DNA of 64,000 bases from Longibacter sp. (GCF_051155795.1 NZ_DAXETW010000086.1:43759-107758), one strand, 5' to 3'; counted from the first letter of the stretch, positions 1 to 64,000 are shown. Notes: a model not told the origin generated them from the sequence alone. Program-made: numbers and translations.

Positions 1-1975
1 CCTGAATCTGTGCGAACGCGTACTGCAGGGACCAGTGCATGAAGTCTTCCTGCTCCTCGGGACGACCTTCCTTCTCGAAGCGAGTGAGCGTGGCCGTCGC
101 CAGGTACATCCAGATGAGAATGTCTGCAAAACGACCCGTTATCTTCTCCTTCCGCTTCAGCGCACCGCCGAGGCTTCCCATGGCGAGGTCCGCCATGAAG
201 GCGAAGGTTGCCGATGCCCAGGACAGCTTGCGGTAGTACTTAGCATGCGGTCCGCTCACCGGCGAGCCGGCAAGCATTCCACGGGTAATGCTGAGGCCGA
301 ATGCTCGGAAGCCGTTGCGCACCACGTGTCCGATGTGGCTCCAGAAGGCACCATCGAATTTCTTCACGTCGCCCTCCATCAGGGCTTCGATTTCCGTCAG
401 CGCATAGGGGTGGCACCGGATGGCTCCCTGCCCGAAGATCATCATCGTCCGGGTCAGGATATTGGCTCCCTCCACGGTGATGCTGATCGGCGTACCAATG
501 TATGCATTCGCGAGCAGGTTCTTCGGCCCGCGGGAGATCGCATTCCCGGCCAGAATGTCCATTGAGTCGTTAACGGCCTGACGCTGCAGCTCGGTGAAGC
601 TGTACTTCGCGATGGCCGAAACTACCGACGGCTTCTCGCCGCTGTCTACAGCGCCGTTGGTGTACTTGCGAGCTGCTTCGAGCGTATAGGTAAAGCCGGC
701 GATGCGCGCGAGTGGCTCCTCGATGCCTTCGAACTTACCGATCGAGAGACCGAACTGCTGGCGTACGGCGGCGTGTCCACCGGCGACGCGTGTGAAGTAC
801 TTAAGCCCCCCTGCGGCCTGTGCCGGCAGCATGATGCCGCGCCCCGCTGAGAGGGCGTCCATGAGCATCTGCCATCCGCGTCCGGCGCCGTCCTTGCCCC
901 CGATGATTGCATCGATCGGCAGCTCTACGTTCTCCCCTTCGGTCGGGCAGTTGTAAAAGGCAATGCCGAGTGGGTCGTGGCGCCGGCCCAGCTTCACGCC
1001 TTGCGCGTCCGAGGGGACGAGCGCGCAGGTGATACCGAGATCCGTACCCTTGCCGAGGTAGTTGTTCGGGTCCTCGAGCTTGAACGCAAGGCCCAGAATC
1101 CCCGAGATGGCGGCAAGCGAGATGTACCGCTTGTCCCAGTTGAGGCGCAGCATGAGTTCGCCGTCCTCATTCTTGAAGACCTCACCATGGGAGGTCATGG
1201 CACCCGCGTCCGATCCAGCATTCGGCTCGGTAAGCGCGAATGCGGGAATGTCCGTGCCATCCGCGAGGCGGGGCAGGTAGTAGTCCTTTTGCTCATCCGT
1301 TCCGTAGTGAAGCAGCAGTTCGCCGGGCCCGAGGGAGTTGGGGACCATCACGGTGATGGACAAAGGAAGCGAGCGCGTGCCCAGCTTCTGGACCACGGCG
1401 CTCCGCCCTTCTGCCGAGAATCCGAGACCGCCGTACTCCTCCGGGATGATCAAGCCGAAGAAGCCGTGCTCTTTCATGAAGTCCCATGCTTCCTGGGGCA
1501 GGTCTCCCCGCTGATGAACGTCCCAATCGTCGACCATCGCGCAGAGGTCTTCCACGGGGCCGTCCAGAAACGCCTGCTCCTCGTCCGTTAGCTCGGGATA
1601 AAGCTGATCCAGCGTATTCTTAAAGTCCGGTTTTCCCGAAAACAGTTCCGCGTCCATCCAGACCGTTCCGGCGTCAATCGCCGTCTGCTCCGTCTCCGAA
1701 ATAACCGGCAGGAATTGAAGCGCTTCCATCATTTTCATGACGGCAGAACTCACGATACGCCGAATCGGCGGAAGGTTGAAGACCACCGCCAGGACACCGT
1801 AGGGGATCCAGACCCACATCGGTGCGCCGAAACCGTAGAGAGCGGCGGCACCGGCAACGGCCCACAACGCGAGTGGAGCCCCCGTAAAGCCGAGCACAAA
1901 TAGCACCAGCAGAACCCCGGCAACCACGCCAGCGGTCGGCAGGCTGGAGAATACGTCGAAGTAAGGTAAATTCAT
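1..1975 (-). CDS. fadE: Acyl-CoA dehydrogenase (FadE type, N-terminal membrane anchor); 3' end runs off the window
   Basis: Absent from the ORF track because it has no stop in the window. Manual translation from ATG at 1975 gives MNLPYFDVFSSLP...ISETEQTAIDAGTVWMDAELFSGKPDF...VPNSLGPGELLLHYGTDEQKDYYLPRLADGTDIPAFALTEPNAGSDAG, typical of long FadE. Confidence 0.92.
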   Translation of the reverse strand, partial: MNLPYFDVFSSLPTAGVVAGVLLVLFVLGFTGAPLALWAVAGAAALYGFGAPMWVWIPYGVLAVVFNLPPIRRIVSSAVMKMMEALQFLPVISETEQTAIDAGTVWMDAELFSGKPDFKNTLDQLYPELTDEEQAFLDGPVEDLCAMVDDWDVHQRGDLPQEAWDFMKEHGFFGLIIPEEYGGLGFSAEGRSAVVQKLGTRSLPLSITVMVPNSLGPGELLLHYGTDEQKDYYLPRLADGTDIPAFALTEPNAGSDAGAMTSHGEVFKNEDGELMLRLNWDKRYISLAAISGILGLAFKLEDPNNYLGKGTDLGITCALVPSDAQGVKLGRRHDPLGIAFYNCPTEGENVELPIDAIIGGKDGAGRGWQMLMDALSAGRGIMLPAQAAGGLKYFTRVAGGHAAVRQQFGLSIGKFEGIEEPLARIAGFTYTLEAARKYTNGAVDSGEKPSVVSAIAKYSFTELQRQAVNDSMDILAGNAISRGPKNLLANAYIGTPISITVEGANILTRTMMIFGQGAIRCHPYALTEIEALMEGDVKKFDGAFWSHIGHVVRNGFRAFGLSITRGMLAGSPVSGPHAKYYRKLSWASATFAFMADLAMGSLGGALKRKEKITGRFADILIWMYLATATLTRFEKEGRPEEQEDFMHWSLQYAFAQIQ

Positions 1976-2063
1976 GACTGCGTTCGTCTTGTGGTTGTTG
2001 CCATTCGGGGGCTCCAGGAGCGGTCGTCAGGTATCGACCCCGCCTCAGGCGGAGCTCAGTAGC

Positions 2064-2080
2064 ACTTAACACCGTTAACC
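2064..2080. promoter_or_regulatory. Putative TetR operator upstream of fadE (TTAAC-ACC-GTTAA)
   Basis: The same AT-rich inverted repeat occurs at 6055-6071 and 8905-8920. Confidence 0.7.
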
Positions 2081-2225
2081 ATACAGGTATACCCAGTTAA
2101 CGGAAAATTGTTTACGAGCCTGCAATTTTTCTTATGCGCCCACCAGGCCGGGAACTCTGACCATGCCGCCTCTCAGGAAACGGAGGGGCGGAGCACGGCC
2201 GGAGCCCCGGAGCAGGGTCTATATG

Positions 2226-3431
2226 CTAGAGGCGCAGGTTTTCGATGACACCCGCAGCGCCCATTCCGCCTCCCACACACATCGTGCAGATGCCATACCG
2301 GACCTCTCGGCGGATCATCTCATGAATCAGCGTGGAGGTGAGCTTGGCGCCGGTGCATCCAAGCGGGTGACCGAGAGCGATGGCACCGCCATTGACGTTC
2401 ACGATGTCCTCGTCGAGGCCGGACTCGCGGATCACAGCAAGCGCCTGTGCCGCGAAGGCTTCGTTGAGCTCGACCAGGCCGATGTCGTCCAGCGAGAGGC
2501 CGGTTTGCTTCAACACCTTCGGGATGGCTTCCACCGGGCCGATGCCCATGTATTCGGGCGCGACGCCGGCAACAGAGAAGCCCACGAGGCGTGCCAGCGG
2601 GTCAACCCCGAGCTCGTCGACCATGCGCTGACTCATCACGACAGACGCGGCACCGCCGTCCGAAGTTTGCGACGAGTTGCCGGCCGTCACGCTTCCGCCC
2701 CGCCGAAACGCCGGACGCAGGCCGGCCAGCGCTTCTATGCTGGTGTCACGCCGCGGTCCTTCGTCCACATCGAACGTGGTTTCGTGCGTGTGCGTCGACC
2801 CTTTACCAAAGTCGGCGCCGTTGTAGTACGTTTGAGCAACCTCCAGCGGCACAATCTCCTCGTCGAACCTTCCGCTGTCGATCGCATCGACGGCGCGCTC
2901 ATGAGAGCGGAGCGCGAATGCGTCCTGGTCCTCCCGCGACACGCCGTACTTTTCCGCTACGTTCTCGGCGGTGATTCCCATTGAAACGTAGTAGTCGATA
3001 TCGTCCTCCGTCAACTGCGGATCGGGCTGAAAGAAGAAGCCGCTCATGGGAACCGCGCTCATCGATTCCGCGCCACCGGCCACGACGACATCTGCGGTGC
3101 CCGTAGCAATCGCCTGCGAAGCCATGGCGATCGTCTGCAGGCCGGACGAGCAAAAGCGGTTCACGGTGGCGCCCGGGACGGAATCCGGGAGACCGGCTTT
3201 CTGCGCGATGATGCGTCCCACGTTCATGCCCTGCGGACCTTCGGGAAAGGCGCAGCCCATCATGACATCGTCCACCATCTCGGGCTCGAGTCCGTCGACG
3301 CGGTCCATCGCGCCGCGGACCGAGTGCGCGCCCATTTCTTCCGGGCGGTAATCCTTCAGAGTGCCGCGTCCGGCTTTTCCTACGGCCGTCCGCACGCTGC
3401 TTACGATATATGCTCCGTTCTTTGCTTCCAT
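2226..3431 (-). CDS. fadA: Acetyl-CoA C-acyltransferase (3-ketoacyl-CoA thiolase)
   Basis: Thiolase motifs [34 protein letters not shown]. Confidence 0.95.
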
Positions 3432-3542
3432 TAGGTCGTATCGTCCCGTTCTGTAAAAATCGTCAATGTGTCGCGATGCCCGGGGCGGACCGGTGCGTTG
3501 CCGGCGCCACCCGCAGGCTTCGCGCGTCGTCGTGCGGTTCGC

Positions 3543-5954
3543 TTAGTTGCGGAGCGGCTTGTTGTGCTCCAGGATGTGTTGCACGCGCGCCATGGTTTTC
3601 TCCTCGCCGAGGAGGCTGAGGAATACCTCACGCTCGAGTTCCAGGAGATAGTCCTCATGGACATCCTGCGGGCTCGACAGCTCGCCGCCGCACATGACGT
3701 GGGCAAGCTTGGTCGCGAGGAATTCGTCGTACTCGCTGATATAGCCGCCTTCGCGATAGCCGCGGAGAGAGACCTTGATCGCTGCGAGGGTTTTTTCGCC
3801 CAGAACGCGGATCTTATTGCGGACCGGCGGAGCGGCGTATCCCTGTTCGCTGAGGGCTTTCACCTCTTCCTTGGCCACGTGCAGTCGACGGTCGGCATTC
3901 ATGACCACCTTCGTGTGCTCCGGCAGAAAGCCCTTCTCAATAGCCTGCGGCGCACTTTCAGCCACTTCGGCCATCGCGATGGTCTCGAAGTAGCCGCGGA
4001 GGTATGCCTGGATGTTGCTCGGATGATCATCCGGGGCCCGCTCGGCTGCATACGCCGCCATCCTCATCGTCCCGGTGCCGGCAGGGATGAGTCCAACGCC
4101 GAGCTCAACCAGTCCGAGGTACGTTTCGGCCGCACACACCGGGTGCGTGCTCGCCATCGTCATCTCGGCCCCACCGCCCAGCACACGCTGGTGGGTAGCC
4201 ACTACAACCGGTTTCGTGGCGTAATGGACTTTCTGAATGGTATCCTGAAACTCGGCAATGTACTCTCCGATCTGGTCGTACATTCCCTGAGCGGCGGCCA
4301 TCGCCATCTCGCCGAGGTTGGCGCCGACGGAGAAGTTTTTGCCTTCATTCCCGATCACGAGGCCGCGCACGTTCGGATCGTTCTCGACCCGATCGATGCA
4401 TTCACGCAAACCGGCCATCACGTCGCGACCGAGAGAATTCGACTTCGACCGGAACTCGTAGAGCATGACGTCATCGCCGATATCAAGCAGCGCGGCGTCC
4501 CCGTTCGTCCATACCTCGTTGGAGGACTGGGCCTTCACGCGGTCGAGCGATAACTGATCTTCAGGCGTCGGGTCGCTCACGTACGCTCCTTCCTCCGGGA
4601 CGTAGACTTCCCGATTGCCGTTCTGCACGCGATAAAAGGACGTGACGCCGGCGTCGGCCATGTCTTCAACCCAGGCCGGGACCTCAATGTCGTGCTCTTT
4701 CATCCCGTTGATAACGGTCTCAAAACCGAGAGCGTCCCACTTCTGGAAGGGACCCATCTCCCACCCGAAGCCCCACCGGATGGCACGATCGACGTCGGCC
4801 GGGTTGTCGGTAATCTCACCGATCCGCCGGGCGCTGTACCCGATGGTCGCCAGCGTCGTGTCGCGGAAAAAGGAGCCGGCACGGCCCGTATCTTGATACA
4901 GAGCATTCAGCCGGGCCTTCAAATCGCCCGCCTTCTTGATCGACTTGATATCGCCAAGGTCTTGTTCCCCGGCGGAGGTGTAGTCAAAGGATTCTGGATC
5001 GAGGGATTTGATTTCGCCGTCGACTTTCTTGTAGAACCCTTCACCGCTCTTCGCCCCTTTTCGGCCGTTGTCGACCAGTTTCTGCAGGACATCTGGGACC
5101 TGAAATTCGTCGCGACTCTCGTCGTTCTCAGCCTTTTCGTGAAGGTTCTTCGTGACATCCACGAGCACGTCGAGACCGACGACGTCCGCCGTACGGAAGG
5201 TCGCCGACTTCGGATGACCCTGTAGCTGTCCGGTCAGGGTGTCGACCTCTTCGATCGAATAGTCACCGTCCGTGTAGTACCGCATGGCCTGCAACTGGGC
5301 AAAAATGCCAATGCGGTTGCCGATGAAGTACGGGACGTCGTTGGCAACGACAATGCCTTTGCCGAGATGTATGCGTCCAAACTGAGCGACGCGCTCGACC
5401 ACATCCGGATCTGTCTCCTGCGTCGGGATGATCTCGAGCAGCTTCAGATACCGGGGTGGGTTGAAGAAGTGCGTCCCGAGGAACCGACGTTTGTAATCCG
5501 CCGATCGACCTTCCGCAATTTCGTGGATGGGAAGACCGCTGGTATTCGTCGAGATGACTGCATCTTCCCGGGCATGCTCCTCGATGCGGGCATGCACGTC
5601 TCGCTTGATCGGCAGGTGTTCGACGACGACCTCGATGATCCAGTCCGCCTGCGCAACGCGATCGAAGTTATCGTCGAAGTTACCCGTGTAAATCCGATCG
5701 GCGACATCGGACGTGTGAAACGGATCCGGGCTCGCCTTCTTGGCCGCCTGTAGACCCTTATTGACGATTTGATTGGGATCGCCATCATCGGGCGTGATGT
5801 CGAGCAGATGGACTTCAAGACCCGCATTCGCCAGGTGCGCGGCGATCTGCGCGCCCATGGTGCCAGCCCCCAGCACCGTAGCCGTGCGAAATGGGGGGTG
5901 CGTGGCCGGTGCGGATAGATGGAGCGAGCGTGTGTCGAGGGCCTTCGTTTCCAT
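3543..5954 (-). CDS. 3-hydroxyacyl-CoA dehydrogenase / enoyl-CoA hydratase (FadN-type)
   Basis: N-terminal GAGTMG Rossmann motif, STNTSG, HFFNPPRY; C-terminal crotonase region (FSVGANL, GGGAE, ELGVGLIP). Confidence 0.93.
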   Translation of the reverse strand: METKALDTRSLHLSAPATHPPFRTATVLGAGTMGAQIAAHLANAGLEVHLLDITPDDGDPNQIVNKGLQAAKKASPDPFHTSDVADRIYTGNFDDNFDRVAQADWIIEVVVEHLPIKRDVHARIEEHAREDAVISTNTSGLPIHEIAEGRSADYKRRFLGTHFFNPPRYLKLLEIIPTQETDPDVVERVAQFGRIHLGKGIVVANDVPYFIGNRIGIFAQLQAMRYYTDGDYSIEEVDTLTGQLQGHPKSATFRTADVVGLDVLVDVTKNLHEKAENDESRDEFQVPDVLQKLVDNGRKGAKSGEGFYKKVDGEIKSLDPESFDYTSAGEQDLGDIKSIKKAGDLKARLNALYQDTGRAGSFFRDTTLATIGYSARRIGEITDNPADVDRAIRWGFGWEMGPFQKWDALGFETVINGMKEHDIEVPAWVEDMADAGVTSFYRVQNGNREVYVPEEGAYVSDPTPEDQLSLDRVKAQSSNEVWTNGDAALLDIGDDVMLYEFRSKSNSLGRDVMAGLRECIDRVENDPNVRGLVIGNEGKNFSVGANLGEMAMAAAQGMYDQIGEYIAEFQDTIQKVHYATKPVVVATHQRVLGGGAEMTMASTHPVCAAETYLGLVELGVGLIPAGTGTMRMAAYAAERAPDDHPSNIQAYLRGYFETIAMAEVAESAPQAIEKGFLPEHTKVVMNADRRLHVAKEEVKALSEQGYAAPPVRNKIRVLGEKTLAAIKVSLRGYREGGYISEYDEFLATKLAHVMCGGELSSPQDVHEDYLLELEREVFLSLLGEEKTMARVQHILEHNKPLRN

Positions 5955-6054
5955 GCTTGCGTCGTGGTTTATGATCGTGAGAAAAGGAGTCCGGCCGGCA
6001 GAAAACCCTGCTGGCGCGGTGAAGAGAGCCGGCGCATATAGTGTACGTCCCTGA

Positions 6055-6071
6055 ACTTAACAGTGTTAAGT
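6055..6071. promoter_or_regulatory. Putative TetR operator upstream of the FadN-type gene (ACTTAACA-G-TGTTAAGT)
   Basis: Perfect 8-bp-arm inverted repeat about 100 bp upstream of the start. Confidence 0.75.
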
Positions 6072-6263
6072 AGGATCTACACAGGAATGTGTGCTTTCGG
6101 AAGCGCTTTTCATTTTGCGGCGGCGGATCGCAGGTATGGGAAGCATCGGCCCATTCTGCTTCTCGATGACGCCGGTAGGACAAATGCGAGCCGGACGGGG
6201 TGTGTTCGTCTGGGGCCTGCCGCCGTTACAACGGCATGGCCCTGAACGATGTCAGCGGAAGGT

Positions 6264-8162
6264 TCATGCAACGATGACCGCTCTGCGCTTGGTCTTGCGT
6301 TCGGGCGACGGCGTGTCCTCGTACAGCGCCTCCATTTCATCGGCATACGCCTCCCGAATCATCGGTCGCTTCACTTTCAGCGTCGGCGTCAAGAGACCGG
6401 ATTCGACGGTCAGTTCATCGGGGATCAGGGCGAAGCGCTTCACGGTCGACCAGTGATCCATGCCTTCGTTGGCATCGTCGACCAGCTGCTGGAAGGCGCG
6501 CACGATCTGCTCCTCCTCCAGCAGGTCCTCGAACGCCTGCTGATCATCGACCCCGAGCTGGCGCGCCTGCGCACGGACCTGATCTTCCGCCGGGAAAATG
6601 AGGGCTGAGCAGAACTTCCGACCGTTGCCGATCACGATCGCCTTGTCGACCATCGGCTGGCTGCCGAGTTCGTTCTCGATCGGCTGCGGCATGACATACT
6701 TGCCGGTCGATAGCTTGAAGAGGTCCTTCTTGCGATCGGTGATCTTCAGGAAGTTACCGTCAAACTCGCCGATGTCGCCGGTGTGGAACCAGTCATCGGA
6801 CAGAACCTTGGCGGTTTTCTCCTCCGCCTTGTAGTATCCTTGCATAACGTGCGGTCCGCGCGTGAGAATTTCGCCGTCGTCCGCGATTCGGACCTCCACG
6901 CCGGGTAGCGGGTCCCCCACGGTACCGGGCTTGTTTCGCTCCGGACGCGTAAACGCGATGACCGGACTGGTCTCGGTGAGCCCGTAGCCCTGTAGCGTTT
7001 CGATTCCGGCCGCAGCCAGCGTGTTCGCCAGATCCGGCTGAAGGGCCGCACCGCCAACAACAATGTACTTGACCCGCCCGCCGAGCGCCTGGCGCCATTT
7101 GCTGAACACCAGAGTATCGGCAACTTTCCGTTTCAGCGTGAAGGGAAGCGATTCTTGCTCGTCCATTCGGAACTGTCGGGCCACACCGAGCGCCCATGTC
7201 CCGATCGCCTTCTGAAGGCCCTCCATCTCCATGATTTTCTTCTGGATCCCGGCATAGACCTTTTCCAGAACACGAGGTACCGACGCGAACGCCGTAGGCT
7301 GCACCTTGGGCAGGGCGTCCACCAGATTGTCGGGCTCGCAGAAGTAGACGCTGATTCCCTGCGACATGTAGGCGTACTGCAGGGACCGGGCAAACACGTG
7401 GGTCAGCGGCAGAAATGAAATCGCCACTTCTCCGTCCGGACCTGCCTCAAAACCACTGAGTTCCGAAATCGACGTGAGCGCGTTGAAGGAGATGTTCTCG
7501 TGTGAGAGCATCACCCCTTTCGGCTTGCCGGTCGTCCCGCTGGTGTAAATCAGCGTCGCGAGATCTTCCGGATGGATCTGTGCGCGGAGGTCTTCAATTG
7601 CAGCCGGCACATCAGGCGCCGAGGCATCCCCCTTCGCCTGGATTTCCTCAAGCGTGTAAAAGGAGACACCCTCCGGCAACGTTGGCTCCGGCTTTCCATC
7701 GTCGACGTCACAGATAATCAGCGTACGGATCCGCGGGAGGTCCGGCAGGATCTCCTCCGCAACGGCGAGTTGTTCTTCATCGGCCACGACGATAGCGCTC
7801 GCTTCGGCGTGATCGATGACGTACTGCATCTGATTCGGTGCCGTCGACAGATAGACGGGCACGTCGATCAGGCCTCCAAGAAGGCAGCCCATGTCTGCAA
7901 CGCAGAAGTTCACGTCGCTGTGGAGAAGGAAGGCTACCTTGTCCCCTCGATCGAGGCCTGCGTCCAGCAATCCAAGCGCCGTGCGCTCCGCGCGGCGCCG
8001 AAACTCGTCGAGCGACATCGGCGTCCATCCGTCGCCCGTTGGCTGATTGAAGGCTCGCGGGTTCTCGTAGGCCTCACAGGCTTCATAGAGGAGCTGCGGG
8101 AGCGTCTTGTCGAGAACGGGGGGACCGGCTTGTTCGGGGGCGGTATGTATGGGACCGGGCAT
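6264..8162 (-). CDS. fadD: Long-chain fatty acid-CoA ligase (AMP-dependent synthetase)
   Basis: IYTSGTTGKPKG AMP-binding loop, GYGLTE, FHTGDIG, DRKKDL. Start moved to ATG 8162 (MPGPIH). Confidence 0.9.
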   Translation of the reverse strand: MPGPIHTAPEQAGPPVLDKTLPQLLYEACEAYENPRAFNQPTGDGWTPMSLDEFRRRAERTALGLLDAGLDRGDKVAFLLHSDVNFCVADMGCLLGGLIDVPVYLSTAPNQMQYVIDHAEASAIVVADEEQLAVAEEILPDLPRIRTLIICDVDDGKPEPTLPEGVSFYTLEEIQAKGDASAPDVPAAIEDLRAQIHPEDLATLIYTSGTTGKPKGVMLSHENISFNALTSISELSGFEAGPDGEVAISFLPLTHVFARSLQYAYMSQGISVYFCEPDNLVDALPKVQPTAFASVPRVLEKVYAGIQKKIMEMEGLQKAIGTWALGVARQFRMDEQESLPFTLKRKVADTLVFSKWRQALGGRVKYIVVGGAALQPDLANTLAAAGIETLQGYGLTETSPVIAFTRPERNKPGTVGDPLPGVEVRIADDGEILTRGPHVMQGYYKAEEKTAKVLSDDWFHTGDIGEFDGNFLKITDRKKDLFKLSTGKYVMPQPIENELGSQPMVDKAIVIGNGRKFCSALIFPAEDQVRAQARQLGVDDQQAFEDLLEEEQIVRAFQQLVDDANEGMDHWSTVKRFALIPDELTVESGLLTPTLKVKRPMIREAYADEMEALYEDTPSPERKTKRRAVIVA

Positions 8163-8271
8163 AGAGCCAGAAAGAGTCAGGTGGGAGGTCCACGACGAGG
8201 TACCGCTACATGTGCGGTACGGCACAACAAATCAATGATGGAGTGCTGCAGCAGGCATCAACGGAACGGCC

Positions 8272-8898
8272 TCAGGGGTGCCGAGCTGTAGCGGATCGGG
8301 TGTAGCTACGAAGCGTCTGTCGAATGGCCGCCTGAATGAAGTCGTCCCGGTCGATGCGAACGTCTACGCGCTCAGCAAGGAGCAGCGATACGGTCCCGTG
8401 AAGCGAGGCCCAGATCGCGCTTGCCGACACCCTCGGGTCGTCGACGTCGAAGACACCTTGCGAATCGCCTTTGTCGAGCGCACTGCGGAAGAAATCAAGA
8501 TTCCGCCGGGCCTCGCGATACTTCTCCGGTGGATACCGCTCCATCCGCTCCGGCCTCAATTGAAACATGATTTCATAGTATTCCGGGTTACTGAGGCCGA
8601 AAGAGATAAACCCGCCGCAAAGCGCTTCCAAGCGTTCGAGCGGCGCATCTTCGTGCTGCTGTGCAATGATCGATAATGCCTCAAACAACTGTTTCATCCC
8701 CTCGTCGATTAAGGCGTGCAAGAGCACATCCTTGTTATCGAAATAGAGGTAGATGCTCGTAGCGCTGTAGTCAATCTCGCTCGCGATCTTCCGCATCGAC
8801 AGATTGCTGTACCCATCCTGAACGAGCAGATGTCGAGCGGTGTCCAGAATGAGGCGCCGTAGATCGCCGTTCTGGTGGTTGTTCGACCGTACCGCCAT
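8272..8898 (-). CDS. TetR/AcrR family transcriptional regulator
   Basis: HTH ILDTARHLLVQDGYSNLSMRKIASEIDYSATSIYLYFDNKD; C-terminal WASLHG (WHG-type). Start at ATG 8898. Confidence 0.92.
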   Translation of the reverse strand: MAVRSNNHQNGDLRRLILDTARHLLVQDGYSNLSMRKIASEIDYSATSIYLYFDNKDVLLHALIDEGMKQLFEALSIIAQQHEDAPLERLEALCGGFISFGLSNPEYYEIMFQLRPERMERYPPEKYREARRNLDFFRSALDKGDSQGVFDVDDPRVSASAIWASLHGTVSLLLAERVDVRIDRDDFIQAAIRQTLRSYTRSATARHP

Positions 8899-8904
8899 GC
8901 GTGA

Positions 8905-8920
8905 GTTAACGGCGTTAAGT
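8905..8920. promoter_or_regulatory. Putative autoregulatory TetR operator (TTAAC-GGC-GTTAA)
   Basis: Third copy of the motif, immediately upstream of the TetR start codon. Confidence 0.72.
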
Positions 8921-9311
8921 AAACAGGGGATCAAGAATTTGTCAAGAGCTTCAGGCGCAACGAGCCGGGACCTGACGCGACGAATGAATCCCGGCTTGAA
9001 GCGGAACGGCGACTGCTTGCCCGTCGGCCCTGGTGCCACACATGCTGCGTGCACACCCGTGTTGGGTAGCAGGGCGTCGCACGAACAACCGTGTGCCTGC
9101 TGACTCGTTGACGAAACGTGTTCTTCACACTGTTTAATACCGGACCGCGTTCCAATTGCCTCTCGGATTTTTCACCCAGCCTGCGCCGAATCCGGGGAAA
9201 ATCGTGACGTCCCCGCGTATGCTATGAGAGGAACGAGCCAGATTCTCGGCGATCTTCCTCGACGCGCCGCCGCTTCGATTCGCCCGTACTCGAATTTGAC
9301 CGACACATCAG

Positions 9312-9605
9312 ATGACTGACGACAGCACATCTACGGACGCGTCCGGGCCGGACCAGCCGACACCGGATGGCCGACGGAAGCGCTTGAATCCTTCGACGAT
9401 GCCGATGAGCAACACGTCATCCAAGCTTCTCGTGATCGGGGCCTTTGTGTTCATCTTCGGCCTCGGGACCGTCGGCAGCATACTTCTGGTGAACGTGGCG
9501 GAGACGGCCCTCGATCAAGACGCGGTAATGCAGGACACAACGCAGGCCGCCACACCGGATTCTGCAGCGGTGGCGGCACCGGGTTCCGGCGAGACGACGC
9601 CGTGA
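9312..9605 (+). CDS. Hypothetical small single-pass membrane protein
   Basis: 97 aa with one hydrophobic segment (LLVIGAFVFIFGLGTVGSILLV) and plausible composition. Confidence 0.6.
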   Translation: MTDDSTSTDASGPDQPTPDGRRKRLNPSTMPMSNTSSKLLVIGAFVFIFGLGTVGSILLVNVAETALDQDAVMQDTTQAATPDSAAVAAPGSGETTP

Positions 9606-9815
9606 CGCACCGATAAGGACATACCGGGACGACATTCGCCCGCCCGTGGGCCTGGCAGTGCCGATCGCCGAGGGCAGCCTCGTTTCGTGGAATGGCCGGA
9701 CATGCAAAAAGGCACATGGCGCCAGGTGCGCACCATGTACCTTTTCCTCGTGCCCGAGTACGGTAAGACAGATCCGGCTTTTCGGGACAGCCGCGGCGCC
9801 TTTTATACGACCGGT

Positions 9816-10184
9816 CTATGCGACTGGGTCGTCACTGTCATCGCCCCGCTTTCGAAGACGGGAGACGGCGTATCCCGCGCCGGCCAGAGCAAGAAACCCG
9901 AGACCACCATCAACGGGAATCTGCGGGGGATCTCCCGGAAGATCCGGGGGGTCGTCTGGCGTATTTGGAGGCGGAGTGATTGCCTGCTTGGAGTTTCCGG
10001 GCTCGGCCCATGACGGCAATCCGACCGAAGACCCTCGCTCCGTCTGGGTTTCTCGCGGAGAATACGGGTCTTGCCGATCCTGCTGCGCCTGCACCGGCTG
10101 CGCGACCAATAATATCAGCAATAATGCCGCGCTTACAGTCCAGAAAAAACGGTCGTAACGGATGTCCGCCATAGTGGTTGACAT
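9816..10184 (-). CDS. Small secreted protein with PID-CTERM-like sorting tail
   Basis: Signal peptide (..LLVAQPVQA|Q), Pro-rich body, C-terminal IPVDGGLGFLALAGAGYAVSRLRKR (motif + TM + basic tail). Confidence 0.75.
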   Translation of the reverse strand: MSTTMADIRYDRFFWTVSAALLLILLVAQPVQAQQDRQDPYSPRETQTERGSSVGLPSWAEPGNSKQAITPPPNTPDDPPDLPGDPPQIPVDGGLGFLALAGAGYAVSRLRKRGDDSDDPVA

Positions 10185-10500
10185 ATGTCTGAATGCGGGG
10201 TACTCGGGGCTCATGATGCGTGCGTTCGGCGTAAATGTCAAGGCGCACCTATGATTCATCCAACGATAGCGCCGCCTTCTCACCAAACACACCGACTGTA
10301 TTCAACTTCGGGCCGGCTGGAGGATACATCTTTGACGTGCAAGGACGTAAGGCTGTGACAGCATGGACGCACAGTTCACGACATCGTGTGTCATGGGATC
10401 ACGTGTGTCTCACTACCTGAAACGGGTCTCGCTATCATCAACAAGAATGCGGCGATGGTTGGATCGAGCCAACTCCCTCCGTCGCACTCCGTCCTGTAGA

Positions 10501-10516
10501 ACAAAACCAGTGCCAG
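10501..10516 (-). promoter_or_regulatory. Possible sigma-54 -24/-12 element (CTGGCACTGGTTTTGT)
   Basis: TGGCAC with correct GG-N10 spacing, but the -12 reads GT instead of GC. Points toward the PID-CTERM-like gene. Confidence 0.3.
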
Positions 10517-10592
10517 ACTTTCGCCTCCGACCCTCGGCTGTGCGATACGGCCCTCCGACCCCTTAACGGATGCCGGAGGACGTGCTTCGCGC

Positions 10593-11762
10593 TTACCGGA
10601 TGTCGAGCAGGAGCGAGAACCGAAGCGTATTCGCAAGCGGGTTATTCTGCTCCAGCGTGTAAATGTAAGACACGTCAATGCCGATGATGTTGTATCGGAA
10701 ACCCGCACCGAAATTCAGGAACTCGCGATTTCCGTTTTTCGGGTCCTCGTAGTAGTACCCGGTACGGAGCGCGAAGAGCTGGCTGTACCAGTACTCGAGG
10801 CCAACGCCCATCGTCACCTGTTCGGCAACCGAAAGTTCGGTTACATCGCCCTGGGCATCTCTCTCACCCGGCTGAGCAGACCATGAGGAAAAGATCGGCG
10901 TAAACCATGTGTCCGGGTCGGAGCAGGTCTCCTGCGTATCGGGGTCCGAGTCTCGCTCGCAGCTCACGTAATCCACATTCGACAGCTGCTTCGTGAAGTC
11001 ATTCGCGATCGTCAGCGAGTTGTATTCGTCAAAGTCCATCGTCACCGCATATCCGACGCGGAGCATGGTCGGCATCGCCTGCAGATCCCGGTCATATTTC
11101 ATGCCTCCACCGATGTTGGAGATGTTGAGGCCGGTCGAAACCGTGACATCCGTGCCGCTGACGACGAAGGGATCGGTTCGATAAAGACCGGCAATATCGA
11201 GCGCGGCTGTGCTGGCCTGACCATCTACATCGTCGGTCGATGGCGATAGCTTGGAGTAAATGAACCGTAGACCACCGCCAACGGCGATGTTATCGTTCAA
11301 CTGGCGCCCGTACGACAGGCCCGTCGACAGTTCGAACGACCGTTCCACATCAAGCGGGTCGCCGTTTCCGTTCCGAACCTCGATCTCGCCGAGGTTGAGG
11401 AAGGTGACATGCCCGCCAAACGTGCCGATGCCGTCAAAGTGGGCCGTTCCGGCGAGGTATTCGAAGTACAGACCTGCATCGAACTCCGGAAGCCAGCTGG
11501 CGTGCGTGAATCCGACCTGCATGTCTCGCTGAAAACCGAGTCCGGCCGGGTTCCAGAACATGGCGTTCGCATTATCCGCCAGCGCGACACCGGTATTCCC
11601 CATGCCGGCAGCGCGGCTATCGGGTTCGATACGAAGGAACAGGGCCGTGGACTCCCCGAGCTGCGCATGCGCCGAGGGCGCGAGGCCAAACGTCAGGAGA
11701 AGGAGAGCAGCTAGGCTTCCGAGAAGCTTCGACTGCCCGGTTAGAAGGCGACCGTACATCAT
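10593..11762 (-). CDS. porV: Type IX secretion system outer-membrane protein PorV (PorV/PorQ family)
   Basis: FLRIEPDSRAAGMGNTGVA, MFWNPAGL, HASWLP, EYWYSQLFALRTGYYYE..NGNR, NPLANTLRFSL. Confidence 0.85.
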   Translation of the reverse strand: MMYGRLLTGQSKLLGSLAALLLLTFGLAPSAHAQLGESTALFLRIEPDSRAAGMGNTGVALADNANAMFWNPAGLGFQRDMQVGFTHASWLPEFDAGLYFEYLAGTAHFDGIGTFGGHVTFLNLGEIEVRNGNGDPLDVERSFELSTGLSYGRQLNDNIAVGGGLRFIYSKLSPSTDDVDGQASTAALDIAGLYRTDPFVVSGTDVTVSTGLNISNIGGGMKYDRDLQAMPTMLRVGYAVTMDFDEYNSLTIANDFTKQLSNVDYVSCERDSDPDTQETCSDPDTWFTPIFSSWSAQPGERDAQGDVTELSVAEQVTMGVGLEYWYSQLFALRTGYYYEDPKNGNREFLNFGAGFRYNIIGIDVSYIYTLEQNNPLANTLRFSLLLDIR

Positions 11763-12200
11763 GGAGACTGGTGATTCGTTGAGTACATGGGGATCTTGGG
11801 ACCTCCCGTTCCCAAAGCGGCGACAGCGCGCGTTGGCGTCAATGCATCCACTCGATACATCGGACAAAGGTTCATACGACACAGAAAACGCCTCTGCGTA
11901 TGAGTGTTGGCAGGAACCGACGGTTTGAAGCGACTACAGATGACAGACCGTAGTCCCGCAACCCACGACGACGGTTCACGCAACGGGAAGTCAGTAACAG
12001 TATGTACCCGATAGGCAGACGGCGGAGATGAGATTAGTGACGACACATGGTTATGGTATCCAAAATCCGGGACATGCACAAGCATAACCCGACGATCCGC
12101 ATGAACTGATCGTGATGCCTGATGTAGGCACGCCGTGCCGAGCCTGAAGCGTCATGCATCCTTGCGTCCGGCGGTGCTGGCAACCGATGCATGAGGTGAC

Positions 12201-12452
12201 CTATTCTTGCCCGTCCGCTTCTTTAAGCTCCGTCAGATGACGAAGGGCATCCGCCATACGGTCGGCAGCTTCCCGGATATCCTCTACCGATGTTAGAAAC
12301 GCATCGTCGAGATCCGCCTCCCTCCCAATTTCTAGCAAGAACTGAGCATTCCCTGAAATGATGGAGAGTGGGTTGTTCAGGTCGTGATATACCTTCGAAA
12401 GAGCCTCGCGCGCCTCTTCTGGCAGTGGATCCGTCGTGTCCGGTGCGTTCAT
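12201..12452 (-). CDS. Stand-alone histidine kinase dimerisation/phosphoacceptor (HisKA/DHp) protein
   Basis: H-box HDLNNPLSIISGNAQ in an 83-aa ORF with no HATPase domain. Confidence 0.75.
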   Translation of the reverse strand: MNAPDTTDPLPEEAREALSKVYHDLNNPLSIISGNAQFLLEIGREADLDDAFLTSVEDIREAADRMADALRHLTELKEADGQE

Positions 12453-12614
12453 GGGGGTCAGCGGTGAAATAAGATCAGGGCGGAACCGTACCGGCCCGAC
12501 GTTCCGTCGGGTTGTACCGGGTACGTTCGTCCGGAGCCGTCCGTCGTACGATTCATTCGGGAAAGCCGTACATGGGAGGCACCCGACGCGCCGGTCGGGC
12601 GCCCGCTCGAATGC

Positions 12615-13472
12615 CTAGAATTTCCGAAGGGGGCGTGGATCGCAGGTCGTGATGCCTCGGTCTGTTCGTTCGAGCGACGCGACTTCTACGTCCGGGTCAT
12701 GTTCGAAGAACAAGTTCCATTCCGCATCGACGGCGCGCTCCAAAAACGTCTGCTTTTCGTCGATCGTGACCAGGGGCCGGATGTCATACGCCATCGTCCA
12801 GGCCGACGCGAGATGGTGCGACGTTGGAAGCAAATCCGCCGCGTAGACAAGCGAACGCTTCTCGTCGGCGATTTTCACCATCTGCTGGGCATGGGTATGA
12901 CCGTTCGCCAACATCACCTCCACGCCGGGAAAGAGATGTCCCTCCCCGTCCACCTTACGCAACTGCCCACTCCGGTCCAAAGGTTCGAACGTATGCGTAC
13001 GAAATGACCCACGTTCTTTCGGATTGCTTTCCCTGGCCCACCGCCAGTGATCCCGCTGAACGTGGTAGGTTGCATTCGGAAAGGACGGCTGCCGCTCGCC
13101 CTTCACCTCTCGGGTGGCGCCACCGCAGTGATCGAAATGAAGATGCGTGAGAATGACATCGGTCACCTCCTCGCGCTCCACCCCAATCCCGGCGAGGGAA
13201 CGGTCCAGACTGGAGTGCTCCGTATCGACGGCATAAATGTCCCGATACTTGGTGCCGTCAAACACATCCCCGAGGCCACAGTCAATCAGAACGGTTCGCT
13301 CCTCAGACTGCAGGAGCAAGCACCGCATGGCGAGGGTAATCCGGTTATCATCGTCCGGCGCCATCTTGCCGGCCCAGAGCGGTTTGGGGACGATGCCGAA
13401 CATGGCTCCACCGTCCAGGCCAAACCGACCGGTTTCGATGGAGTGAAGCGTATACGATCCGATCGTAGTCAT
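12615..13472 (-). CDS. MBL-fold metallo-hydrolase (YtnP-like)
   Basis: LDGGAMFGIVPKPLW, THLHFDHCGG, GHT, FFEHD. Confidence 0.9.
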   Translation of the reverse strand: MTTIGSYTLHSIETGRFGLDGGAMFGIVPKPLWAGKMAPDDDNRITLAMRCLLLQSEERTVLIDCGLGDVFDGTKYRDIYAVDTEHSSLDRSLAGIGVEREEVTDVILTHLHFDHCGGATREVKGERQPSFPNATYHVQRDHWRWARESNPKERGSFRTHTFEPLDRSGQLRKVDGEGHLFPGVEVMLANGHTHAQQMVKIADEKRSLVYAADLLPTSHHLASAWTMAYDIRPLVTIDEKQTFLERAVDAEWNLFFEHDPDVEVASLERTDRGITTCDPRPLRKF

Positions 13473-13657
13473 CTACACGCGGAAGGGTGGGTGCGTACAC
13501 TGTGGTCGCGCCCAACATCCCAAAACCGGAGGTGAAAACCAAACATCCGCCCACATCTCGACAGAGGCGCAGACCCGCTCACGGGAGCCGATTCTGCAAT
13601 TCCAAGCAGGTCATACAGCTCAGGAATCGTGCCTCCATCTGTCACTGCCCCTGGCAA

Positions 13658-14296
13658 TCATACCTGCTCCGGCGGAAAATCCTTGAAGTGGCCGTTCGAC
13701 CGAATTTTTCGCCGCAAGTCCTCTTTCTGCTCCACCCGCGGGATCAGCATCTCGAAGTGCTGGATCAGATACCGGATACGATCAGACTCATCGCGAATCT
13801 CCAGAACTTCCTGCTTCTGATCGTTGCTCAAGCCGGCGTTTTGCGCAAGCACGAAGCTCAGGTCAGGGACGTCCACATACAGATCCGGGCGCACGGTCCG
13901 CCCGGCGAGTTCGAGCAGCTTCATGTGCTGCGTGATGACGCGCTCCCGGAGATCCGACTCGACCGGCTGCCGCTCGATATCGAAGATGTCAACATCGGCC
14001 GTCATATAGCTCTTACGCTCATGCACGTCCTTCAGCCCAAAGCGCTCCTCCCCTCGCACGATGATATCCATGCGCCCGTCATCATATCGGTTGACCACCC
14101 GCTGGATACGGGCGGTGGTGCCCACACTTGCCAGACGACCGTCGTCGACGCGGACGATCCCGAACGGAACGTCGTGCTCGAGGCAGTACGCAGTCAGGTC
14201 CTTGTAGCGCTCCTCAAAGATATGCAGTGGTAGCTGCTCGTTCGGGTACAGAACGAGGCCGAGGGGAAAGAGGGGCAGGGACTCAAACGTTGCCAT
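13658..14296 (-). CDS. LON peptidase substrate-binding (N-terminal) domain protein
   Basis: LPLFPLGLVLYPNEQLPLHIFEERY...DGRMDIIVRGEERF. Confidence 0.88.
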   Translation of the reverse strand: MATFESLPLFPLGLVLYPNEQLPLHIFEERYKDLTAYCLEHDVPFGIVRVDDGRLASVGTTARIQRVVNRYDDGRMDIIVRGEERFGLKDVHERKSYMTADVDIFDIERQPVESDLRERVITQHMKLLELAGRTVRPDLYVDVPDLSFVLAQNAGLSNDQKQEVLEIRDESDRIRYLIQHFEMLIPRVEQKEDLRRKIRSNGHFKDFPPEQV

Positions 14297-14374
14297 GAGA
14301 CGCGATCTGTATACTTCTGCTGGGGCTACAGACAACCAGCGATTGTGAATCGGTGTTTCAGACCGACCACCTCG

Positions 14375-16249
14375 TTACCCTTGCCCGGACGCGCGCTCCG
14401 ACGGGGGATTGCCGGCCGTCACCTGCTCTCCCCTCCGGCGGTACAGCACCACGCCTCCAGCCGCCGCCACCGCCCCGAGTCCGGCCGCCAGAAGCGGGCG
14501 AAGCAACAGGGCCGCCCCGATCGCGAACATCAGTCCGTACAGCACCAGCACAGCGGCAGCGGCACGGATCAGGCTGTCCTGCAGCGACTGAATGGGAGTC
14601 AACCCGGTCTCGGCACGCTGAGTCTTCCAGCCGGGCCCGCCGGGACGAACCATTTCGTAAAACCGGCGCAGCGTCTCGGGCGTCTCCGGCGCCGTTGCAT
14701 ACATCACGGGGACCCAGATAAGGGTCGTGATGACCGTGATCATCATCAGGCGGAAGCCGAAGTCCGCGACGAGGATCGGCACCTCAACCGGAATTCCCAG
14801 TCCTGCGAGACTGATCGAGGCCGGCCCCATGGAGGTGAGCAGTCCGACCGCCATGCCGGCGGCCATGGCAGCCAGTTCGGCCCATGCGTTCACGCGCCAC
14901 CAGAACCACCGAAGAATGAGGACAACGCCCGGCCCGGTCCCGACCGCGATCACGAGCTGGAAGATCCACTGGACGCTCTCAGCATAAAACGCGGCGGCCG
15001 CCCCGAGAACCGTGATCAGCACCGAGGCCATGCGCCCGAACGCGACCAGTTCGGCCTGCGTCGCGTCGGGCCGAAGAAATCGGCAGTAGATGTCATTCGT
15101 CAGATAGGAGGCGCCCCAGTTGATCTGGGTGGACACCGTGCTCATGAACGCCGCCACCAGCGACGCGACAACGACGCCCAGAAGCCCGGCAGGCAGGAAG
15201 TCCAGCATGAGGCGCGGATACGCCAGTTCCGGATCCTGCATGTCCGGATACAGAACGACGGCCGCCAGCGCGACCAGGACCCACGGCCAGGTGCGCACCA
15301 CATAGTGCATGATGTTGAAAAGCCACGCGGCTTTTTCGGCGCTTGCCTCGTCTCGAGACGCAGCCAGCCGCTGGATAAACTCGCCGCCCCCGTCACTACG
15401 GCGAAACGTCCACCACTGAATGAAAACGTGCGCGACGAACGAGGTGGCGCTGATTCCGGCGAAGGCGCTCCATCCGATGCCCCACCATCCGGTCGCGCCA
15501 GGGTCGAAGGTGAGTGGCGTAAAGGCGAGGACGTCGAAGTCGGTGAACGCCTGCGCCTTGGCGACCAGCCCGCTCAGACCTCCGACCTGCGGACTTCCGA
15601 TGGCAAAGATAGCCACGACGATCGCGCCGAAAAGCGCCAGGAAGAACTGGAAGAAGTCCGTTGCCACCACCCCCCACAGGCCGGACAGGCCTGCATACAG
15701 CAGGACGAGAAGGGAGACGCCCACGATGCTCAACAACTTCGGGTCTGCGCCGAGAACCAACTGCCCTTCCTGAAAACCGACGCTCTGCCAGATCTCCAGT
15801 CCCCCGACCACCTTCACCGCGGCGAGCATTCCGAGCCCGATCCCTATGCAGTTGATCGGAATGGCGAAGAGGAACGCTTTCACCCCGCGAAGAATGGCGG
15901 CCGAGCGCCCGCCGTAGCGGATTTCGGTCAGTTCGGCGTCGGTCACGATCTCACTTCGCCGCCACAACCGGGCAAAAACGTAGATCAGAACGACGTGGCC
16001 TGTGCCAAAGGCCCACCACTCCCAGTTTCCGGCAATCCCTCGGCTCCCGACGACCCCGGCCACGTACAATGGCGTATCGATCGAAAACGTGGTTGCCGCC
16101 ATGGACGTCCCCGCCAACCACCAGGGGAGCGATCGCCCGGACACGAAGAAGTCCTCGATGGAGCCGGAGGCACGTCGCGACAGGTACGCCCCAAGCCCAA
16201 GCGCACCGAGCATGTACGCGATCACGATAATCCAGTCGATCGTCTGCAT
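14375..16249 (-). CDS. Sodium:solute symporter (SSS) family protein
   Basis: Many TM helices; DFFVSGRSLPWWLAGTSM, AAFMSTVSTQINW. Confidence 0.9.
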   Translation of the reverse strand: MQTIDWIIVIAYMLGALGLGAYLSRRASGSIEDFFVSGRSLPWWLAGTSMAATTFSIDTPLYVAGVVGSRGIAGNWEWWAFGTGHVVLIYVFARLWRRSEIVTDAELTEIRYGGRSAAILRGVKAFLFAIPINCIGIGLGMLAAVKVVGGLEIWQSVGFQEGQLVLGADPKLLSIVGVSLLVLLYAGLSGLWGVVATDFFQFFLALFGAIVVAIFAIGSPQVGGLSGLVAKAQAFTDFDVLAFTPLTFDPGATGWWGIGWSAFAGISATSFVAHVFIQWWTFRRSDGGGEFIQRLAASRDEASAEKAAWLFNIMHYVVRTWPWVLVALAAVVLYPDMQDPELAYPRLMLDFLPAGLLGVVVASLVAAFMSTVSTQINWGASYLTNDIYCRFLRPDATQAELVAFGRMASVLITVLGAAAAFYAESVQWIFQLVIAVGTGPGVVLILRWFWWRVNAWAELAAMAAGMAVGLLTSMGPASISLAGLGIPVEVPILVADFGFRLMMITVITTLIWVPVMYATAPETPETLRRFYEMVRPGGPGWKTQRAETGLTPIQSLQDSLIRAAAAVLVLYGLMFAIGAALLLRPLLAAGLGAVAAAGGVVLYRRRGEQVTAGNPPSERASGQG

Positions 16250-16532
16250 GTAAGAGGCGGCAAAACCAGATCAATGCGATCAAGAGCGACACAGGGCGCA
16301 CGTGTCGGCCACGGGACGACGTCCAACGGCAGCGTCGCGTACGGCAGCAAACGTCGGTCCGCGATCGACGGCACCACGGCACAGTGCTACGCCTTTTCCC
16401 ATGTGCGACATGCGAACATCGCCATACGAACACACGAATGCCAGCGGGCTCGATGAACGGGCACCGCTGGCATCGTGAAAGGCTGGCTGCGTATGGGTGG
16501 GACCGTGCCGAACACGTCACACGGGAATCGGC

Positions 16533-17036
16533 TCACACAGCGGCGCGAGCGCGAGGCCCAACCGGATTGGGGTCATGCGACGGGGTCGGATGAGTGGCAG
16601 CGGCGGCGAGGCGCTCGGCGGTCTCCCGTTCCGCTTCCGTACCGTACTTGTGAATGAAGTACTCAAGGTACGAAGATGCTACGTCGGACTCCTCTTCGCT
16701 TGCACAGAGATAATAATTCTGCTTATACGGTTTGTCCCATTGACTTGGGAAGAACAACTCGCGGCACTGCGCCTTCGTCAAGCCCAGAGCATCGGCTGCT
16801 TCGTCCCACATGCCGCCTCCGGTGTGGAAACCGCCGACTTCGAGAAGTTCGCGCTCGTCCATGCGATCGCTCTGGAGAAGCACGTGGCCGGCGATACAGC
16901 ACTTAAAGCCGTCGGGGTGCGCATCGCCGTCAATGACGGCGTCGGCGTTACGGGCAAAGGCCCACTGAGCCGCAGAAAAACGACCCGGGTAGAAGACAAT
17001 CGCCTGCCGTACGTTTTCCAGAAGTTCGACGTTCAT
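16533..17036 (-). CDS. Hypothetical protein
   Basis: 167-aa acidic ORF co-oriented with its neighbours; CCIAGH motif. Confidence 0.7.
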   Translation of the reverse strand: MNVELLENVRQAIVFYPGRFSAAQWAFARNADAVIDGDAHPDGFKCCIAGHVLLQSDRMDERELLEVGGFHTGGGMWDEAADALGLTKAQCRELFFPSQWDKPYKQNYYLCASEEESDVASSYLEYFIHKYGTEAERETAERLAAAATHPTPSHDPNPVGPRARAAV

Positions 17037-17172
17037 AAGATTCGCGTCCAGTTCGCGTCAAATGGGTAGATCGAGGTTGGGACCGGGCGGGCACACCGGA
17101 TTTGGATACTTTCTTACCGTGATGTAACGGGATGGGTTCACACGTCCTTCCCGTCACCATCCGGCATTGGCG

Positions 17173-18165
17173 CTATTTCACGCCCTCGCTCATCGACAAC
17201 ATGCGTTCGATCGGCTTCAGCGCATCCTGACGGAGCGACTCCTCCATCGTAATCTCCGGCGCCTCGTGCTTCAAGCACAGATACAGCTTTTCAATGGTAT
17301 TGAGGCGCATATGCGGGCACTGACTGCAGTTGCAACCGCTCTCGGGAGGGGCTGGGATGAGCGTGTTGCCGGGCTTGTCCTTCTCCATCTGATGGAGAAT
17401 GCCTTCCTCCGTGGCCACGATGAACTTGGCCGGACCATTCTCCTCCGCATGGCGGCGGATCTGACTCGTAGACCCGACGAAGTCGGCGTGGCGCAGGACG
17501 GCATCCCGACATTCCGGGTGGGCAAGCGTGGTGGCATCCGGGTGCTGCGCCTGGAGCCGGAGAAGCTTCTTTTCGCTGAACGTCTCATGAACGATGCAAA
17601 CGCCATCCCACAGGACCATATCCCGACCCGTTTCCTTGATCAGATACTCACCCAGGTTTCGGTCCGGAGCAAAGATGATCGGCTCGTCCTCCGGGAGCTG
17701 GTTAATGATATGGGCTGCGCTCGACGACGTACAGATAATGTCTGAGAGCGCCTTTACGGCTGCCGAACTGTTGACGTAGGTGATAACCGTGTGGTCCGGA
17801 TACCGGTCACAAAACGCTTTAAAGGCATCCGGTGGGCACGTGTCGGCAAGCGAACATCCCGCGTTCAGATCGGGAAGAATCACCTTCTTTTCCGGATTCA
17901 GGATTTTCGCCGACTCCGCCATAAAATGGACGCCGGCAAAAACGATAATTTCGGCATCGGTTTCGGATGCTTCGCGAGCGAGTCCGAGCGAATCGCCGAT
18001 GTAGTCCGCAATGTCCTGAATGGCCGCCTCCTGATAATAGTGCGCAAGGAGAATGGCATTCTTCTCGGATTTCAGCCGTTCGATCTCGTCGAACAGGTCC
18101 AGCGTGGGGTCGATGTCTTCGTCGACGAAACCGACCGAGGGGTCCAGCACGGCAACTTCTGTCAT
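17173..18165 (-). CDS. nadA: Quinolinate synthase
   Basis: LAHYYQ, GVHFMAE, AGCSLA, CIVHE, CPHMRLN. Start at ATG 18165. Confidence 0.95.
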
Positions 18166-18305
18166 GAAATCGGATGCAGCGTGGGGAGGGATGCGCAGCG
18201 GCAGAGCGGGAGGCTCACCGCGGCGTGAAACGAGGTGGTATGCGCGGTACAACATGTGGCACCGGCACGTGAATCCGTTCGCGGAAACGACGTGAATGTT
18301 CCCCG

Positions 18306-19070
18306 CTACGGGTGCGAGCCTTGCAACGGATCGGACAGGTCATCGGTGTCAGAGGAACCGGGCATCAGCGGCATGCCATCCTCGAGATCGACGTCGTGCA
18401 GCGTGCCGTGATCAAGCTTCAGCACGCGGTCGGCGATGGCGGCGAGGCCGGGGTTGTGCGTGACCAGAACAAACGTCTGGTTCATGGTCTCGCTCAGGCG
18501 CTCGATCTCGCGATGGAGCGGTTCCGCCGTCTGCGCGTCGAGATTCCCCGTTGGCTCGTCCATGAGGACGAGCGCCGGCTCGTTCATCAGGGCACGCGCG
18601 ATGGCTACCCGCTGCTTCTCCCCACCCGACAACGCATTCGGGCGATGGGTGGCGCGTCCAGACAGACCCAGCAGGTCGAGCAGATCGCGCGCTCGGGGCT
18701 CGGCTTCCTCCATTCCCTGGTGCTGAATCAGCGCCGGCATGGCTACGTTCTCCAGCGCCGTAAACTCGGGGAGAAGGTGATGGAACTGGAAAACGAACCC
18801 GATCGACCGATTTCGAAACGCCGCCAGTTCGTCGTCCGAAGCCGTAGACAGATCGCTATTTTCGAAGGTGACGGTCCCGGCCGTAGGCCGCTCGAGCGCC
18901 CCCAGAATATGCAGCAGGGTCGACTTCCCTGTCCCACTCTCTCCCATCACGGCGACGATTTCCCCCGCGCGGATCTCAAGATCGACGCCCCGCAGCACAT
19001 GCAGCGGCGTCTCACCTCCCGTGTCGTATTCTTTGGTTACTCCGGCTGCACGCAGCAGAGACTCGGACAT
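18306..19070 (-). CDS. lolD: ABC transporter ATP-binding protein, LolD-like
   Basis: [45 protein letters not shown]. Confidence 0.8.
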
Positions 19071-19164
19071 GTGGACAGCAGCTCTCGAAAAAGGTCGATG
19101 AACCCCGGCCGACTTCCACCATGGCGGAGTGTGGGCACGGAAAAACGAACGAGCCGGCGATAAT

Positions 19165-20544
19165 TCAGCCCTCCCGCTCGATGTTGAACTTGTTCAGCTT
19201 GTTGTATAAGTGCGACCGCTGAATATTTATCGCCTCGGCGGTCTGTGTCACGTTCCAGTCGAACTCGTCGAGTTTGTACTCGAGAAACCGTTTCTCAAAC
19301 GCGTCACGAGCTTCCGTCCAGTCTTCGTACTGATGTAGCAGGTCGGACGACCCGGCATTCGCTTCCGCGCCCGGGGTGACGAACCGCTCCACGTCGGCTT
19401 TCTCAATCCGGTCGCCGTCCGCGAGAATGAGAACGCGCTCGATCACGTTGTGGAGCTCGCGCACGTTACCGCGCCAGTCGTACTTTTTTAGGTGGTCCAG
19501 TGCGTCGTCTGCAAACTCGCGGTTCGGGAGCGCATTCCGGGACGCTACGCGACCGGCGATGTGCTGCGTGATCGGGGGAATATCTTCGCGCCGGTCCCGA
19601 AGCGGCGGCACGTTGATCAGTATCACACCGATCCGGTGGTAGAGGTCTTCGCGAAATGTCCCCTCCTCGATTTCGTCCAGGAGATCCTTGTTGGTGGCCG
19701 CCACAACGCGAACATCAACCTCGATGGATCGGTCCCCGCCCACTCGCTGAATCCGGCTTTCCTGCAGTACCCGTAAGACCTTCGCCTGCGCAGACAGACT
19801 CATGTCGCCGATTTCGTCGAGAAACAGGGTGCCCTCGTTTGCCTGTTCAAATTTCCCGATGCGCTGCTGCGTCGCTCCGGTGAAGGCCCCTTTCTCGTGG
19901 CCGAAAAGCTCACTCTCGATGAGTTCACTCGGAATAGCCGCACAGTTCACCTCGACCATCGGCCCGCCGGCGCGCGGGCTTTCATGGTGGATCCACTTCG
20001 CGACGAGTTCTTTCCCCGTCCCGTTTTCGCCCGTAATCAGGACCCGCGCCTCGGTAGGGGCAACCCGTTCGATGGTTTCCTTGATTTCCGTGATCGCCGG
20101 GCTCTCACCGATGATCGGCGTCAGGTCGCCGGTGCTATGCTCCGAGATCGCCTGACGCATCCGACGGTTCTGCGTCTCGAGCTGGCCGTGGTCCAGGGCG
20201 TTCCGAACTGTCACCAGCATCCGGTTCAGGTCCGGCGGCTTCTCGATGAAGTCGAACGCCCCGAGCTTTGTCGCCTCAACAGCGGTCTCGATGTTGCCGT
20301 GGCCGCTGATCATCACGACGGGTACCTCGGCAGATTCGTCGGCACACGTCTTCAGGACCTCCATGCCGTCCATGCCCGGCATCTTGATGTCGAGGAGGAC
20401 CATGTCGAGCGACGAGGACCGGATGATTTCGAGCGCCTTCTCCCCGTCCTCCGCCTCTTCAACATCGTAGTCTTCGTACTCGAGAATTTCCCGGACCGTC
20501 CGGCGAATGCTCGGCTCGTCGTCTACGATTAAGATGGTTGGCAT
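19165..20544 (-). CDS. Sigma-54-dependent response regulator (REC-AAA+-Fis HTH; NtrC/NtrX-like)
   Basis: Receiver domain, GENGTGKE, intact GAFTGA loop, FLDEIG, C-terminal HTH. Confidence 0.93.
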
Positions 20545-20704
20545 CGCAGGCGTAGAGGTTTGATCACGAGAGAGGTTAGAACAGGCACGGAAGGAATCTC
20601 AGCGATCGCCGCAACCGCGAACACCGCCGCCCTACCGACAAGATCCGGCAGTGGAGCGACGGTGCTTTCTGATTCAGTGGGCGTCGGAATGAGGTCGGCG
20701 TCCG

Positions 20705-21463
20705 TCAGGACGAGGCGGCACGCTTGGCCTCTAAGCGGGCAAGGAACACGTCCGCGTCGGCAGCAGCAGGGGACTCCGGGTACTCGTCTGCAACCTGGCG
20801 ATAGAGCTCTTCCGCCCGGGACAGGTTGTCAGCTCCCTCGAATGCCCGAGCCGCATCGATCAGATATACGGGCGACCGTGTTTCACTCTCGTACGCATCG
20901 GCGGCCTCCAGGTAGAGTTCGGCAGCACGCTCGTACGATCCGCGGGACTCGTAAATCGTCGCCTCTGCCGCGTAGGTGCTTGCGCCGATGAAATTCGACT
21001 CTTTGTCGAAGGACTGATACATCTGCAGCGCCTCGTCGTACTGCCCGAGGTTGAAGTAGGCATTGCCCGCGTAGAACGCCGCCAGGTTTCCGGCGGACGT
21101 GCCGCCGTACTGGTCAGCGATGTCAAGCAACCCGAGTCGGGCGTCCGCCTGTCCCGGCTGCGTTGATCGGGGGTCGGTCGGGTCGAGACGCTCAACGCCG
21201 TCGAGAGCCCTCTGGTAATCACCCGCTTCGTACACCGGCATGATCCGGCCAAGGTGCTCGGCGGCGACACCCGACTGTTGCTCCATATATACAAAGTATC
21301 CGCCCGCGCCGAGGGCGAGGAGCACAAGAACGGCGATAGCACCGTAAACAGTTGTTTTGTTGTCCTGGTAGTACATGACCGCGCGAGCCGTCACATCGAG
21401 CAGTGCGTTTCCGCTCGATTTGGAAGAAGTGGACGACGATTGCGGCGTCTGAACGGATGACAT
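20705..21463 (-). CDS. Membrane-anchored tetratricopeptide-repeat protein (YfgM-like)
   Basis: One N-terminal TM, then TPR-like helices (FYAGNAYFNLGQYDEALQMY). Confidence 0.8.
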   Translation of the reverse strand: MSSVQTPQSSSTSSKSSGNALLDVTARAVMYYQDNKTTVYGAIAVLVLLALGAGGYFVYMEQQSGVAAEHLGRIMPVYEAGDYQRALDGVERLDPTDPRSTQPGQADARLGLLDIADQYGGTSAGNLAAFYAGNAYFNLGQYDEALQMYQSFDKESNFIGASTYAAEATIYESRGSYERAAELYLEAADAYESETRSPVYLIDAARAFEGADNLSRAEELYRQVADEYPESPAAADADVFLARLEAKRAASS

Positions 21464-22246
21464 GAGCAGTACGTACGATCGAGAGATTACGGTCGGGGTC
21501 CGGGCGGGTACACGTCTTCGGCCGAAACTGCCGAAAAAAAACGCACGGTCCGCACGGTGTTCTACCTGATCCAGAGCGGCTGTTGTACGCAGGGACCCGG
21601 CATCGTTTCCGATCCTTCACGCTCTTCGGTGCAGGCAGGACCTTTTGCATGTGATTTTTACGCAGCGGTCTGCTGTCATGCGGCCTCTCCGATCCTCCAC
21701 CGTCCGCGGACGTGCCAGACTGCATGAGAATGAGCCGAAGAAAACGACGGGACCATCGGAAAAGCGCTTCCGCGCCTTGTTCGTGTCCTCCCCGCCTCGT
21801 TATTTACAGACGATTTTCGCGCAGTCAGCCGTCTCTGTGACTCGCATGCGGCACATGCACTCCGTTCGTCCATATAGCCGGTCCATGTCGATCTCGCATT
21901 AACCAGCTGCGTTTCGCCGACACAGCGGGTCCGGCCGCTGGGAACGATGTCCGAAATTCTCCCTCGGCGATGGACAACCAGCGCGGCGACGATGTGTAGA
22001 ATCGTCGCTGTGGGCGGGGTCCGTGTTCCCGGCCCCGCATCCGGTAGCGAAACATGCAGAACGCAGATGCCCCGGCGAACAACCAGCCAGGGGCTGCCAG
22101 CATCACGGGCCACGCGGTTGAACGGAACGCTCGACCCCGAACGACGCAACGCGCAGGACTGAAGAGCACGCGACGGATCCGCGCCTGGCGCACGACCCGT
22201 CGTGCACGATACCATCTGATCATCCAACTCGAATCGAACTCGCTCT

Positions 22247-23263
22247 ATGTCTATCAAACTCGGCATCAACGGCTTCGGGCGCATCGGTCGCCTTGTCTTT
22301 CGCTCCATTCTGGAACGGGACGATCACGACTTCGACATTGTGGGCGTCAACGACTTGACCGACGCCAACACCCTGGCCACGCTGTTCAAGTACGATTCCG
22401 TCCACGGCCAATTCCCCGGTACCGTGGAGTTGGATGGGAACACTCTGGTCGTCAATGGCGACCGTTTCCCCGTCATGCAGGAAAAGGATCCGTCGAACCT
22501 GCCGTGGGATGAGCTCGGATGCGACGTGGTGATCGAATCGACCGGCTTCTTCCGGACCCGCGAAGGTGCAGCCAAGCACATCCAGGCCGGTGCAGACAAG
22601 GTCGTGATCAGTGCTCCGGCGAAGAGCGATGTCGATGCGACGATCGTTCTCGGCGTGAACGAAGGCGACCTGACCGGCGATGAGGAAGTCATCTCCAACG
22701 CAAGCTGCACGACCAATTGCCTGGCCCCGATGGTCAAGGTGCTGGACGACAGCTTCGGCCTTCAGAGCGGTCTCATGACGACAGTCCACGCCTACACGTC
22801 TTCGCAGAACATCGTGGACGGCCCGCACAAAGACCTGCGCCGCGCTCGTACGGCGGCCGAATCCATCATCCCCACGACGACCGGCGCGGCCAAGGCCGTC
22901 GGCCTCGTGCTACCGCACCTGGACGGCAAGCTGGACGGGATGGCCATGCGCGTCCCGGTACCGAACGGCTCGATCGTCGACCTCACGGCCAACCTCGCGC
23001 AGGACGTTTCGATCGACGACGTGAATGCCGCCTATCAGGAGGCCGCGTCCGGCGCGATGGAAGGCGTGCTTCAGTACAGCGAAGAGCCGCTCGTTTCCCG
23101 CGACATCATCCATAACCCGCACTCGTGCATCTTCGACGCGCCGTCCACCATGGCAGCTGGATCGATGGTCAAGATCGTCGGCTGGTATGATAACGAGTGG
23201 GGATACTCGAACCGCACCGTTGACGTCGTCGAGCGCCTCATGAAGGCAGCGGCAACGGCGTAG
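22247..23263 (+). CDS. gap: Type I glyceraldehyde-3-phosphate dehydrogenase
   Basis: GINGFGRIGR, SNASCTTNCLAP, WYDNEWGYS. Confidence 0.98.
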   Translation: MSIKLGINGFGRIGRLVFRSILERDDHDFDIVGVNDLTDANTLATLFKYDSVHGQFPGTVELDGNTLVVNGDRFPVMQEKDPSNLPWDELGCDVVIESTGFFRTREGAAKHIQAGADKVVISAPAKSDVDATIVLGVNEGDLTGDEEVISNASCTTNCLAPMVKVLDDSFGLQSGLMTTVHAYTSSQNIVDGPHKDLRRARTAAESIIPTTTGAAKAVGLVLPHLDGKLDGMAMRVPVPNGSIVDLTANLAQDVSIDDVNAAYQEAASGAMEGVLQYSEEPLVSRDIIHNPHSCIFDAPSTMAAGSMVKIVGWYDNEWGYSNRTVDVVERLMKAAATA

Positions 23264-23269
23264 CGTTCC

Positions 23270-23304
23270 AACGGGCCGGGACCCTCGTGTCGCGGCCCGT
23301 TTTC
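23270..23304 (+). terminator. Hairpin between gap and pgk (terminator or mRNA-stabilising stem)
   Basis: AACGGGCCG...CGGCCCGTTTT. Confidence 0.5.
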
Positions 23305-23403
23305 CTGTTCTGTGCATGACGGCTCCGGCGTCTCTCGAGAGCACCCTCACGAACGGACGCCGCCCCGCATGCTTTTTTCCGCCAGGCCGAACTCTCTGTA
23401 CGC

Positions 23404-24597
23404 ATGAAAAAGCTGACGCTTGACGACATCGACGTCCGGGGAAAACGCGTGCTTGTTCGCGTGGACTTTAACGTACCGCTGTCAAACGACACCGGCAGCC
23501 CCTCCGTCGCTGACGACACCCGGATTCGGGCGGCTCTGCCGACCATCCGCCACATCCTTGACAACGGTGGACGGGCCATCCTCATCAGTCACCTCGGTCG
23601 CCCGGGGGGACAACCGAACCCGGACCTGAGCCTCGCCTGCGTCGGCGACCACCTCGGCACGCTCATCGAAGAACGCGTCCGATTCTCCAGCAACACGGTC
23701 GGAGACACCGTGCGCGAGGTGATCGACGGTATGGGTGATGGTAGCGTGATCCTGCTGGAAAACACCCGCTTCGAGGCCGGAGAGAAAGCAAACGAACCCG
23801 AGTTTGCCAAAGCGCTCGCTGAACTCGCCGATGTATACGTGAACGATGCCTTCGGCGCGGCGCACCGGGCTCACGCATCGACGGCCGGCGTCGCGGAGCA
23901 CATCGACCTCTGCGCGATGGGCCGATTGATGGAGAAAGAGATCGAAGCCCTGACGCGCGTTCGAGATCACCCCGATCCACCGACCGTTGCCATCCTCGGC
24001 GGCGCCAAGGTTTCGGACAAGATCGGGACGGTCCGCCGGCTGATGGATTCGTACCAGAACATTCTGATCGGCGGGGCGATGAGCTATACCTTCCTGAAAG
24101 CCCTCGGCCACGACGTGGGGGAGTCCCGCGTGGAGGATGATCGCCTGGACACCGCTGAGGAATTATTCGAAGCGGCCGACGGGTCGATCGTTCTCCCGAA
24201 CGACCATGTGGTCGCTGCCGAGTTCGATGCGAGCGCGGAATCCAAGGTTGTCCACGGCGACATCGAGAATGGCTTCATGGGGCTCGACATCGGCCCGGAT
24301 ACAGTCGAGACGTACCGCGAAACCATCATGAACGCCGATACGATTGTCTGGAACGGCCCGATGGGGGTCTTCGAGATGGACGCGTTTGCCGAAGGCACAA
24401 TGGAAATCGCGGAAGCCGTCGCGGAGGCCACGGATAACGGCGCCTTTTCGGTCGTCGGTGGCGGTGACTCGGTATCCGCGCTCGTTAAGTCCGGCTACAC
24501 GGAGCGCATCAGTCACGTTTCCACCGGTGGCGGCGCTATGCTTACGTTTCTCGAAGGTGCAGAATTGCCTGGCATCGACGCGCTGACCGACGCATAG
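23404..24597 (+). CDS. pgk: Phosphoglycerate kinase
   Basis: RVDFNVP, DAFGAAHRAHAS, GGAKVSDKI, WNGPMGVFE, STGGGA. Confidence 0.98.
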   Translation: MKKLTLDDIDVRGKRVLVRVDFNVPLSNDTGSPSVADDTRIRAALPTIRHILDNGGRAILISHLGRPGGQPNPDLSLACVGDHLGTLIEERVRFSSNTVGDTVREVIDGMGDGSVILLENTRFEAGEKANEPEFAKALAELADVYVNDAFGAAHRAHASTAGVAEHIDLCAMGRLMEKEIEALTRVRDHPDPPTVAILGGAKVSDKIGTVRRLMDSYQNILIGGAMSYTFLKALGHDVGESRVEDDRLDTAEELFEAADGSIVLPNDHVVAAEFDASAESKVVHGDIENGFMGLDIGPDTVETYRETIMNADTIVWNGPMGVFEMDAFAEGTMEIAEAVAEATDNGAFSVVGGGDSVSALVKSGYTERISHVSTGGGAMLTFLEGAELPGIDALTDA

Positions 24598-24633
24598 CGT
24601 AACGCACGGAAAAACCAGCACCGGCTGTCCGAG

Positions 24634-24672
24634 AAAGCGCGTCTCCCAATGCTTCGGGAGGCGCGCTTTTTT
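24634..24672 (+). terminator. Rho-independent terminator after pgk
   Basis: AAAGCGCGTCTCCC-loop-GGGAGGCGCGCTTTTTT. Confidence 0.8.
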
Positions 24673-24903
24673 GCTGAATGACGAAGGACACCTCACGACG
24701 GAAGGGCCGCAGCTGCGATTCCTCTGGAATCGCCTGACCGAACGGGTCTCCCACTCGTCTCTGTAACGCTCCTCCCGGTCGTAACGTGTCCAGAGTGGCA
24801 GAGGAGTTGAACCGCATCCCCTGCCCATCAGTTGATTCCCCGCTTTCGCCATGCGCGACCACCCGAACGCATTGCCCCCTTTTCCACCGTCCATCGCCCT
24901 CCT

Positions 24904-25893
24904 ATGCCGCCTGTCATTTCGATCGCTTCACTGGAAAAGACCTATCGGAGCGGCGTTCTTCGGCCGCATCGGGTTCGCGCCCTCGACGGCGTCTCGATGG
25001 AGGTTCCCTCCGGGTCGGTCTTCGGGCTTCTCGGGCCCAACGGCGCGGGAAAGACGACCATGGTTAAGATCCTGCTCGGCGTCGCACGGGCAACGGGCGG
25101 CAAGGCGCGCCTCTTCGGTCATGCGCCGGGCGACCCCACGGCGAGGGAGCGTGTCGGATACCTTCCGGAAAAGCACGAATTTCCGGATTTTCTGACCGCT
25201 CCGCAGATGCTCGAAATCTACGGCCAGATGGCTGGCGTATCAGACGAGGACCGCAGCCGTCGCATTCCGCAGCTGCTCGAGCGTGTCGGTCTTTCGCACG
25301 CGACCGATCAGAAGCTCAGCGGTTTTTCCAAGGGGATGCTGCAACGCGCCGGGTTGGCTCAGGCCCTCTTGAACGAGCCGGACCTGCTCATCCTGGACGA
25401 ACCGACGGACGGCGTGGACCCCGTCGGTCGACGGGAGATTCGCGATATCCTCGTCGAGCTGAAAGAGGAAGGAAAAACGGTGCTCATCAATTCCCACCTG
25501 CTCTCCGAGGTAGAAAAAGTGTGCACCGAGATCGCCATCTTAAACGACGGTAAGCTCGTTCGGACGGGCAGCATCGAGAGCCTGACTACTGCGGATCGGA
25601 CCTATGCGCTGAGCTGCACCCCGATCCCGGACGACACACGAACTGCACTTCAAGACATCCTCGAGGCTGCAGACGCCTCGACGACGCCCGACGGCAAACG
25701 GACAAACGGGTCCGCCGGCGCCCCCGGCCTCCGGCGCTATCGGGTTCGGCCGGAGGATCGCACCGGACTGAACACCGTCATCGACCGTCTTCGACGCGAC
25801 GGCGTCGAGATCGACGAAATCACTCCGGTGCGACAGACGCTCGAAGACTACTTCATCGACGTGGTCAACCCGAAGGACACCGTGTCCGCCTGA
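24904..25893 (+). CDS. ABC exporter ATP-binding protein
   Basis: GPNGAGKTT, FSKGMLQR, LDEPTDGVDP. Start at ATG 24904. Confidence 0.9.
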   Translation: MPPVISIASLEKTYRSGVLRPHRVRALDGVSMEVPSGSVFGLLGPNGAGKTTMVKILLGVARATGGKARLFGHAPGDPTARERVGYLPEKHEFPDFLTAPQMLEIYGQMAGVSDEDRSRRIPQLLERVGLSHATDQKLSGFSKGMLQRAGLAQALLNEPDLLILDEPTDGVDPVGRREIRDILVELKEEGKTVLINSHLLSEVEKVCTEIAILNDGKLVRTGSIESLTTADRTYALSCTPIPDDTRTALQDILEAADASTTPDGKRTNGSAGAPGLRRYRVRPEDRTGLNTVIDRLRRDGVEIDEITPVRQTLEDYFIDVVNPKDTVSA

Positions 25894-25946
25894 CGGACGC
25901 CGCGCCTCCTCCACCGCCCTTTTTCGCCCGACCCAACCTCCGACCT

Positions 25947-26768
25947 GTGCTTCCCTTTCTCGGCATGCTCCAACTCACGGTGCGCGAACTCCGCGCCAAG
26001 AAAGTGATCTGGGGACTTTTTCTGATCAGCTCGCTCGTCCTCCTGATCGTCACGTTCGCACTAAACCTGGACGTCGTCGACGGCACGCTGGCGAGCGCGC
26101 GCATCTTTGGCGCGGAAGCAACCGGCGGCATCGACCTGGAAAATCTCGTTTTCGCCGTTCAAAGTATCGTGGCCGGCGCGGCGTACTGGCTCGGAATCCT
26201 GCTGGCCCTGTTCGCCTCCGGACCGATTTTCACCACCCTGCTCACCAAGGGCCACATCGACCTGCTTCTCTCCAAGCCAATCAGTCGGACGCGGCTCCTG
26301 ACCGGCCACGTCGGCGGCGTCTGGCTCACGATGCTCGGGCTGTGCGTGTACCTGCTCGGCGGCATCTGGCTCATCATGTCGCTGAAAGCAGAAGTGTGGA
26401 ACGCCCGGTTCCTGCTTTCCATCCCGATCGTCTTGTCGATGTTCGGCGTAATGTATGGCGTGATCGTCGCGATCGGCAGCTTTACCCGGAGCACGGCGTT
26501 ATCCCTGATCGTTACCTATGGCTTAATCGTCGCTTCCCTCGGACTCGCGGCGGTGACGCAGATCACCGAACAACTTGGATTCGTCAGCAAAGCGGTCTTT
26601 CTGACGCTTTACCACACGCTCCCGAACTTCACCGAGGTCACAACCATCGTGTCGAAGCTATCGCAGGGCGAGCCGGTCGCCGACTGGTATCCATTCCTGT
26701 CCTCCATCCTCTTCGGCGCCGCGTGCTACATCATCGGCGGCATCAAATTCTATAGACGCGATTTTTAG
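25947..26768 (+). CDS. ABC-2 type transporter permease
   Basis: About 6 TMs, LLLSKPISR motif, ends FYRRDF; follows the ATPase. Confidence 0.85.
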   Translation: MLPFLGMLQLTVRELRAKKVIWGLFLISSLVLLIVTFALNLDVVDGTLASARIFGAEATGGIDLENLVFAVQSIVAGAAYWLGILLALFASGPIFTTLLTKGHIDLLLSKPISRTRLLTGHVGGVWLTMLGLCVYLLGGIWLIMSLKAEVWNARFLLSIPIVLSMFGVMYGVIVAIGSFTRSTALSLIVTYGLIVASLGLAAVTQITEQLGFVSKAVFLTLYHTLPNFTEVTTIVSKLSQGEPVADWYPFLSSILFGAACYIIGGIKFYRRDF

Positions 26769-26900
26769 TACCGCTCGACCAACTGCGCCTTGCGTAACAC
26801 TCCTACTTTCGCAAACGTGATGCAGGACGACACAGGGCCGGACGAATCTCCGCCCCGGATGCCAACACCGCTTCCCTCTCCGACGACCCATCGCCATACG

Positions 26901-27914
26901 ATGACGCGCTCCGACTGCTACTTCCGTTTCCCTCTCTCGCTTCTGGTGGTGCCCCTCCTGGCCCTCCTGCTTCTGGTCACCGGGTGCGGGAGCGAGGACG
27001 CGCCACCCCTCACGGACGCCACCGAACAGGCGACGAGCCTCCTCCCGGCGTCCAGCGATATGGTCGCGATGGTGGACCTAGTGCATGCCCGGGATCATTC
27101 GCCCGCGGCGCAGGCCGTCTTCGATAAGATGCTGCCAGACCTTGAGCAGTCTCCGGAGGCAAGGGCGCACCTCGATGCCATGAACATCGACCTCGAAGCG
27201 GATGTACGGCGCGTTTACGCCGGCGGAGGCCTGGCCACCGAACCGCGCAAGCCGCTGTTTCTCGTCTACGGCTCGTTCGACACCGAAGCGATCAATGACC
27301 ACCTCCGTTCCGAGGCCGCGGCGGATTCGCTTCGAGCCCGGCTGATCGAACTGAACGGTCGCCCGGCGATCACGATGAACGAACGAGACCCGTCCTTCGC
27401 GGCCGTCGTGGCGAATGAGTCGCTTGTTCTCATCGGTGAACGCGCCGAGGTAGAGGCCGCACTTGGTCGTGTGGATGGGGATGCAACCGGTTCCCTGTCG
27501 GAATCCACCGACAAAGTCGCCCTGCTGCGTGAAGCGGCCCGCGGGCAGAGCATGTGGGCGGCGCTCATGTCGATCCCTGAAGAAATGAGATCCAACGGGC
27601 CCGACCGCGTCCAGAAAATCACCTCCATCGCCCAGGCCGGCACCGCCTCGTTTACGTTCCAGAACGACGGAAGCCTGGACGCACGGATGCTGGTGAAAGC
27701 CGGGGACGCGGAGACTGCCAGCGACCTTGCCGATGTGATGCGCGGCCTGGTCGGGCTCTCCAAGCGGCAGGTCAGCGAGGAACCGGAGTTGCAGGACGTG
27801 CTCCAGAGCGTGAAGGTCAACAGCCGCGACACGGACGTGACCGTCACGGGCCAGATCCCCGCATCCGTCATCGATAAACGGTTCAACCCGCAGCCGGCGA
27901 CGTCCGCACTGTAA
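26901..27914 (+). CDS. Hypothetical lipoprotein
   Basis: Lipobox LLVTG|C; acidic alpha/beta body. Confidence 0.7.
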   Translation: MTRSDCYFRFPLSLLVVPLLALLLLVTGCGSEDAPPLTDATEQATSLLPASSDMVAMVDLVHARDHSPAAQAVFDKMLPDLEQSPEARAHLDAMNIDLEADVRRVYAGGGLATEPRKPLFLVYGSFDTEAINDHLRSEAAADSLRARLIELNGRPAITMNERDPSFAAVVANESLVLIGERAEVEAALGRVDGDATGSLSESTDKVALLREAARGQSMWAALMSIPEEMRSNGPDRVQKITSIAQAGTASFTFQNDGSLDARMLVKAGDAETASDLADVMRGLVGLSKRQVSEEPELQDVLQSVKVNSRDTDVTVTGQIPASVIDKRFNPQPATSAL

Positions 27915-27947
27915 CCGCCAGGCACCTCGAGAACCTCGGACTCAAAT

Positions 27948-27990
27948 AGCGACGCCTGCCCCCGGTGCTGGAGAGCAGGCGTCGTTTCGT
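27948..27990. terminator. Hairpin terminator between convergent genes
   Basis: AGCGACGCCTGC...GCAGGCGTCGTT followed by T-rich sequence. Confidence 0.6.
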
Positions 27991-28053
27991 TTACCGAATC
28001 CGGGTCCCGCTCGCGCGAGCGGGCGCATACCGTGCAAGCTTACCGGCGGCGCT

Positions 28054-28719
28054 TTACCGGGATGAATACGACAGTCGCATGATTCGCTCGATCAGGTTGC
28101 GCTCTTTCGTGCGAAACCCTTCGCGAATCGTGCGATTGCCGACCTCCACGACCTGCACCTCCTGGCCGCGCGTGATTTTCGCGAACGCGATCTGATCGGC
28201 GAAAGGCTGGATGGCCGCTTCGTTCGTTATCATTTTGGTGCCCTTCTCTTGCAAGACCTCCCGCACCCAGTCGTGGCGCGCGCTCAGATACATGATGGGA
28301 ATGTCTTCCTCCCCCGCTCCCGGCGGCCGGTAAATGAAGTACAGATCGGTCACCGACTCTCTGAACCCGTCCCGGTCGACTTCAAAGCGGTAGTCGATGA
28401 AGACATTATTCGCGCTTGAGAGGCCGATCCCCTCCGTCTCGATCAACATGTCGCGAAGCTCTTGCACCGGCATCTGCGTCGGTGCTTCCGGAGACCGCTT
28501 CACCACGAGCGAGTCGGACCGGTCGATCACATTGACGAGCGTGTCGAGTAGCGCGCGCGTCGCAGACTCGGCCTGTACCGGCGCGACAACCTGCGTCGTC
28601 TGAAGCCACCGCTGCGCGGTGGCATCCTGCGGTCGGGCTGTGAACGCGACCGAAACGAGCAATACGGCGACGACGGCTCGTCGAGACACGTACGAAAGAG
28701 AAAGAAGTGAATGTATCAT
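28054..28719 (-). CDS. Hypothetical secreted protein (possible remote GldN/PorN-like)
   Basis: Signal peptide ending ATA|Q; C-terminal pattern loosely resembles GldN. Confidence 0.6.
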   Translation of the reverse strand: MIHSLLSLSYVSRRAVVAVLLVSVAFTARPQDATAQRWLQTTQVVAPVQAESATRALLDTLVNVIDRSDSLVVKRSPEAPTQMPVQELRDMLIETEGIGLSSANNVFIDYRFEVDRDGFRESVTDLYFIYRPPGAGEEDIPIMYLSARHDWVREVLQEKGTKMITNEAAIQPFADQIAFAKITRGQEVQVVEVGNRTIREGFRTKERNLIERIMRLSYSSR

Positions 28720-29094
28720 GGCAGAAGGAGGGAAATGAATGGGAGGACAACAGGCGACGCCGGGTAGCCACACCAGGCTGATGCCTGCCCGGAAAGGCGT
28801 CGACGACGGACTACTGTCACAGGGAAATCCAGGTGAACGTGCGTTCTATCCAGGATTCTCTCAACAATGAAGACGCGCTTCCTTCCCCAAACGTAACACT
28901 GAATAGCCAATTATGCCATTCTAACGCTTCGATCATGACGTTCGGCAATACATTCGATTTATTTTGCGACCGCGATCGCCTATGTTGAAAACATGTTTCC
29001 GGTCGCCGGATCGGCGTGCAACGCCCCGTATCAGCGGCGGCGTCATCGCTTCACCAGTGCACTCAGACGACTTCTGATCAGTCCTTACCCCTGC

Positions 29095-29985
29095 ATGGTA
29101 TACACCAACCTTGACTCGATTGACTTTTCGCTCGATGATTGCGCGTCGCTTGAACGTCCCCGCCGGGTTGTGCTGACCTCGCCCGACTACTTCGACGTGG
29201 AGTACGTCATCAACCCACACATGAGCGGCAACATTGGTGGCGTGAATCAGCCGGTCGCGATGCAGCAGTGGAAAGCACTCCGGGCGGCCTACTCGGCCGT
29301 GGACGTCGAACCGCTTATCGTCGACGGCGAGGCGGGTCTTCCGGACATGGTATTCTGCGCGAACCAAACGCTCCCCTACAAAACGACCGACGGGCGCAAC
29401 GGCATCGTGCTCAGCCGCATGCACGCACCGGAGCGCCAAAACGAGGTACCGCACTACGCGGCCTTTTTCGATGCAATCGGGTATGACGTGCAGTCCCTTC
29501 CGGAAGAGATCGACATCGACTTTGAGGGAATGGGAGACGCCATCTGGCATCCGGGGCGCCGCCTACTATGGGGCGGCTACGGCTTCCGAACAGATCGTGA
29601 AACGTATGAAGCACTCGCGGAGCTGATCGACGTGCGAGTCATCGCGCTGTCCCTGTCGGATCCGGAGTTCTATCATCTGGACACGTGCTTCTCGGCGCTC
29701 AACACCGACAGCGTACTCATCTTTCCCGATGCGTTCGATGACGAGGCCCTTCGCCTGATCCACCGGTTCTTCGACACGGTCGTTGAGGCGCCCGAGGGCG
29801 AGTCGAGACATCAGTTCGCCTGTAATGCGCACTGCCCCGACGGCGACCATGTCTTTATCCAGGAAGGATGCACCGAGACGGTCGGACGGCTGGCTGATGC
29901 CGGCTTCCATCCGGTAGAGCTCGACACCAGCGAGTTTCTGAAGTCAGGCGGATCCGTCTTCTGCATGAAGCAAATGATCTGGTGA
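29095..29985 (+). CDS. Amidinotransferase / dimethylarginine dimethylaminohydrolase-family enzyme
   Basis: FDVEYVINPHM, PDMVFCAN, FEGMGD, YHLDTC, GGSVFCM (Asp/His/Cys triad). Confidence 0.85.
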   Translation: MVYTNLDSIDFSLDDCASLERPRRVVLTSPDYFDVEYVINPHMSGNIGGVNQPVAMQQWKALRAAYSAVDVEPLIVDGEAGLPDMVFCANQTLPYKTTDGRNGIVLSRMHAPERQNEVPHYAAFFDAIGYDVQSLPEEIDIDFEGMGDAIWHPGRRLLWGGYGFRTDRETYEALAELIDVRVIALSLSDPEFYHLDTCFSALNTDSVLIFPDAFDDEALRLIHRFFDTVVEAPEGESRHQFACNAHCPDGDHVFIQEGCTETVGRLADAGFHPVELDTSEFLKSGGSVFCMKQMIW

Positions 29986-30662
29986 ACCTGTCCGTCATCA
30001 TTCCGACACTGAACGAGGCCGAGCACATCCGGTCCACGATCGATTCCGTTCGTACGAGTGGGCCCTGTCATGAGATCATCGTGGTGGACGGCGGCTCGAC
30101 GGACGAGACGCGTGCCATCGCAGCGCGACGCGCGCAGGTGCTCCGAGCCGACCGTGGACGCGCTCACCAGATGAATGCGGGCGCGGACGCCGCTACCGGC
30201 GACATCCTGCTGTTTCTCCACGCGGACACGCTGTTGTCGAAACCTGCCCTCGCCTCGGCTCGCCGGGCGATCCGGTCCGGAAGCGTCTGTGCGGGAACGT
30301 TTCGGCTCCAGTTCCAGCCCTCCACGCCTGCGCTTCGGTTTTTCGCAGCCTGCACACGCATACCGTGGATGAAGCTGTGCTTCGGAGACCGGGGTCTCTT
30401 TACGACGCGGGAGGCCTTCGACGCGGTCGGCGGCTTCCCGAAATGGCCGGTGTTCGAAGACCTTGAAATGGCCACACGGCTCGCCAACCATGGGGGCTTC
30501 GCCCACCTGTCCGCCACCGTCACGACATCCGCCCGCCGGTTCCAGCGAAACGGGGCGCTCCGGCAGCAACTCCATAACCTCCGCCTCTGGTTGCACTACG
30601 TCGCCGGCACGTCCCCGGCGTCCGTCGCCCACCTGTACCGGTACGACGAAGGGCGGGGATAG
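29982..30662 (+). CDS. Family 2 glycosyltransferase (TIGR04283-like)
   Basis: SVIIPTLNE, VDGGSTD, GRAHQMNAGA, FLHADT, FGDRGLF, TSARRF. Overlaps the upstream gene by 4 nt (GTGA). Confidence 0.85.
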   Translation: MNLSVIIPTLNEAEHIRSTIDSVRTSGPCHEIIVVDGGSTDETRAIAARRAQVLRADRGRAHQMNAGADAATGDILLFLHADTLLSKPALASARRAIRSGSVCAGTFRLQFQPSTPALRFFAACTRIPWMKLCFGDRGLFTTREAFDAVGGFPKWPVFEDLEMATRLANHGGFAHLSATVTTSARRFQRNGALRQQLHNLRLWLHYVAGTSPASVAHLYRYDEGRG

Positions 30663-30716
30663 CGGTCTACCCCCTGTGCCTGACCACCACCTCTCCCACC
30701 CGACATCAACGCCTGC

Positions 30717-30745
30717 TTGACAAAGTACTACATGAGTAGTACTAT
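30717..30745 (+). promoter_or_regulatory. Sigma-70 promoter TTGACA-N17-TACTAT with embedded BlaI-type operator AGTACTAC-ATGA-GTAGTACT (30724-30743)
   Basis: Consensus -35, 17-bp spacer, near-consensus -10, and a perfect 8-bp-arm palindrome overlapping the -10. Confidence 0.8.
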
Positions 30746-30778
30746 AGAAGGAGTAATTCAGGCTAACACGACATCCAC

Positions 30779-31243
30779 ATGCGAAAGAAGTCACTCACAT
30801 CTCTCGGCGAGACGGAGATGGAAGTTCTCCATCACGTGTGGGATCTCGGCGAAGCGACGGTCTCCGATGTGCGAGAGCGAATCCTCCGGGATCGGGACAT
30901 CGCGTATACGACGGTCATGACCGTTCTCAAGAAACTGTCGGAGAAAGGATACCTGCAGTACCGGAAGGACGGCCGCTCGTACGTCTACTCGGCCGCCGTG
31001 CCACAAGAAGACGTACAACATACGCTGTTGCATCGCCTGATGGACAAGGTTTTTCACGGCTCCCCTTCCGCGCTCCTTCAGACGCTGATCCAGCGAGAGA
31101 AGCTAGACGAAGACGAGCAAGCGTCGATTCGGGACATCCTCGCGCAGCTTGACGCGCAGGACGCAGCAGATCGCGGTCCGGGTATCGAGGAAAACGCCGA
31201 CTCTACGTCCAGTCGATCAGGCTCTCATGATGACGATGCTTGA
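30779..31243 (+). CDS. BlaI/MecI/CopY family repressor
   Basis: LGETEMEVLHHVW, AYTTVMTVLKKLSEKGYL, VFHGSPSALL. Confidence 0.92.
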   Translation: MRKKSLTSLGETEMEVLHHVWDLGEATVSDVRERILRDRDIAYTTVMTVLKKLSEKGYLQYRKDGRSYVYSAAVPQEDVQHTLLHRLMDKVFHGSPSALLQTLIQREKLDEDEQASIRDILAQLDAQDAADRGPGIEENADSTSSRSGSHDDDA

Positions 31244-32630
31244 AGTTCTTCACGACATCGGCCGCGCAACAGCACACGCCCTCTGGATCCCGGTGGGTAT
31301 TTGGACAGTGGGCGCAATGCTCATCGACGGCCTTCTTCGCGGTATCCGCCCGTCTCCCCTTGTTCGGTATCGCGTTCGACAGGCGCTCCTGTTCGCGCTC
31401 CCGATCAGCCTCATCGCGGGCCTCGTCCTGCATCTGCCCGTTTCAAGCGCTCCGGTGCACGATGTTGCGTCTCGACTCGGGACCAGCGTCTTGTCGTTGC
31501 CGACCGTGGATGTCGCCGGTGGAACAGGCTCGGCCATCGACTGGACGCATGCGCTCGGCCTTCTCACAATCATAGCCCTGCTATGCGGGATCGCCGGCGT
31601 CGTTCGGCTGGCCGTCCACACACGAAAGCTATGCGGGCTCCGCCGCCAAACACACCAGGATGCAAGTGATCACGTGCACCGGATCGAGCGGAACCTCCGG
31701 TCGAATCTCGGGCTCACGCGCCCGGCACTCCTGCGGATCTCGAGCACCGACGTTCCCATGCTCGTCCCCGGCCGTCCGCCGCACATTGTTCTCCCCACGT
31801 GGATGGCCCAGAACGCGGATGAACAGATTAGCCAGGACCGGCTTCGGATGGCCCTCGCCCATGAGCTGGTTCATCTTCAGCGGTACGACGACGTGAGTGC
31901 CATCGTCGAACGATGGGTCGTCGCCGTCGGGGCACTACACCCACTTATCCGTCGTCTCGCACGATCAATCGTTTTCGACCGCGAGACGGCCTGCGATGCC
32001 CGGGTACTGAGCACGCTCTCCTGCAGACGCGGTACGTATGCGCGCCTGCTTCGCGACGTCGCCACGCGATCCCGACCGATCCACTCCGTTGCCCTCAGCC
32101 AATCAGCATCTACTCTCCAGGAACGCCTGCAAGCCATGACGTTCAGCCGCCCCTCCCCGTCTTCTGCTATCATTCGAACCCTCAGCATCGGTGTGCTGTC
32201 GCTGCTGACCATAGGCATCGTTGCCTGTACGGATGCGCCTTCAGGGTCTCCGTCAACCGATGCCGAAAACCCTGTCACGACCTCCTCCTCCAGCGACAAG
32301 CCGGCGTCACCGCCCTCGGCCGTCGATGCGTATCCGAAAATCGTCGGTGGGTTACAGGCCGTCCAGGAAGCGATGCAGTATCCGGAGTCTGCGTACGAAG
32401 CCGGTGTCGAAGGCCGCGTGCTGGTGCAGTTCGTCGTGGATGCGAACGGAAACGTTCAGGAAGCGACCATTGCGCAGGGCGTCCACGACCTGCTGGACGA
32501 CGAAGCGCTCCGTGTCGTGCGGGCGACCGATTTCACGCCTGGTCGACAGAACGGAAAGGCCGTGCCTGTGGAGATGACCCTTCCGATCACCTTTCAGCAT
32601 GCAGAGTCGACACAAGGGACAACCGGATAG
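31227..32630 (+). CDS. M56 (BlaR1-like) metallopeptidase fused to a TonB C-terminal domain
   Basis: N-terminal TMs, AHELVH (HExxH), RETACD, LQERL; C-terminal YPESAYEAGVEGRVLVQFVVDANG...LPITF. Confidence 0.88.
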   Translation: MMTMLEVLHDIGRATAHALWIPVGIWTVGAMLIDGLLRGIRPSPLVRYRVRQALLFALPISLIAGLVLHLPVSSAPVHDVASRLGTSVLSLPTVDVAGGTGSAIDWTHALGLLTIIALLCGIAGVVRLAVHTRKLCGLRRQTHQDASDHVHRIERNLRSNLGLTRPALLRISSTDVPMLVPGRPPHIVLPTWMAQNADEQISQDRLRMALAHELVHLQRYDDVSAIVERWVVAVGALHPLIRRLARSIVFDRETACDARVLSTLSCRRGTYARLLRDVATRSRPIHSVALSQSASTLQERLQAMTFSRPSPSSAIIRTLSIGVLSLLTIGIVACTDAPSGSPSTDAENPVTTSSSSDKPASPPSAVDAYPKIVGGLQAVQEAMQYPESAYEAGVEGRVLVQFVVDANGNVQEATIAQGVHDLLDDEALRVVRATDFTPGRQNGKAVPVEMTLPITFQHAESTQGTTG

Positions 32631-32783
32631 CCGGTCTCTCGGCGCTCACCGCCACCGGATGATCACCGTCGCATCCGTTAGGTTGTCACACAACGGAGAA
32701 CGCCCGGTCGGTTTGTCCGCCGGGCGTTTGTCGTGCCGATACATTCTCGTGCCGATACGACGTAACCTGCTTGTTTGCGCCGG

Positions 32784-33290
32784 TTACCAGGCCACCTTTC
32801 GTGCGGGGTGATCCGGGTCCGGCTCGTCGACGCCGCGCTGAGCAGGATCACCGACCCGGCTCAGGCTGCGATTCCAGTAGAACACACCGCCGGCGAACAG
32901 GAGGGCGGCAACGAACGCGATCGCGGCGTTCATCGCTGCGATGCGCCACTGCGTACTGACGATCGATGTGATCACGACGTCCTGACTCGCCCCGGGGTTG
33001 ACGCGCACCTCGACGGTCTCCTTGTCGCTAACAAGCGGAATCAACGAGTGAGGAAGGGCCAGCTTGTCCTTTGTGATGACGCTACCATCCTCCAAGGGCA
33101 CACGAAGTGAGACCCAGTCGAAGGTGACATCGACTCGATTCTCCTCGTGCACCTCAAGGATTTCGGCTGTAGCGGGCTTTCCCTGGTCGAGAGTCGCCTG
33201 CAGGTCAACGGTGGTTTTCCCCTGATGCAGAGCGACCACGAGAAAGAACAGGGGGACGATCCAGGCACCGCGTGCGACGAGTCGAGTCAC
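32784..33290 (-). CDS. Hypothetical two-TM membrane protein (DUF3592-like architecture)
   Basis: TM - small beta domain - TM layout. Confidence 0.65.
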   Translation of the reverse strand: MTRLVARGAWIVPLFFLVVALHQGKTTVDLQATLDQGKPATAEILEVHEENRVDVTFDWVSLRVPLEDGSVITKDKLALPHSLIPLVSDKETVEVRVNPGASQDVVITSIVSTQWRIAAMNAAIAFVAALLFAGGVFYWNRSLSRVGDPAQRGVDEPDPDHPARKVAW

Positions 33291-33395
33291 GGGACGGAGA
33301 CGTTATTGTCAGACAAGAACACTACGCGTAACGTTCTGTCCCCGGCCAGGATCTGTTGCATCCGATGATTTGACGTGAAGCCGTCGCAAACGACG

Positions 33396-33989
33396 TCACT
33401 TCTCTGATGCTTCGGCGTGCTCGAGCGTGCCGATTGTTAGAGAGCGGATGATATAGATGCCATCCGGCACGAACACGGCGGTGTGGGTGAGGTACGGTTC
33501 GTGATCTGCAAACGACACCGTCACCGATGCCTGTTCTTGCGTGTATTCTACGGACGTTTCCGACCGCCGAATCCGGAAGTGCATGTTCTGTCCCGGTTTC
33601 ATCCCGTCAACCTCGTCGGTCATCGGGTCGTCGCCCCATACCGTGAGTGCAACGGAGTCCCCGGTCCAGGTCATGTGTCCCGCGCATTGGCCGGACGGGG
33701 TAAAGACGGCGAGTTCGTCGCCGGGCTGCACCGGCATTCCAACGGCGGCCACGTCGGCGGTGTGGGGAAAGATGAGCGTTGCATCCGAGCCGGTACGGGA
33801 CGGGCAGATGTCTGACCATGGCGCGAACGGCTCGACCTGCACGGAGTCCACCACAAGACGACCGTCTGCCTGCGCGGTGGCCGGCGAGAGCGCCGGCGCG
33901 CCGGTGCAGACCAGAATGGAAAGAATCAAAAAGCTCCGGATGATGCCTCGAAAGACACGCAGGCCCGGAGGGAGAGAGAGAGTGCTCAT
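33396..33989 (-). CDS. Hypothetical secreted protein
   Basis: Signal peptide (..ATAQA|D); GDELAVF..CAG..W..VWGDD..TDEVDG module. Confidence 0.65.
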   Translation of the reverse strand: MSTLSLPPGLRVFRGIIRSFLILSILVCTGAPALSPATAQADGRLVVDSVQVEPFAPWSDICPSRTGSDATLIFPHTADVAAVGMPVQPGDELAVFTPSGQCAGHMTWTGDSVALTVWGDDPMTDEVDGMKPGQNMHFRIRRSETSVEYTQEQASVTVSFADHEPYLTHTAVFVPDGIYIIRSLTIGTLEHAEASEK

Positions 33990-34481
33990 CGCATGAAAGC
34001 CTGGGGTAAAGCGCCTGAGATCAAGGGGGGCACAGCACGCAGGCCGCACCAATCGTAAGGTACGGCCACATCTTCGCTACCAAGTGCTCGTTTCCACCGA
34101 CTCCGCTCGATCTATGGATGACGACGCGGTCACCTATGGATCATGGGACAACCGGGTCGGCGGCGAGCGTGCCCGCGGAGCTGCAACGCAGCCGAGCTCG
34201 TTATTGGACCGTAAAGAGCCGCGTCGCGGAGCGATGCCGGGGAGATTCAGGAAACAAAAGATGAAAGTTTAGATATGGGAGATAGCTGACAGAGAAGCGC
34301 CCACGCGGCGGTTCTCTCGTTTGTCCCCACGTCGACTGATCACAGTCCCCGGTTTTCCGGGAGAGGACATCCCCTTCAGAACCATTTGCCTATGCAACGC
34401 TACGCGACCGCGACGCGACCTCAAGCCGGTTCTACTTCGTTCGAAACGTCGTCTTACGAGGCAGGCAGAGGGCCATCGACC

Positions 34482-34982
34482 ATGAGCGGTCACGTACTTG
34501 TTCTAAATCAGGACTATAGCGCACTTACGGTCTGTAGCGTGCAGCGGGCCATCATCCTGATGCATCTCCAGAAGGTGCATCTGGTCGAGTCGGTGCCGGA
34601 TGAGTACATCCGGTCGCCCAGTCTGCGTTTTCCCTGGCCCAGTATTGTCCGCCTGAAGCAGTACGCGAGCGTGCCCTACAAGCGCGTGATGCTGTCCCGG
34701 AAAAATATCATCAAACGGGACCAGAACACGTGCCAGTACTGTGGGTCCCGCGACGATTTGACGATCGATCACGTTCTGCCCAAGTCTCGCGGAGGTCGTG
34801 ATACCTGGGAGAACCTGGTCACGGCCTGCGTCTCCTGCAATAACGCAAAGGGCGACCGCACGCCGGACGAAGTGGGCATGGAGCTTGACCGAGAGCCGTT
34901 CCGGCCCAGCTATGTCATGTTCATCCGGGATTTCGTCGGGAGCGTCGACGACACATGGAAGCCGTACCTCTTTCTCTCCTAG
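34482..34982 (+). CDS. HNH endonuclease
   Basis: VLVLNQDY, RDQNTCQYCG, TIDHVLPKSRGG, WENLVTACVSCNNAKG. Confidence 0.92.
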   Translation: MSGHVLVLNQDYSALTVCSVQRAIILMHLQKVHLVESVPDEYIRSPSLRFPWPSIVRLKQYASVPYKRVMLSRKNIIKRDQNTCQYCGSRDDLTIDHVLPKSRGGRDTWENLVTACVSCNNAKGDRTPDEVGMELDREPFRPSYVMFIRDFVGSVDDTWKPYLFLS

Positions 34983-35094
34983 GGGATCGGCCGTGACGCC
35001 TTTCTATTCCCGGCCGACAGGGCCCGCTGACGTTTGATCCATATGTGGCAGCGCCGCCTCTTTCCGTAGTCAGCGTGTCTGCGCATACCGGATA

Positions 35095-35126
35095 CCGCAC
35101 CCTGATCCTGCCGCACCCTGATCCTG
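35095..35126. repeat. Perfect 16-bp tandem duplication CCGCACCCTGATCCTG x2
   Basis: Seen directly in the HNH-adh intergenic region. Confidence 0.85.
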
Positions 35127-35273
35127 CAGCTTTCCTCAGGCCGCACATTCTTCTGCAACGGGGTGATGAGAGGAAAACGAAACAAAGTCCCCCCTGGCGG
35201 ACCGCAATGGTACCGGTGTGGTTGAGGGTTCTGGCGAAGCACGATCTCTCACCACCAGACAACAGATCCGTTT

Positions 35274-36293
35274 ATGGCTACCATGAAAGCTGTGCAGGTC
35301 CAGGAAGCAGGTGGAGACTTCAATGTCGTCGATCTCGACATCCCGGAACCGGGCCCCGGAGAAGTTCGCATTGCGGTAAGAGCCTGTGGCATCTGCCACA
35401 GCGATGCCTTCGTGAAGGAAGGTGCATTCCCCGGCATCGAGTACCCGCGCGTCCCCGGCCACGAGGTGACCGGGATCGTCGATGCCGTCGGCGATCGCGT
35501 CGAAATGTGGGGCGAAGGCGACCGCGTCGGTGTCGGCTGGCACGGTGGGCATGACTTCACCTGTCCCGCGTGTCGCGACGGCGACTTTGTGAATTGTGAG
35601 AACGGCAAAGTGACCGGTATTTCCTTTGACGGCGGGTACGCGGAATATATGTGCGCCCCGGCAGAGGCGGTCGCCCGTATGCCGGATGATCTCGACTTCG
35701 ACGAGGCAGCCCCACTCCTCTGCGCCGGCATCACCACATTTAACGCGCTCCGCAACAGCGGCCTGACGCCCGGCGACCGCGTGGCTGTTCAGGGCGTCGG
35801 CGGACTCGGACACCTCGGCATTCAGTACGCCGCATCGTTCGGCTGCGAGGTAATCGCCCTGTCTCGTGGCACCGACAAAGAGGATCTGGCCTACGAGCTG
35901 GGAGCGGATCACTTTATCGATGCGACGGATGGGGACCCATCCGAGAAGTTGCAAGCGCTCGGTGGCGCAAACGTCATCCTGGCCACGGCGCCAAGCTCCG
36001 CTGCGATCACAGCGGTTGCAAACGGACTCGCCCGCGACGGCAAACTCATGATCGTGGCCGCTACCGCCGAACCGATCGAGATCTCGCCGATGCAGCTTAT
36101 TATGGGAAGGAAATCCGTTCAGGGATGGCCTTCCGGATCGGCGGATGATTCAGAGGATACGCTGGACTTTAGCGCTCTGAACGATGTGGCCCCGTTGATC
36201 GAGACGTTCCCGCTGACGGACGCAGACGCAGCCTACGAGCGCATGATGAATAACGACGCTCGATTCCGGGTTGTGCTGGTTCCCGGCAGCTGA
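35274..36293 (+). CDS. Zinc-dependent alcohol dehydrogenase (AdhP-like)
   Basis: CGICHSD, GHEVTG, GVGGLG, LLCAGIT. Confidence 0.93.
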   Translation: MATMKAVQVQEAGGDFNVVDLDIPEPGPGEVRIAVRACGICHSDAFVKEGAFPGIEYPRVPGHEVTGIVDAVGDRVEMWGEGDRVGVGWHGGHDFTCPACRDGDFVNCENGKVTGISFDGGYAEYMCAPAEAVARMPDDLDFDEAAPLLCAGITTFNALRNSGLTPGDRVAVQGVGGLGHLGIQYAASFGCEVIALSRGTDKEDLAYELGADHFIDATDGDPSEKLQALGGANVILATAPSSAAITAVANGLARDGKLMIVAATAEPIEISPMQLIMGRKSVQGWPSGSADDSEDTLDFSALNDVAPLIETFPLTDADAAYERMMNNDARFRVVLVPGS

Positions 36294-36529
36294 AGCGTCA
36301 TCTTGAGGACACGATCGTGAAACCGCTCATCCGACCATGTTGCGGGCTCCAGGGCCTGCAGCATGTGATCCGGCTGAGCGGTTTCTGTATGGAACCACCG
36401 CGGTTTGAGTGCACCGGATATCTCTGGCATTGCGCGCACCGTTCCCCCGGCGCGCGATTGGCACTTTGAGCTACGTGCCCTATCATGGCTTTGCCCTCGC
36501 AGATCTCCTCATCGATCCCATGAGTCCCC

Positions 36530-37600
36530 GTGCCCGATCCATCCGAGCAGATTATCGACGTCCGCGAGGACGAGTCGTTCGACGTGACCGCCGTGGCAGA
36601 TTTTCTGGAGCCGCGGCTCCCAGGCGCGTCCGGCACACCGGAGGTACGACAATTCGGGGGCGGAAAAGCCAACCTGACCTACCTTCTCGATTACGGCAAG
36701 GCGGAGTACGTTCTCCGACGGCCGCCGCTCGGACCGGTCGCCGACAAGGCACACGACATGGAACGCGAGTACACGGTCCTGTCCCGCCTTCATCAGGCGT
36801 TTTCACTTGCTCCCGAAGCGTTTGTTTATTGCGGGGACGCATCGCTCATCGGCGCAGACTTCTTCGTGATGGAACGCCGGCACGGCGTCGTGGTGCGGGA
36901 AACCATGCCTGACGCCTTCCGGGACATCTCGGACGCACCGCAGCAGATGGCAGAGGCCCTCATCGACGCCCTGGCTGACCTGCATGCCGTCGACTACGAG
37001 GCGGTCGGCCTTGGCGAGCTCGGACGCCCGGAGGGATTCATCGAGCGTCAGATCGAGGGCTGGTACCGGCGCTGGGAAGCAGCAAAAACCGAGGACGTCG
37101 CCGCGATGACGGACGTTTACGAGTGGCTATTGGGTCACCGCCCAGAAGAAGGTGCGACGTCGCTCGTTCACAACGACTACAAGCTCGACAACCTCATGCT
37201 CAATACCGGCGACCCAGGAACGCCGGTTGCCGTCTTCGACTGGGACATGTGCACTCTCGGCGACCCGTTGAGCGACCTCGGTTCCCTCCTCACCTACTGG
37301 GTGCAGCCGTCCGATCCTGCACCGTTTCAACAGTTTGCGACCATGCCGGTCGACAACCGCTTTCCCTCACGACAGTCAATCGTTTCCCGGTACGCAGATC
37401 GCAGCGGGCGGGACGTCGGCGACATCCGATTCTACCACGCACTTGGGCTGTTTCGGCTCGCGGTGATCGTCGCGCAGATCTATATCCGGTATGAGCGCGG
37501 ACAGACTCAGGACGAACGCTTTGCCGCGCTCGGTCCGATGATCGAAATCACGGCACATGCCGCTCGCGACGTGGCACACGGGGAATGGGACACGGCGTAG
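36530..37600 (+). CDS. APH/choline-kinase-like phosphotransferase (ACAD10/11 N-terminal type)
   Basis: QFGGGKANLTY, LRRPP, AHDMERE, HNDYKLDN, FDWDM. Confidence 0.88.
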   Translation: MPDPSEQIIDVREDESFDVTAVADFLEPRLPGASGTPEVRQFGGGKANLTYLLDYGKAEYVLRRPPLGPVADKAHDMEREYTVLSRLHQAFSLAPEAFVYCGDASLIGADFFVMERRHGVVVRETMPDAFRDISDAPQQMAEALIDALADLHAVDYEAVGLGELGRPEGFIERQIEGWYRRWEAAKTEDVAAMTDVYEWLLGHRPEEGATSLVHNDYKLDNLMLNTGDPGTPVAVFDWDMCTLGDPLSDLGSLLTYWVQPSDPAPFQQFATMPVDNRFPSRQSIVSRYADRSGRDVGDIRFYHALGLFRLAVIVAQIYIRYERGQTQDERFAALGPMIEITAHAARDVAHGEWDTA

Positions 37601-37641
37601 AAAAGCATCTCTCCGGTGCCGGAGATACTCAAAGAGATCGT

Positions 37642-38334
37642 TTAAAACCCCTTCCGTGCTCCCGGTCGGCCCGGCGACCCGGACGGTCTGTCCAGCGACC
37701 GGTCGGAGCCGATCGCGTCGGGTTCGCTGCCGGGCAGTACCGCGATCCGCACGCGGCGGTTCTCCCGTCGACCGTCGGCGGTTTCGTTCGTGGCGATGGG
37801 CTGATACGGACCGAACCCGACGACCTCGAATCGTTCCGGCGAGATGTCGTGGGTCCACTGAAGGTGGCGGACGACAGCGGCGGCCCGACCGGTCGATAAC
37901 TCCCAGTTGCTCGGAAACTTCGATTTCAGTTTATCGCCGATGGGCTGATCGTCGGTGTAGCCTTCCACCCGCACAATCCGATCCGGGTACTCGCGGTTGA
38001 GCGTGCCGGCCACGCTTTTCAGCTTTTCGACGCCTTCAGACGTCAATTGAGCACTTCCACTCTCGAAGTAAAGGTCCGTCGAAAGGACTTCGATCGTTTC
38101 GCCGCGGCGCATCACACCGGAATTCGCCCGTCGCCGGGCGTCGATCAGGTCCTGGCGCAGGGCCTCGTTTTCATCTTCGAGGCGCTCCACTTCTGCCGAC
38201 ACGTCGGATCGAGTGTCGTAGTCACGGGTCGCCGGCGTTCCGGAACACCCGGCTGAAACGACCAGGAGAGCGGCGAGAAGAAGGACAACATACGGCTTGT
38301 GCGGTGCAAACGGACGTCTGAGTACGGAAGTCAC
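37642..38334 (-). CDS. OmpA/MotB-family peptidoglycan-binding lipoprotein
   Basis: Lipobox VSAG|C, coiled coil, FESGSA, VEGYTD, SNWELSTGRA, ENRRV. Probable GTG start at 38334. Confidence 0.85.
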   Translation of the reverse strand: MTSVLRRPFAPHKPYVVLLLAALLVVSAGCSGTPATRDYDTRSDVSAEVERLEDENEALRQDLIDARRRANSGVMRRGETIEVLSTDLYFESGSAQLTSEGVEKLKSVAGTLNREYPDRIVRVEGYTDDQPIGDKLKSKFPSNWELSTGRAAAVVRHLQWTHDISPERFEVVGFGPYQPIATNETADGRRENRRVRIAVLPGSEPDAIGSDRSLDRPSGSPGRPGARKGF

Positions 38335-38579
38335 GTGACGAAGCAGGCGATGAAACGGGTGGTGGGGGCACGCCGACCCGGAGCAAACCGGTGGCGACGG
38401 CACTACAATATGGACCGACGTCAGGTGCGGATCAAGCCCTGCACCAGATTGAAACGGTCTCCACACGGCTTCCGCAGCGGTCGAGCTTCTGAGCAACCTG
38501 TACCCGCCCTGCATCGTAAGCACTCTACCTCTTTCACGAGGCCCGGTGCACCGGTCCTACCGTTATCTCCCGCTGACGC

Positions 38580-38894
38580 ATGCCCCCTCCCATCAGTGCC
38601 GGCGACCTGTTTCAAGATCACATCGGCCCGCTGATGCTCTCCACCGGCTTCATCGGCCTGTTTATCATCAGCGTGCCGATCATCAAGATCTTTGCCGTCT
38701 CGGCAGAGAGCGAGGCGATTCTCTTCGCGCTACTGTTTCTCTTCTGCCATGTCGCCAACTGGCCCATGCTCCAGTTACGCTGGACGCTCTGGTGGCGTGG
38801 CCGGCTGACGCCCTACGCCGCCTGGTGCCTGACGGCCCTCCTCCTCGGCTCGTTCGGTATCCCGCTCATTCTGCTCGCGGATCTTCTCCATTAG
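38580..38894 (+). CDS. Hypothetical small membrane protein
   Basis: Three hydrophobic segments in 104 aa. Confidence 0.5.
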   Translation: MPPPISAGDLFQDHIGPLMLSTGFIGLFIISVPIIKIFAVSAESEAILFALLFLFCHVANWPMLQLRWTLWWRGRLTPYAAWCLTALLLGSFGIPLILLADLLH

Positions 38895-39003
38895 CGGTTG
38901 TCGACCCGCAGGGTGAGCTGGCAGAGTGCACCGTGGGTCCGTCCGCCGCCAGCGACTGTCGTCGTCGTAGTTGTCCTCATACCGTTTTTTCGTTACGCTC
39001 GTC

Positions 39004-39678
39004 TCATCGGTCCCGGCGACGCTCCCACCGGTCTTCCTCCCAGTCGTCGCGATCGTCATCGTAGCGCCGATCCCGGTATCGGTCCCGATGCAGTCGCTCC
39101 GGCTCATAGACCCACACATCATCGATCCGCCGATCGCCATCCCGATCGATCAGTTCCGCCAGGGGAAATCCGTCCTGACTCACCTGCATTACCCATCCAC
39201 GCGCACCGAACGGGACCCAGCGCGCAACCGGGTCGCCGTGATAGCCGGACCGGTCCCCCCATCCACGTATGTTCCTGTAGAGCTCGCGCCCGAGCAGGTC
39301 GATCATGATCCCGGCGCGAAACTCGACGCGTGACCGCACAACCTGACGCGGCCGCCGATTTACTACGACGATCTGACTCGGCCGGTACGGGCGCCAGGCG
39401 TGCCGTGCCTCCGGGCGAACGAAGCCTTTCTCAACACACCAGCGCCAGCCGTGGACGGGGTGGCCCTGGCGGTTGCGGCAAAACGGTGGTGCATCTTTGC
39501 GGACGGCGCGGCGCGGGGCGTACCCCTCCTGTGCATATGGACGAGGGGCCCACCATTCTGCCGCACCGGGGCGACCGGACGTGCCCCCCCGACCCTGCGC
39601 GACACTGATCAGTGGATCGGCGCACCAGATCAGGCCAACGGCAACAACAAGCCAGGCGAAACGCGTGGATGCCAGCAT
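39004..39678 (-). CDS. Hypothetical secreted protein
   Basis: Signal peptide; PPFCRNRQGHPVHGWRWCVEKG motif; R/D-rich tail. Confidence 0.65.
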   Translation of the reverse strand: MLASTRFAWLVVAVGLIWCADPLISVAQGRGGTSGRPGAAEWWAPRPYAQEGYAPRRAVRKDAPPFCRNRQGHPVHGWRWCVEKGFVRPEARHAWRPYRPSQIVVVNRRPRQVVRSRVEFRAGIMIDLLGRELYRNIRGWGDRSGYHGDPVARWVPFGARGWVMQVSQDGFPLAELIDRDGDRRIDDVWVYEPERLHRDRYRDRRYDDDRDDWEEDRWERRRDR

Positions 39679-39848
39679 GACCCTGTAGCTTCTTCGAGGC
39701 GGAGGCGACGTTTCGTGCGTGCCACGCTGGAGACACTCCAAGCGGGACGAATGAACGCCTGTTTGTTCTACAGGAAAAAGCCGCCTATCCCACAGAGAAG
39801 GTAACAGACGCACGCCGGCGGCCGGGCCGGCCAGAGAGACGACATAGC

Positions 39849-39884
39849 GAAAGGGGCGCCGGGATGACTCCCAACGCCCCTCTC
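39849..39884 (-). terminator. Terminator hairpin downstream of aceA
   Basis: AGGGGCG..GGGA..TCCC..CGCCCCT inverted repeat. Confidence 0.6.
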
Positions 39885-39936
39885 CTGTTGTCTGAACGCG
39901 GCATCCAACGGTTGCTGGACGCTTCGTTCGAATCGG

Positions 39937-41241
39937 TCACGCGAATTGAGCGGACTCCGTCGATCCTTCCATGGCCCCCGTCGACGCGGTACCGTCCGTA
40001 ATCACGTTCTTCACCTCGTCGAAGTACCCGGTGCCGACTTCGCGCTGGTGCTTCGTCGCGGTGTAACCGCGCTCTTCGGCGTCGAACTCGGCCTGCTGCA
40101 ATTCGGAGTAGGCCGCCATCCCGCGATCGCGGTAACCCTCTGCGAGATTGAACATGCTGAAGTTCAGCGCATGGAATCCGGCGAGCGTGACGAACTGGAA
40201 CTTGTACCCCATCGCCCCGATCTCCCGCTGGAAAGCCGCGATCTCATCATCGTTCAGATGCGCGCGCCAGTTGAAGGACGGTGAGCAGTTGTACGCGAGC
40301 ATCTTGTCCGGATACTCCTTGTGGATTGCCTCCGCGAACTCCCGCGCTTCCTGAAGGTCGGGCGTCGACGTCTCGAACCACAGCAGGTCCGCGTACGGGG
40401 CGTAGCTGAGGCTCCGGTTGATGGCGAGTTCGAGACCCGCGTTTACGCGATAGAAGCCCTCGCTCGTGCGCTCTTCGTCCTTGATAAACGGCCGGTCGCG
40501 GGCGTCTACGTCGCTCGTCAGAAGCTGGGCGCTGTCCGCATCGGTTCTCGCAATCACGAGGGTCGGCACCCCCATCACGTCCGCCGCCAGTCGTGCGGCA
40601 ATCAGAACCTGCTCGAATTGCTGCGTCGGCACAAGCACCTTTCCACCCAGGTGGCCGCACTTCTTCTCCGCCGCAAGCTGATCTTCGAAGTGAACCCCTG
40701 CCGCCCCCGCTTCGATCATCGACTTCATCAATTCGAACGCATGGAGGACGCCGCCGTGTCCTGCTTCTGCGTCTGCAACGATCGGCGCCATCCAGTAGAC
40801 CGAGTCGTCTCCCTCCGCGTGGTGGAGTTCGTCGGCGCGCTTGAGCGTGTTGTTGATGCGGCGAATGACGTCCGGAACGCTGTTCGATGCATACAGGCTC
40901 TGGTCCGGATACATTTGCCGGCTCAGGTTGGCGTCCGCCGCAACCTGCCAGCCGCTCAGGTAGATGGCCTTCAGCCCGGCCTTCACCTGCTGCATGGCCT
41001 GGTTGCCCGTCAGCGCGCCCAACGCGTTGACGTAGTCCTCGTCGTGCAGCAGGTGCCACAGCCGTGCGGCTCCCATTTCTGCGAGCGTATGTTCGACCTG
41101 GAAAGACCCGCGCAGGCGGACCACATCGGCGGCTGAATACGGACGCTCGATCCCCTGCCACCGCGGGTCGTCTGCCCACATGGCTTCAAGGTCGGCGATT
41201 TGTTCTTCCGTGGTTGGAGTGCCGTTCGGTTTTACGTCCAT
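39937..41241 (-). CDS. aceA: Isocitrate lyase
   Basis: [36 protein letters not shown]. Confidence 0.98.
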
Positions 41242-41343
41242 CGTATGCCCTGTCGTTATGGTTGGGACCGAGCTGCTCGGGTAGGTCCCACGATCGCCTC
41301 GGTCCGGACGCTGTGGGACGCTGGGGTGGCTGCCAGTCGATGA

Positions 41344-43092
41344 TCAGCAGCCGGAGTGCTTCAGCAGGAATTGCTTGTGGTCGTCCACGCCGTAAAGCTC
41401 GGACTTGCACGCCAGGAACGGTCGCATCTCGTCCTCCGTGAAGATGCGTTCTGCATCCTCTGCTGCTTTGCGGAACCGCTTCACGTGCGTCTTGACGGCC
41501 TCGTCGCCGTAGGTGGCGAAAAACTCACGCGCCTCATCCTCGATCTTCTCCAGTTCCTCGTTGAAAATGCGGGCGATCAGGTCCTTCGTGACGGCGGTGC
41601 CGTCGTCCAGGGTCACGCCGTGACGCAGCCACTGCCAGATCTGAGCACGCGAGATCTCGAACGTGGCGAGATCCTCCATCCGGTTATCCCAGGCCACAGC
41701 GCCGATGTCTGAGTTCCATCCTTTCATGTAGCCAATGGAAACGCGCACGTTGACCCGGATGCCCTCGAGCGTCTTCGGGCCGACGCCACCTTTCGGGAGC
41801 AAGTCCGGCTGTGCCGGGATGTCAGGGATCACGTCGCGCTGATTCTTCTTGCCATCCGCGGCTAGCTTCTCCTTGAACGGCTGCATCGCCGGGCCAATGA
41901 AATACGGGTGGGAAACCCAGCAGCCGTCGTGCCCGATTGACGCCTCAAATTCTTTGTCCGCGACGACGCCGGCGACCTGTTTCTCGCGAAGCTCTTCCGT
42001 TTTACCGGGCGTCTGTGGAGCCATGCCGCCCATCCCGAATGCGTTGTGCTTGTGGCACACGCGGATCAGCTGTTTCACGTACATCTCCATCCATGGCCGC
42101 TGAATGTTGATCCAGTTGCGATCGGCCAGGACGCGGTCATCATGCTCCTTCAGGACCTTGATGTCGCTGAAGATCTTGTCCCATCGTCCCCCGTTGAGAC
42201 CGGCCGCGTGATCCCGATACTCGTAGAGGATCTCTTCCATCTGAAAGGCGGCGGTCAGCGTTTCGATCAAGAACGTCGCCTTAAACGTCGTACGCGGAAT
42301 GTTGAGCGCATCCTGTACTGCTTCGAAAAGCCGGTTGAACCAGCGTGCCTCGAGGTAGTGTTCGACTTTCGGAACGTAGTACTTCGGCGTTTTGCCCTCA
42401 TCGATCAGCGTCCGCGCCGTGTGGTACGCCACCGCCGCCAGATCCAGCAATGCGCCCGAAACGGGGGTCCCGTCGACGCGCAGGTTCGATTCGTCGAGGT
42501 GGAGACCGCGAATACGGACCATGAGAAGCGGCATGTCGGCCGGATCGAGGCTGTAGTCCTTCGCCGGGCGACCCTTGGCGGCCGGCCGGGAATAGGTCAG
42601 CGTGCCGTCGGCCGCCTCCTTCACGTTTCGCAGGCCGGCCAGAACATTATCCCACGCCGGCTTCATCGAGTCCTCGAAATCCAGCATCGCCGCGTCGGCC
42701 ATCTCGCCGTCGTCGTTCCGACTCAGCATGTTGATGACCATTTTCGCATTGTTGACCGGCCCGGTGATCTCAACGCGCCGCTGAAGCAGATCATCCGGGA
42801 GCGGGGCAACCTGCCAGTCCCCTCTCGCCTCCGGGTGTTCGTCGTCGGAGAGAAAGCCGGGACGTTCGCCCGCATCGAACGCAGCCTGTCGGTCTGCTCG
42901 CGCCTCCAGCAGATCCTGGCGATCCGATTCCATCGACCGGTGAATGGACGCGATGATCGACACGAGTTCGTCGGGGAAAAGCTCGCGTGCCTCGTCGGTC
43001 CAGGCATTCGCGTTGATGTCCACGCCGTCCGTGACGGACGTCCATTCGACGCTGGAAGTGTATGCCGCGGCATCGGGCGTTGATAGTGCCAT
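41344..43092 (-). CDS. aceB: Malate synthase A
   Basis: RRVEITGP, DFEDS, FLIET, GRWD, MGGMA, MEDLATFEISRAQIWQW. Start at ATG 43092. Confidence 0.93.
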   Translation of the reverse strand: MALSTPDAAAYTSSVEWTSVTDGVDINANAWTDEARELFPDELVSIIASIHRSMESDRQDLLEARADRQAAFDAGERPGFLSDDEHPEARGDWQVAPLPDDLLQRRVEITGPVNNAKMVINMLSRNDDGEMADAAMLDFEDSMKPAWDNVLAGLRNVKEAADGTLTYSRPAAKGRPAKDYSLDPADMPLLMVRIRGLHLDESNLRVDGTPVSGALLDLAAVAYHTARTLIDEGKTPKYYVPKVEHYLEARWFNRLFEAVQDALNIPRTTFKATFLIETLTAAFQMEEILYEYRDHAAGLNGGRWDKIFSDIKVLKEHDDRVLADRNWINIQRPWMEMYVKQLIRVCHKHNAFGMGGMAPQTPGKTEELREKQVAGVVADKEFEASIGHDGCWVSHPYFIGPAMQPFKEKLAADGKKNQRDVIPDIPAQPDLLPKGGVGPKTLEGIRVNVRVSIGYMKGWNSDIGAVAWDNRMEDLATFEISRAQIWQWLRHGVTLDDGTAVTKDLIARIFNEELEKIEDEAREFFATYGDEAVKTHVKRFRKAAEDAERIFTEDEMRPFLACKSELYGVDDHKQFLLKHSGC

Positions 43093-43323
43093 GTCGTTAC
43101 CTGGGGTCAAAGAGAATACGGGCGGAAAAGAACCGGGCGTCACCGAAACGGCGCGTCATCGAGATCGGACATCGTCGAAACGGACCGTCACCGACCAGGC
43201 GCGGTCCCGCAAGGTTGGAACCGCTTCCATCCCGGTCTACGAGACGTGTGGCCGTTTGAACCACGTTGGCGTGCACGTGTCTTCATGCGATTCAAACAAT
43301 ACACGTTCACGCGATCTCTGTCA

Positions 43324-43415
43324 AGCGAAATTTCGCTGGCAAAGGAAATTCGTTATATTCGTTGTTTTCTTCACACGTGCTTTATATACTTTCGCTGTGA
43401 GCGAACGATTTTCGC
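43324..43415. promoter_or_regulatory. GCGAA/TTCGC palindromic operator cluster in the aceB / regulator divergent region
   Basis: AGCGAAATTTCGCT (43324-43337), TTCGC-N5-GCGAA (43391-43405), GCGAA-N5-TTCGC (43401-43415). Confidence 0.55.
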
Positions 43416-43593
43416 ATCGGTCGGTGTGAACGGCGTTGCATCGTTGGTGTCGTCTCACCGGACTGCATTTTAGCGTCGGGTTCCGCCCGATGCGCCGCAT
43501 GCGTTTCCTGCTCCACCGGCGTCATCCATCGATACCGCCTCATCGGGGCTCCCTCGCCTCCCGTCACGATCGCTCCCCACGCCCCAACCGCGC

Positions 43594-45120
43594 ATGGCTG
43601 TCAGCAGTGAAAACCTTCGATTCATCCTCGGCCTCAAGCTTCGAACGCTCCGGCAGGAACGGGGGGCCTCACTCAAGGATGTGGCCGAACGCTCCGGTCT
43701 CAGCATCTCTTACCTGAGTGAAATCGAGAAGGGGAAAAAGTACCCGAAGCCAGACAAAATCATCGACCTGGCGAACGCCCTTGGTGTTGCGTACGACGAC
43801 CTCGTGTCGATGTCGGTAACGGACGAACTCGATCCAATTAAGGAGGTCTTCTCCTCGACCTTCATCCAGGAGTTTCCGTTCGAGGTGTTCGGGCTGGAGC
43901 CGCAGGACGTCTTTGCCCTGGTGTCGGATCGTCCCTCCCGCGCCGGTGCCCTCATCCGGACCTTTCTGGAGATCGGGCGCACCTACGACATGCAGGTGGA
44001 GCACTTTCTCTTCGCCGCTCTCCGCTCCTACCAGCAGCTGCACGGCAACTACTTCGAGGAACTCGAGGAGATGGCGCAGGACTACCGCCGGCAGAAAGAG
44101 TGGGGCGCCGGCACGTCGATTCCTCACGAAGCGCTCTACGCGGTGCTCGTGGACGAGTACGACTACAGCGTCGACCTCAATACCCTTCCGGACCATCCCG
44201 AATTGTCCGGTTTTCGGTCCGTCTACGTCGACGGCGCGTCACCAACGCTGCTTCTGAACGGGGACCTGATGGACATACAGCGGGCCTTTATATACGCCCG
44301 CGAGATCGGCTATTGCCTGATGGACGTGGACGAACGGGCGCGGACATCGTCCTGGCTGAAGGTTGAAAGCTACGAACAGGTCCTCAATAATTTTCGCGCA
44401 TCCTATTTTGCCGGCGCGCTCCTGATCGACCGCGACCCGTTGCTTGAGCACCTCCGACGGATCTTCTCGCAGCCTCGCTGGGACGGCGACGCGCTACGCG
44501 AATGCATGGCCCGCTTCGACGCCACGCCGGAGATGTTCTACTACCGCCTGACGGAGGTCGTCCCGCACTTCTTCGGTCTGGACGACATCTTCTTCATGCG
44601 CTTCCACCACGACGCCGGATCGTCCGACTTTCAGCTGACAAAGCTGCTTAACATGTCTCAAGTGCCGGTTCCGCACGGCATCGGCCTGCGGGAGCATTAC
44701 TGCCGGCGATGGCCGGCGATGCGTTTGCTCGAGCGATTGTCCGATGAGCAGCACAACGGCGCCACGAGCCGAGAGCCGACGGCCCCGCCCCGCATCCGGG
44801 CGCAACGGTCGCACTATCTGAATGACGAAGCGGAGTTCTTCGTCCTTTCCTCGGCGCGCCCCCTTGCCCTTCAGCCAACGACCAATTCGTGCGTCTCGCT
44901 GGGCTTCCTGATCAATGACGACTTCAAGCGTCACGTCCAGTTCTGGAACGACGATAGCATCCCGCGGCTGGATGTCAACCTGACGTGCGAACGCTGCCCG
45001 TTATCCCCTGCTCAGTGCGAGGATCGGGTCGCACCGCCCACCCTGCACGAGGCGGAACGCTCGCAGCAGCGTCGCGAAAACGCCCTGGCTGAACTGACCG
45101 CCTCCATCCGCGACGCATGA
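43594..45120 (+). CDS. XRE-family short-chain acyl-CoA regulator (ScfR/RamB/PrpR-like)
   Basis: N-terminal HTH (SLKDVAERSGLSISYLSEIEKGKK), HYCRRW and CERC-x6-C Cys cluster; divergent from aceBA. Confidence 0.85.
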   Translation: MAVSSENLRFILGLKLRTLRQERGASLKDVAERSGLSISYLSEIEKGKKYPKPDKIIDLANALGVAYDDLVSMSVTDELDPIKEVFSSTFIQEFPFEVFGLEPQDVFALVSDRPSRAGALIRTFLEIGRTYDMQVEHFLFAALRSYQQLHGNYFEELEEMAQDYRRQKEWGAGTSIPHEALYAVLVDEYDYSVDLNTLPDHPELSGFRSVYVDGASPTLLLNGDLMDIQRAFIYAREIGYCLMDVDERARTSSWLKVESYEQVLNNFRASYFAGALLIDRDPLLEHLRRIFSQPRWDGDALRECMARFDATPEMFYYRLTEVVPHFFGLDDIFFMRFHHDAGSSDFQLTKLLNMSQVPVPHGIGLREHYCRRWPAMRLLERLSDEQHNGATSREPTAPPRIRAQRSHYLNDEAEFFVLSSARPLALQPTTNSCVSLGFLINDDFKRHVQFWNDDSIPRLDVNLTCERCPLSPAQCEDRVAPPTLHEAERSQQRRENALAELTASIRDA

Positions 45121-45136
45121 CCTATCCCCTGCACTG

Positions 45137-45208
45137 CGGTGCAGCCCCGCGCGACGGTGCATGTCCGCGCGACGGCGCATCCCCGTACAAGGATGTATCC
45201 CCGCGCCA
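45137..45208. repeat. Degenerate 4 x 18-bp tandem repeat
   Basis: CGGTGCAGCCCCGCGCGA / CGGTGCATGTCCGCGCGA / CGGCGCATCCCCGTACAA / GGATGTATCCCCGCGCCA. Confidence 0.65.
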
Positions 45209-45289
45209 CAGAAGCGTGCGATACACCTCTCCTGCGGCCCTCCCCACAGACGAAGCCGCAGCCCAAGCACCAGGCTGAGCCCGGTGGGG

Positions 45290-46006
45290 TTAGTAACGCT
45301 TCAATCGGGCCCACACGCGACCGATGATTTCGATATCCAGGTCGTCGTCGTCCACAACGAAGTCGTAGGTCTCGTACTTCTCGTTGGCGGACACCACCTT
45401 CACCGTACGCTTCGGCTGCCGCATCAGGCGCTTAACCTGAATGCTCTCCTCCAGCCGGTAAAGGTAGACCCCGTCGCTCGGGATCAACTGATGGTCGGGC
45501 GTCGACACCGGCTGAATGATGAGCCGATCCCCGGAGCGAAATTCAGGGTCCATTGAGTCGCCAATCACGGGAATCACGAACAACTCTTCCCGATCCACAT
45601 CCGCATGGCTGACCTCGGCCGGATCGACGTGATAACGGCCCTTCTCCATACGCTCCGCGACGTAACGACCGTTTTGTCTCGTCACCTCGAACCTGCAGTA
45701 TTCCAGGGATACATCCTGCAGCGCGTATCCGGCGGATTCTTCGGTGACGGCAGGCTCGAGAAACGTCACACCCTGGTTTTTCAGATACGCCTTCAAATCG
45801 TCGAGAAGGGCTGCATCGATCTTGACGGTCTTCCCTTTCAGGATGCGATCGAGCTTGCTGCGACCGGCATCGTCATAGCCGAGAGAGGTGGCCATCTTCC
45901 GGACATTTCCTCCAAACTGCTCCTGACAGACGTGATTCAACCATTCTCGGGTCTCCTCCCGGACTTCTTTGATCGAACGTGGCGGACGGTACGTTGATAC
46001 TGACAT
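45290..46006 (-). CDS. HTH + S24 peptidase repressor (cI/LexA-like)
   Basis: GDSMDP (catalytic Ser) and VKRL (Lys); N-terminal HTH-like segment; candidate Ala-Gly site ESAGY. Confidence 0.85.
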   Translation of the reverse strand: MSVSTYRPPRSIKEVREETREWLNHVCQEQFGGNVRKMATSLGYDDAGRSKLDRILKGKTVKIDAALLDDLKAYLKNQGVTFLEPAVTEESAGYALQDVSLEYCRFEVTRQNGRYVAERMEKGRYHVDPAEVSHADVDREELFVIPVIGDSMDPEFRSGDRLIIQPVSTPDHQLIPSDGVYLYRLEESIQVKRLMRQPKRTVKVVSANEKYETYDFVVDDDDLDIEIIGRVWARLKRY

Positions 46007-46212
46007 AAATCAACATGGAAACGAGTGGGGCTACAGGCGTCGTTTGTCCCATCCGTTGCGAAAGAAGGTTGACGAGGCTCCGGCCACCATGACTGCACCG
46101 GGAGGGCATCCTTCACACGCGCTTTCGAGGTCCTGCTGAGTGTATGCGTCGCGTGTGAGCGGACGAACGGATAATGTCGTTCCCGTCGGTTCTTCTTTTA
46201 GACGGATACTGT

Positions 46213-46242
46213 AGTATACAACATGGCATCCGATTCGGTCAA
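46213..46242 (-). promoter_or_regulatory. Possible sigma-70 promoter (TTGACC-N18-TATACT) for the S24 repressor
   Basis: Boxes on the minus strand; overlapping small palindrome ATACT-GT-AGTAT at 46206-46217. Confidence 0.4.
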
Positions 46243-46394
46243 TATTCCGGGCGAACGCGTGCCAAAATCGCGATGACCGTTGCTTTGGACGGCGCGACGT
46301 GCCTTGGAGAGATGGCGTATCCAACGTTCGCGAAATGTCAGACGCGGCCGTTCCGTACGACTTCTCAGGGCACGGTCGCCTCTATGGGTGCTTC

Positions 46395-49283
46395 TCAAGG
46401 CGCACCGGGAAGTTCGTCCCCTTCCTCGAGCTTCGGCGATCCATCTCCTGCAACGGCCGTCCCCGTCGACGCGCCATCTCCGTGGGTGATCGCGGGCATG
46501 GCGGCCGCCGCGGGCCGATCCTCCGCCACCGCCGGATCAAGGCGCGGATCGTCCACGGTGGAAAGGTAGTCCCGGGCATCCGCGGGTGTCTTGATCTTCA
46601 AGTCGAAGTGTTTTTCGCCGTATTCGACCGCCTTCGCTCCGGACGGGTCGTCCAGCAGCGGAAGCAGAATCCGACTCATCGAATAGTCCACGAGGTTGTC
46701 TACGAACTCGATCGCGCTGGATCGTAGCGTCTGATCGTCGCTCGTCAGCCCGAGATAGGCATCGTACACGTCGCGTTGGTCGTACTGCAACCCGAGGAGA
46801 CGGAAGGTCCGTTCCAGACTGCGCTTCCGCGCTTCTCGTACAGCCGATCGGTCGGCCGCACCGAGCACGTCCCGGTTGGTGCGCTGAAGCAGATGCAGGA
46901 CCTGCCCGAGCGCGGCATACCGCTCGATTTCGCGCCGGACCGCACGTGCGATTTCTTCCGTCGAGAACGATCCATACCCCGATGCGTGGAGGCGACTCAG
47001 CGCGCGCACAATCGCGTGCTGAACGGGCACGGGGACGTCCGGCAGCGCAGCCACCAGCACCGTCATCGCCAGATCGTTCTGCAGGTCGGTCAGGATCCGT
47101 GGCACTTGAACGCGAACGTCCATGTTTACCCGGGCGTCTACCATCACGTCGTAAAGCGTCCCGAGAATTCGATCACCGAAAAGAGCCAACGCCTCCCGGG
47201 CCGCTTCTTCAAACCGCTCCTGCTTCAGGCGGACGAGGAGGGGATGAACGAACGCCCGCTCCCCACTCCGCCCGGCCGCCTGAATCGCGCCTTCGACGAC
47301 CTGATCCGACGGATCGAATAGAAGCGCGTGTAGCATCTCGATGCGATAGGGCCGGTCGATCACGCCCAGAATGCGCGCGACGTGCGTCCGGGCATCTTCG
47401 CCTGCTGCCCCCGGCACCTCCATCAGATGCCGAAGCGTTGCCTCGGTGATCAAGCGATACGTTTCCGGGCTGCCTTCCTCCGCGATCAGGCCGACAGCCG
47501 CTGCCCGAATGCGGACGTCGTCGTGTGCGAGGGCCTCCTTCAGCCGCTCGATCCGCTCCCCGCTCTGACAGTACAGGTACCGCGCTGCCTCGAGTTGAAC
47601 ATCCGGGTCCGGATCCGTCAGTGCTTCCACAATCTCGGCACCGAGACCCTCGACGGTACGCACGCGGAGAACACGAATGGCGTGGGCGCGGACTTCGGAA
47701 GAGTGATGATCAAAAAGGCACACGAGCGCGTCGACCGGCACCGTCTCCTCCCCTTCTTCAAGCTGCGTCAGCGCCGCGAGCGTTTCTCGCTCACTTCGGC
47801 TGCAGAGCGACTCAAGCAGTTCGTCCAGCGTTTCCGAGACACGGGCTTCCGCCTCGTCAGTCGAATCGTTTTCCTCCTGCCGGCGAAGACGTTTCCGAAA
47901 CTCATCCACATAGGATCGCCGGGCCAGGTAGGCGATGGTGCCCCAGCCCATGATAAGCACAGCAACCACGCCCCCGAGATCGGCGGTCGAAAAGCCGAGG
48001 ACGGCGGTGAAGAGCAGCAGGAGGCCGCCCGCCACTCCCTGCGCGCCCTGATCCACGAACAGATCGACGAACACCTTCACCTTTTTCTTCTTCTGTAGTG
48101 ACACGGGGACGAACAGCAGCTCACGACCCGTCTTGTCGATGCTATGCTTGAGCGTCTGGTCGGCCCCTCGCAGGGCCACGCCGGCGACGAGACCTGGGAC
48201 TAGGACCATCGCAATTGTGCCACCCGCGAGGGCCAGCGGAAGAACGGAGAGCGCGCCCCCGATACCCAGGACCCGGATGAGTCGGGGCGCGATGAGAAAC
48301 TGAACAACCAGCGCGACCAGGCTCACGCGACCGTAAAACCGACCCATGAAGGACGTCAGGGCGTCCTCGGCGGCAAAGGCCTGGGCGGCTACGGTCTTAA
48401 ACTGAAAATCGACGAACGTGGAGGTCACCACCATGATGGCGATCACCCCGACGATGAGTCGTAGGTGCCGCGAGTTACGAATGATACTCCAGGCTTCCCA
48501 GCTGCCGGAGGGACGCGCCGCCATCTGTGTCGACGCTTCATGCTCTTCCGCCGTGTGCGTCGCCTCCTCCGGGTCCGGCTCGCCATCGTTGACGGCAACG
48601 GCCCGCGTCGATTCATCCCTGTCACCGTCGACGGCTGTGGCGGACGAGGGGTACGTACCGCCATCGACCGTCCCCCCGCGATGGCGATGTCGTGCCCGAA
48701 TCCACCGGCTCAGCACAACCGACCCGACCAGCAGGAAGGAGGCGACGAACAGCAACGTACGGCTGTGGATTTCCGCGACATTGACGAGAAGACCCGTCAT
48801 CTCCCCGCCGGCGACGGCGCCGAGAATAGCACCTGCGCTCAGCACCGTGAAGACCCGCTTCGCCTGGGAGGCGCCGAAAATGGCGTTTGCGAGCAGCCAG
48901 AACTGCGACGTGACGAGCAGACTGAAAATGCTCACCCACGCATAGAGAAGATACGGGACCCACGAGGCCTCCGTCGTCAACAGCCAGTACAGTCCGACCA
49001 GATTAGCTGCAAGAAACAGCGTCACCCCGTCGACGAGCCGGCCAATCCGCATGGTCTGACCGACCCGAGTATGCAGGATAACGACCGGTACGACAAGCAC
49101 CGTCGTCAGAATGAACACATACGGCAGTTCTTCCGGCCCGCGTCCCGCCAGAAACAGGCTGTCCCGCACCGGCTTCAGCAGGTACAGGATGATCAGCAGG
49201 AGGAAGTGATAGGCGGCCATGAGCAGCGCCATTTCCCTCTCACCCTTCTGGAGGCCCAGCAATGATGCGAGAAGGCGTGCCAT
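46395..49283 (-). CDS. NTT/TLC (Npt1/Npt2-like ATP/ADP translocase) family transporter with C-terminal HEAT repeats
   Basis: About 12 TMs with LLKPVRDSLFL, SQFWLLAN..F...QAKR, DFQFK, KHSIDKTGRELLFVP; followed by HEAT-like repeats (LTDPDPDVQLEAARYL, LAHDDVRIRAAAVGL). Confidence 0.85.
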   Translation of the reverse strand: MARLLASLLGLQKGEREMALLMAAYHFLLLIILYLLKPVRDSLFLAGRGPEELPYVFILTTVLVVPVVILHTRVGQTMRIGRLVDGVTLFLAANLVGLYWLLTTEASWVPYLLYAWVSIFSLLVTSQFWLLANAIFGASQAKRVFTVLSAGAILGAVAGGEMTGLLVNVAEIHSRTLLFVASFLLVGSVVLSRWIRARHRHRGGTVDGGTYPSSATAVDGDRDESTRAVAVNDGEPDPEEATHTAEEHEASTQMAARPSGSWEAWSIIRNSRHLRLIVGVIAIMVVTSTFVDFQFKTVAAQAFAAEDALTSFMGRFYGRVSLVALVVQFLIAPRLIRVLGIGGALSVLPLALAGGTIAMVLVPGLVAGVALRGADQTLKHSIDKTGRELLFVPVSLQKKKKVKVFVDLFVDQGAQGVAGGLLLLFTAVLGFSTADLGGVVAVLIMGWGTIAYLARRSYVDEFRKRLRRQEENDSTDEAEARVSETLDELLESLCSRSERETLAALTQLEEGEETVPVDALVCLFDHHSSEVRAHAIRVLRVRTVEGLGAEIVEALTDPDPDVQLEAARYLYCQSGERIERLKEALAHDDVRIRAAAVGLIAEEGSPETYRLITEATLRHLMEVPGAAGEDARTHVARILGVIDRPYRIEMLHALLFDPSDQVVEGAIQAAGRSGERAFVHPLLVRLKQERFEEAAREALALFGDRILGTLYDVMVDARVNMDVRVQVPRILTDLQNDLAMTVLVAALPDVPVPVQHAIVRALSRLHASGYGSFSTEEIARAVRREIERYAALGQVLHLLQRTNRDVLGAADRSAVREARKRSLERTFRLLGLQYDQRDVYDAYLGLTSDDQTLRSSAIEFVDNLVDYSMSRILLPLLDDPSGAKAVEYGEKHFDLKIKTPADARDYLSTVDDPRLDPAVAEDRPAAAAMPAITHGDGASTGTAVAGDGSPKLEEGDELPGAP

Positions 49284-49402
49284 AGTGTGGAGCGGGAGTC
49301 GGCCGAGACGAAGAGTCGCTGCTTGAAGTCAATCCAACGAGGGCGTTGCAGGAAAAGGTTTCCCACGTGCGTGACGAAGCGGTCTCGTGGCGGGGCCTGC
49401 CG

Positions 49403-51217
49403 CTACTGCCGCTCGATGCCGACCACCCGGACTGCGTCCGGCTCGATGTCTGCGCGGTCAAACACGGATCGAACGTTCGGCGGCGGTGCGGGAGATGAGG
49501 GAACGTACACGTAGATGTCGACGGGCGGCGGCCGGACGATGTCGCACGCGTACACCGGCTGAATCTCGACCTTGACGACACGTCGATTCGGGCCGTTCGC
49601 CCCCTTGTCGTCCAGCCAGTCCACCATCGATCGGCTATCAGCCCGCAGAGGAACGACCGGCTCCGTCGCCTCCCCCTGCGCGATCACACGCTCGCTGTGC
49701 CGGAGGCGGTACCGGTACGATGTGCCGGCCGATTCGTGCAGACCGCCGTCGACGGACAGGTCGCTGAACCGAAGCATCGGCCCCTCTGCCGTTGTCAGGG
49801 CGAGCCGGAACCGGTCAAGCGGAGCCACACGGTGAAACCAGTACCGGCCCGTCATGTCGCGACGTTCGGCCAGGATGCGGAGCAGGTAGTCTTCCGCCTC
49901 CGGATTCGACATCTCCGCCGCATCGACGACCGCATCGAGATCCGCGTCGCTGAAGGCCATTACCTGCTTCGCGCCCCAGAAGGCATCGCGGCGCGTGAGT
50001 TTCTCGAACGCAGGATTCGGATACGTGGGGACCCACCGGCCCGGTTTAAATACGTCGGACCGCCAGTACCCCACGGACGGATACTGCGCCGTGCCGTCCT
50101 CATCCCACCACCAGAACGGAAACAATCCTCCGCTGACCAGGGCGAGCGGAATGAGGCGATGATCGATCATATACGCCTGCCCGTGGATCGGGCGGTGCGG
50201 TGCACCGGTGTTCGCACCAAGCGTGGAGCTCATATCCTGAACGTAGTGCTTAATGTACTCCTGGTCCGTGTAAACGGCCAGCGTATTTGCTGCCCGTCGA
50301 TCCGTATCGTTCAGCCAGGCGCTCAGCACCCGCAGACCGCGAAGCTCGCGACGATCCTCGTGCCGGACCCGGTCGTTCGGATCGTCCCCCCGTCGACCAC
50401 GAAAATTCCACGGCCCCAGCACCTGCCCGTCGACAAAGCGGCTCGCCATCACCCGGATCTTCCCATCGGCACGGCGCGGCTGGCCCTCGAGCACGGACTG
50501 GACGTCGTCCGGACGCATCGGTCGCCGGTCGTTTCCGTCCCGAACCGTCGCTTCCTCGCCGATCTGGATTTGATCCGGATGGAAATAAGCGATGGTGTTT
50601 TCCGGGACGTGATAGCCGGCCGCATGGAAGATCTTTGTCGCGATCACCTCGGCGGAAGAAGCCAGCTCCGGGTAGGCGGGCTTGTCGAACTTGAGCAGGT
50701 AGCGGACGCCTCGCGCGTCCTCGATGAAGAATCCGGACGCCGCGCCGACGGATTTTCCACGCCAGATCGTCCACGTCCCGGTCGTGTCAGGGCCGGCGTC
50801 CGGTCGACCGTCCGTATTCGGTCCAACCGCGAGTTCGTCCGGGCCCATGGGCCGGTAGTAGTGCCGCGGCTCCCACCAGCTGGATCGCGGTGGCTCATCG
50901 AAGACATTGACATTCACCGCTTCTCTCTCCCCGTCCGTCACGCCGGCCAGCGCGCCGATTTTCCGTCCTGTCCATGCCAGGTTGAGCGGCTTCTTGACCT
51001 GATGGAAGAGCGTCAGATCGACGCGATCCCAGTAAAAGTTCTGCTCGATTTCCCGGGGTTCAGGAATTGGGCGGCGATCGGGATCTTCCGTCTTGACCGG
51101 GCCGAGCGTGTACGGTCTCGACGAGCCGCAGCCACTCGCGGCGGCCGCAACGAGGACCAGCACGAGAAGCCAGCGGCCCGGTCCTACCGACAGGCGGGGA
51201 AGGAGCGAAGAAGCCAT
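49403..51217 (-). CDS. Lipoprotein with atypical (PI3K/HipA-like) kinase-fold motifs
   Basis: Lipobox AASG|C; GKSVGAASGF, YLLKFD, AEVIA, WLNDTDRRAAN, VQDMSSTLG. Confidence 0.72.
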   Translation of the reverse strand: MASSLLPRLSVGPGRWLLVLVLVAAAASGCGSSRPYTLGPVKTEDPDRRPIPEPREIEQNFYWDRVDLTLFHQVKKPLNLAWTGRKIGALAGVTDGEREAVNVNVFDEPPRSSWWEPRHYYRPMGPDELAVGPNTDGRPDAGPDTTGTWTIWRGKSVGAASGFFIEDARGVRYLLKFDKPAYPELASSAEVIATKIFHAAGYHVPENTIAYFHPDQIQIGEEATVRDGNDRRPMRPDDVQSVLEGQPRRADGKIRVMASRFVDGQVLGPWNFRGRRGDDPNDRVRHEDRRELRGLRVLSAWLNDTDRRAANTLAVYTDQEYIKHYVQDMSSTLGANTGAPHRPIHGQAYMIDHRLIPLALVSGGLFPFWWWDEDGTAQYPSVGYWRSDVFKPGRWVPTYPNPAFEKLTRRDAFWGAKQVMAFSDADLDAVVDAAEMSNPEAEDYLLRILAERRDMTGRYWFHRVAPLDRFRLALTTAEGPMLRFSDLSVDGGLHESAGTSYRYRLRHSERVIAQGEATEPVVPLRADSRSMVDWLDDKGANGPNRRVVKVEIQPVYACDIVRPPPVDIYVYVPSSPAPPPNVRSVFDRADIEPDAVRVVGIERQ

Positions 51218-51292
51218 AAACGGAGTTGCGGATAAGAAGAACGTTGGAGCGCGGCAATGCTCGACACCCCGGACCGGGGATTGACGAAGCGA

Positions 51293-52648
51293 TCAGAACA
51301 TTTGATTGACGGTCAGGATCGTTCGAAGGCCCTCCTCCCCGGTGGCGACTTCGAAACGAAACGCGAGGCGTCCTCCACGGATAACGCGAACGCCGCCCCC
51401 GTAACTGTAGTGGAACCGGTCGACGGCGATGCCTTCGAACTCGTTAAAGACCTGACCAGCGTCGACGAAAGCAACGGCATCCATTCGATTCCAGATTGGA
51501 TACTGGTACTCCGCGTTTGCCACGAGGGCGCCTTCCTCGACGTATCGTTCGAAGACCAGGCTACGTACTGTCGTCTGCCCCCCGATGCCTGGCAGGCGAA
51601 AGAACGGGACGGCCGCGCCGCCGCGGGCGGGCTCCACTTTTTCCATCCGTACCCGCAGGGCAAGACGGCGTGTCGACGGAAGGAACGGGAGCGGAAGATA
51701 CTGCTGGATTTCCGCGGCGTAGCCGACGTACCGGAAGGTGCCCCGACTGAGGTCTTCGGTCGCCTCCCCCTCCAGGCGAACGCGCGTTCCTCGGACGATG
51801 CGCTGCTGCTCGCGCGCGGTTCGGTCAATCGTCCACCCGGTGCGGGCCGTCAGCAAAGCGGTTGCGCGGCCCACGCCTGGCAGCGACACCGGCAGGCGGT
51901 CCCCCAGGTCTCCGTCGGCCCGTTTGTTGAACGTGCGCGAGGCCTCCACCTCGACGTCTCCAACCAACCGTTCCAATGGTTTCAACGTGAGGGTTGCACG
52001 CCCGGATAGCTGCCGCGTGAAGTATCTCGTTTCATCCCGTCGATCGGCCCGGTTCCCGCGGAGAAAATACCGCCGCTCGGGGTTGGTCAAAAACGTGGCG
52101 TTCACCGTAAGGGTCGTGTGCGGTCCGAAGACCGGACCAAAGCGATAGTCGAGGTCCACCTCGTACCGGCTTCGTGACCCGTAGATGAACGACAAACGGG
52201 CGTCGTGCCCGAGGCCCCAGAGGTCGTGGTCAAACACGGCGACACCGCCCTGGACACCCACGGGCCCGCCGAGTTCGACGAGCGGGAGCACGCCTTGCAC
52301 CGGGGCACGCGGCTCGAACAAGGCCGGGTATTCGCGCTCAAGGTACTTCACGCCCCATCCGATGGGCCGCGTCACGCCGTAGACGAGGTATGACGGCGCC
52401 GCCAGCGCGTGGGCCCAGACGCTTCGACTGGAGCGGTAGGGCACCGCGTTCGGATGCTGCGATTTCGACGACGAATCGGCCTCGACGACGTCGGCCGTGT
52501 CGCGAGCGGGAACCGTCGTCTGCGCGACCGTGGCATCAACCGTAAAAACGAGCAGCAACAGAATAAGCAGGCTGACCGTGCGCAGGCGCAACGACGAAAG
52601 CTCCACCAGAGGCGTCAGGCGGGCGACTCGGTCAAAACCGGGACGCAT
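51293..52648 (-). CDS. Omp85 (BamA/TamA) family outer-membrane beta-barrel protein, short with no clear POTRA domains
   Basis: Signal peptide, amphipathic strands, GGQTTVRS loop-6-like motif, EYQYPI, FVDAGQV, YGGGVR, terminal Phe. Confidence 0.82.
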   Translation of the reverse strand: MRPGFDRVARLTPLVELSSLRLRTVSLLILLLLVFTVDATVAQTTVPARDTADVVEADSSSKSQHPNAVPYRSSRSVWAHALAAPSYLVYGVTRPIGWGVKYLEREYPALFEPRAPVQGVLPLVELGGPVGVQGGVAVFDHDLWGLGHDARLSFIYGSRSRYEVDLDYRFGPVFGPHTTLTVNATFLTNPERRYFLRGNRADRRDETRYFTRQLSGRATLTLKPLERLVGDVEVEASRTFNKRADGDLGDRLPVSLPGVGRATALLTARTGWTIDRTAREQQRIVRGTRVRLEGEATEDLSRGTFRYVGYAAEIQQYLPLPFLPSTRRLALRVRMEKVEPARGGAAVPFFRLPGIGGQTTVRSLVFERYVEEGALVANAEYQYPIWNRMDAVAFVDAGQVFNEFEGIAVDRFHYSYGGGVRVIRGGRLAFRFEVATGEEGLRTILTVNQMF

Positions 52649-52850
52649 CGCGACGGGGCGGAACGCCGAGGGGAGGCTTGGTTGCACGGGGAAAAACGAG
52701 ACAAGTATGGTTGAAACCCGGAACGGTCGGTATCTGCATCGGTGCGTACAGCCGAAGTTCCCAGCGTTACAACGCTTGGACGTCCCGGCCCCCGTACCGA
52801 CCCGCCGCGCCTGCGTAACGACCGATTGATATACCGAACCATCACCGTAT

Positions 52851-53471
52851 ATGTCCTCCTCCGCTGTACCGCCCAACCCCGGTGAACTCCTCAACCGATT
52901 CGCCGAGCGTCACTGGAACTTGGCCGCTCGCCATGCCTGGCGCATGTACAACGAGCGGGGCCGCGGGGCAGTCGTCTTTCGCTCGAATGCAGACGGAGAA
53001 CGCGGACGCAAGCTCCCGCTGAATTACCTCACCTTCAAAGCGTCGAAGGAGGAAACGATGGGTACGCAACTGGAGATCGTGCGCCACCTGATCGATACCT
53101 ACGACCCCGAAAAGGAGGCCGTACTCGCTATTAACTTTCGGGACGGTACCACGGTCGTCGATGTATACAAGAAAGAGCCTGCCCCGCCCGACTGCGCCGT
53201 TCAGAACGGCCACTCCAACGAACCCGCACGGGATGCAGCCGATACGGACATGGTCGACTCGCCCGACGAGATCGAAGAGGTGAATGATCCCGACGGTGCT
53301 CGGGGCGACGGGGCGGCCGGCGACGAGCCGGGATTCGACGATCAGGGCAACCCCCTCCCTCCCGACGCGCCGAACAACGGCCCGGAGGATGAACCCGGCG
53401 GCGGCGATGACGACCACCCCGACCTGCCCGACTTCCTCGGCGACGACCCCGACGGCGGCGCGCTCGCCTGA
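52851..53471 (+). CDS. Hypothetical protein with D/G/P-rich acidic tail
   Basis: Globular-looking N-terminal ~105 aa, then a low-complexity acidic region. Confidence 0.7.
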   Translation: MSSSAVPPNPGELLNRFAERHWNLAARHAWRMYNERGRGAVVFRSNADGERGRKLPLNYLTFKASKEETMGTQLEIVRHLIDTYDPEKEAVLAINFRDGTTVVDVYKKEPAPPDCAVQNGHSNEPARDAADTDMVDSPDEIEEVNDPDGARGDGAAGDEPGFDDQGNPLPPDAPNNGPEDEPGGGDDDHPDLPDFLGDDPDGGALA

Positions 53472-53751
53472 CCGTCGTCGCACGGCGTTGCGCCCGTCCC
53501 TGCTCTGCCATATCTGACAGGGGACGGCCGACCCGGGGCTGCCACACCGACCGACGATTCTGCCGTTTCGTCCGCCCCTCCCGGCGGATGAGACGGCTTT
53601 TCTATGCTTTGTGAAGAAATATTGGGTGGGCCGACTCTCTGGATCGGTTGGGTACGCCGTTTGTGTGGGCGCCGAATCGCAACGGCAGCGGACGGTCTCC
53701 GGCTGTTGCATGACCTATCCCCTGTGGTTTCATCAATGATCGAACCGAAGA

Positions 53752-54042
53752 ATGGCAACGTTCAAACCTCTATCTGACCGCGTGGCTGTTCGCCCCGCAC
53801 CGGCCGACGAAAAAACAGCGGGCGGCCTCTTCATTCCCGATACCGCCAAGGAAAAGCCGAAGCGCGGAACCATCCTCGCGGTGGGCCCCGGACGTTTCGA
53901 AAACGGCAACCAGATCGCTATGGATGTGAAGGAAGGTGACGACGTATTGTATGGTTCGTACGCCGGCACCGAGATCACGATCGACGGCGAAGACATTCTA
54001 ATCATGCGCGAGACGGATCTGCTCGGTCGTATCGACGACTAG
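53752..54042 (+). CDS. groES: Co-chaperonin GroES
   Basis: [32 protein letters not shown]. Confidence 0.97.
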
Positions 54043-54126
54043 TCCGCTCGCGCCGCCCGCCCATCGGGCCATCCCTTCTGCATTCCGGATCCGCTCCCGC
54101 GGCCACCTACTCATTTAACCTGATAG

Positions 54127-55761
<1,635 letters not shown>

Positions 55762-55802
55762 GTCCATCGTCTGAAGCCGTTGTCCGCCAAATCAGGCGGG
55801 AA

Positions 55803-55844
55803 GGAAGCGGGGCGATGTCTTCGGACGACGCCCCGTTTTTCTTT
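55803..55844 (+). terminator. Rho-independent terminator after groEL
   Basis: AAGCGGGGCG...CGCCCCGTTTTTCTTT. Confidence 0.75.
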
Positions 55845-56389
55845 CTCCCGTGAAATCACCCTGGGGATAATACCATGCGCCTACAGGCTATTTCCGAACG
55901 ACAGTCCCCACAAATAAAAACGGAGCCCCAACCGCGCCGCCCGGCGCCTCGAATGGATCCACGTTGCGGACCCGCTCGATGAAGGTTGAGTCTCCGCTTT
56001 CAGCGGCTGCGCGCCGGATCGGCATCCTCACCGCCCACCCGGAGACGCGTCATCGCCGCCTCTCGGTCACCTCCAACTCCTCCAACGACCGTGCCGCCCG
56101 ATCTGAACGTCGTGTGACGCGAGACGCGGGCGCTTGCCGACGTGACCACCGTGCGGTCGCGCACGGTCCCCGTGCCGGATCGCACACCATCGCCGTCCGT
56201 ACCGGCTTCGCGGTGCACGCAGCGGTAGCACTCCGCCGCCCGCCGACCTGAACCTGCTGGCTGCTTAGCGCGCGTACGTACGATCATGTTACGCACCGGG
56301 GTGAACCCACCCGAAGACCCGACGTTGCTACGGATGCACGTATGTTCGTCCACGCCCCCCTTCGTCCGTTCGCATCCGGAAGCATTACT

Positions 56390-57118
56390 ATGCATCTCCT
56401 GCTGTTTGACATCGACGGAACCCTCGTTCGAACCAACGGGTCGACGCGTGCTGCCGTCGAACAGGCGCTTTCCGACCTCGTCGGGCGGCAACTCCATACG
56501 GAAGACGTCCGCTTTTCCGGGAAAACCGATCTCCAGATCATGGCGGAGGTCTTTCACGCGAATAATGTGGAGGCCAGTGAAACGCTTGTACGAGACGCCC
56601 TCGATGTGTACGTGAGCGTGGCCCATCCGGGCATGACATCATCGGATGTGACCGTCCTCCCCGGTGTCCGCGACCTGCTGGACCATTTGCACGAGCGCTC
56701 GGATGTCTGCCTGGGACTTGTCACCGGAAATGTGGAGCCGATGGCTTACCGGAAGCTGGACGTGGTGGAGCTCGGCGCGTACTTCTCGTTCGGCGCGTTC
56801 GGCTGCGACGACGCAGACCGGAACCGGCTCCCCTCCCTCGCCATCGATCGCGCACACAATCACACCGGCATTCGGTTTGAACAAACGAACGTGACGGTGA
56901 TCGGGGACACACGGCGTGACATTGAGTGCAGTCGTGCCTCTGGCGCGCGGGCCGTGGCCGTGTGTACCGGGCATTACTCGCGGCAGGACTTGTCGCCTCA
57001 CAAACCGGATGCACTGTTGGAAGATCTCGCGTCGATCAGTGATGCGCTCGACGCACTCGGCGTGGGATCTCCTCGCTCTCGGAACGGATCGCCGGCCTCC
57101 CCACGAGCCACACGATGA
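56390..57118 (+). CDS. HAD-family hydrolase/phosphatase
   Basis: LFDIDGTL, VTGN, IGDTRRD. Confidence 0.9.
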   Translation: MHLLLFDIDGTLVRTNGSTRAAVEQALSDLVGRQLHTEDVRFSGKTDLQIMAEVFHANNVEASETLVRDALDVYVSVAHPGMTSSDVTVLPGVRDLLDHLHERSDVCLGLVTGNVEPMAYRKLDVVELGAYFSFGAFGCDDADRNRLPSLAIDRAHNHTGIRFEQTNVTVIGDTRRDIECSRASGARAVAVCTGHYSRQDLSPHKPDALLEDLASISDALDALGVGSPRSRNGSPASPRATR

Positions 57119-57765
57119 GGAGCGGTCATCCTGTCCGGGCGCCCGACGGAACGAAGGCTACCGCCTCGGCATTTGCGCGGCGTACAAACGTATGCATACG
57201 GAGCGCGCCGTACCGGGCGAGGTGCATGATGTCTCTTGGCCCGTCGTGGCACGGTCTTTATGCAGGTAATACGGCGACGTGCGGGAGATCGATTTGACCG
57301 ACCGTGGAGCATCAATCCGAACACGGCCGATCGCCCGCCTCTAATCCCTTCATGAAAGCCTCCGACGCCTCTCTGAACCGAGAGCAGGCAGACCGGCATG
57401 CGCCGGCGTTTCCGATGCCCGGTTCCGAAGACGCGGTGAAACCCGCGCGATAGCGTAGCCTTTTGACCTGAAGGTACACCTTTATCTGTATGTTACGCCT
57501 CCGTCCCCTCGCCGTGATGGCTCGAGGGCCGCACCCTTGCGAGGTCTCGACGGACCCGGAGCCGGACGCTTTCGCGGCGAGTTTCGGATATCGCGAATTG
57601 TAATTCCGGCTCCCTTCGCCCTACCATCATTAGCACGTGGAGCGACCTATCCGGTCGGAGCGCCCCATCCCGGCGCGCGATTCGATGGTCTCTCCCCCGC
57701 CTGCCTCCGCACCACCCCGCGGCGGCGGCCGCCCCACGGACTTCAGAAAGACCGGTTAGTTTGCA

Positions 57766-58596
57766 ATGCTCCCTATTTCTGCGCACGGAACGACGTTCCC
57801 CGGACGCCGGGATGTAAATCAGGATGACGTTTTACATTGTTACCCAGGCCCGGACTCGTTCTTTTTTGCCGTCGCCGACGGGATGGGCGGCGTCGCCGGC
57901 GGACAAATCGCCAGCAAGACGGCACTCTCCACCGCGGAGGAATACCTCGAGGAGCGATTCGAGCACAGCGTCGAGGTGGCCGACCTCAAGGACATTCTGT
58001 CCGAGATGTATGACCGGGCCCAGAAGGCCATTCGTGAGGTGACGGAGGAAGACCCGTCCTTGGAGGGGATGGGAACCACCCTCACCTGCGTGCTCGGCCA
58101 CCAGGACCACTTCGTCGTTGGTAACCTCGGAGACTCGCGGGTTTACTACCTGAACGGTGAGGTGATCGAGCAGATCACCGAAGACCACTCCTACCTGCAG
58201 GAGTTTAAAAATAAGGCCGGTAACGACAACCTCGACCCGAAATTCGTGGCGCAGTACGGCCATATCATCAATAAGACTCTCGACGGAAGCGGCGACGAGC
58301 CTGATTTTTTTCCCAGAGACAATCCCGCGTTCCGCCTCGACGGGCACGACGGCTTTCTCCTTTGTTCGGACGGGCTGATTGTCGATAAACTGAAGGAGCA
58401 GGAGCAACTGTTTAAGTCCTACATGCTCGGTACGCCGGATCTACAGACGGCGGCTGAGTCCCTCGTTTCGCTCGCCTACTACTCCGGCTCGACCGATAAC
58501 ATTTCCGTCGTTCTTGCGGAAGCCGGGAGTCTGCAACGAGAACTGGGACGGGTTCGCACCTACCCCTTCCCGCCGAAGCAGCAGGAGCACGCCTGA
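57766..58596 (+). CDS. PP2C/PPM family Ser/Thr protein phosphatase
   Basis: GRRDVNQD, VADGMGG, MGTT, GDSR, CSDGL, DNIS. Confidence 0.93.
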   Translation: MLPISAHGTTFPGRRDVNQDDVLHCYPGPDSFFFAVADGMGGVAGGQIASKTALSTAEEYLEERFEHSVEVADLKDILSEMYDRAQKAIREVTEEDPSLEGMGTTLTCVLGHQDHFVVGNLGDSRVYYLNGEVIEQITEDHSYLQEFKNKAGNDNLDPKFVAQYGHIINKTLDGSGDEPDFFPRDNPAFRLDGHDGFLLCSDGLIVDKLKEQEQLFKSYMLGTPDLQTAAESLVSLAYYSGSTDNISVVLAEAGSLQRELGRVRTYPFPPKQQEHA

Positions 58597-59061
58597 TCCA
58601 GACGGCAGCAGTACGTGAGTATGCGTGTACCTGTGGAACGGCACGATGCAGAGCCCTCGTTGGATCAACCGCCGGGCATCAGGCCCTCGTCCTGCGACGA
58701 CGGGACCCGTACATGATTTTTTCGTTTGCGCACGGCATGCCACACGGGAAGGCACGAAGTATGTGCTGGACCGCGGCTAAAGGCGGTATTTCCTCTGTTC
58801 TGTGTCAGGTTCGCATTGCATCATACGCCTGCCTATATTGCCTCGGATCGGCCGTCGGCGTCATGATTGCATGATGATCGCGTACCGGTTGACCGTAGAG
58901 GCACAGCGTTACTTTGTGGACGCCTGCTGTTCTTTTTCTTCGACGCCTCCGCCGGAGCGTGCCCGTGCGTCGCCTGAATGTCCCGTGCATCATTCCTCAC
59001 GTTCCCGACCGATACCACGCGCACCGGTCGTCAAGATGACATGACTTTGCACGGCCCGCGC

Positions 59062-59110
59062 CTACCGGTCCCGTCGTCTTTTGACCGGTAGCGCATTTGA
59101 CCGTTAGCGC
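59062..59110. repeat. Direct/inverted repeat cluster upstream of the secreted protein gene
   Basis: TTTGACCGGTAGCGC (59080-59094) and TTTGACCGTTAGCGC (59096-59110); CTACCGGTC (59062-59070) is inverted relative to the first. Confidence 0.55.
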
Positions 59111-59186
59111 TGACGCGCCCGACACCGGACCCAACGATCACGTCCGGCCCCATCGCCCCCTATGATTGAGGGTTTTGCTCGTACGA

Positions 59187-60698
59187 ATGAATGCCTTGAT
59201 TGTCCTACTTTCCAGCCTGCTGACCCTCGTCATGTACGCCCCGCTACCTGCGGAGGCGACGGTGATGCCGGCCGGCGGTGCATCCGAACCTGATTTTGAC
59301 GGTTCGATCCGCGCGGTTGCCTGCGAAGACTTCGCCGGTCGCCAGATCAACCTGGCCAATCGCCAGATTCGCCGCAATAATTACACAGCTGCGCTGCGCG
59401 TCCTCCGGACGGCCGCGGAAAACTGTGATATCCCCCGCGTCCGCAAGAAAATCGAGAACACGCTTGAAGACCTGTACGGGTCATTCGGTGGTACGCCCTC
59501 CACGTCGGAGGTTCGCAACTTTCTTCAAGTCGTCGAACAGCAGGCGTACCTGCCGAGCGGGGCGGAAGCGCGGTTTCGTGCGAGAGTAACGGCAGACATC
59601 GAGGCCGCGACCAAGTCATCGTTCGAGAACGGCGATCATGGGCGGGTCAATGCATACTGCACCGCCTTTCCGGACTTCACCGACGCCTCGTTCCCGCAGC
59701 ACTACTACTGCGGCGAATCCGCCCGGCGCGTCCGCTCCTACCGGTCCGCCGCCTCGCGCTACCGGCGCATGTTGGACGGCTGGAGCACGGACCAGAACTT
59801 TCTGACGTGGGATACGGCGGCGCAGCGCCTCACGCGACTGTACCTGGTACAAACCGACTTCGACGAAGCTTTCGGGCTGTCAAAACGCCTGGCGACGCGC
59901 GACGCCGACCCGGAGACCATCATGACCGCAGTCATGGCGGTTCGTGGGCGCATGCTCGAGCCCATCGCTCGTCTCGGGAATCGTCTTCTCGACGGTGTCA
60001 CCGCAAACCGGGCAATGAGTTACGCGAAAACCAGCTTCCCACGGATTCGCTTTCCCGATTACGTCGAAAGCGTGTATACGGTCACCCGAGACCTGCAGGC
60101 AGATGTTGCCTTCTACGGTGCGGATGATGCCCGACTCCCCTCGTCGGAGCTGGTGCGTACGGCGTCCGGAACGGTCTCCCTGCTCACGGCCGAGTCCAGC
60201 CAGCGCGCCTGGCTGATCAGCCCGATCGATACCGGCTACCTGCTCGTGCAGTACAACCGGGACACCGTTCCCGAAGAAAATGTGATTCTCGAATCCGTTC
60301 TGAGCGATGTTCAGCAGGAATCGCACTGGCAGGCCCTGTACGACTACGAATTTACGTCGGCCTATCCCGGGACCGGAAGTGCGGTTGCGACGCTGCTGGG
60401 TGCTGCCTACCTTGCAAGTGATCGGGTGAACGCGTTCAACCCGATTGTCGACCGACTCTCCGTGCTCGACTACTACGCTGTACAGAATCAAAACGGGGAA
60501 GTCACTGCTTCCCATGCGTTCAACCGCGCGCAGATCGACTACACCGACGGTCAATGGTCGAAGACGTCGAAGACGCCCGCGTTGTATCACTACGAAGTCA
60601 CGAAGAACGGCTCCCCTCTCCGCGAAGTCGTCTGGCCGCTCTATGATGGCGAGCAATGGAAGGGCGTCGTTCGTGTCGGGATTACAAGCGAGAACTAA
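59187..60698 (+). CDS. Hypothetical secreted protein (TPR-like helical region; possible Cache/PDC-like C-terminus)
   Basis: Signal peptide; helical repeats with paired Cys; ends REVVWPLYDGEQWKGVVRVGI. Confidence 0.65.
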   Translation: MNALIVLLSSLLTLVMYAPLPAEATVMPAGGASEPDFDGSIRAVACEDFAGRQINLANRQIRRNNYTAALRVLRTAAENCDIPRVRKKIENTLEDLYGSFGGTPSTSEVRNFLQVVEQQAYLPSGAEARFRARVTADIEAATKSSFENGDHGRVNAYCTAFPDFTDASFPQHYYCGESARRVRSYRSAASRYRRMLDGWSTDQNFLTWDTAAQRLTRLYLVQTDFDEAFGLSKRLATRDADPETIMTAVMAVRGRMLEPIARLGNRLLDGVTANRAMSYAKTSFPRIRFPDYVESVYTVTRDLQADVAFYGADDARLPSSELVRTASGTVSLLTAESSQRAWLISPIDTGYLLVQYNRDTVPEENVILESVLSDVQQESHWQALYDYEFTSAYPGTGSAVATLLGAAYLASDRVNAFNPIVDRLSVLDYYAVQNQNGEVTASHAFNRAQIDYTDGQWSKTSKTPALYHYEVTKNGSPLREVVWPLYDGEQWKGVVRVGITSEN

Positions 60699-60755
60699 CC
60701 TGTCGAAGCCCCACCACACATGTCTAACCGGCTCCAACAACGAGAAGTGATCCCC

Positions 60756-61808
60756 ATGAAAAACATTTTGTGGATGATCGCCCTGCTCGCGTTTGCGTTC
60801 TCAATCCCGGCGCAAGCGCAAGAAGAGGTGACCATCAAGCAGATCGTCGAAAACCCGGGCAAGTATTCCGACCAGTCGGTCTCGGTATCGGGGGTCGTAG
60901 ACGAGCACGTGGAAAGCTCCGGCGGTAACAACGCCACGATGAACTACATCCTTCGTGGCGACACGGGAGAAACGCTCCGAGTCCGCACGACGGACAGCCC
61001 GCCCCCGGTCACCTCGCAGGTCCAGGTTGTGGGTGTCGTCTCGATCAGCCCGTTCAATCAGTCGGCCTTCATCGATGAGGACGGTCGCGAGGTTCTCTCC
61101 GGAACGAACTCGCCGACAACTCAGGGAGGCAGCGTAAGCGAGCGCCTGCAGCCCGGCCTCGGTTTCTGGCCTATTTTCGGCCTGACGCTCCTTGGCTTTG
61201 TCGTGATCGCCGCCGTTGGGTATTCGATCTATTCATCCTCTGAGGAGAAAGCCAAGAAAGCAGCCGACGAGGCGCGCAAGCGCCAGGAGGAAGAGCTCAA
61301 GAAGGCTGCCTCGGGCCTGAACAGCACCGACTTTACGACGACGGAGATGGGCGGCGACGGCGATGAGGCCGAGCAACGCATCAAGTCCAGTTCCAGCTCG
61401 TCGGGAAGCGGCAGCGGCGGCCCCGCCACGCTGAAGTTTAAGGCTCCACCGAAAACGATGAAGTTCATCCCCGGCAAGCTGGTCGTAGCCGCGGGCCCGG
61501 ATCAGGGCAAGGAGTTCCGAATCGCCGGTCATCCGACGCCGGAAGGCAACGTGGTGACCATGGGTCGGGCCGAAGTGGAAGGTGAGCGTGCCTTCGCCCA
61601 CATCCAGCTCGGTGACACCTATCGGACCGTCTCCCGCATGCAAGCCGAGATCGTCCAGAAGGATCAGGACATCTACCTGAAGAATAAGAGCACGACCAAC
61701 CCGACGATGGTGAACGGGGACCCGGTCGAAGCGGAAGCCATGGTTGAACTTGACGATGGCGACATGATCCGGATGGGAGAAATGATGCTCCGCTACGAGA
61801 GAGACTAG
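60756..61808 (+). CDS. Membrane protein: extracytoplasmic OB-fold-like domain - TM - cytoplasmic FHA domain
   Basis: Signal peptide AQA|Q, VSVSGVV/VQVVGVV strands, TM, FHA motifs MGR, VSRMQA, STTNPTMVNG, LDDGDMIRMG. Confidence 0.85.
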   Translation: MKNILWMIALLAFAFSIPAQAQEEVTIKQIVENPGKYSDQSVSVSGVVDEHVESSGGNNATMNYILRGDTGETLRVRTTDSPPPVTSQVQVVGVVSISPFNQSAFIDEDGREVLSGTNSPTTQGGSVSERLQPGLGFWPIFGLTLLGFVVIAAVGYSIYSSSEEKAKKAADEARKRQEEELKKAASGLNSTDFTTTEMGGDGDEAEQRIKSSSSSSGSGSGGPATLKFKAPPKTMKFIPGKLVVAAGPDQGKEFRIAGHPTPEGNVVTMGRAEVEGERAFAHIQLGDTYRTVSRMQAEIVQKDQDIYLKNKSTTNPTMVNGDPVEAEAMVELDDGDMIRMGEMMLRYERD

Positions 61809-61882
61809 TCATCGACTCGTTCGCTTCGAGGACATCCGGCCCGCGCACGTAAACGCCCCTCACACTGGGTTTATCTGCCCCA

Positions 61883-61919
61883 AGGCCCGGACTTCCTTCC
61901 GGAGGTTCGGGCCTGCTTT
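61883..61919 (+). terminator. Hairpin after the FHA gene
   Basis: AGGCCCGGACTTCC...GGAGGTTCGGGCCT. Confidence 0.55.
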
Positions 61920-61988
61920 CGAAGAGCCCCCGCGACGGGAACATCCCTTTCTGTCGTAGCAGGCGGCGTTTCAGGGGCGGTTTAAAGC

Positions 61989-62004
61989 TGGCAGACTTAT
62001 TGCT
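61989..62004 (+). promoter_or_regulatory. Sigma-54 -24/-12 promoter (TGGCAGACTTATTGCT)
   Basis: GG-N10-GC with TGGCA and TTGCT, about 240 bp upstream of the kinase gene. Confidence 0.6.
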
Positions 62005-62242
62005 CCCTTACGGGCGACGCGTACTGGTGCGTCCGCACCTGCTGTGCGCTTCCGGAACGGCGGCTTCGCCTTCACCCCACCCCATCGCAATTCGGCGGCA
62101 TGGCGCACGCCTGCCGGCCTTCGAGCGCCGAACAATCGCCTTTCCGGGTCCCTCCCTACATAATCAGTCGTACCGGAGTCTTCGCGCTCCGGCTCCTACT
62201 CGCATTCATCCGGGCCGTTGGCTTTCGCCCCCAACCCACCGG

Positions 62243-64000
62243 ATGTCGCGCACTAATCGCAGCCAGGACATGTCCGAAGCCAACAAGCGTTGTCCCTATT
62301 GCCACGAAGAGATTCTCGCGGCAGCCCGCAAATGCAAGCATTGCGGGGAGTGGCTTGAAGACCCGCCGACGACATCTGCGGGCACGGGGAGCTTTTCCAA
62401 CCCCGAGACTATCGTTCGCGACGCGATGGCGTCGCAGTATGAGATTGAAAAAGAGCTCGGCCGCGGCGGGATGGCGATCGTCTACAAGGCCGTGCAGTCA
62501 AGTCTCGGTCGGCCTGTCGCTCTGAAGGTGCTCCCCCAGGGCCTCACCCACGACCAGAAGCTTCTCAAGCGATTTCACCGGGAAGCGCGGTCGGCTGCCA
62601 TGCTGAATCACCCGCACATCGTCACCATCTTCGACGAGGGTGAGATGAACGGCGTGCATTACATGGCGATGGAGTATCTGACCGGTCGCGATCTGCACGA
62701 GATCATTCAGGAGGGCGGCCCCCTCCCCCCGGAGGAAGCCGTCGCCCTCATTGCCCCGGTTGCGGAAGCGCTCGGTTATGCCCACACGCGGGACACCGTC
62801 CACCGGGACGTGAAAAGCTCGAACGTGATGGTCACGGACGTCGGCCGGCCGGTCCTGATGGACTTCGGCATTGCCTACGCATCCAGCGAGTCGCGCCTCA
62901 CGCAGACTGGCACCGTCCTGGGCACGCCGGAATACATGAGCCCGGAGCAGGCTCGCGGCAACGACGTCGATCCCCGAAGCGACCTCTACAGTCTGGGTGT
63001 CGTACTCTACGAGTCGGTCACCGGTACCCTGCCCCACACCGGCGGTCACCCCATGAGCGTCGTCTACAAAGTGTTGCACGAGTCCTACACCCCGCCGAGC
63101 CGCCACAACCCCCAGTGCCCGGACTGGCTCGAGATGATCATCGCCAAGCTCCTGATGAAGGACGCGGATGATCGCTACCAGACGGGACAGGATCTCGCCG
63201 ATGCCCTCAACTCGAAGGATCCAGGGGAAGAGGTCGAAGTCCCCCAGGGCGGCGGCGCGGCATCTGGCGGTGGACCCAACGGCGACGGCGGTGGCAACGG
63301 CGTGCCGACGAACGCACCCGAAACGCAGGTTTACCGCCCGGGCGACGAGGGCATGGAGCCGGCCTCAGCGGCGTCAACAGAAACGGCCACAGCCGAAGCC
63401 TCGGACCCGGCGCCCGCACGCACGCAAGATGGTCAGCCGCAGCGACAGCGCCTCCACATCGTCCGATCGCTCGACGGAAACGCCGACTGGGTCAACGCCG
63501 TCGCGTTCTCGCCTGACGGTCAGTACGCCCTGTCTGGCGCCGAGGACAACACCGTGAAGCTCTGGGAGGTTGTCACAGGCCGTCAAATTCAAACGTTTAC
63601 CGGTCTAGACAGTCAGCCGATCTCCGTCGCCCTTTCTCCAGACGGAAATCACCTCGTATCGGAAAGCTCGAACGGTCATGTCCGCCTCTGGAACGTGGAG
63701 ACGGGCCAGGCGGTGCGCACCTTCGAACGCCGCTCGGAGGCGGTCCTCGCCTCTACGTTTTCTCCTAACGGAAAGTACGTCCTGTCGGGCTGTGGACAGG
63801 CCGGCACGCTCCGCATGTGGGAAACCGAGACGGGCAACGTCGTGCGGACCTTCGATAACAACCCGGAAGCGATCTTCTCGCTCGCCTTCTCTCCGGACGG
63901 CAAGTACGTTCTGACGGGTAGCGGACAGTCGGGTACGCTGAAGCTATGGGACGTCGAGTCCGGCTCGGTCGTTCGCACCTTCGACGAAGGCGACTGGGAC
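62243..64000 (+). CDS. Zinc-ribbon - Hanks-type Ser/Thr kinase - WD40 repeat protein; runs off the window
   Basis: Absent from the ORF track because it has no stop in the window. Manual translation: CPYC..CKHC, LGRGGMAIVY, VALK, HRDVKSSN, DFG, GTPEYMSPE, then WD40 units (VAFSPDGQYALSGAEDNTVKLW...). Alternative start at 62270. Confidence 0.93.
   Translation, partial: MSRTNRSQDMSEANKRCPYCHEEILAAARKCKHCGEWLEDPPTTSAGTGSFSNPETIVRDAMASQYEIEKELGRGGMAIVYKAVQSSLGRPVALKVLPQGLTHDQKLLKRFHREARSAAMLNHPHIVTIFDEGEMNGVHYMAMEYLTGRDLHEIIQEGGPLPPEEAVALIAPVAEALGYAHTRDTVHRDVKSSNVMVTDVGRPVLMDFGIAYASSESRLTQTGTVLGTPEYMSPEQARGNDVDPRSDLYSLGVVLYESVTGTLPHTGGHPMSVVYKVLHESYTPPSRHNPQCPDWLEMIIAKLLMKDADDRYQTGQDLADALNSKDPGEEVEVPQGGGAASGGGPNGDGGGNGVPTNAPETQVYRPGDEGMEPASAASTETATAEASDPAPARTQDGQPQRQRLHIVRSLDGNADWVNAVAFSPDGQYALSGAEDNTVKLWEVVTGRQIQTFTGLDSQPISVALSPDGNHLVSESSNGHVRLWNVETGQAVRTFERRSEAVLASTFSPNGKYVLSGCGQAGTLRMWETETGNVVRTFDNNPEAIFSLAFSPDGKYVLTGSGQSGTLKLWDVESGSVVRTFDEGDWD

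Follow-up and report, generated by a model that had tools for sequence, protein, structure and literature searches.

Introduction

In eukaryotes the ER/Golgi ATP/ADP exchanger SLC35B1/AXER feeds kinases of the secretory pathway such as Fam20C, the Golgi casein kinase. The bacterial periplasm is thought to be without ATP, and periplasmic ATP would be expected to leak via porins. At the outer membrane BamA binds lipoproteins, for example BamD and RcsF. Omp85 proteins without POTRA domains, the 'noNterm' proteins, have been described (Heinz and Lithgow, 2014, PMC4104836). The characterised NTTs of parasites bring nucleotides in, and an NTT-HEAT clade has been catalogued with its function unknown and with linkage to Omp85 or kinase-lipoprotein genes unmentioned; a cNMP-binding domain adjacent to or fused with NTT-HEAT is frequent in this clade, though not obligatory (Major, Embley and Williams, 2017, PMC5381601).

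Here we describe a unit of three genes encoding an Omp85-family barrel, a lipoprotein predicted to have a kinase fold and a putative NTT-HEAT carrier, which suggests, without proving, ATP-dependent chemistry in the periplasm. No published description of this three-gene module was found in the literature searched. The host of the unit, Longibacter sp., is a salt-lake bacterium.

Organisation of the locus

The stretch of DNA that was analysed, referred to here as the window, is 64,000 nucleotides long. Three co-oriented open reading frames are read on its minus strand at 51293-52648, 49403-51217 and 46395-49283, with exactly 75 and 119 bp between them. This is the arrangement that a first-pass annotation of the sequence had reported, and its coordinates were verified; the observation is real, while the interpretation placed on it, a nucleotide exporter fuelling an envelope kinase partnered or translocated by the barrel, is partly supported and withstood every refuting test that could be applied to it. 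The features of the unit are as follows.

51293..52648, minus strand: POTRA-less Omp85-family barrel of 451 aa, start codon ATG at 52648 (Pfam Omp85, NCBIfam Omp85_fam, AF2 model)
52316..52420, minus strand: periplasmic helix (residues 77-111) N-terminal to the barrel strands, where the kinase is predicted mainly to dock (model DSSP, complex interface 65-111)
49403..51217, minus strand: lipoprotein with predicted kinase fold, 604 aa (fold matches; no sequence-family match)
51128..51130, minus strand: codon of the lipobox Cys30 (invariant in alignment A1; lipobox-like motif in 107/120 orthologues)
50690..50692, minus strand: codon of Lys176, the beta3 lysine equivalent (invariant in the kinase alignments; end of model strand 172-176)
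50234..50302, minus strand: catalytic loop D306-x4-N311 and metal-binding Asp328 (invariant in alignments A1 and A3)
47874..49283, minus strand: NTT/TLC-type transporter domain, residues 1-470 (Pfam TLC, TIGR00769, hydropathy profile)
46584..47846, minus strand: C-terminal HEAT-repeat domain, about residues 480-900 (Pfam HEAT_2, 3.7e-14)
52649..52850, no strand assigned: divergent intergenic region, presumed promoter region of the unit (sequence read)

The upstream boundary of the unit is a divergent plus-strand reading frame at 52851-53471, which is closed by a strong terminator at 53562-53597, and the downstream boundary is the gene for a LexA-like S24 peptidase. Reading the sequence of 52649..52850 identified no promoter. 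Neither intergenic gap holds a terminator-like site, the minus-strand matches all being intragenic, and no Metallophos, PAP2 or cNBD genes lie beside the unit in the 64,000-nt window.

The outer-membrane barrel

The first protein is a member of the Omp85 superfamily, as had been proposed, matching the Pfam Omp85 profile (PF01103) at 3.6e-11, its 43.6 bits exceeding the cut-off of 24, and the NCBIfam Omp85_fam profile at 2.7e-15. A signal peptide and a disordered linker precede a long helix (77-111) and 16 strands (118-447), all 16 of which are formed in the AF2 model (pLDDT 84), and the nearest solved folds are the barrels of TamA and BamA (E 2e-15). There is no Pfam match to POTRA, and in the model only the helix 77-111 stands ahead of strand 1. 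Membership of the BamA, TamA and TpsB subfamilies, which have one to five N-terminal POTRA domains, is thus ruled out; against the NCBIfam TamA equivalog the barrel scores 14 bits for a cut-off of 625.

The kinase-fold lipoprotein

The 604-aa middle protein matches no Pfam or NCBIfam family at E ≤ 0.1, and a profile search against PDB sequences returned nothing at E ≤ 10. It represents a new sequence family, which comprises 4104 clusters at 50% identity, and the absence of a Pfam or NCBIfam profile match rules out PI3_PI4_kinase, HipA, CotH and Fam20C as its named family. The protein starts with a signal peptide ending in A-A-S-G-C30, where Cys30 is invariant among the 26 orthologues of alignment A1 and G29 is at least 90% conserved; with a lipobox-like motif also present in 107 of 120 orthologues, the protein carries a lipoprotein signal and is predicted to be lipidated. 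Cys30 is followed by a conserved N-terminal segment (31-110), a kinase core (~134-465) and an FN3/Ig-like sandwich (464-575).

The AF2 model (pTM 0.80) resembles atypical kinases, the best matches being CtkA (Z 13.5, rmsd 3.7 over 223 aligned residues), PI4KIIα (12.7), Fam20C (12.6) and CotH (12.4), with actin-fragmin kinase and HipA also found. In all, 14 atypical kinases align across some 220-260 residues at Z 13.5 to 10.2, clearly separated from the unrelated structures that come next, and Foldseek returns the same kinase families. Lys176, which closes model strand 172-176 and precedes the helix 185-199, together with Asp306, Asn311 and Asp328, is invariant in alignments A1 and A3 down to 33% identity, and all four residues are intact in 118/120 orthologues and in nearly all copies at the loci surveyed. 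Around Asp328 the family consensus is I-D-F-G-S-T-L-G, while the alphaC residue Glu190 varies among the kinase copies and is not strictly conserved. With a bilobal fold, the lysine, the Asp-x4-Asn loop and the metal-binding aspartate all present in the model, the protein can be assigned to the protein-kinase-like (PKL) fold, and the lipobox and kinase motifs noted at first pass are borne out, with the active site intact and an export and lipidation signal present. ATP-dependent phosphotransfer would be its putative activity.

Predicted docking of the kinase on the barrel

Prediction of the complex between the kinase and the barrel gave a score of 0.76, compared with 0.00 for the best of 3 controls, which favours the proposed partnership. 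Of 80 solved complexes 58 attained this mark, and of 110 mismatched pairs 2 did, counts that are only approximate because our own alignments were used. The runs agreed in at least 77% of contacts with a partner pLDDT of at least 87, and, as no structure is solved for the partner's family, recall of a known complex by the predictor is unlikely. On the barrel the interface comprises residues 65-111, 281, 323-327, 383-391 and 420, which by strand parity fall on the N-terminal helix and the turns after even-numbered strands, that is on the periplasmic face. The kinase catalytic residues lie outside the interface, and its conserved N-terminus, which is of low confidence when modelled alone, touches the barrel in the complex. 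It would seem from the model that the kinase docks under the barrel, on the periplasmic side. A search for fusions of the kinase to Omp85, which had been put forward as a check, found none; one natural kinase-PAP2 fusion, located behind an Omp85 gene, turned up instead.

The carrier

The third protein, of 962 aa, has TLC and HEAT_2 domains on one chain, as first annotated. The TLC match (PF03219, 7.2e-07) scores 28.8 bits against a Pfam cut-off of 21, with only residues 93-173 aligning, and the hydropathy profile shows an MFS 6+6 arrangement whose central loop (196-272) is long and acidic. By the Pfam gathering score the protein is assigned to the TLC/NTT transporters, and by the fusion of an N-terminal NTT to HEAT repeats it is of the NTT-HEAT type. 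Identification with the NTP/NDP exchange transporters of TIGR00769 was rejected, the match over residues 87-448 scoring 29.3 bits, far below the equivalog cut-off of 387; the NTT domain is thus a remote member of the family. The HEAT domain is probably cytoplasmic and regulatory.

Conservation of the unit

The families were followed through 80 kinase loci from more than 10 phyla, including Bacteroidota, Latescibacterota, KSB1, Zixibacteria, Nitrospirota, Gemmatimonadota and Planctomycetota, and their synteny holds across phyla. An Omp85 gene is directly upstream of the kinase gene in 65/72 loci. Of 65 loci, 44 have a TLC gene no more than 8 kb from the kinase, and in 22 it is directly downstream, with its order and orientation relative to the kinase varying between loci; about a third (21/65) have no TLC gene within 8 kb, and all three distant Sec-type active kinases lack one within 8-10 kb. 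Because it recurs in more than 10 phyla the arrangement is far beyond chance. Amongst the recurrent neighbours are lipoprotein Metallophos genes (8+8 loci), PAP2 (17) and cNMP_binding (18), a small cNMP-binding gene following the NTT-HEAT gene in related loci.

The predicted co-occurrence of kinase and carrier was also found, TLC being present in every kinase-bearing genome tested against a background of ~3-5%. Of 201 Bacteroidota genomes, 3 carry the kinase and 9 carry TLC; in each of the 3, a TLC gene adjoins the kinase gene. Among 151 Nitrospirota genomes the figures are 2 and 9, with TLC near the kinase in both, immediately following it in one (G349) and ~9 kb off in the other (G204). Where the locus has no carrier, TLC is found elsewhere in the genome in 5/5 cases. 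NTT-HEAT genes are also found where there is no kinase: in 6 of the 9 TLC-positive Bacteroidota genomes, as well as beside unrelated genes. The carrier is therefore not dedicated to this kinase.

A second Omp85 barrel in the same genome is paired with a pseudokinase that lacks a lipobox and carries K176R, D306G, N311R and D328N; no carrier is found up to ~9 kb away. At three more pseudokinase loci an Omp85 gene is likewise present, and TLC is absent to a distance of 10 kb. The contrast with active kinases is weakened by the active kinases that are themselves without a nearby carrier (21/65 loci and the 3/3 distant Sec-type). The pseudokinases are also close kin, which weakens it further.

Discussion

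We favour, at a little short of an even chance, a reading in which the three genes form one envelope module. The POTRA-less barrel, with its single N-terminal helix, would hold the lipoprotein on its periplasmic face, the lipoprotein being anchored in the outer membrane with its atypical-kinase fold intact. The NTT-family carrier would sit in the inner membrane with a cytoplasmic HEAT domain, functionally tied to the kinase-barrel complex, and would most probably exchange ATP outwards for ADP inwards, giving the periplasmic kinase its nucleotide. In relatives, the small cNMP-binding protein would be likely to gate the carrier and the lipoprotein metallophosphoesterases and PAP2 phosphatases to erase or recycle the product, so that an envelope substrate, lipid or protein, may undergo a regulated cycle of phosphorylation. 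The location of the kinase at the outer membrane, away from the carrier, speaks against this mechanism, as do the leakage via porins expected of periplasmic ATP, the remote place of the carrier in the NTT family, the kinase loci lacking a nearby TLC gene and the NTT-HEAT genes found apart from the kinase.

Other readings would account for parts of these data. The carrier may import nucleotides, as characterised parasite NTTs do (PMC5381601), with the exported enzymes binding or processing extracellular nucleotides or organophosphates in the periplasm and the barrel acting as anchor or entry site. The recurrence of lipoprotein calcineurin-like phosphoesterases and PAP2 proteins, with their likeness to nucleotidases and acid phosphatases of the periplasm, would fit such scavenging, as would the NTT-HEAT genes found without a kinase. 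It is nevertheless distinctly unlikely: the phosphotransfer residues are fully kept in the carrier-linked lineage and the four pseudokinase loci have no nearby carrier, a pattern better explained by catalysis that requires a phosphate donor than by mere binding. The hosts are free-living with full metabolism, and the barrel models as a standard TamA/BamA type; we know of no Omp85 barrels that act as solute channels. Similarly improbable is that the barrel is a dedicated translocator, as in two-partner secretion or Slam, moving the kinase to the surface or beyond to act on external targets, with a regulatory or indirect link to the carrier. CtkA, Fam20C and CotH do act outside the cytoplasm, the Omp85 and cargo genes are the most conserved core (65/72), also where no carrier is near, and the conserved kinase N-terminus that is poorly modelled alone contacts the barrel; yet there is neither POTRA nor TPS domain, the complex model has a folded kinase on the periplasmic turns and no threaded chain, extracellular ATP would be even scarcer than periplasmic ATP, and the linkage to the carrier across phyla is left unexplained.

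That linkage is accommodated if the kinase-fold protein mainly binds or hydrolyses ATP from the carrier to energise or gate insertion or transport by the Omp85 barrel, rather than serving chiefly as a kinase for substrates of its own. A stable complex is predicted, lying at the periplasmic mouth where POTRA domains would be, and pseudokinases retain their barrel partner, which shows that there is a structural role apart from catalysis. Such a machine is without precedent, however, and the recurrent Metallophos and PAP2 genes and the kinase-PAP2 fusion better fit a cycle of phosphorylation and dephosphorylation, making it very unlikely. Already disfavoured, and hardly credible, is that the genes lie together without functional consequence, or that the lipoprotein is purely structural and inactive: gene neighbourhood is what connects the genes, but the linkage recurs in more than 10 phyla with shuffled gene order, the catalytic residues are invariant and co-occurrence stands above a ~3-5% background.

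A wider form of the envelope-module reading, that some free-living diderms run a regulated periplasmic ATP economy, with HEAT/cNMP-gated export of ATP for ADP by NTTs, a kinase docked at the outer membrane and reversal of the mark by lipoprotein phosphoesterases and PAP2 proteins, seems rather unlikely. If true, it would provide a new route for bringing energy to the outer membrane and make such modules the bacterial equivalent of the kinases that work in the eukaryotic secretory pathway.

Comparison with known systems

The barrel shares 16 strands with BamA and TamA and the lack of POTRA domains with the noNterm proteins (PMC4104836), differing in its single N-terminal helix and in a dedicated, predicted partner, the kinase-fold lipoprotein. 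As in TpsB/TpsA two-partner secretion and PlpD (patatin-Omp85), an Omp85-family barrel is coupled genetically to one enzyme or cargo; here, in contrast, POTRA, TPS domain and fusion are all absent and the enzyme is modelled as folded on the periplasmic face. The carrier has the N-terminal TLC/NTT and C-terminal HEAT domains of the NTT-HEAT proteins (PMC5381601), and in related loci a cNMP-binding gene follows, in keeping with the description of that clade, whereas in the window no cNBD gene adjoins the carrier. With the group of CtkA (Helicobacter pylori, PDB 3akj), HipA, PI4KIIα, CotH and actin-fragmin kinase, the lipoprotein shares its fold (Z 13.5 to 11), the lysine, the Asp-x4-Asn loop and a DFG-like aspartate, and its I-D-F-G-x-x-L-G consensus resembles the PI3/4-kinase motif. 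Sequence homology to this group is not detectable, and the lipoprotein has further features of its own: a lipobox, a conserved N-terminal docking segment of 80 aa, an FN3-like domain at the C-terminus and an Omp85 gene as obligate partner. The Fam20C system is alike in having an atypical kinase outside the cytosol with a dedicated nucleotide antiporter, the function of the latter being our inference here, and Fam20C itself matches at Z 12.4-12.6. Sequence kinship is lacking (no Pfam Fam20C match), the carrier is of NTT/TLC and not SLC35 type, and the kinase is a lipoprotein that, according to the model, docks on an Omp85 barrel.

Organisation of the three-gene locus

The window comes from a 4.0-Mb draft genome that is 87% complete. 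Three minus-strand genes, separated by gaps of 75 and 119 bp, lie between a LexA-like S24 gene on the downstream side and, on the upstream side, a divergent open reading frame and terminator followed by groES-groEL:

46395-49283, minus strand: NTT/TLC-HEAT carrier (TLC 28.8 bits, cut-off 21; HEAT_2 3.7e-14)
49403-51217, minus strand: kinase-fold lipoprotein (no Pfam or NCBIfam match)
51293-52648, minus strand: Omp85 barrel (Pfam Omp85 3.6e-11)
52851-53471, plus strand: 206-aa ORF, divergent from the Omp85 gene (no Pfam match)
53562-53597: strong terminator with a 15-bp stem, 3' of the 206-aa plus-strand ORF

The spacing, the shared strand and the Pfam matches bear out the co-oriented trio described in the first-pass annotation. 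No terminator-like site was found in either intergenic gap, all of the minus-strand matches being intragenic. Because of these uninterrupted gaps, and because the module is bounded by the divergent ORF and the LexA-like gene, it looks from the sequence like a three-gene operon. A scan for sigma-70 promoters, whose coverage does not extend to those of Bacteroidota, gave no more matches than were seen in shuffled sequence. A 289-aa ORF at 52842-53711 on the minus strand, considered as a fourth gene, was rejected as spurious, as it is rich in Arg, Gly and Val and antisense to the plus-strand ORF. The window also carries glyoxylate-shunt genes, isocitrate lyase (39937-41241, minus strand) and malate synthase (41344-43143, minus strand), beside which lies a divergent gene for an HTH and M78-peptidase (IrrE-like) regulator (43594-45120, plus strand).

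The lipoprotein has the fold of an atypical kinase

The 604-residue product of the middle gene starts with a signal peptide followed by a lipobox, the Cys30 of which is invariant amongst 26 orthologues; a lipobox-like motif is present in 107 of 120. In the AF2 model (pLDDT 75, pTM 0.80) the protein is seen in three parts: a highly conserved N-terminal segment modelled with low confidence (residues 31-110), a bilobal core (residues about 134-465) and an FN3/Ig-like sandwich (residues 464-575). In an exhaustive structural search the top matches were atypical kinases, CtkA (Z 13.5) and PI4KIIα (12.7), with Fam20C (12.6), CotH (12.4), actin-fragmin kinase (11.9), HipA (11.0) and MavQ (10.9) also matched, and Foldseek returned the same families. 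Residues Lys155, Gly158 and Gly162 of the Gly-rich loop, Lys176 at the end of beta3, the D306-x4-N311 motif and Asp328, within the consensus I-D-F-G-S-T-L-G, are invariant down to 33% identity, while Glu190 of alphaC varies. The kinase motifs and lipobox that had been read from the sequence thus stand, and the exported kinase is apparently active, as judged from these residues. A profile search of PDB sequences found no relatives of the kinase amongst solved proteins. The family is large, with 4104 clusters at 50% identity at E <= 1e-3 and 1502 at E <= 1e-30. All of its named members are labelled 'hypothetical protein', the closest being from Longibacter salinarum (72% identity), a match that makes the Rhodothermales the probable order of the source organism.

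The kinase is predicted to dock beneath the barrel

In the model of the Omp85 protein (pLDDT 84) a signal helix and a disordered linker lead into a single long helix (77-111), which is followed by 16 strands; no POTRA domain is present. TamA and BamA barrels are the nearest solved folds. Prediction of a complex between the mature barrel and the mature lipoprotein, proposed in the first-pass annotation as a check, gave a score of 0.76, against 0.00 for the best of three controls. Of 80 solved complexes 58 attained such a score, and so did 2 of 110 mismatched pairs; the counts are rough because our own alignments were used. The prediction runs share at least 77% of contacts, with a partner pLDDT of at least 87. 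The result supports binding of the kinase by the barrel, though it does not show it.

The predicted interface on the barrel is formed by the N-terminal helix (65-111) and positions 281, 323-327, 383-391 and 420. These map to the turns that follow even-numbered strands in the strand order of the model, a parity from which we infer that the interface lies on the periplasmic face, so that the model supports a complex there. On the kinase the interface would involve the conserved N-terminal segment (37-82, 101-110), residues 344-372 and part of the invariant D-P-N-D-R-V-x-H motif (281-288), with the catalytic residues outside it. We read the model as a lipoprotein whose anchor would sit in the inner leaflet of the outer membrane, with the protein docked beneath its barrel.

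The linkage is conserved across phyla

Relatives were sought by a pattern scan with one genome per species, which found at least 480, and 80 loci were kept. They include Rhodothermales, Balneolales, Ignavibacteria, Cytophagia, Latescibacterota, KSB1, Zixibacteria, Calditrichota, Nitrospirota, Gemmatimonadota, Planctomycetota, Marinimicrobia, Krumholzibacteriia, Acidobacteriota and others, with the cultured organisms Salinibacter altiplanensis, Aliifodinibius salipaludis and Fodinibius roseus amongst the related loci. When scored with HMMs derived from these loci, 65 of the 72 that extend far enough upstream have an Omp85 gene immediately before the kinase, and a TLC-family gene is within 8 kb in 44/65, so that the synteny of the three families expected for a functional module is indeed conserved. 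The TLC genes encode a short NTT (about 445 aa), an NTT-HEAT (about 900-1000 aa) or both, told apart by length only, since whole-protein rows had contaminated the 'HEAT' HMM. In 22/65 loci the TLC gene comes immediately downstream of the kinase, while elsewhere it is upstream or on the other strand; as gene order is shuffled while linkage is kept, this argues for selection. A 442-aa MFS protein beside a distant kinase pair was rejected as an NTT by our HMM. A kinase-Omp85 fusion had also been looked for, and a search for longer kinase forms, which is weak evidence, found none.

Amongst 201 evenly sampled genomes of Bacteroidota, the window's phylum, the kinase was present in three and TLC in nine, with TLC beside the kinase in 3/3. 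In 151 Nitrospirota genomes the kinase was found in two and TLC in nine, with TLC near the kinase in both: directly after it in G349, and some 9 kb from it in G204. With the two centre genomes left out, TLC accompanied the kinase in 3/3 genomes as against 13/347 without it, kin not being independent in this comparison. Genomes with no carrier at the kinase locus had TLC elsewhere in 5/5 cases, two of these within 10-40 kb. The expected co-occurrence therefore holds in one direction: TLC is found in all of the kinase genomes checked, but the reverse is not the case. NTT-HEAT genes, with or without a cNBD, also occur beside unrelated genes in kinase-less genomes, and the carrier is not dedicated to the kinase.

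NTT-HEAT also recurs in another setting, an nSTAND1-WD40 neighbourhood. The kinase-less Bacteroidota genome G111 has two genes for NTT-HEAT-cNBD fusions (about 1050-1062 aa; L091:7981-15546 and L092:8228-17372), and after each of them comes an nSTAND1-WD40 NTPase, at L092 with a TIR/DUF4062 gene in between; next comes an OMP beta-barrel gene at L091 and, at the corresponding place in L092, a 359-aa ORF. In another genome (G163, L093:7094-15096) the genes on either side of NTT-HEAT encode two Beta-lactamase2-family proteins and one of 963 aa that contains a PPDK_N (AMP/ATP-binding) domain. In the window's own genome a short NTT (G000:C123:8406-9959, TLC 3e-23) follows a small CBM48 protein and is not near the kinase loci.

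A pseudokinase paralogue and recurrent neighbours

A second Omp85 barrel and kinase-like pair is encoded on another contig of the same genome (G000:C5:3840-7090, minus strand). The kinase-like protein, 35% identical to that of the window, carries the substitutions K176R, E190G, D306G, N311R and D328N, has lost the Gly loop and has a Sec signal in place of the lipobox; no carrier is encoded in the surrounding 9 kb or so. Most of the relatives of this protein in Salinibacteraceae and Rhodothermales are likewise degenerate; among the matches listed, 63/119 are degenerate and 5/119 have a lipobox. Three degenerate members have the barrel gene in 3/3 cases and TLC within 10 kb in 0/3. The contrast is at most suggestive, in members that are close kin, of a carrier needed only where ATP is used. 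A strict rule that active kinases have carriers and pseudokinases do not was rejected, as three distant active Sec-type members have no carrier nearby.

Clustering of the remaining ORFs at the loci revealed further recurrent members, signalling proteins amongst them. Calcineurin-like phosphoesterases form two groups (8 + 8 loci), all with lipoprotein signals and many directly after the kinase, and PAP2 proteins occur in 17 loci beside the barrel or the kinase. On a single metagenome contig an active-type kinase core is fused to a PAP2 domain (P0262, 782 aa; L096:2249-5976) that keeps the P-S-G-H and R-x5-H-x3-D motifs, the fusion gene lying behind an Omp85-like gene. The window's genome has, at G000:C5:73052-74125 and away from the kinase loci, a PAP2 gene of the type associated with the cluster (4e-70 to the cluster model). 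A 143-aa cNMP-binding protein with no signal peptide follows NTT-HEAT in 18 loci, the placement described by Major et al, 2017 (PMC5381601). Another recurrent feature, seen close to the kinase-barrel pair in Latescibacterota and related loci, is the presence of large proteins that carry a T9SS sorting domain at the C terminus (L028, L033, L034, L036, L040, L047, L050, L064, L066 and L069).

Discussion

In textbook accounts the periplasm and the outer membrane are ATP-free and, because they are held to be so, all outer-membrane processes known to us are explained without ATP. The widespread module seen here, of which a full-text literature search found no description, links homologues of ATP/ADP carriers to a kinase that is exported and apparently active. 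As proposed in the first-pass annotation, the carrier would exchange cytoplasmic ATP for periplasmic ADP and so fuel the kinase. Exchange in this direction would be thermodynamically natural for an antiporter if the cell produces its own ATP. The kinase would phosphorylate a lipid or protein of the envelope; given the PAP2 association, we lean towards a membrane-bound phosphate ester. The phosphoesterase and PAP2 proteins might then reverse or recycle the phosphate mark, and the HEAT domain, cytoplasmic if general MFS topology applies, may with the cNBD gate the carrier from that side.

There are four main objections to this mechanism. The carrier is a remote and uncharacterised NTT, scoring 29 bits against an NTP/NDP exchanger model with a cut-off of 387; it also occurs without the kinase; about a third of kinase loci have no nearby carrier; and ATP in the periplasm should leak through porins. 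A PDB sequence search with the NTT domain gave no match. The carrier might instead import nucleotides for scavenging. The barrel and kinase could alternatively be a dedicated secretion pair, or the whole an ATP-driven Omp85 machine. Were the module to work as proposed, the assumption of an ATP-free periplasm would be overturned for many environmental phyla. POTRA-less Omp85 proteins, and a large family whose members are now labelled hypothetical, would acquire defined roles, and there would be a testable function for the NTT-HEAT carriers of free-living bacteria, which have long gone uncharacterised. As the module is present in S. altiplanensis, A. salipaludis and F. roseus, with a kinase homologue in L. 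salinarum, it can be tested directly in cultured organisms.

NTT-HEAT proteins have been catalogued with function unknown (Major et al, 2017; PMC5381601). The window's barrel fits the POTRA-less 'noNterm' class of Omp85 proteins (Heinz & Lithgow, 2014; PMC4104836). In BamA it is the POTRA domains that occupy the place where the kinase lipoprotein is predicted to dock here.
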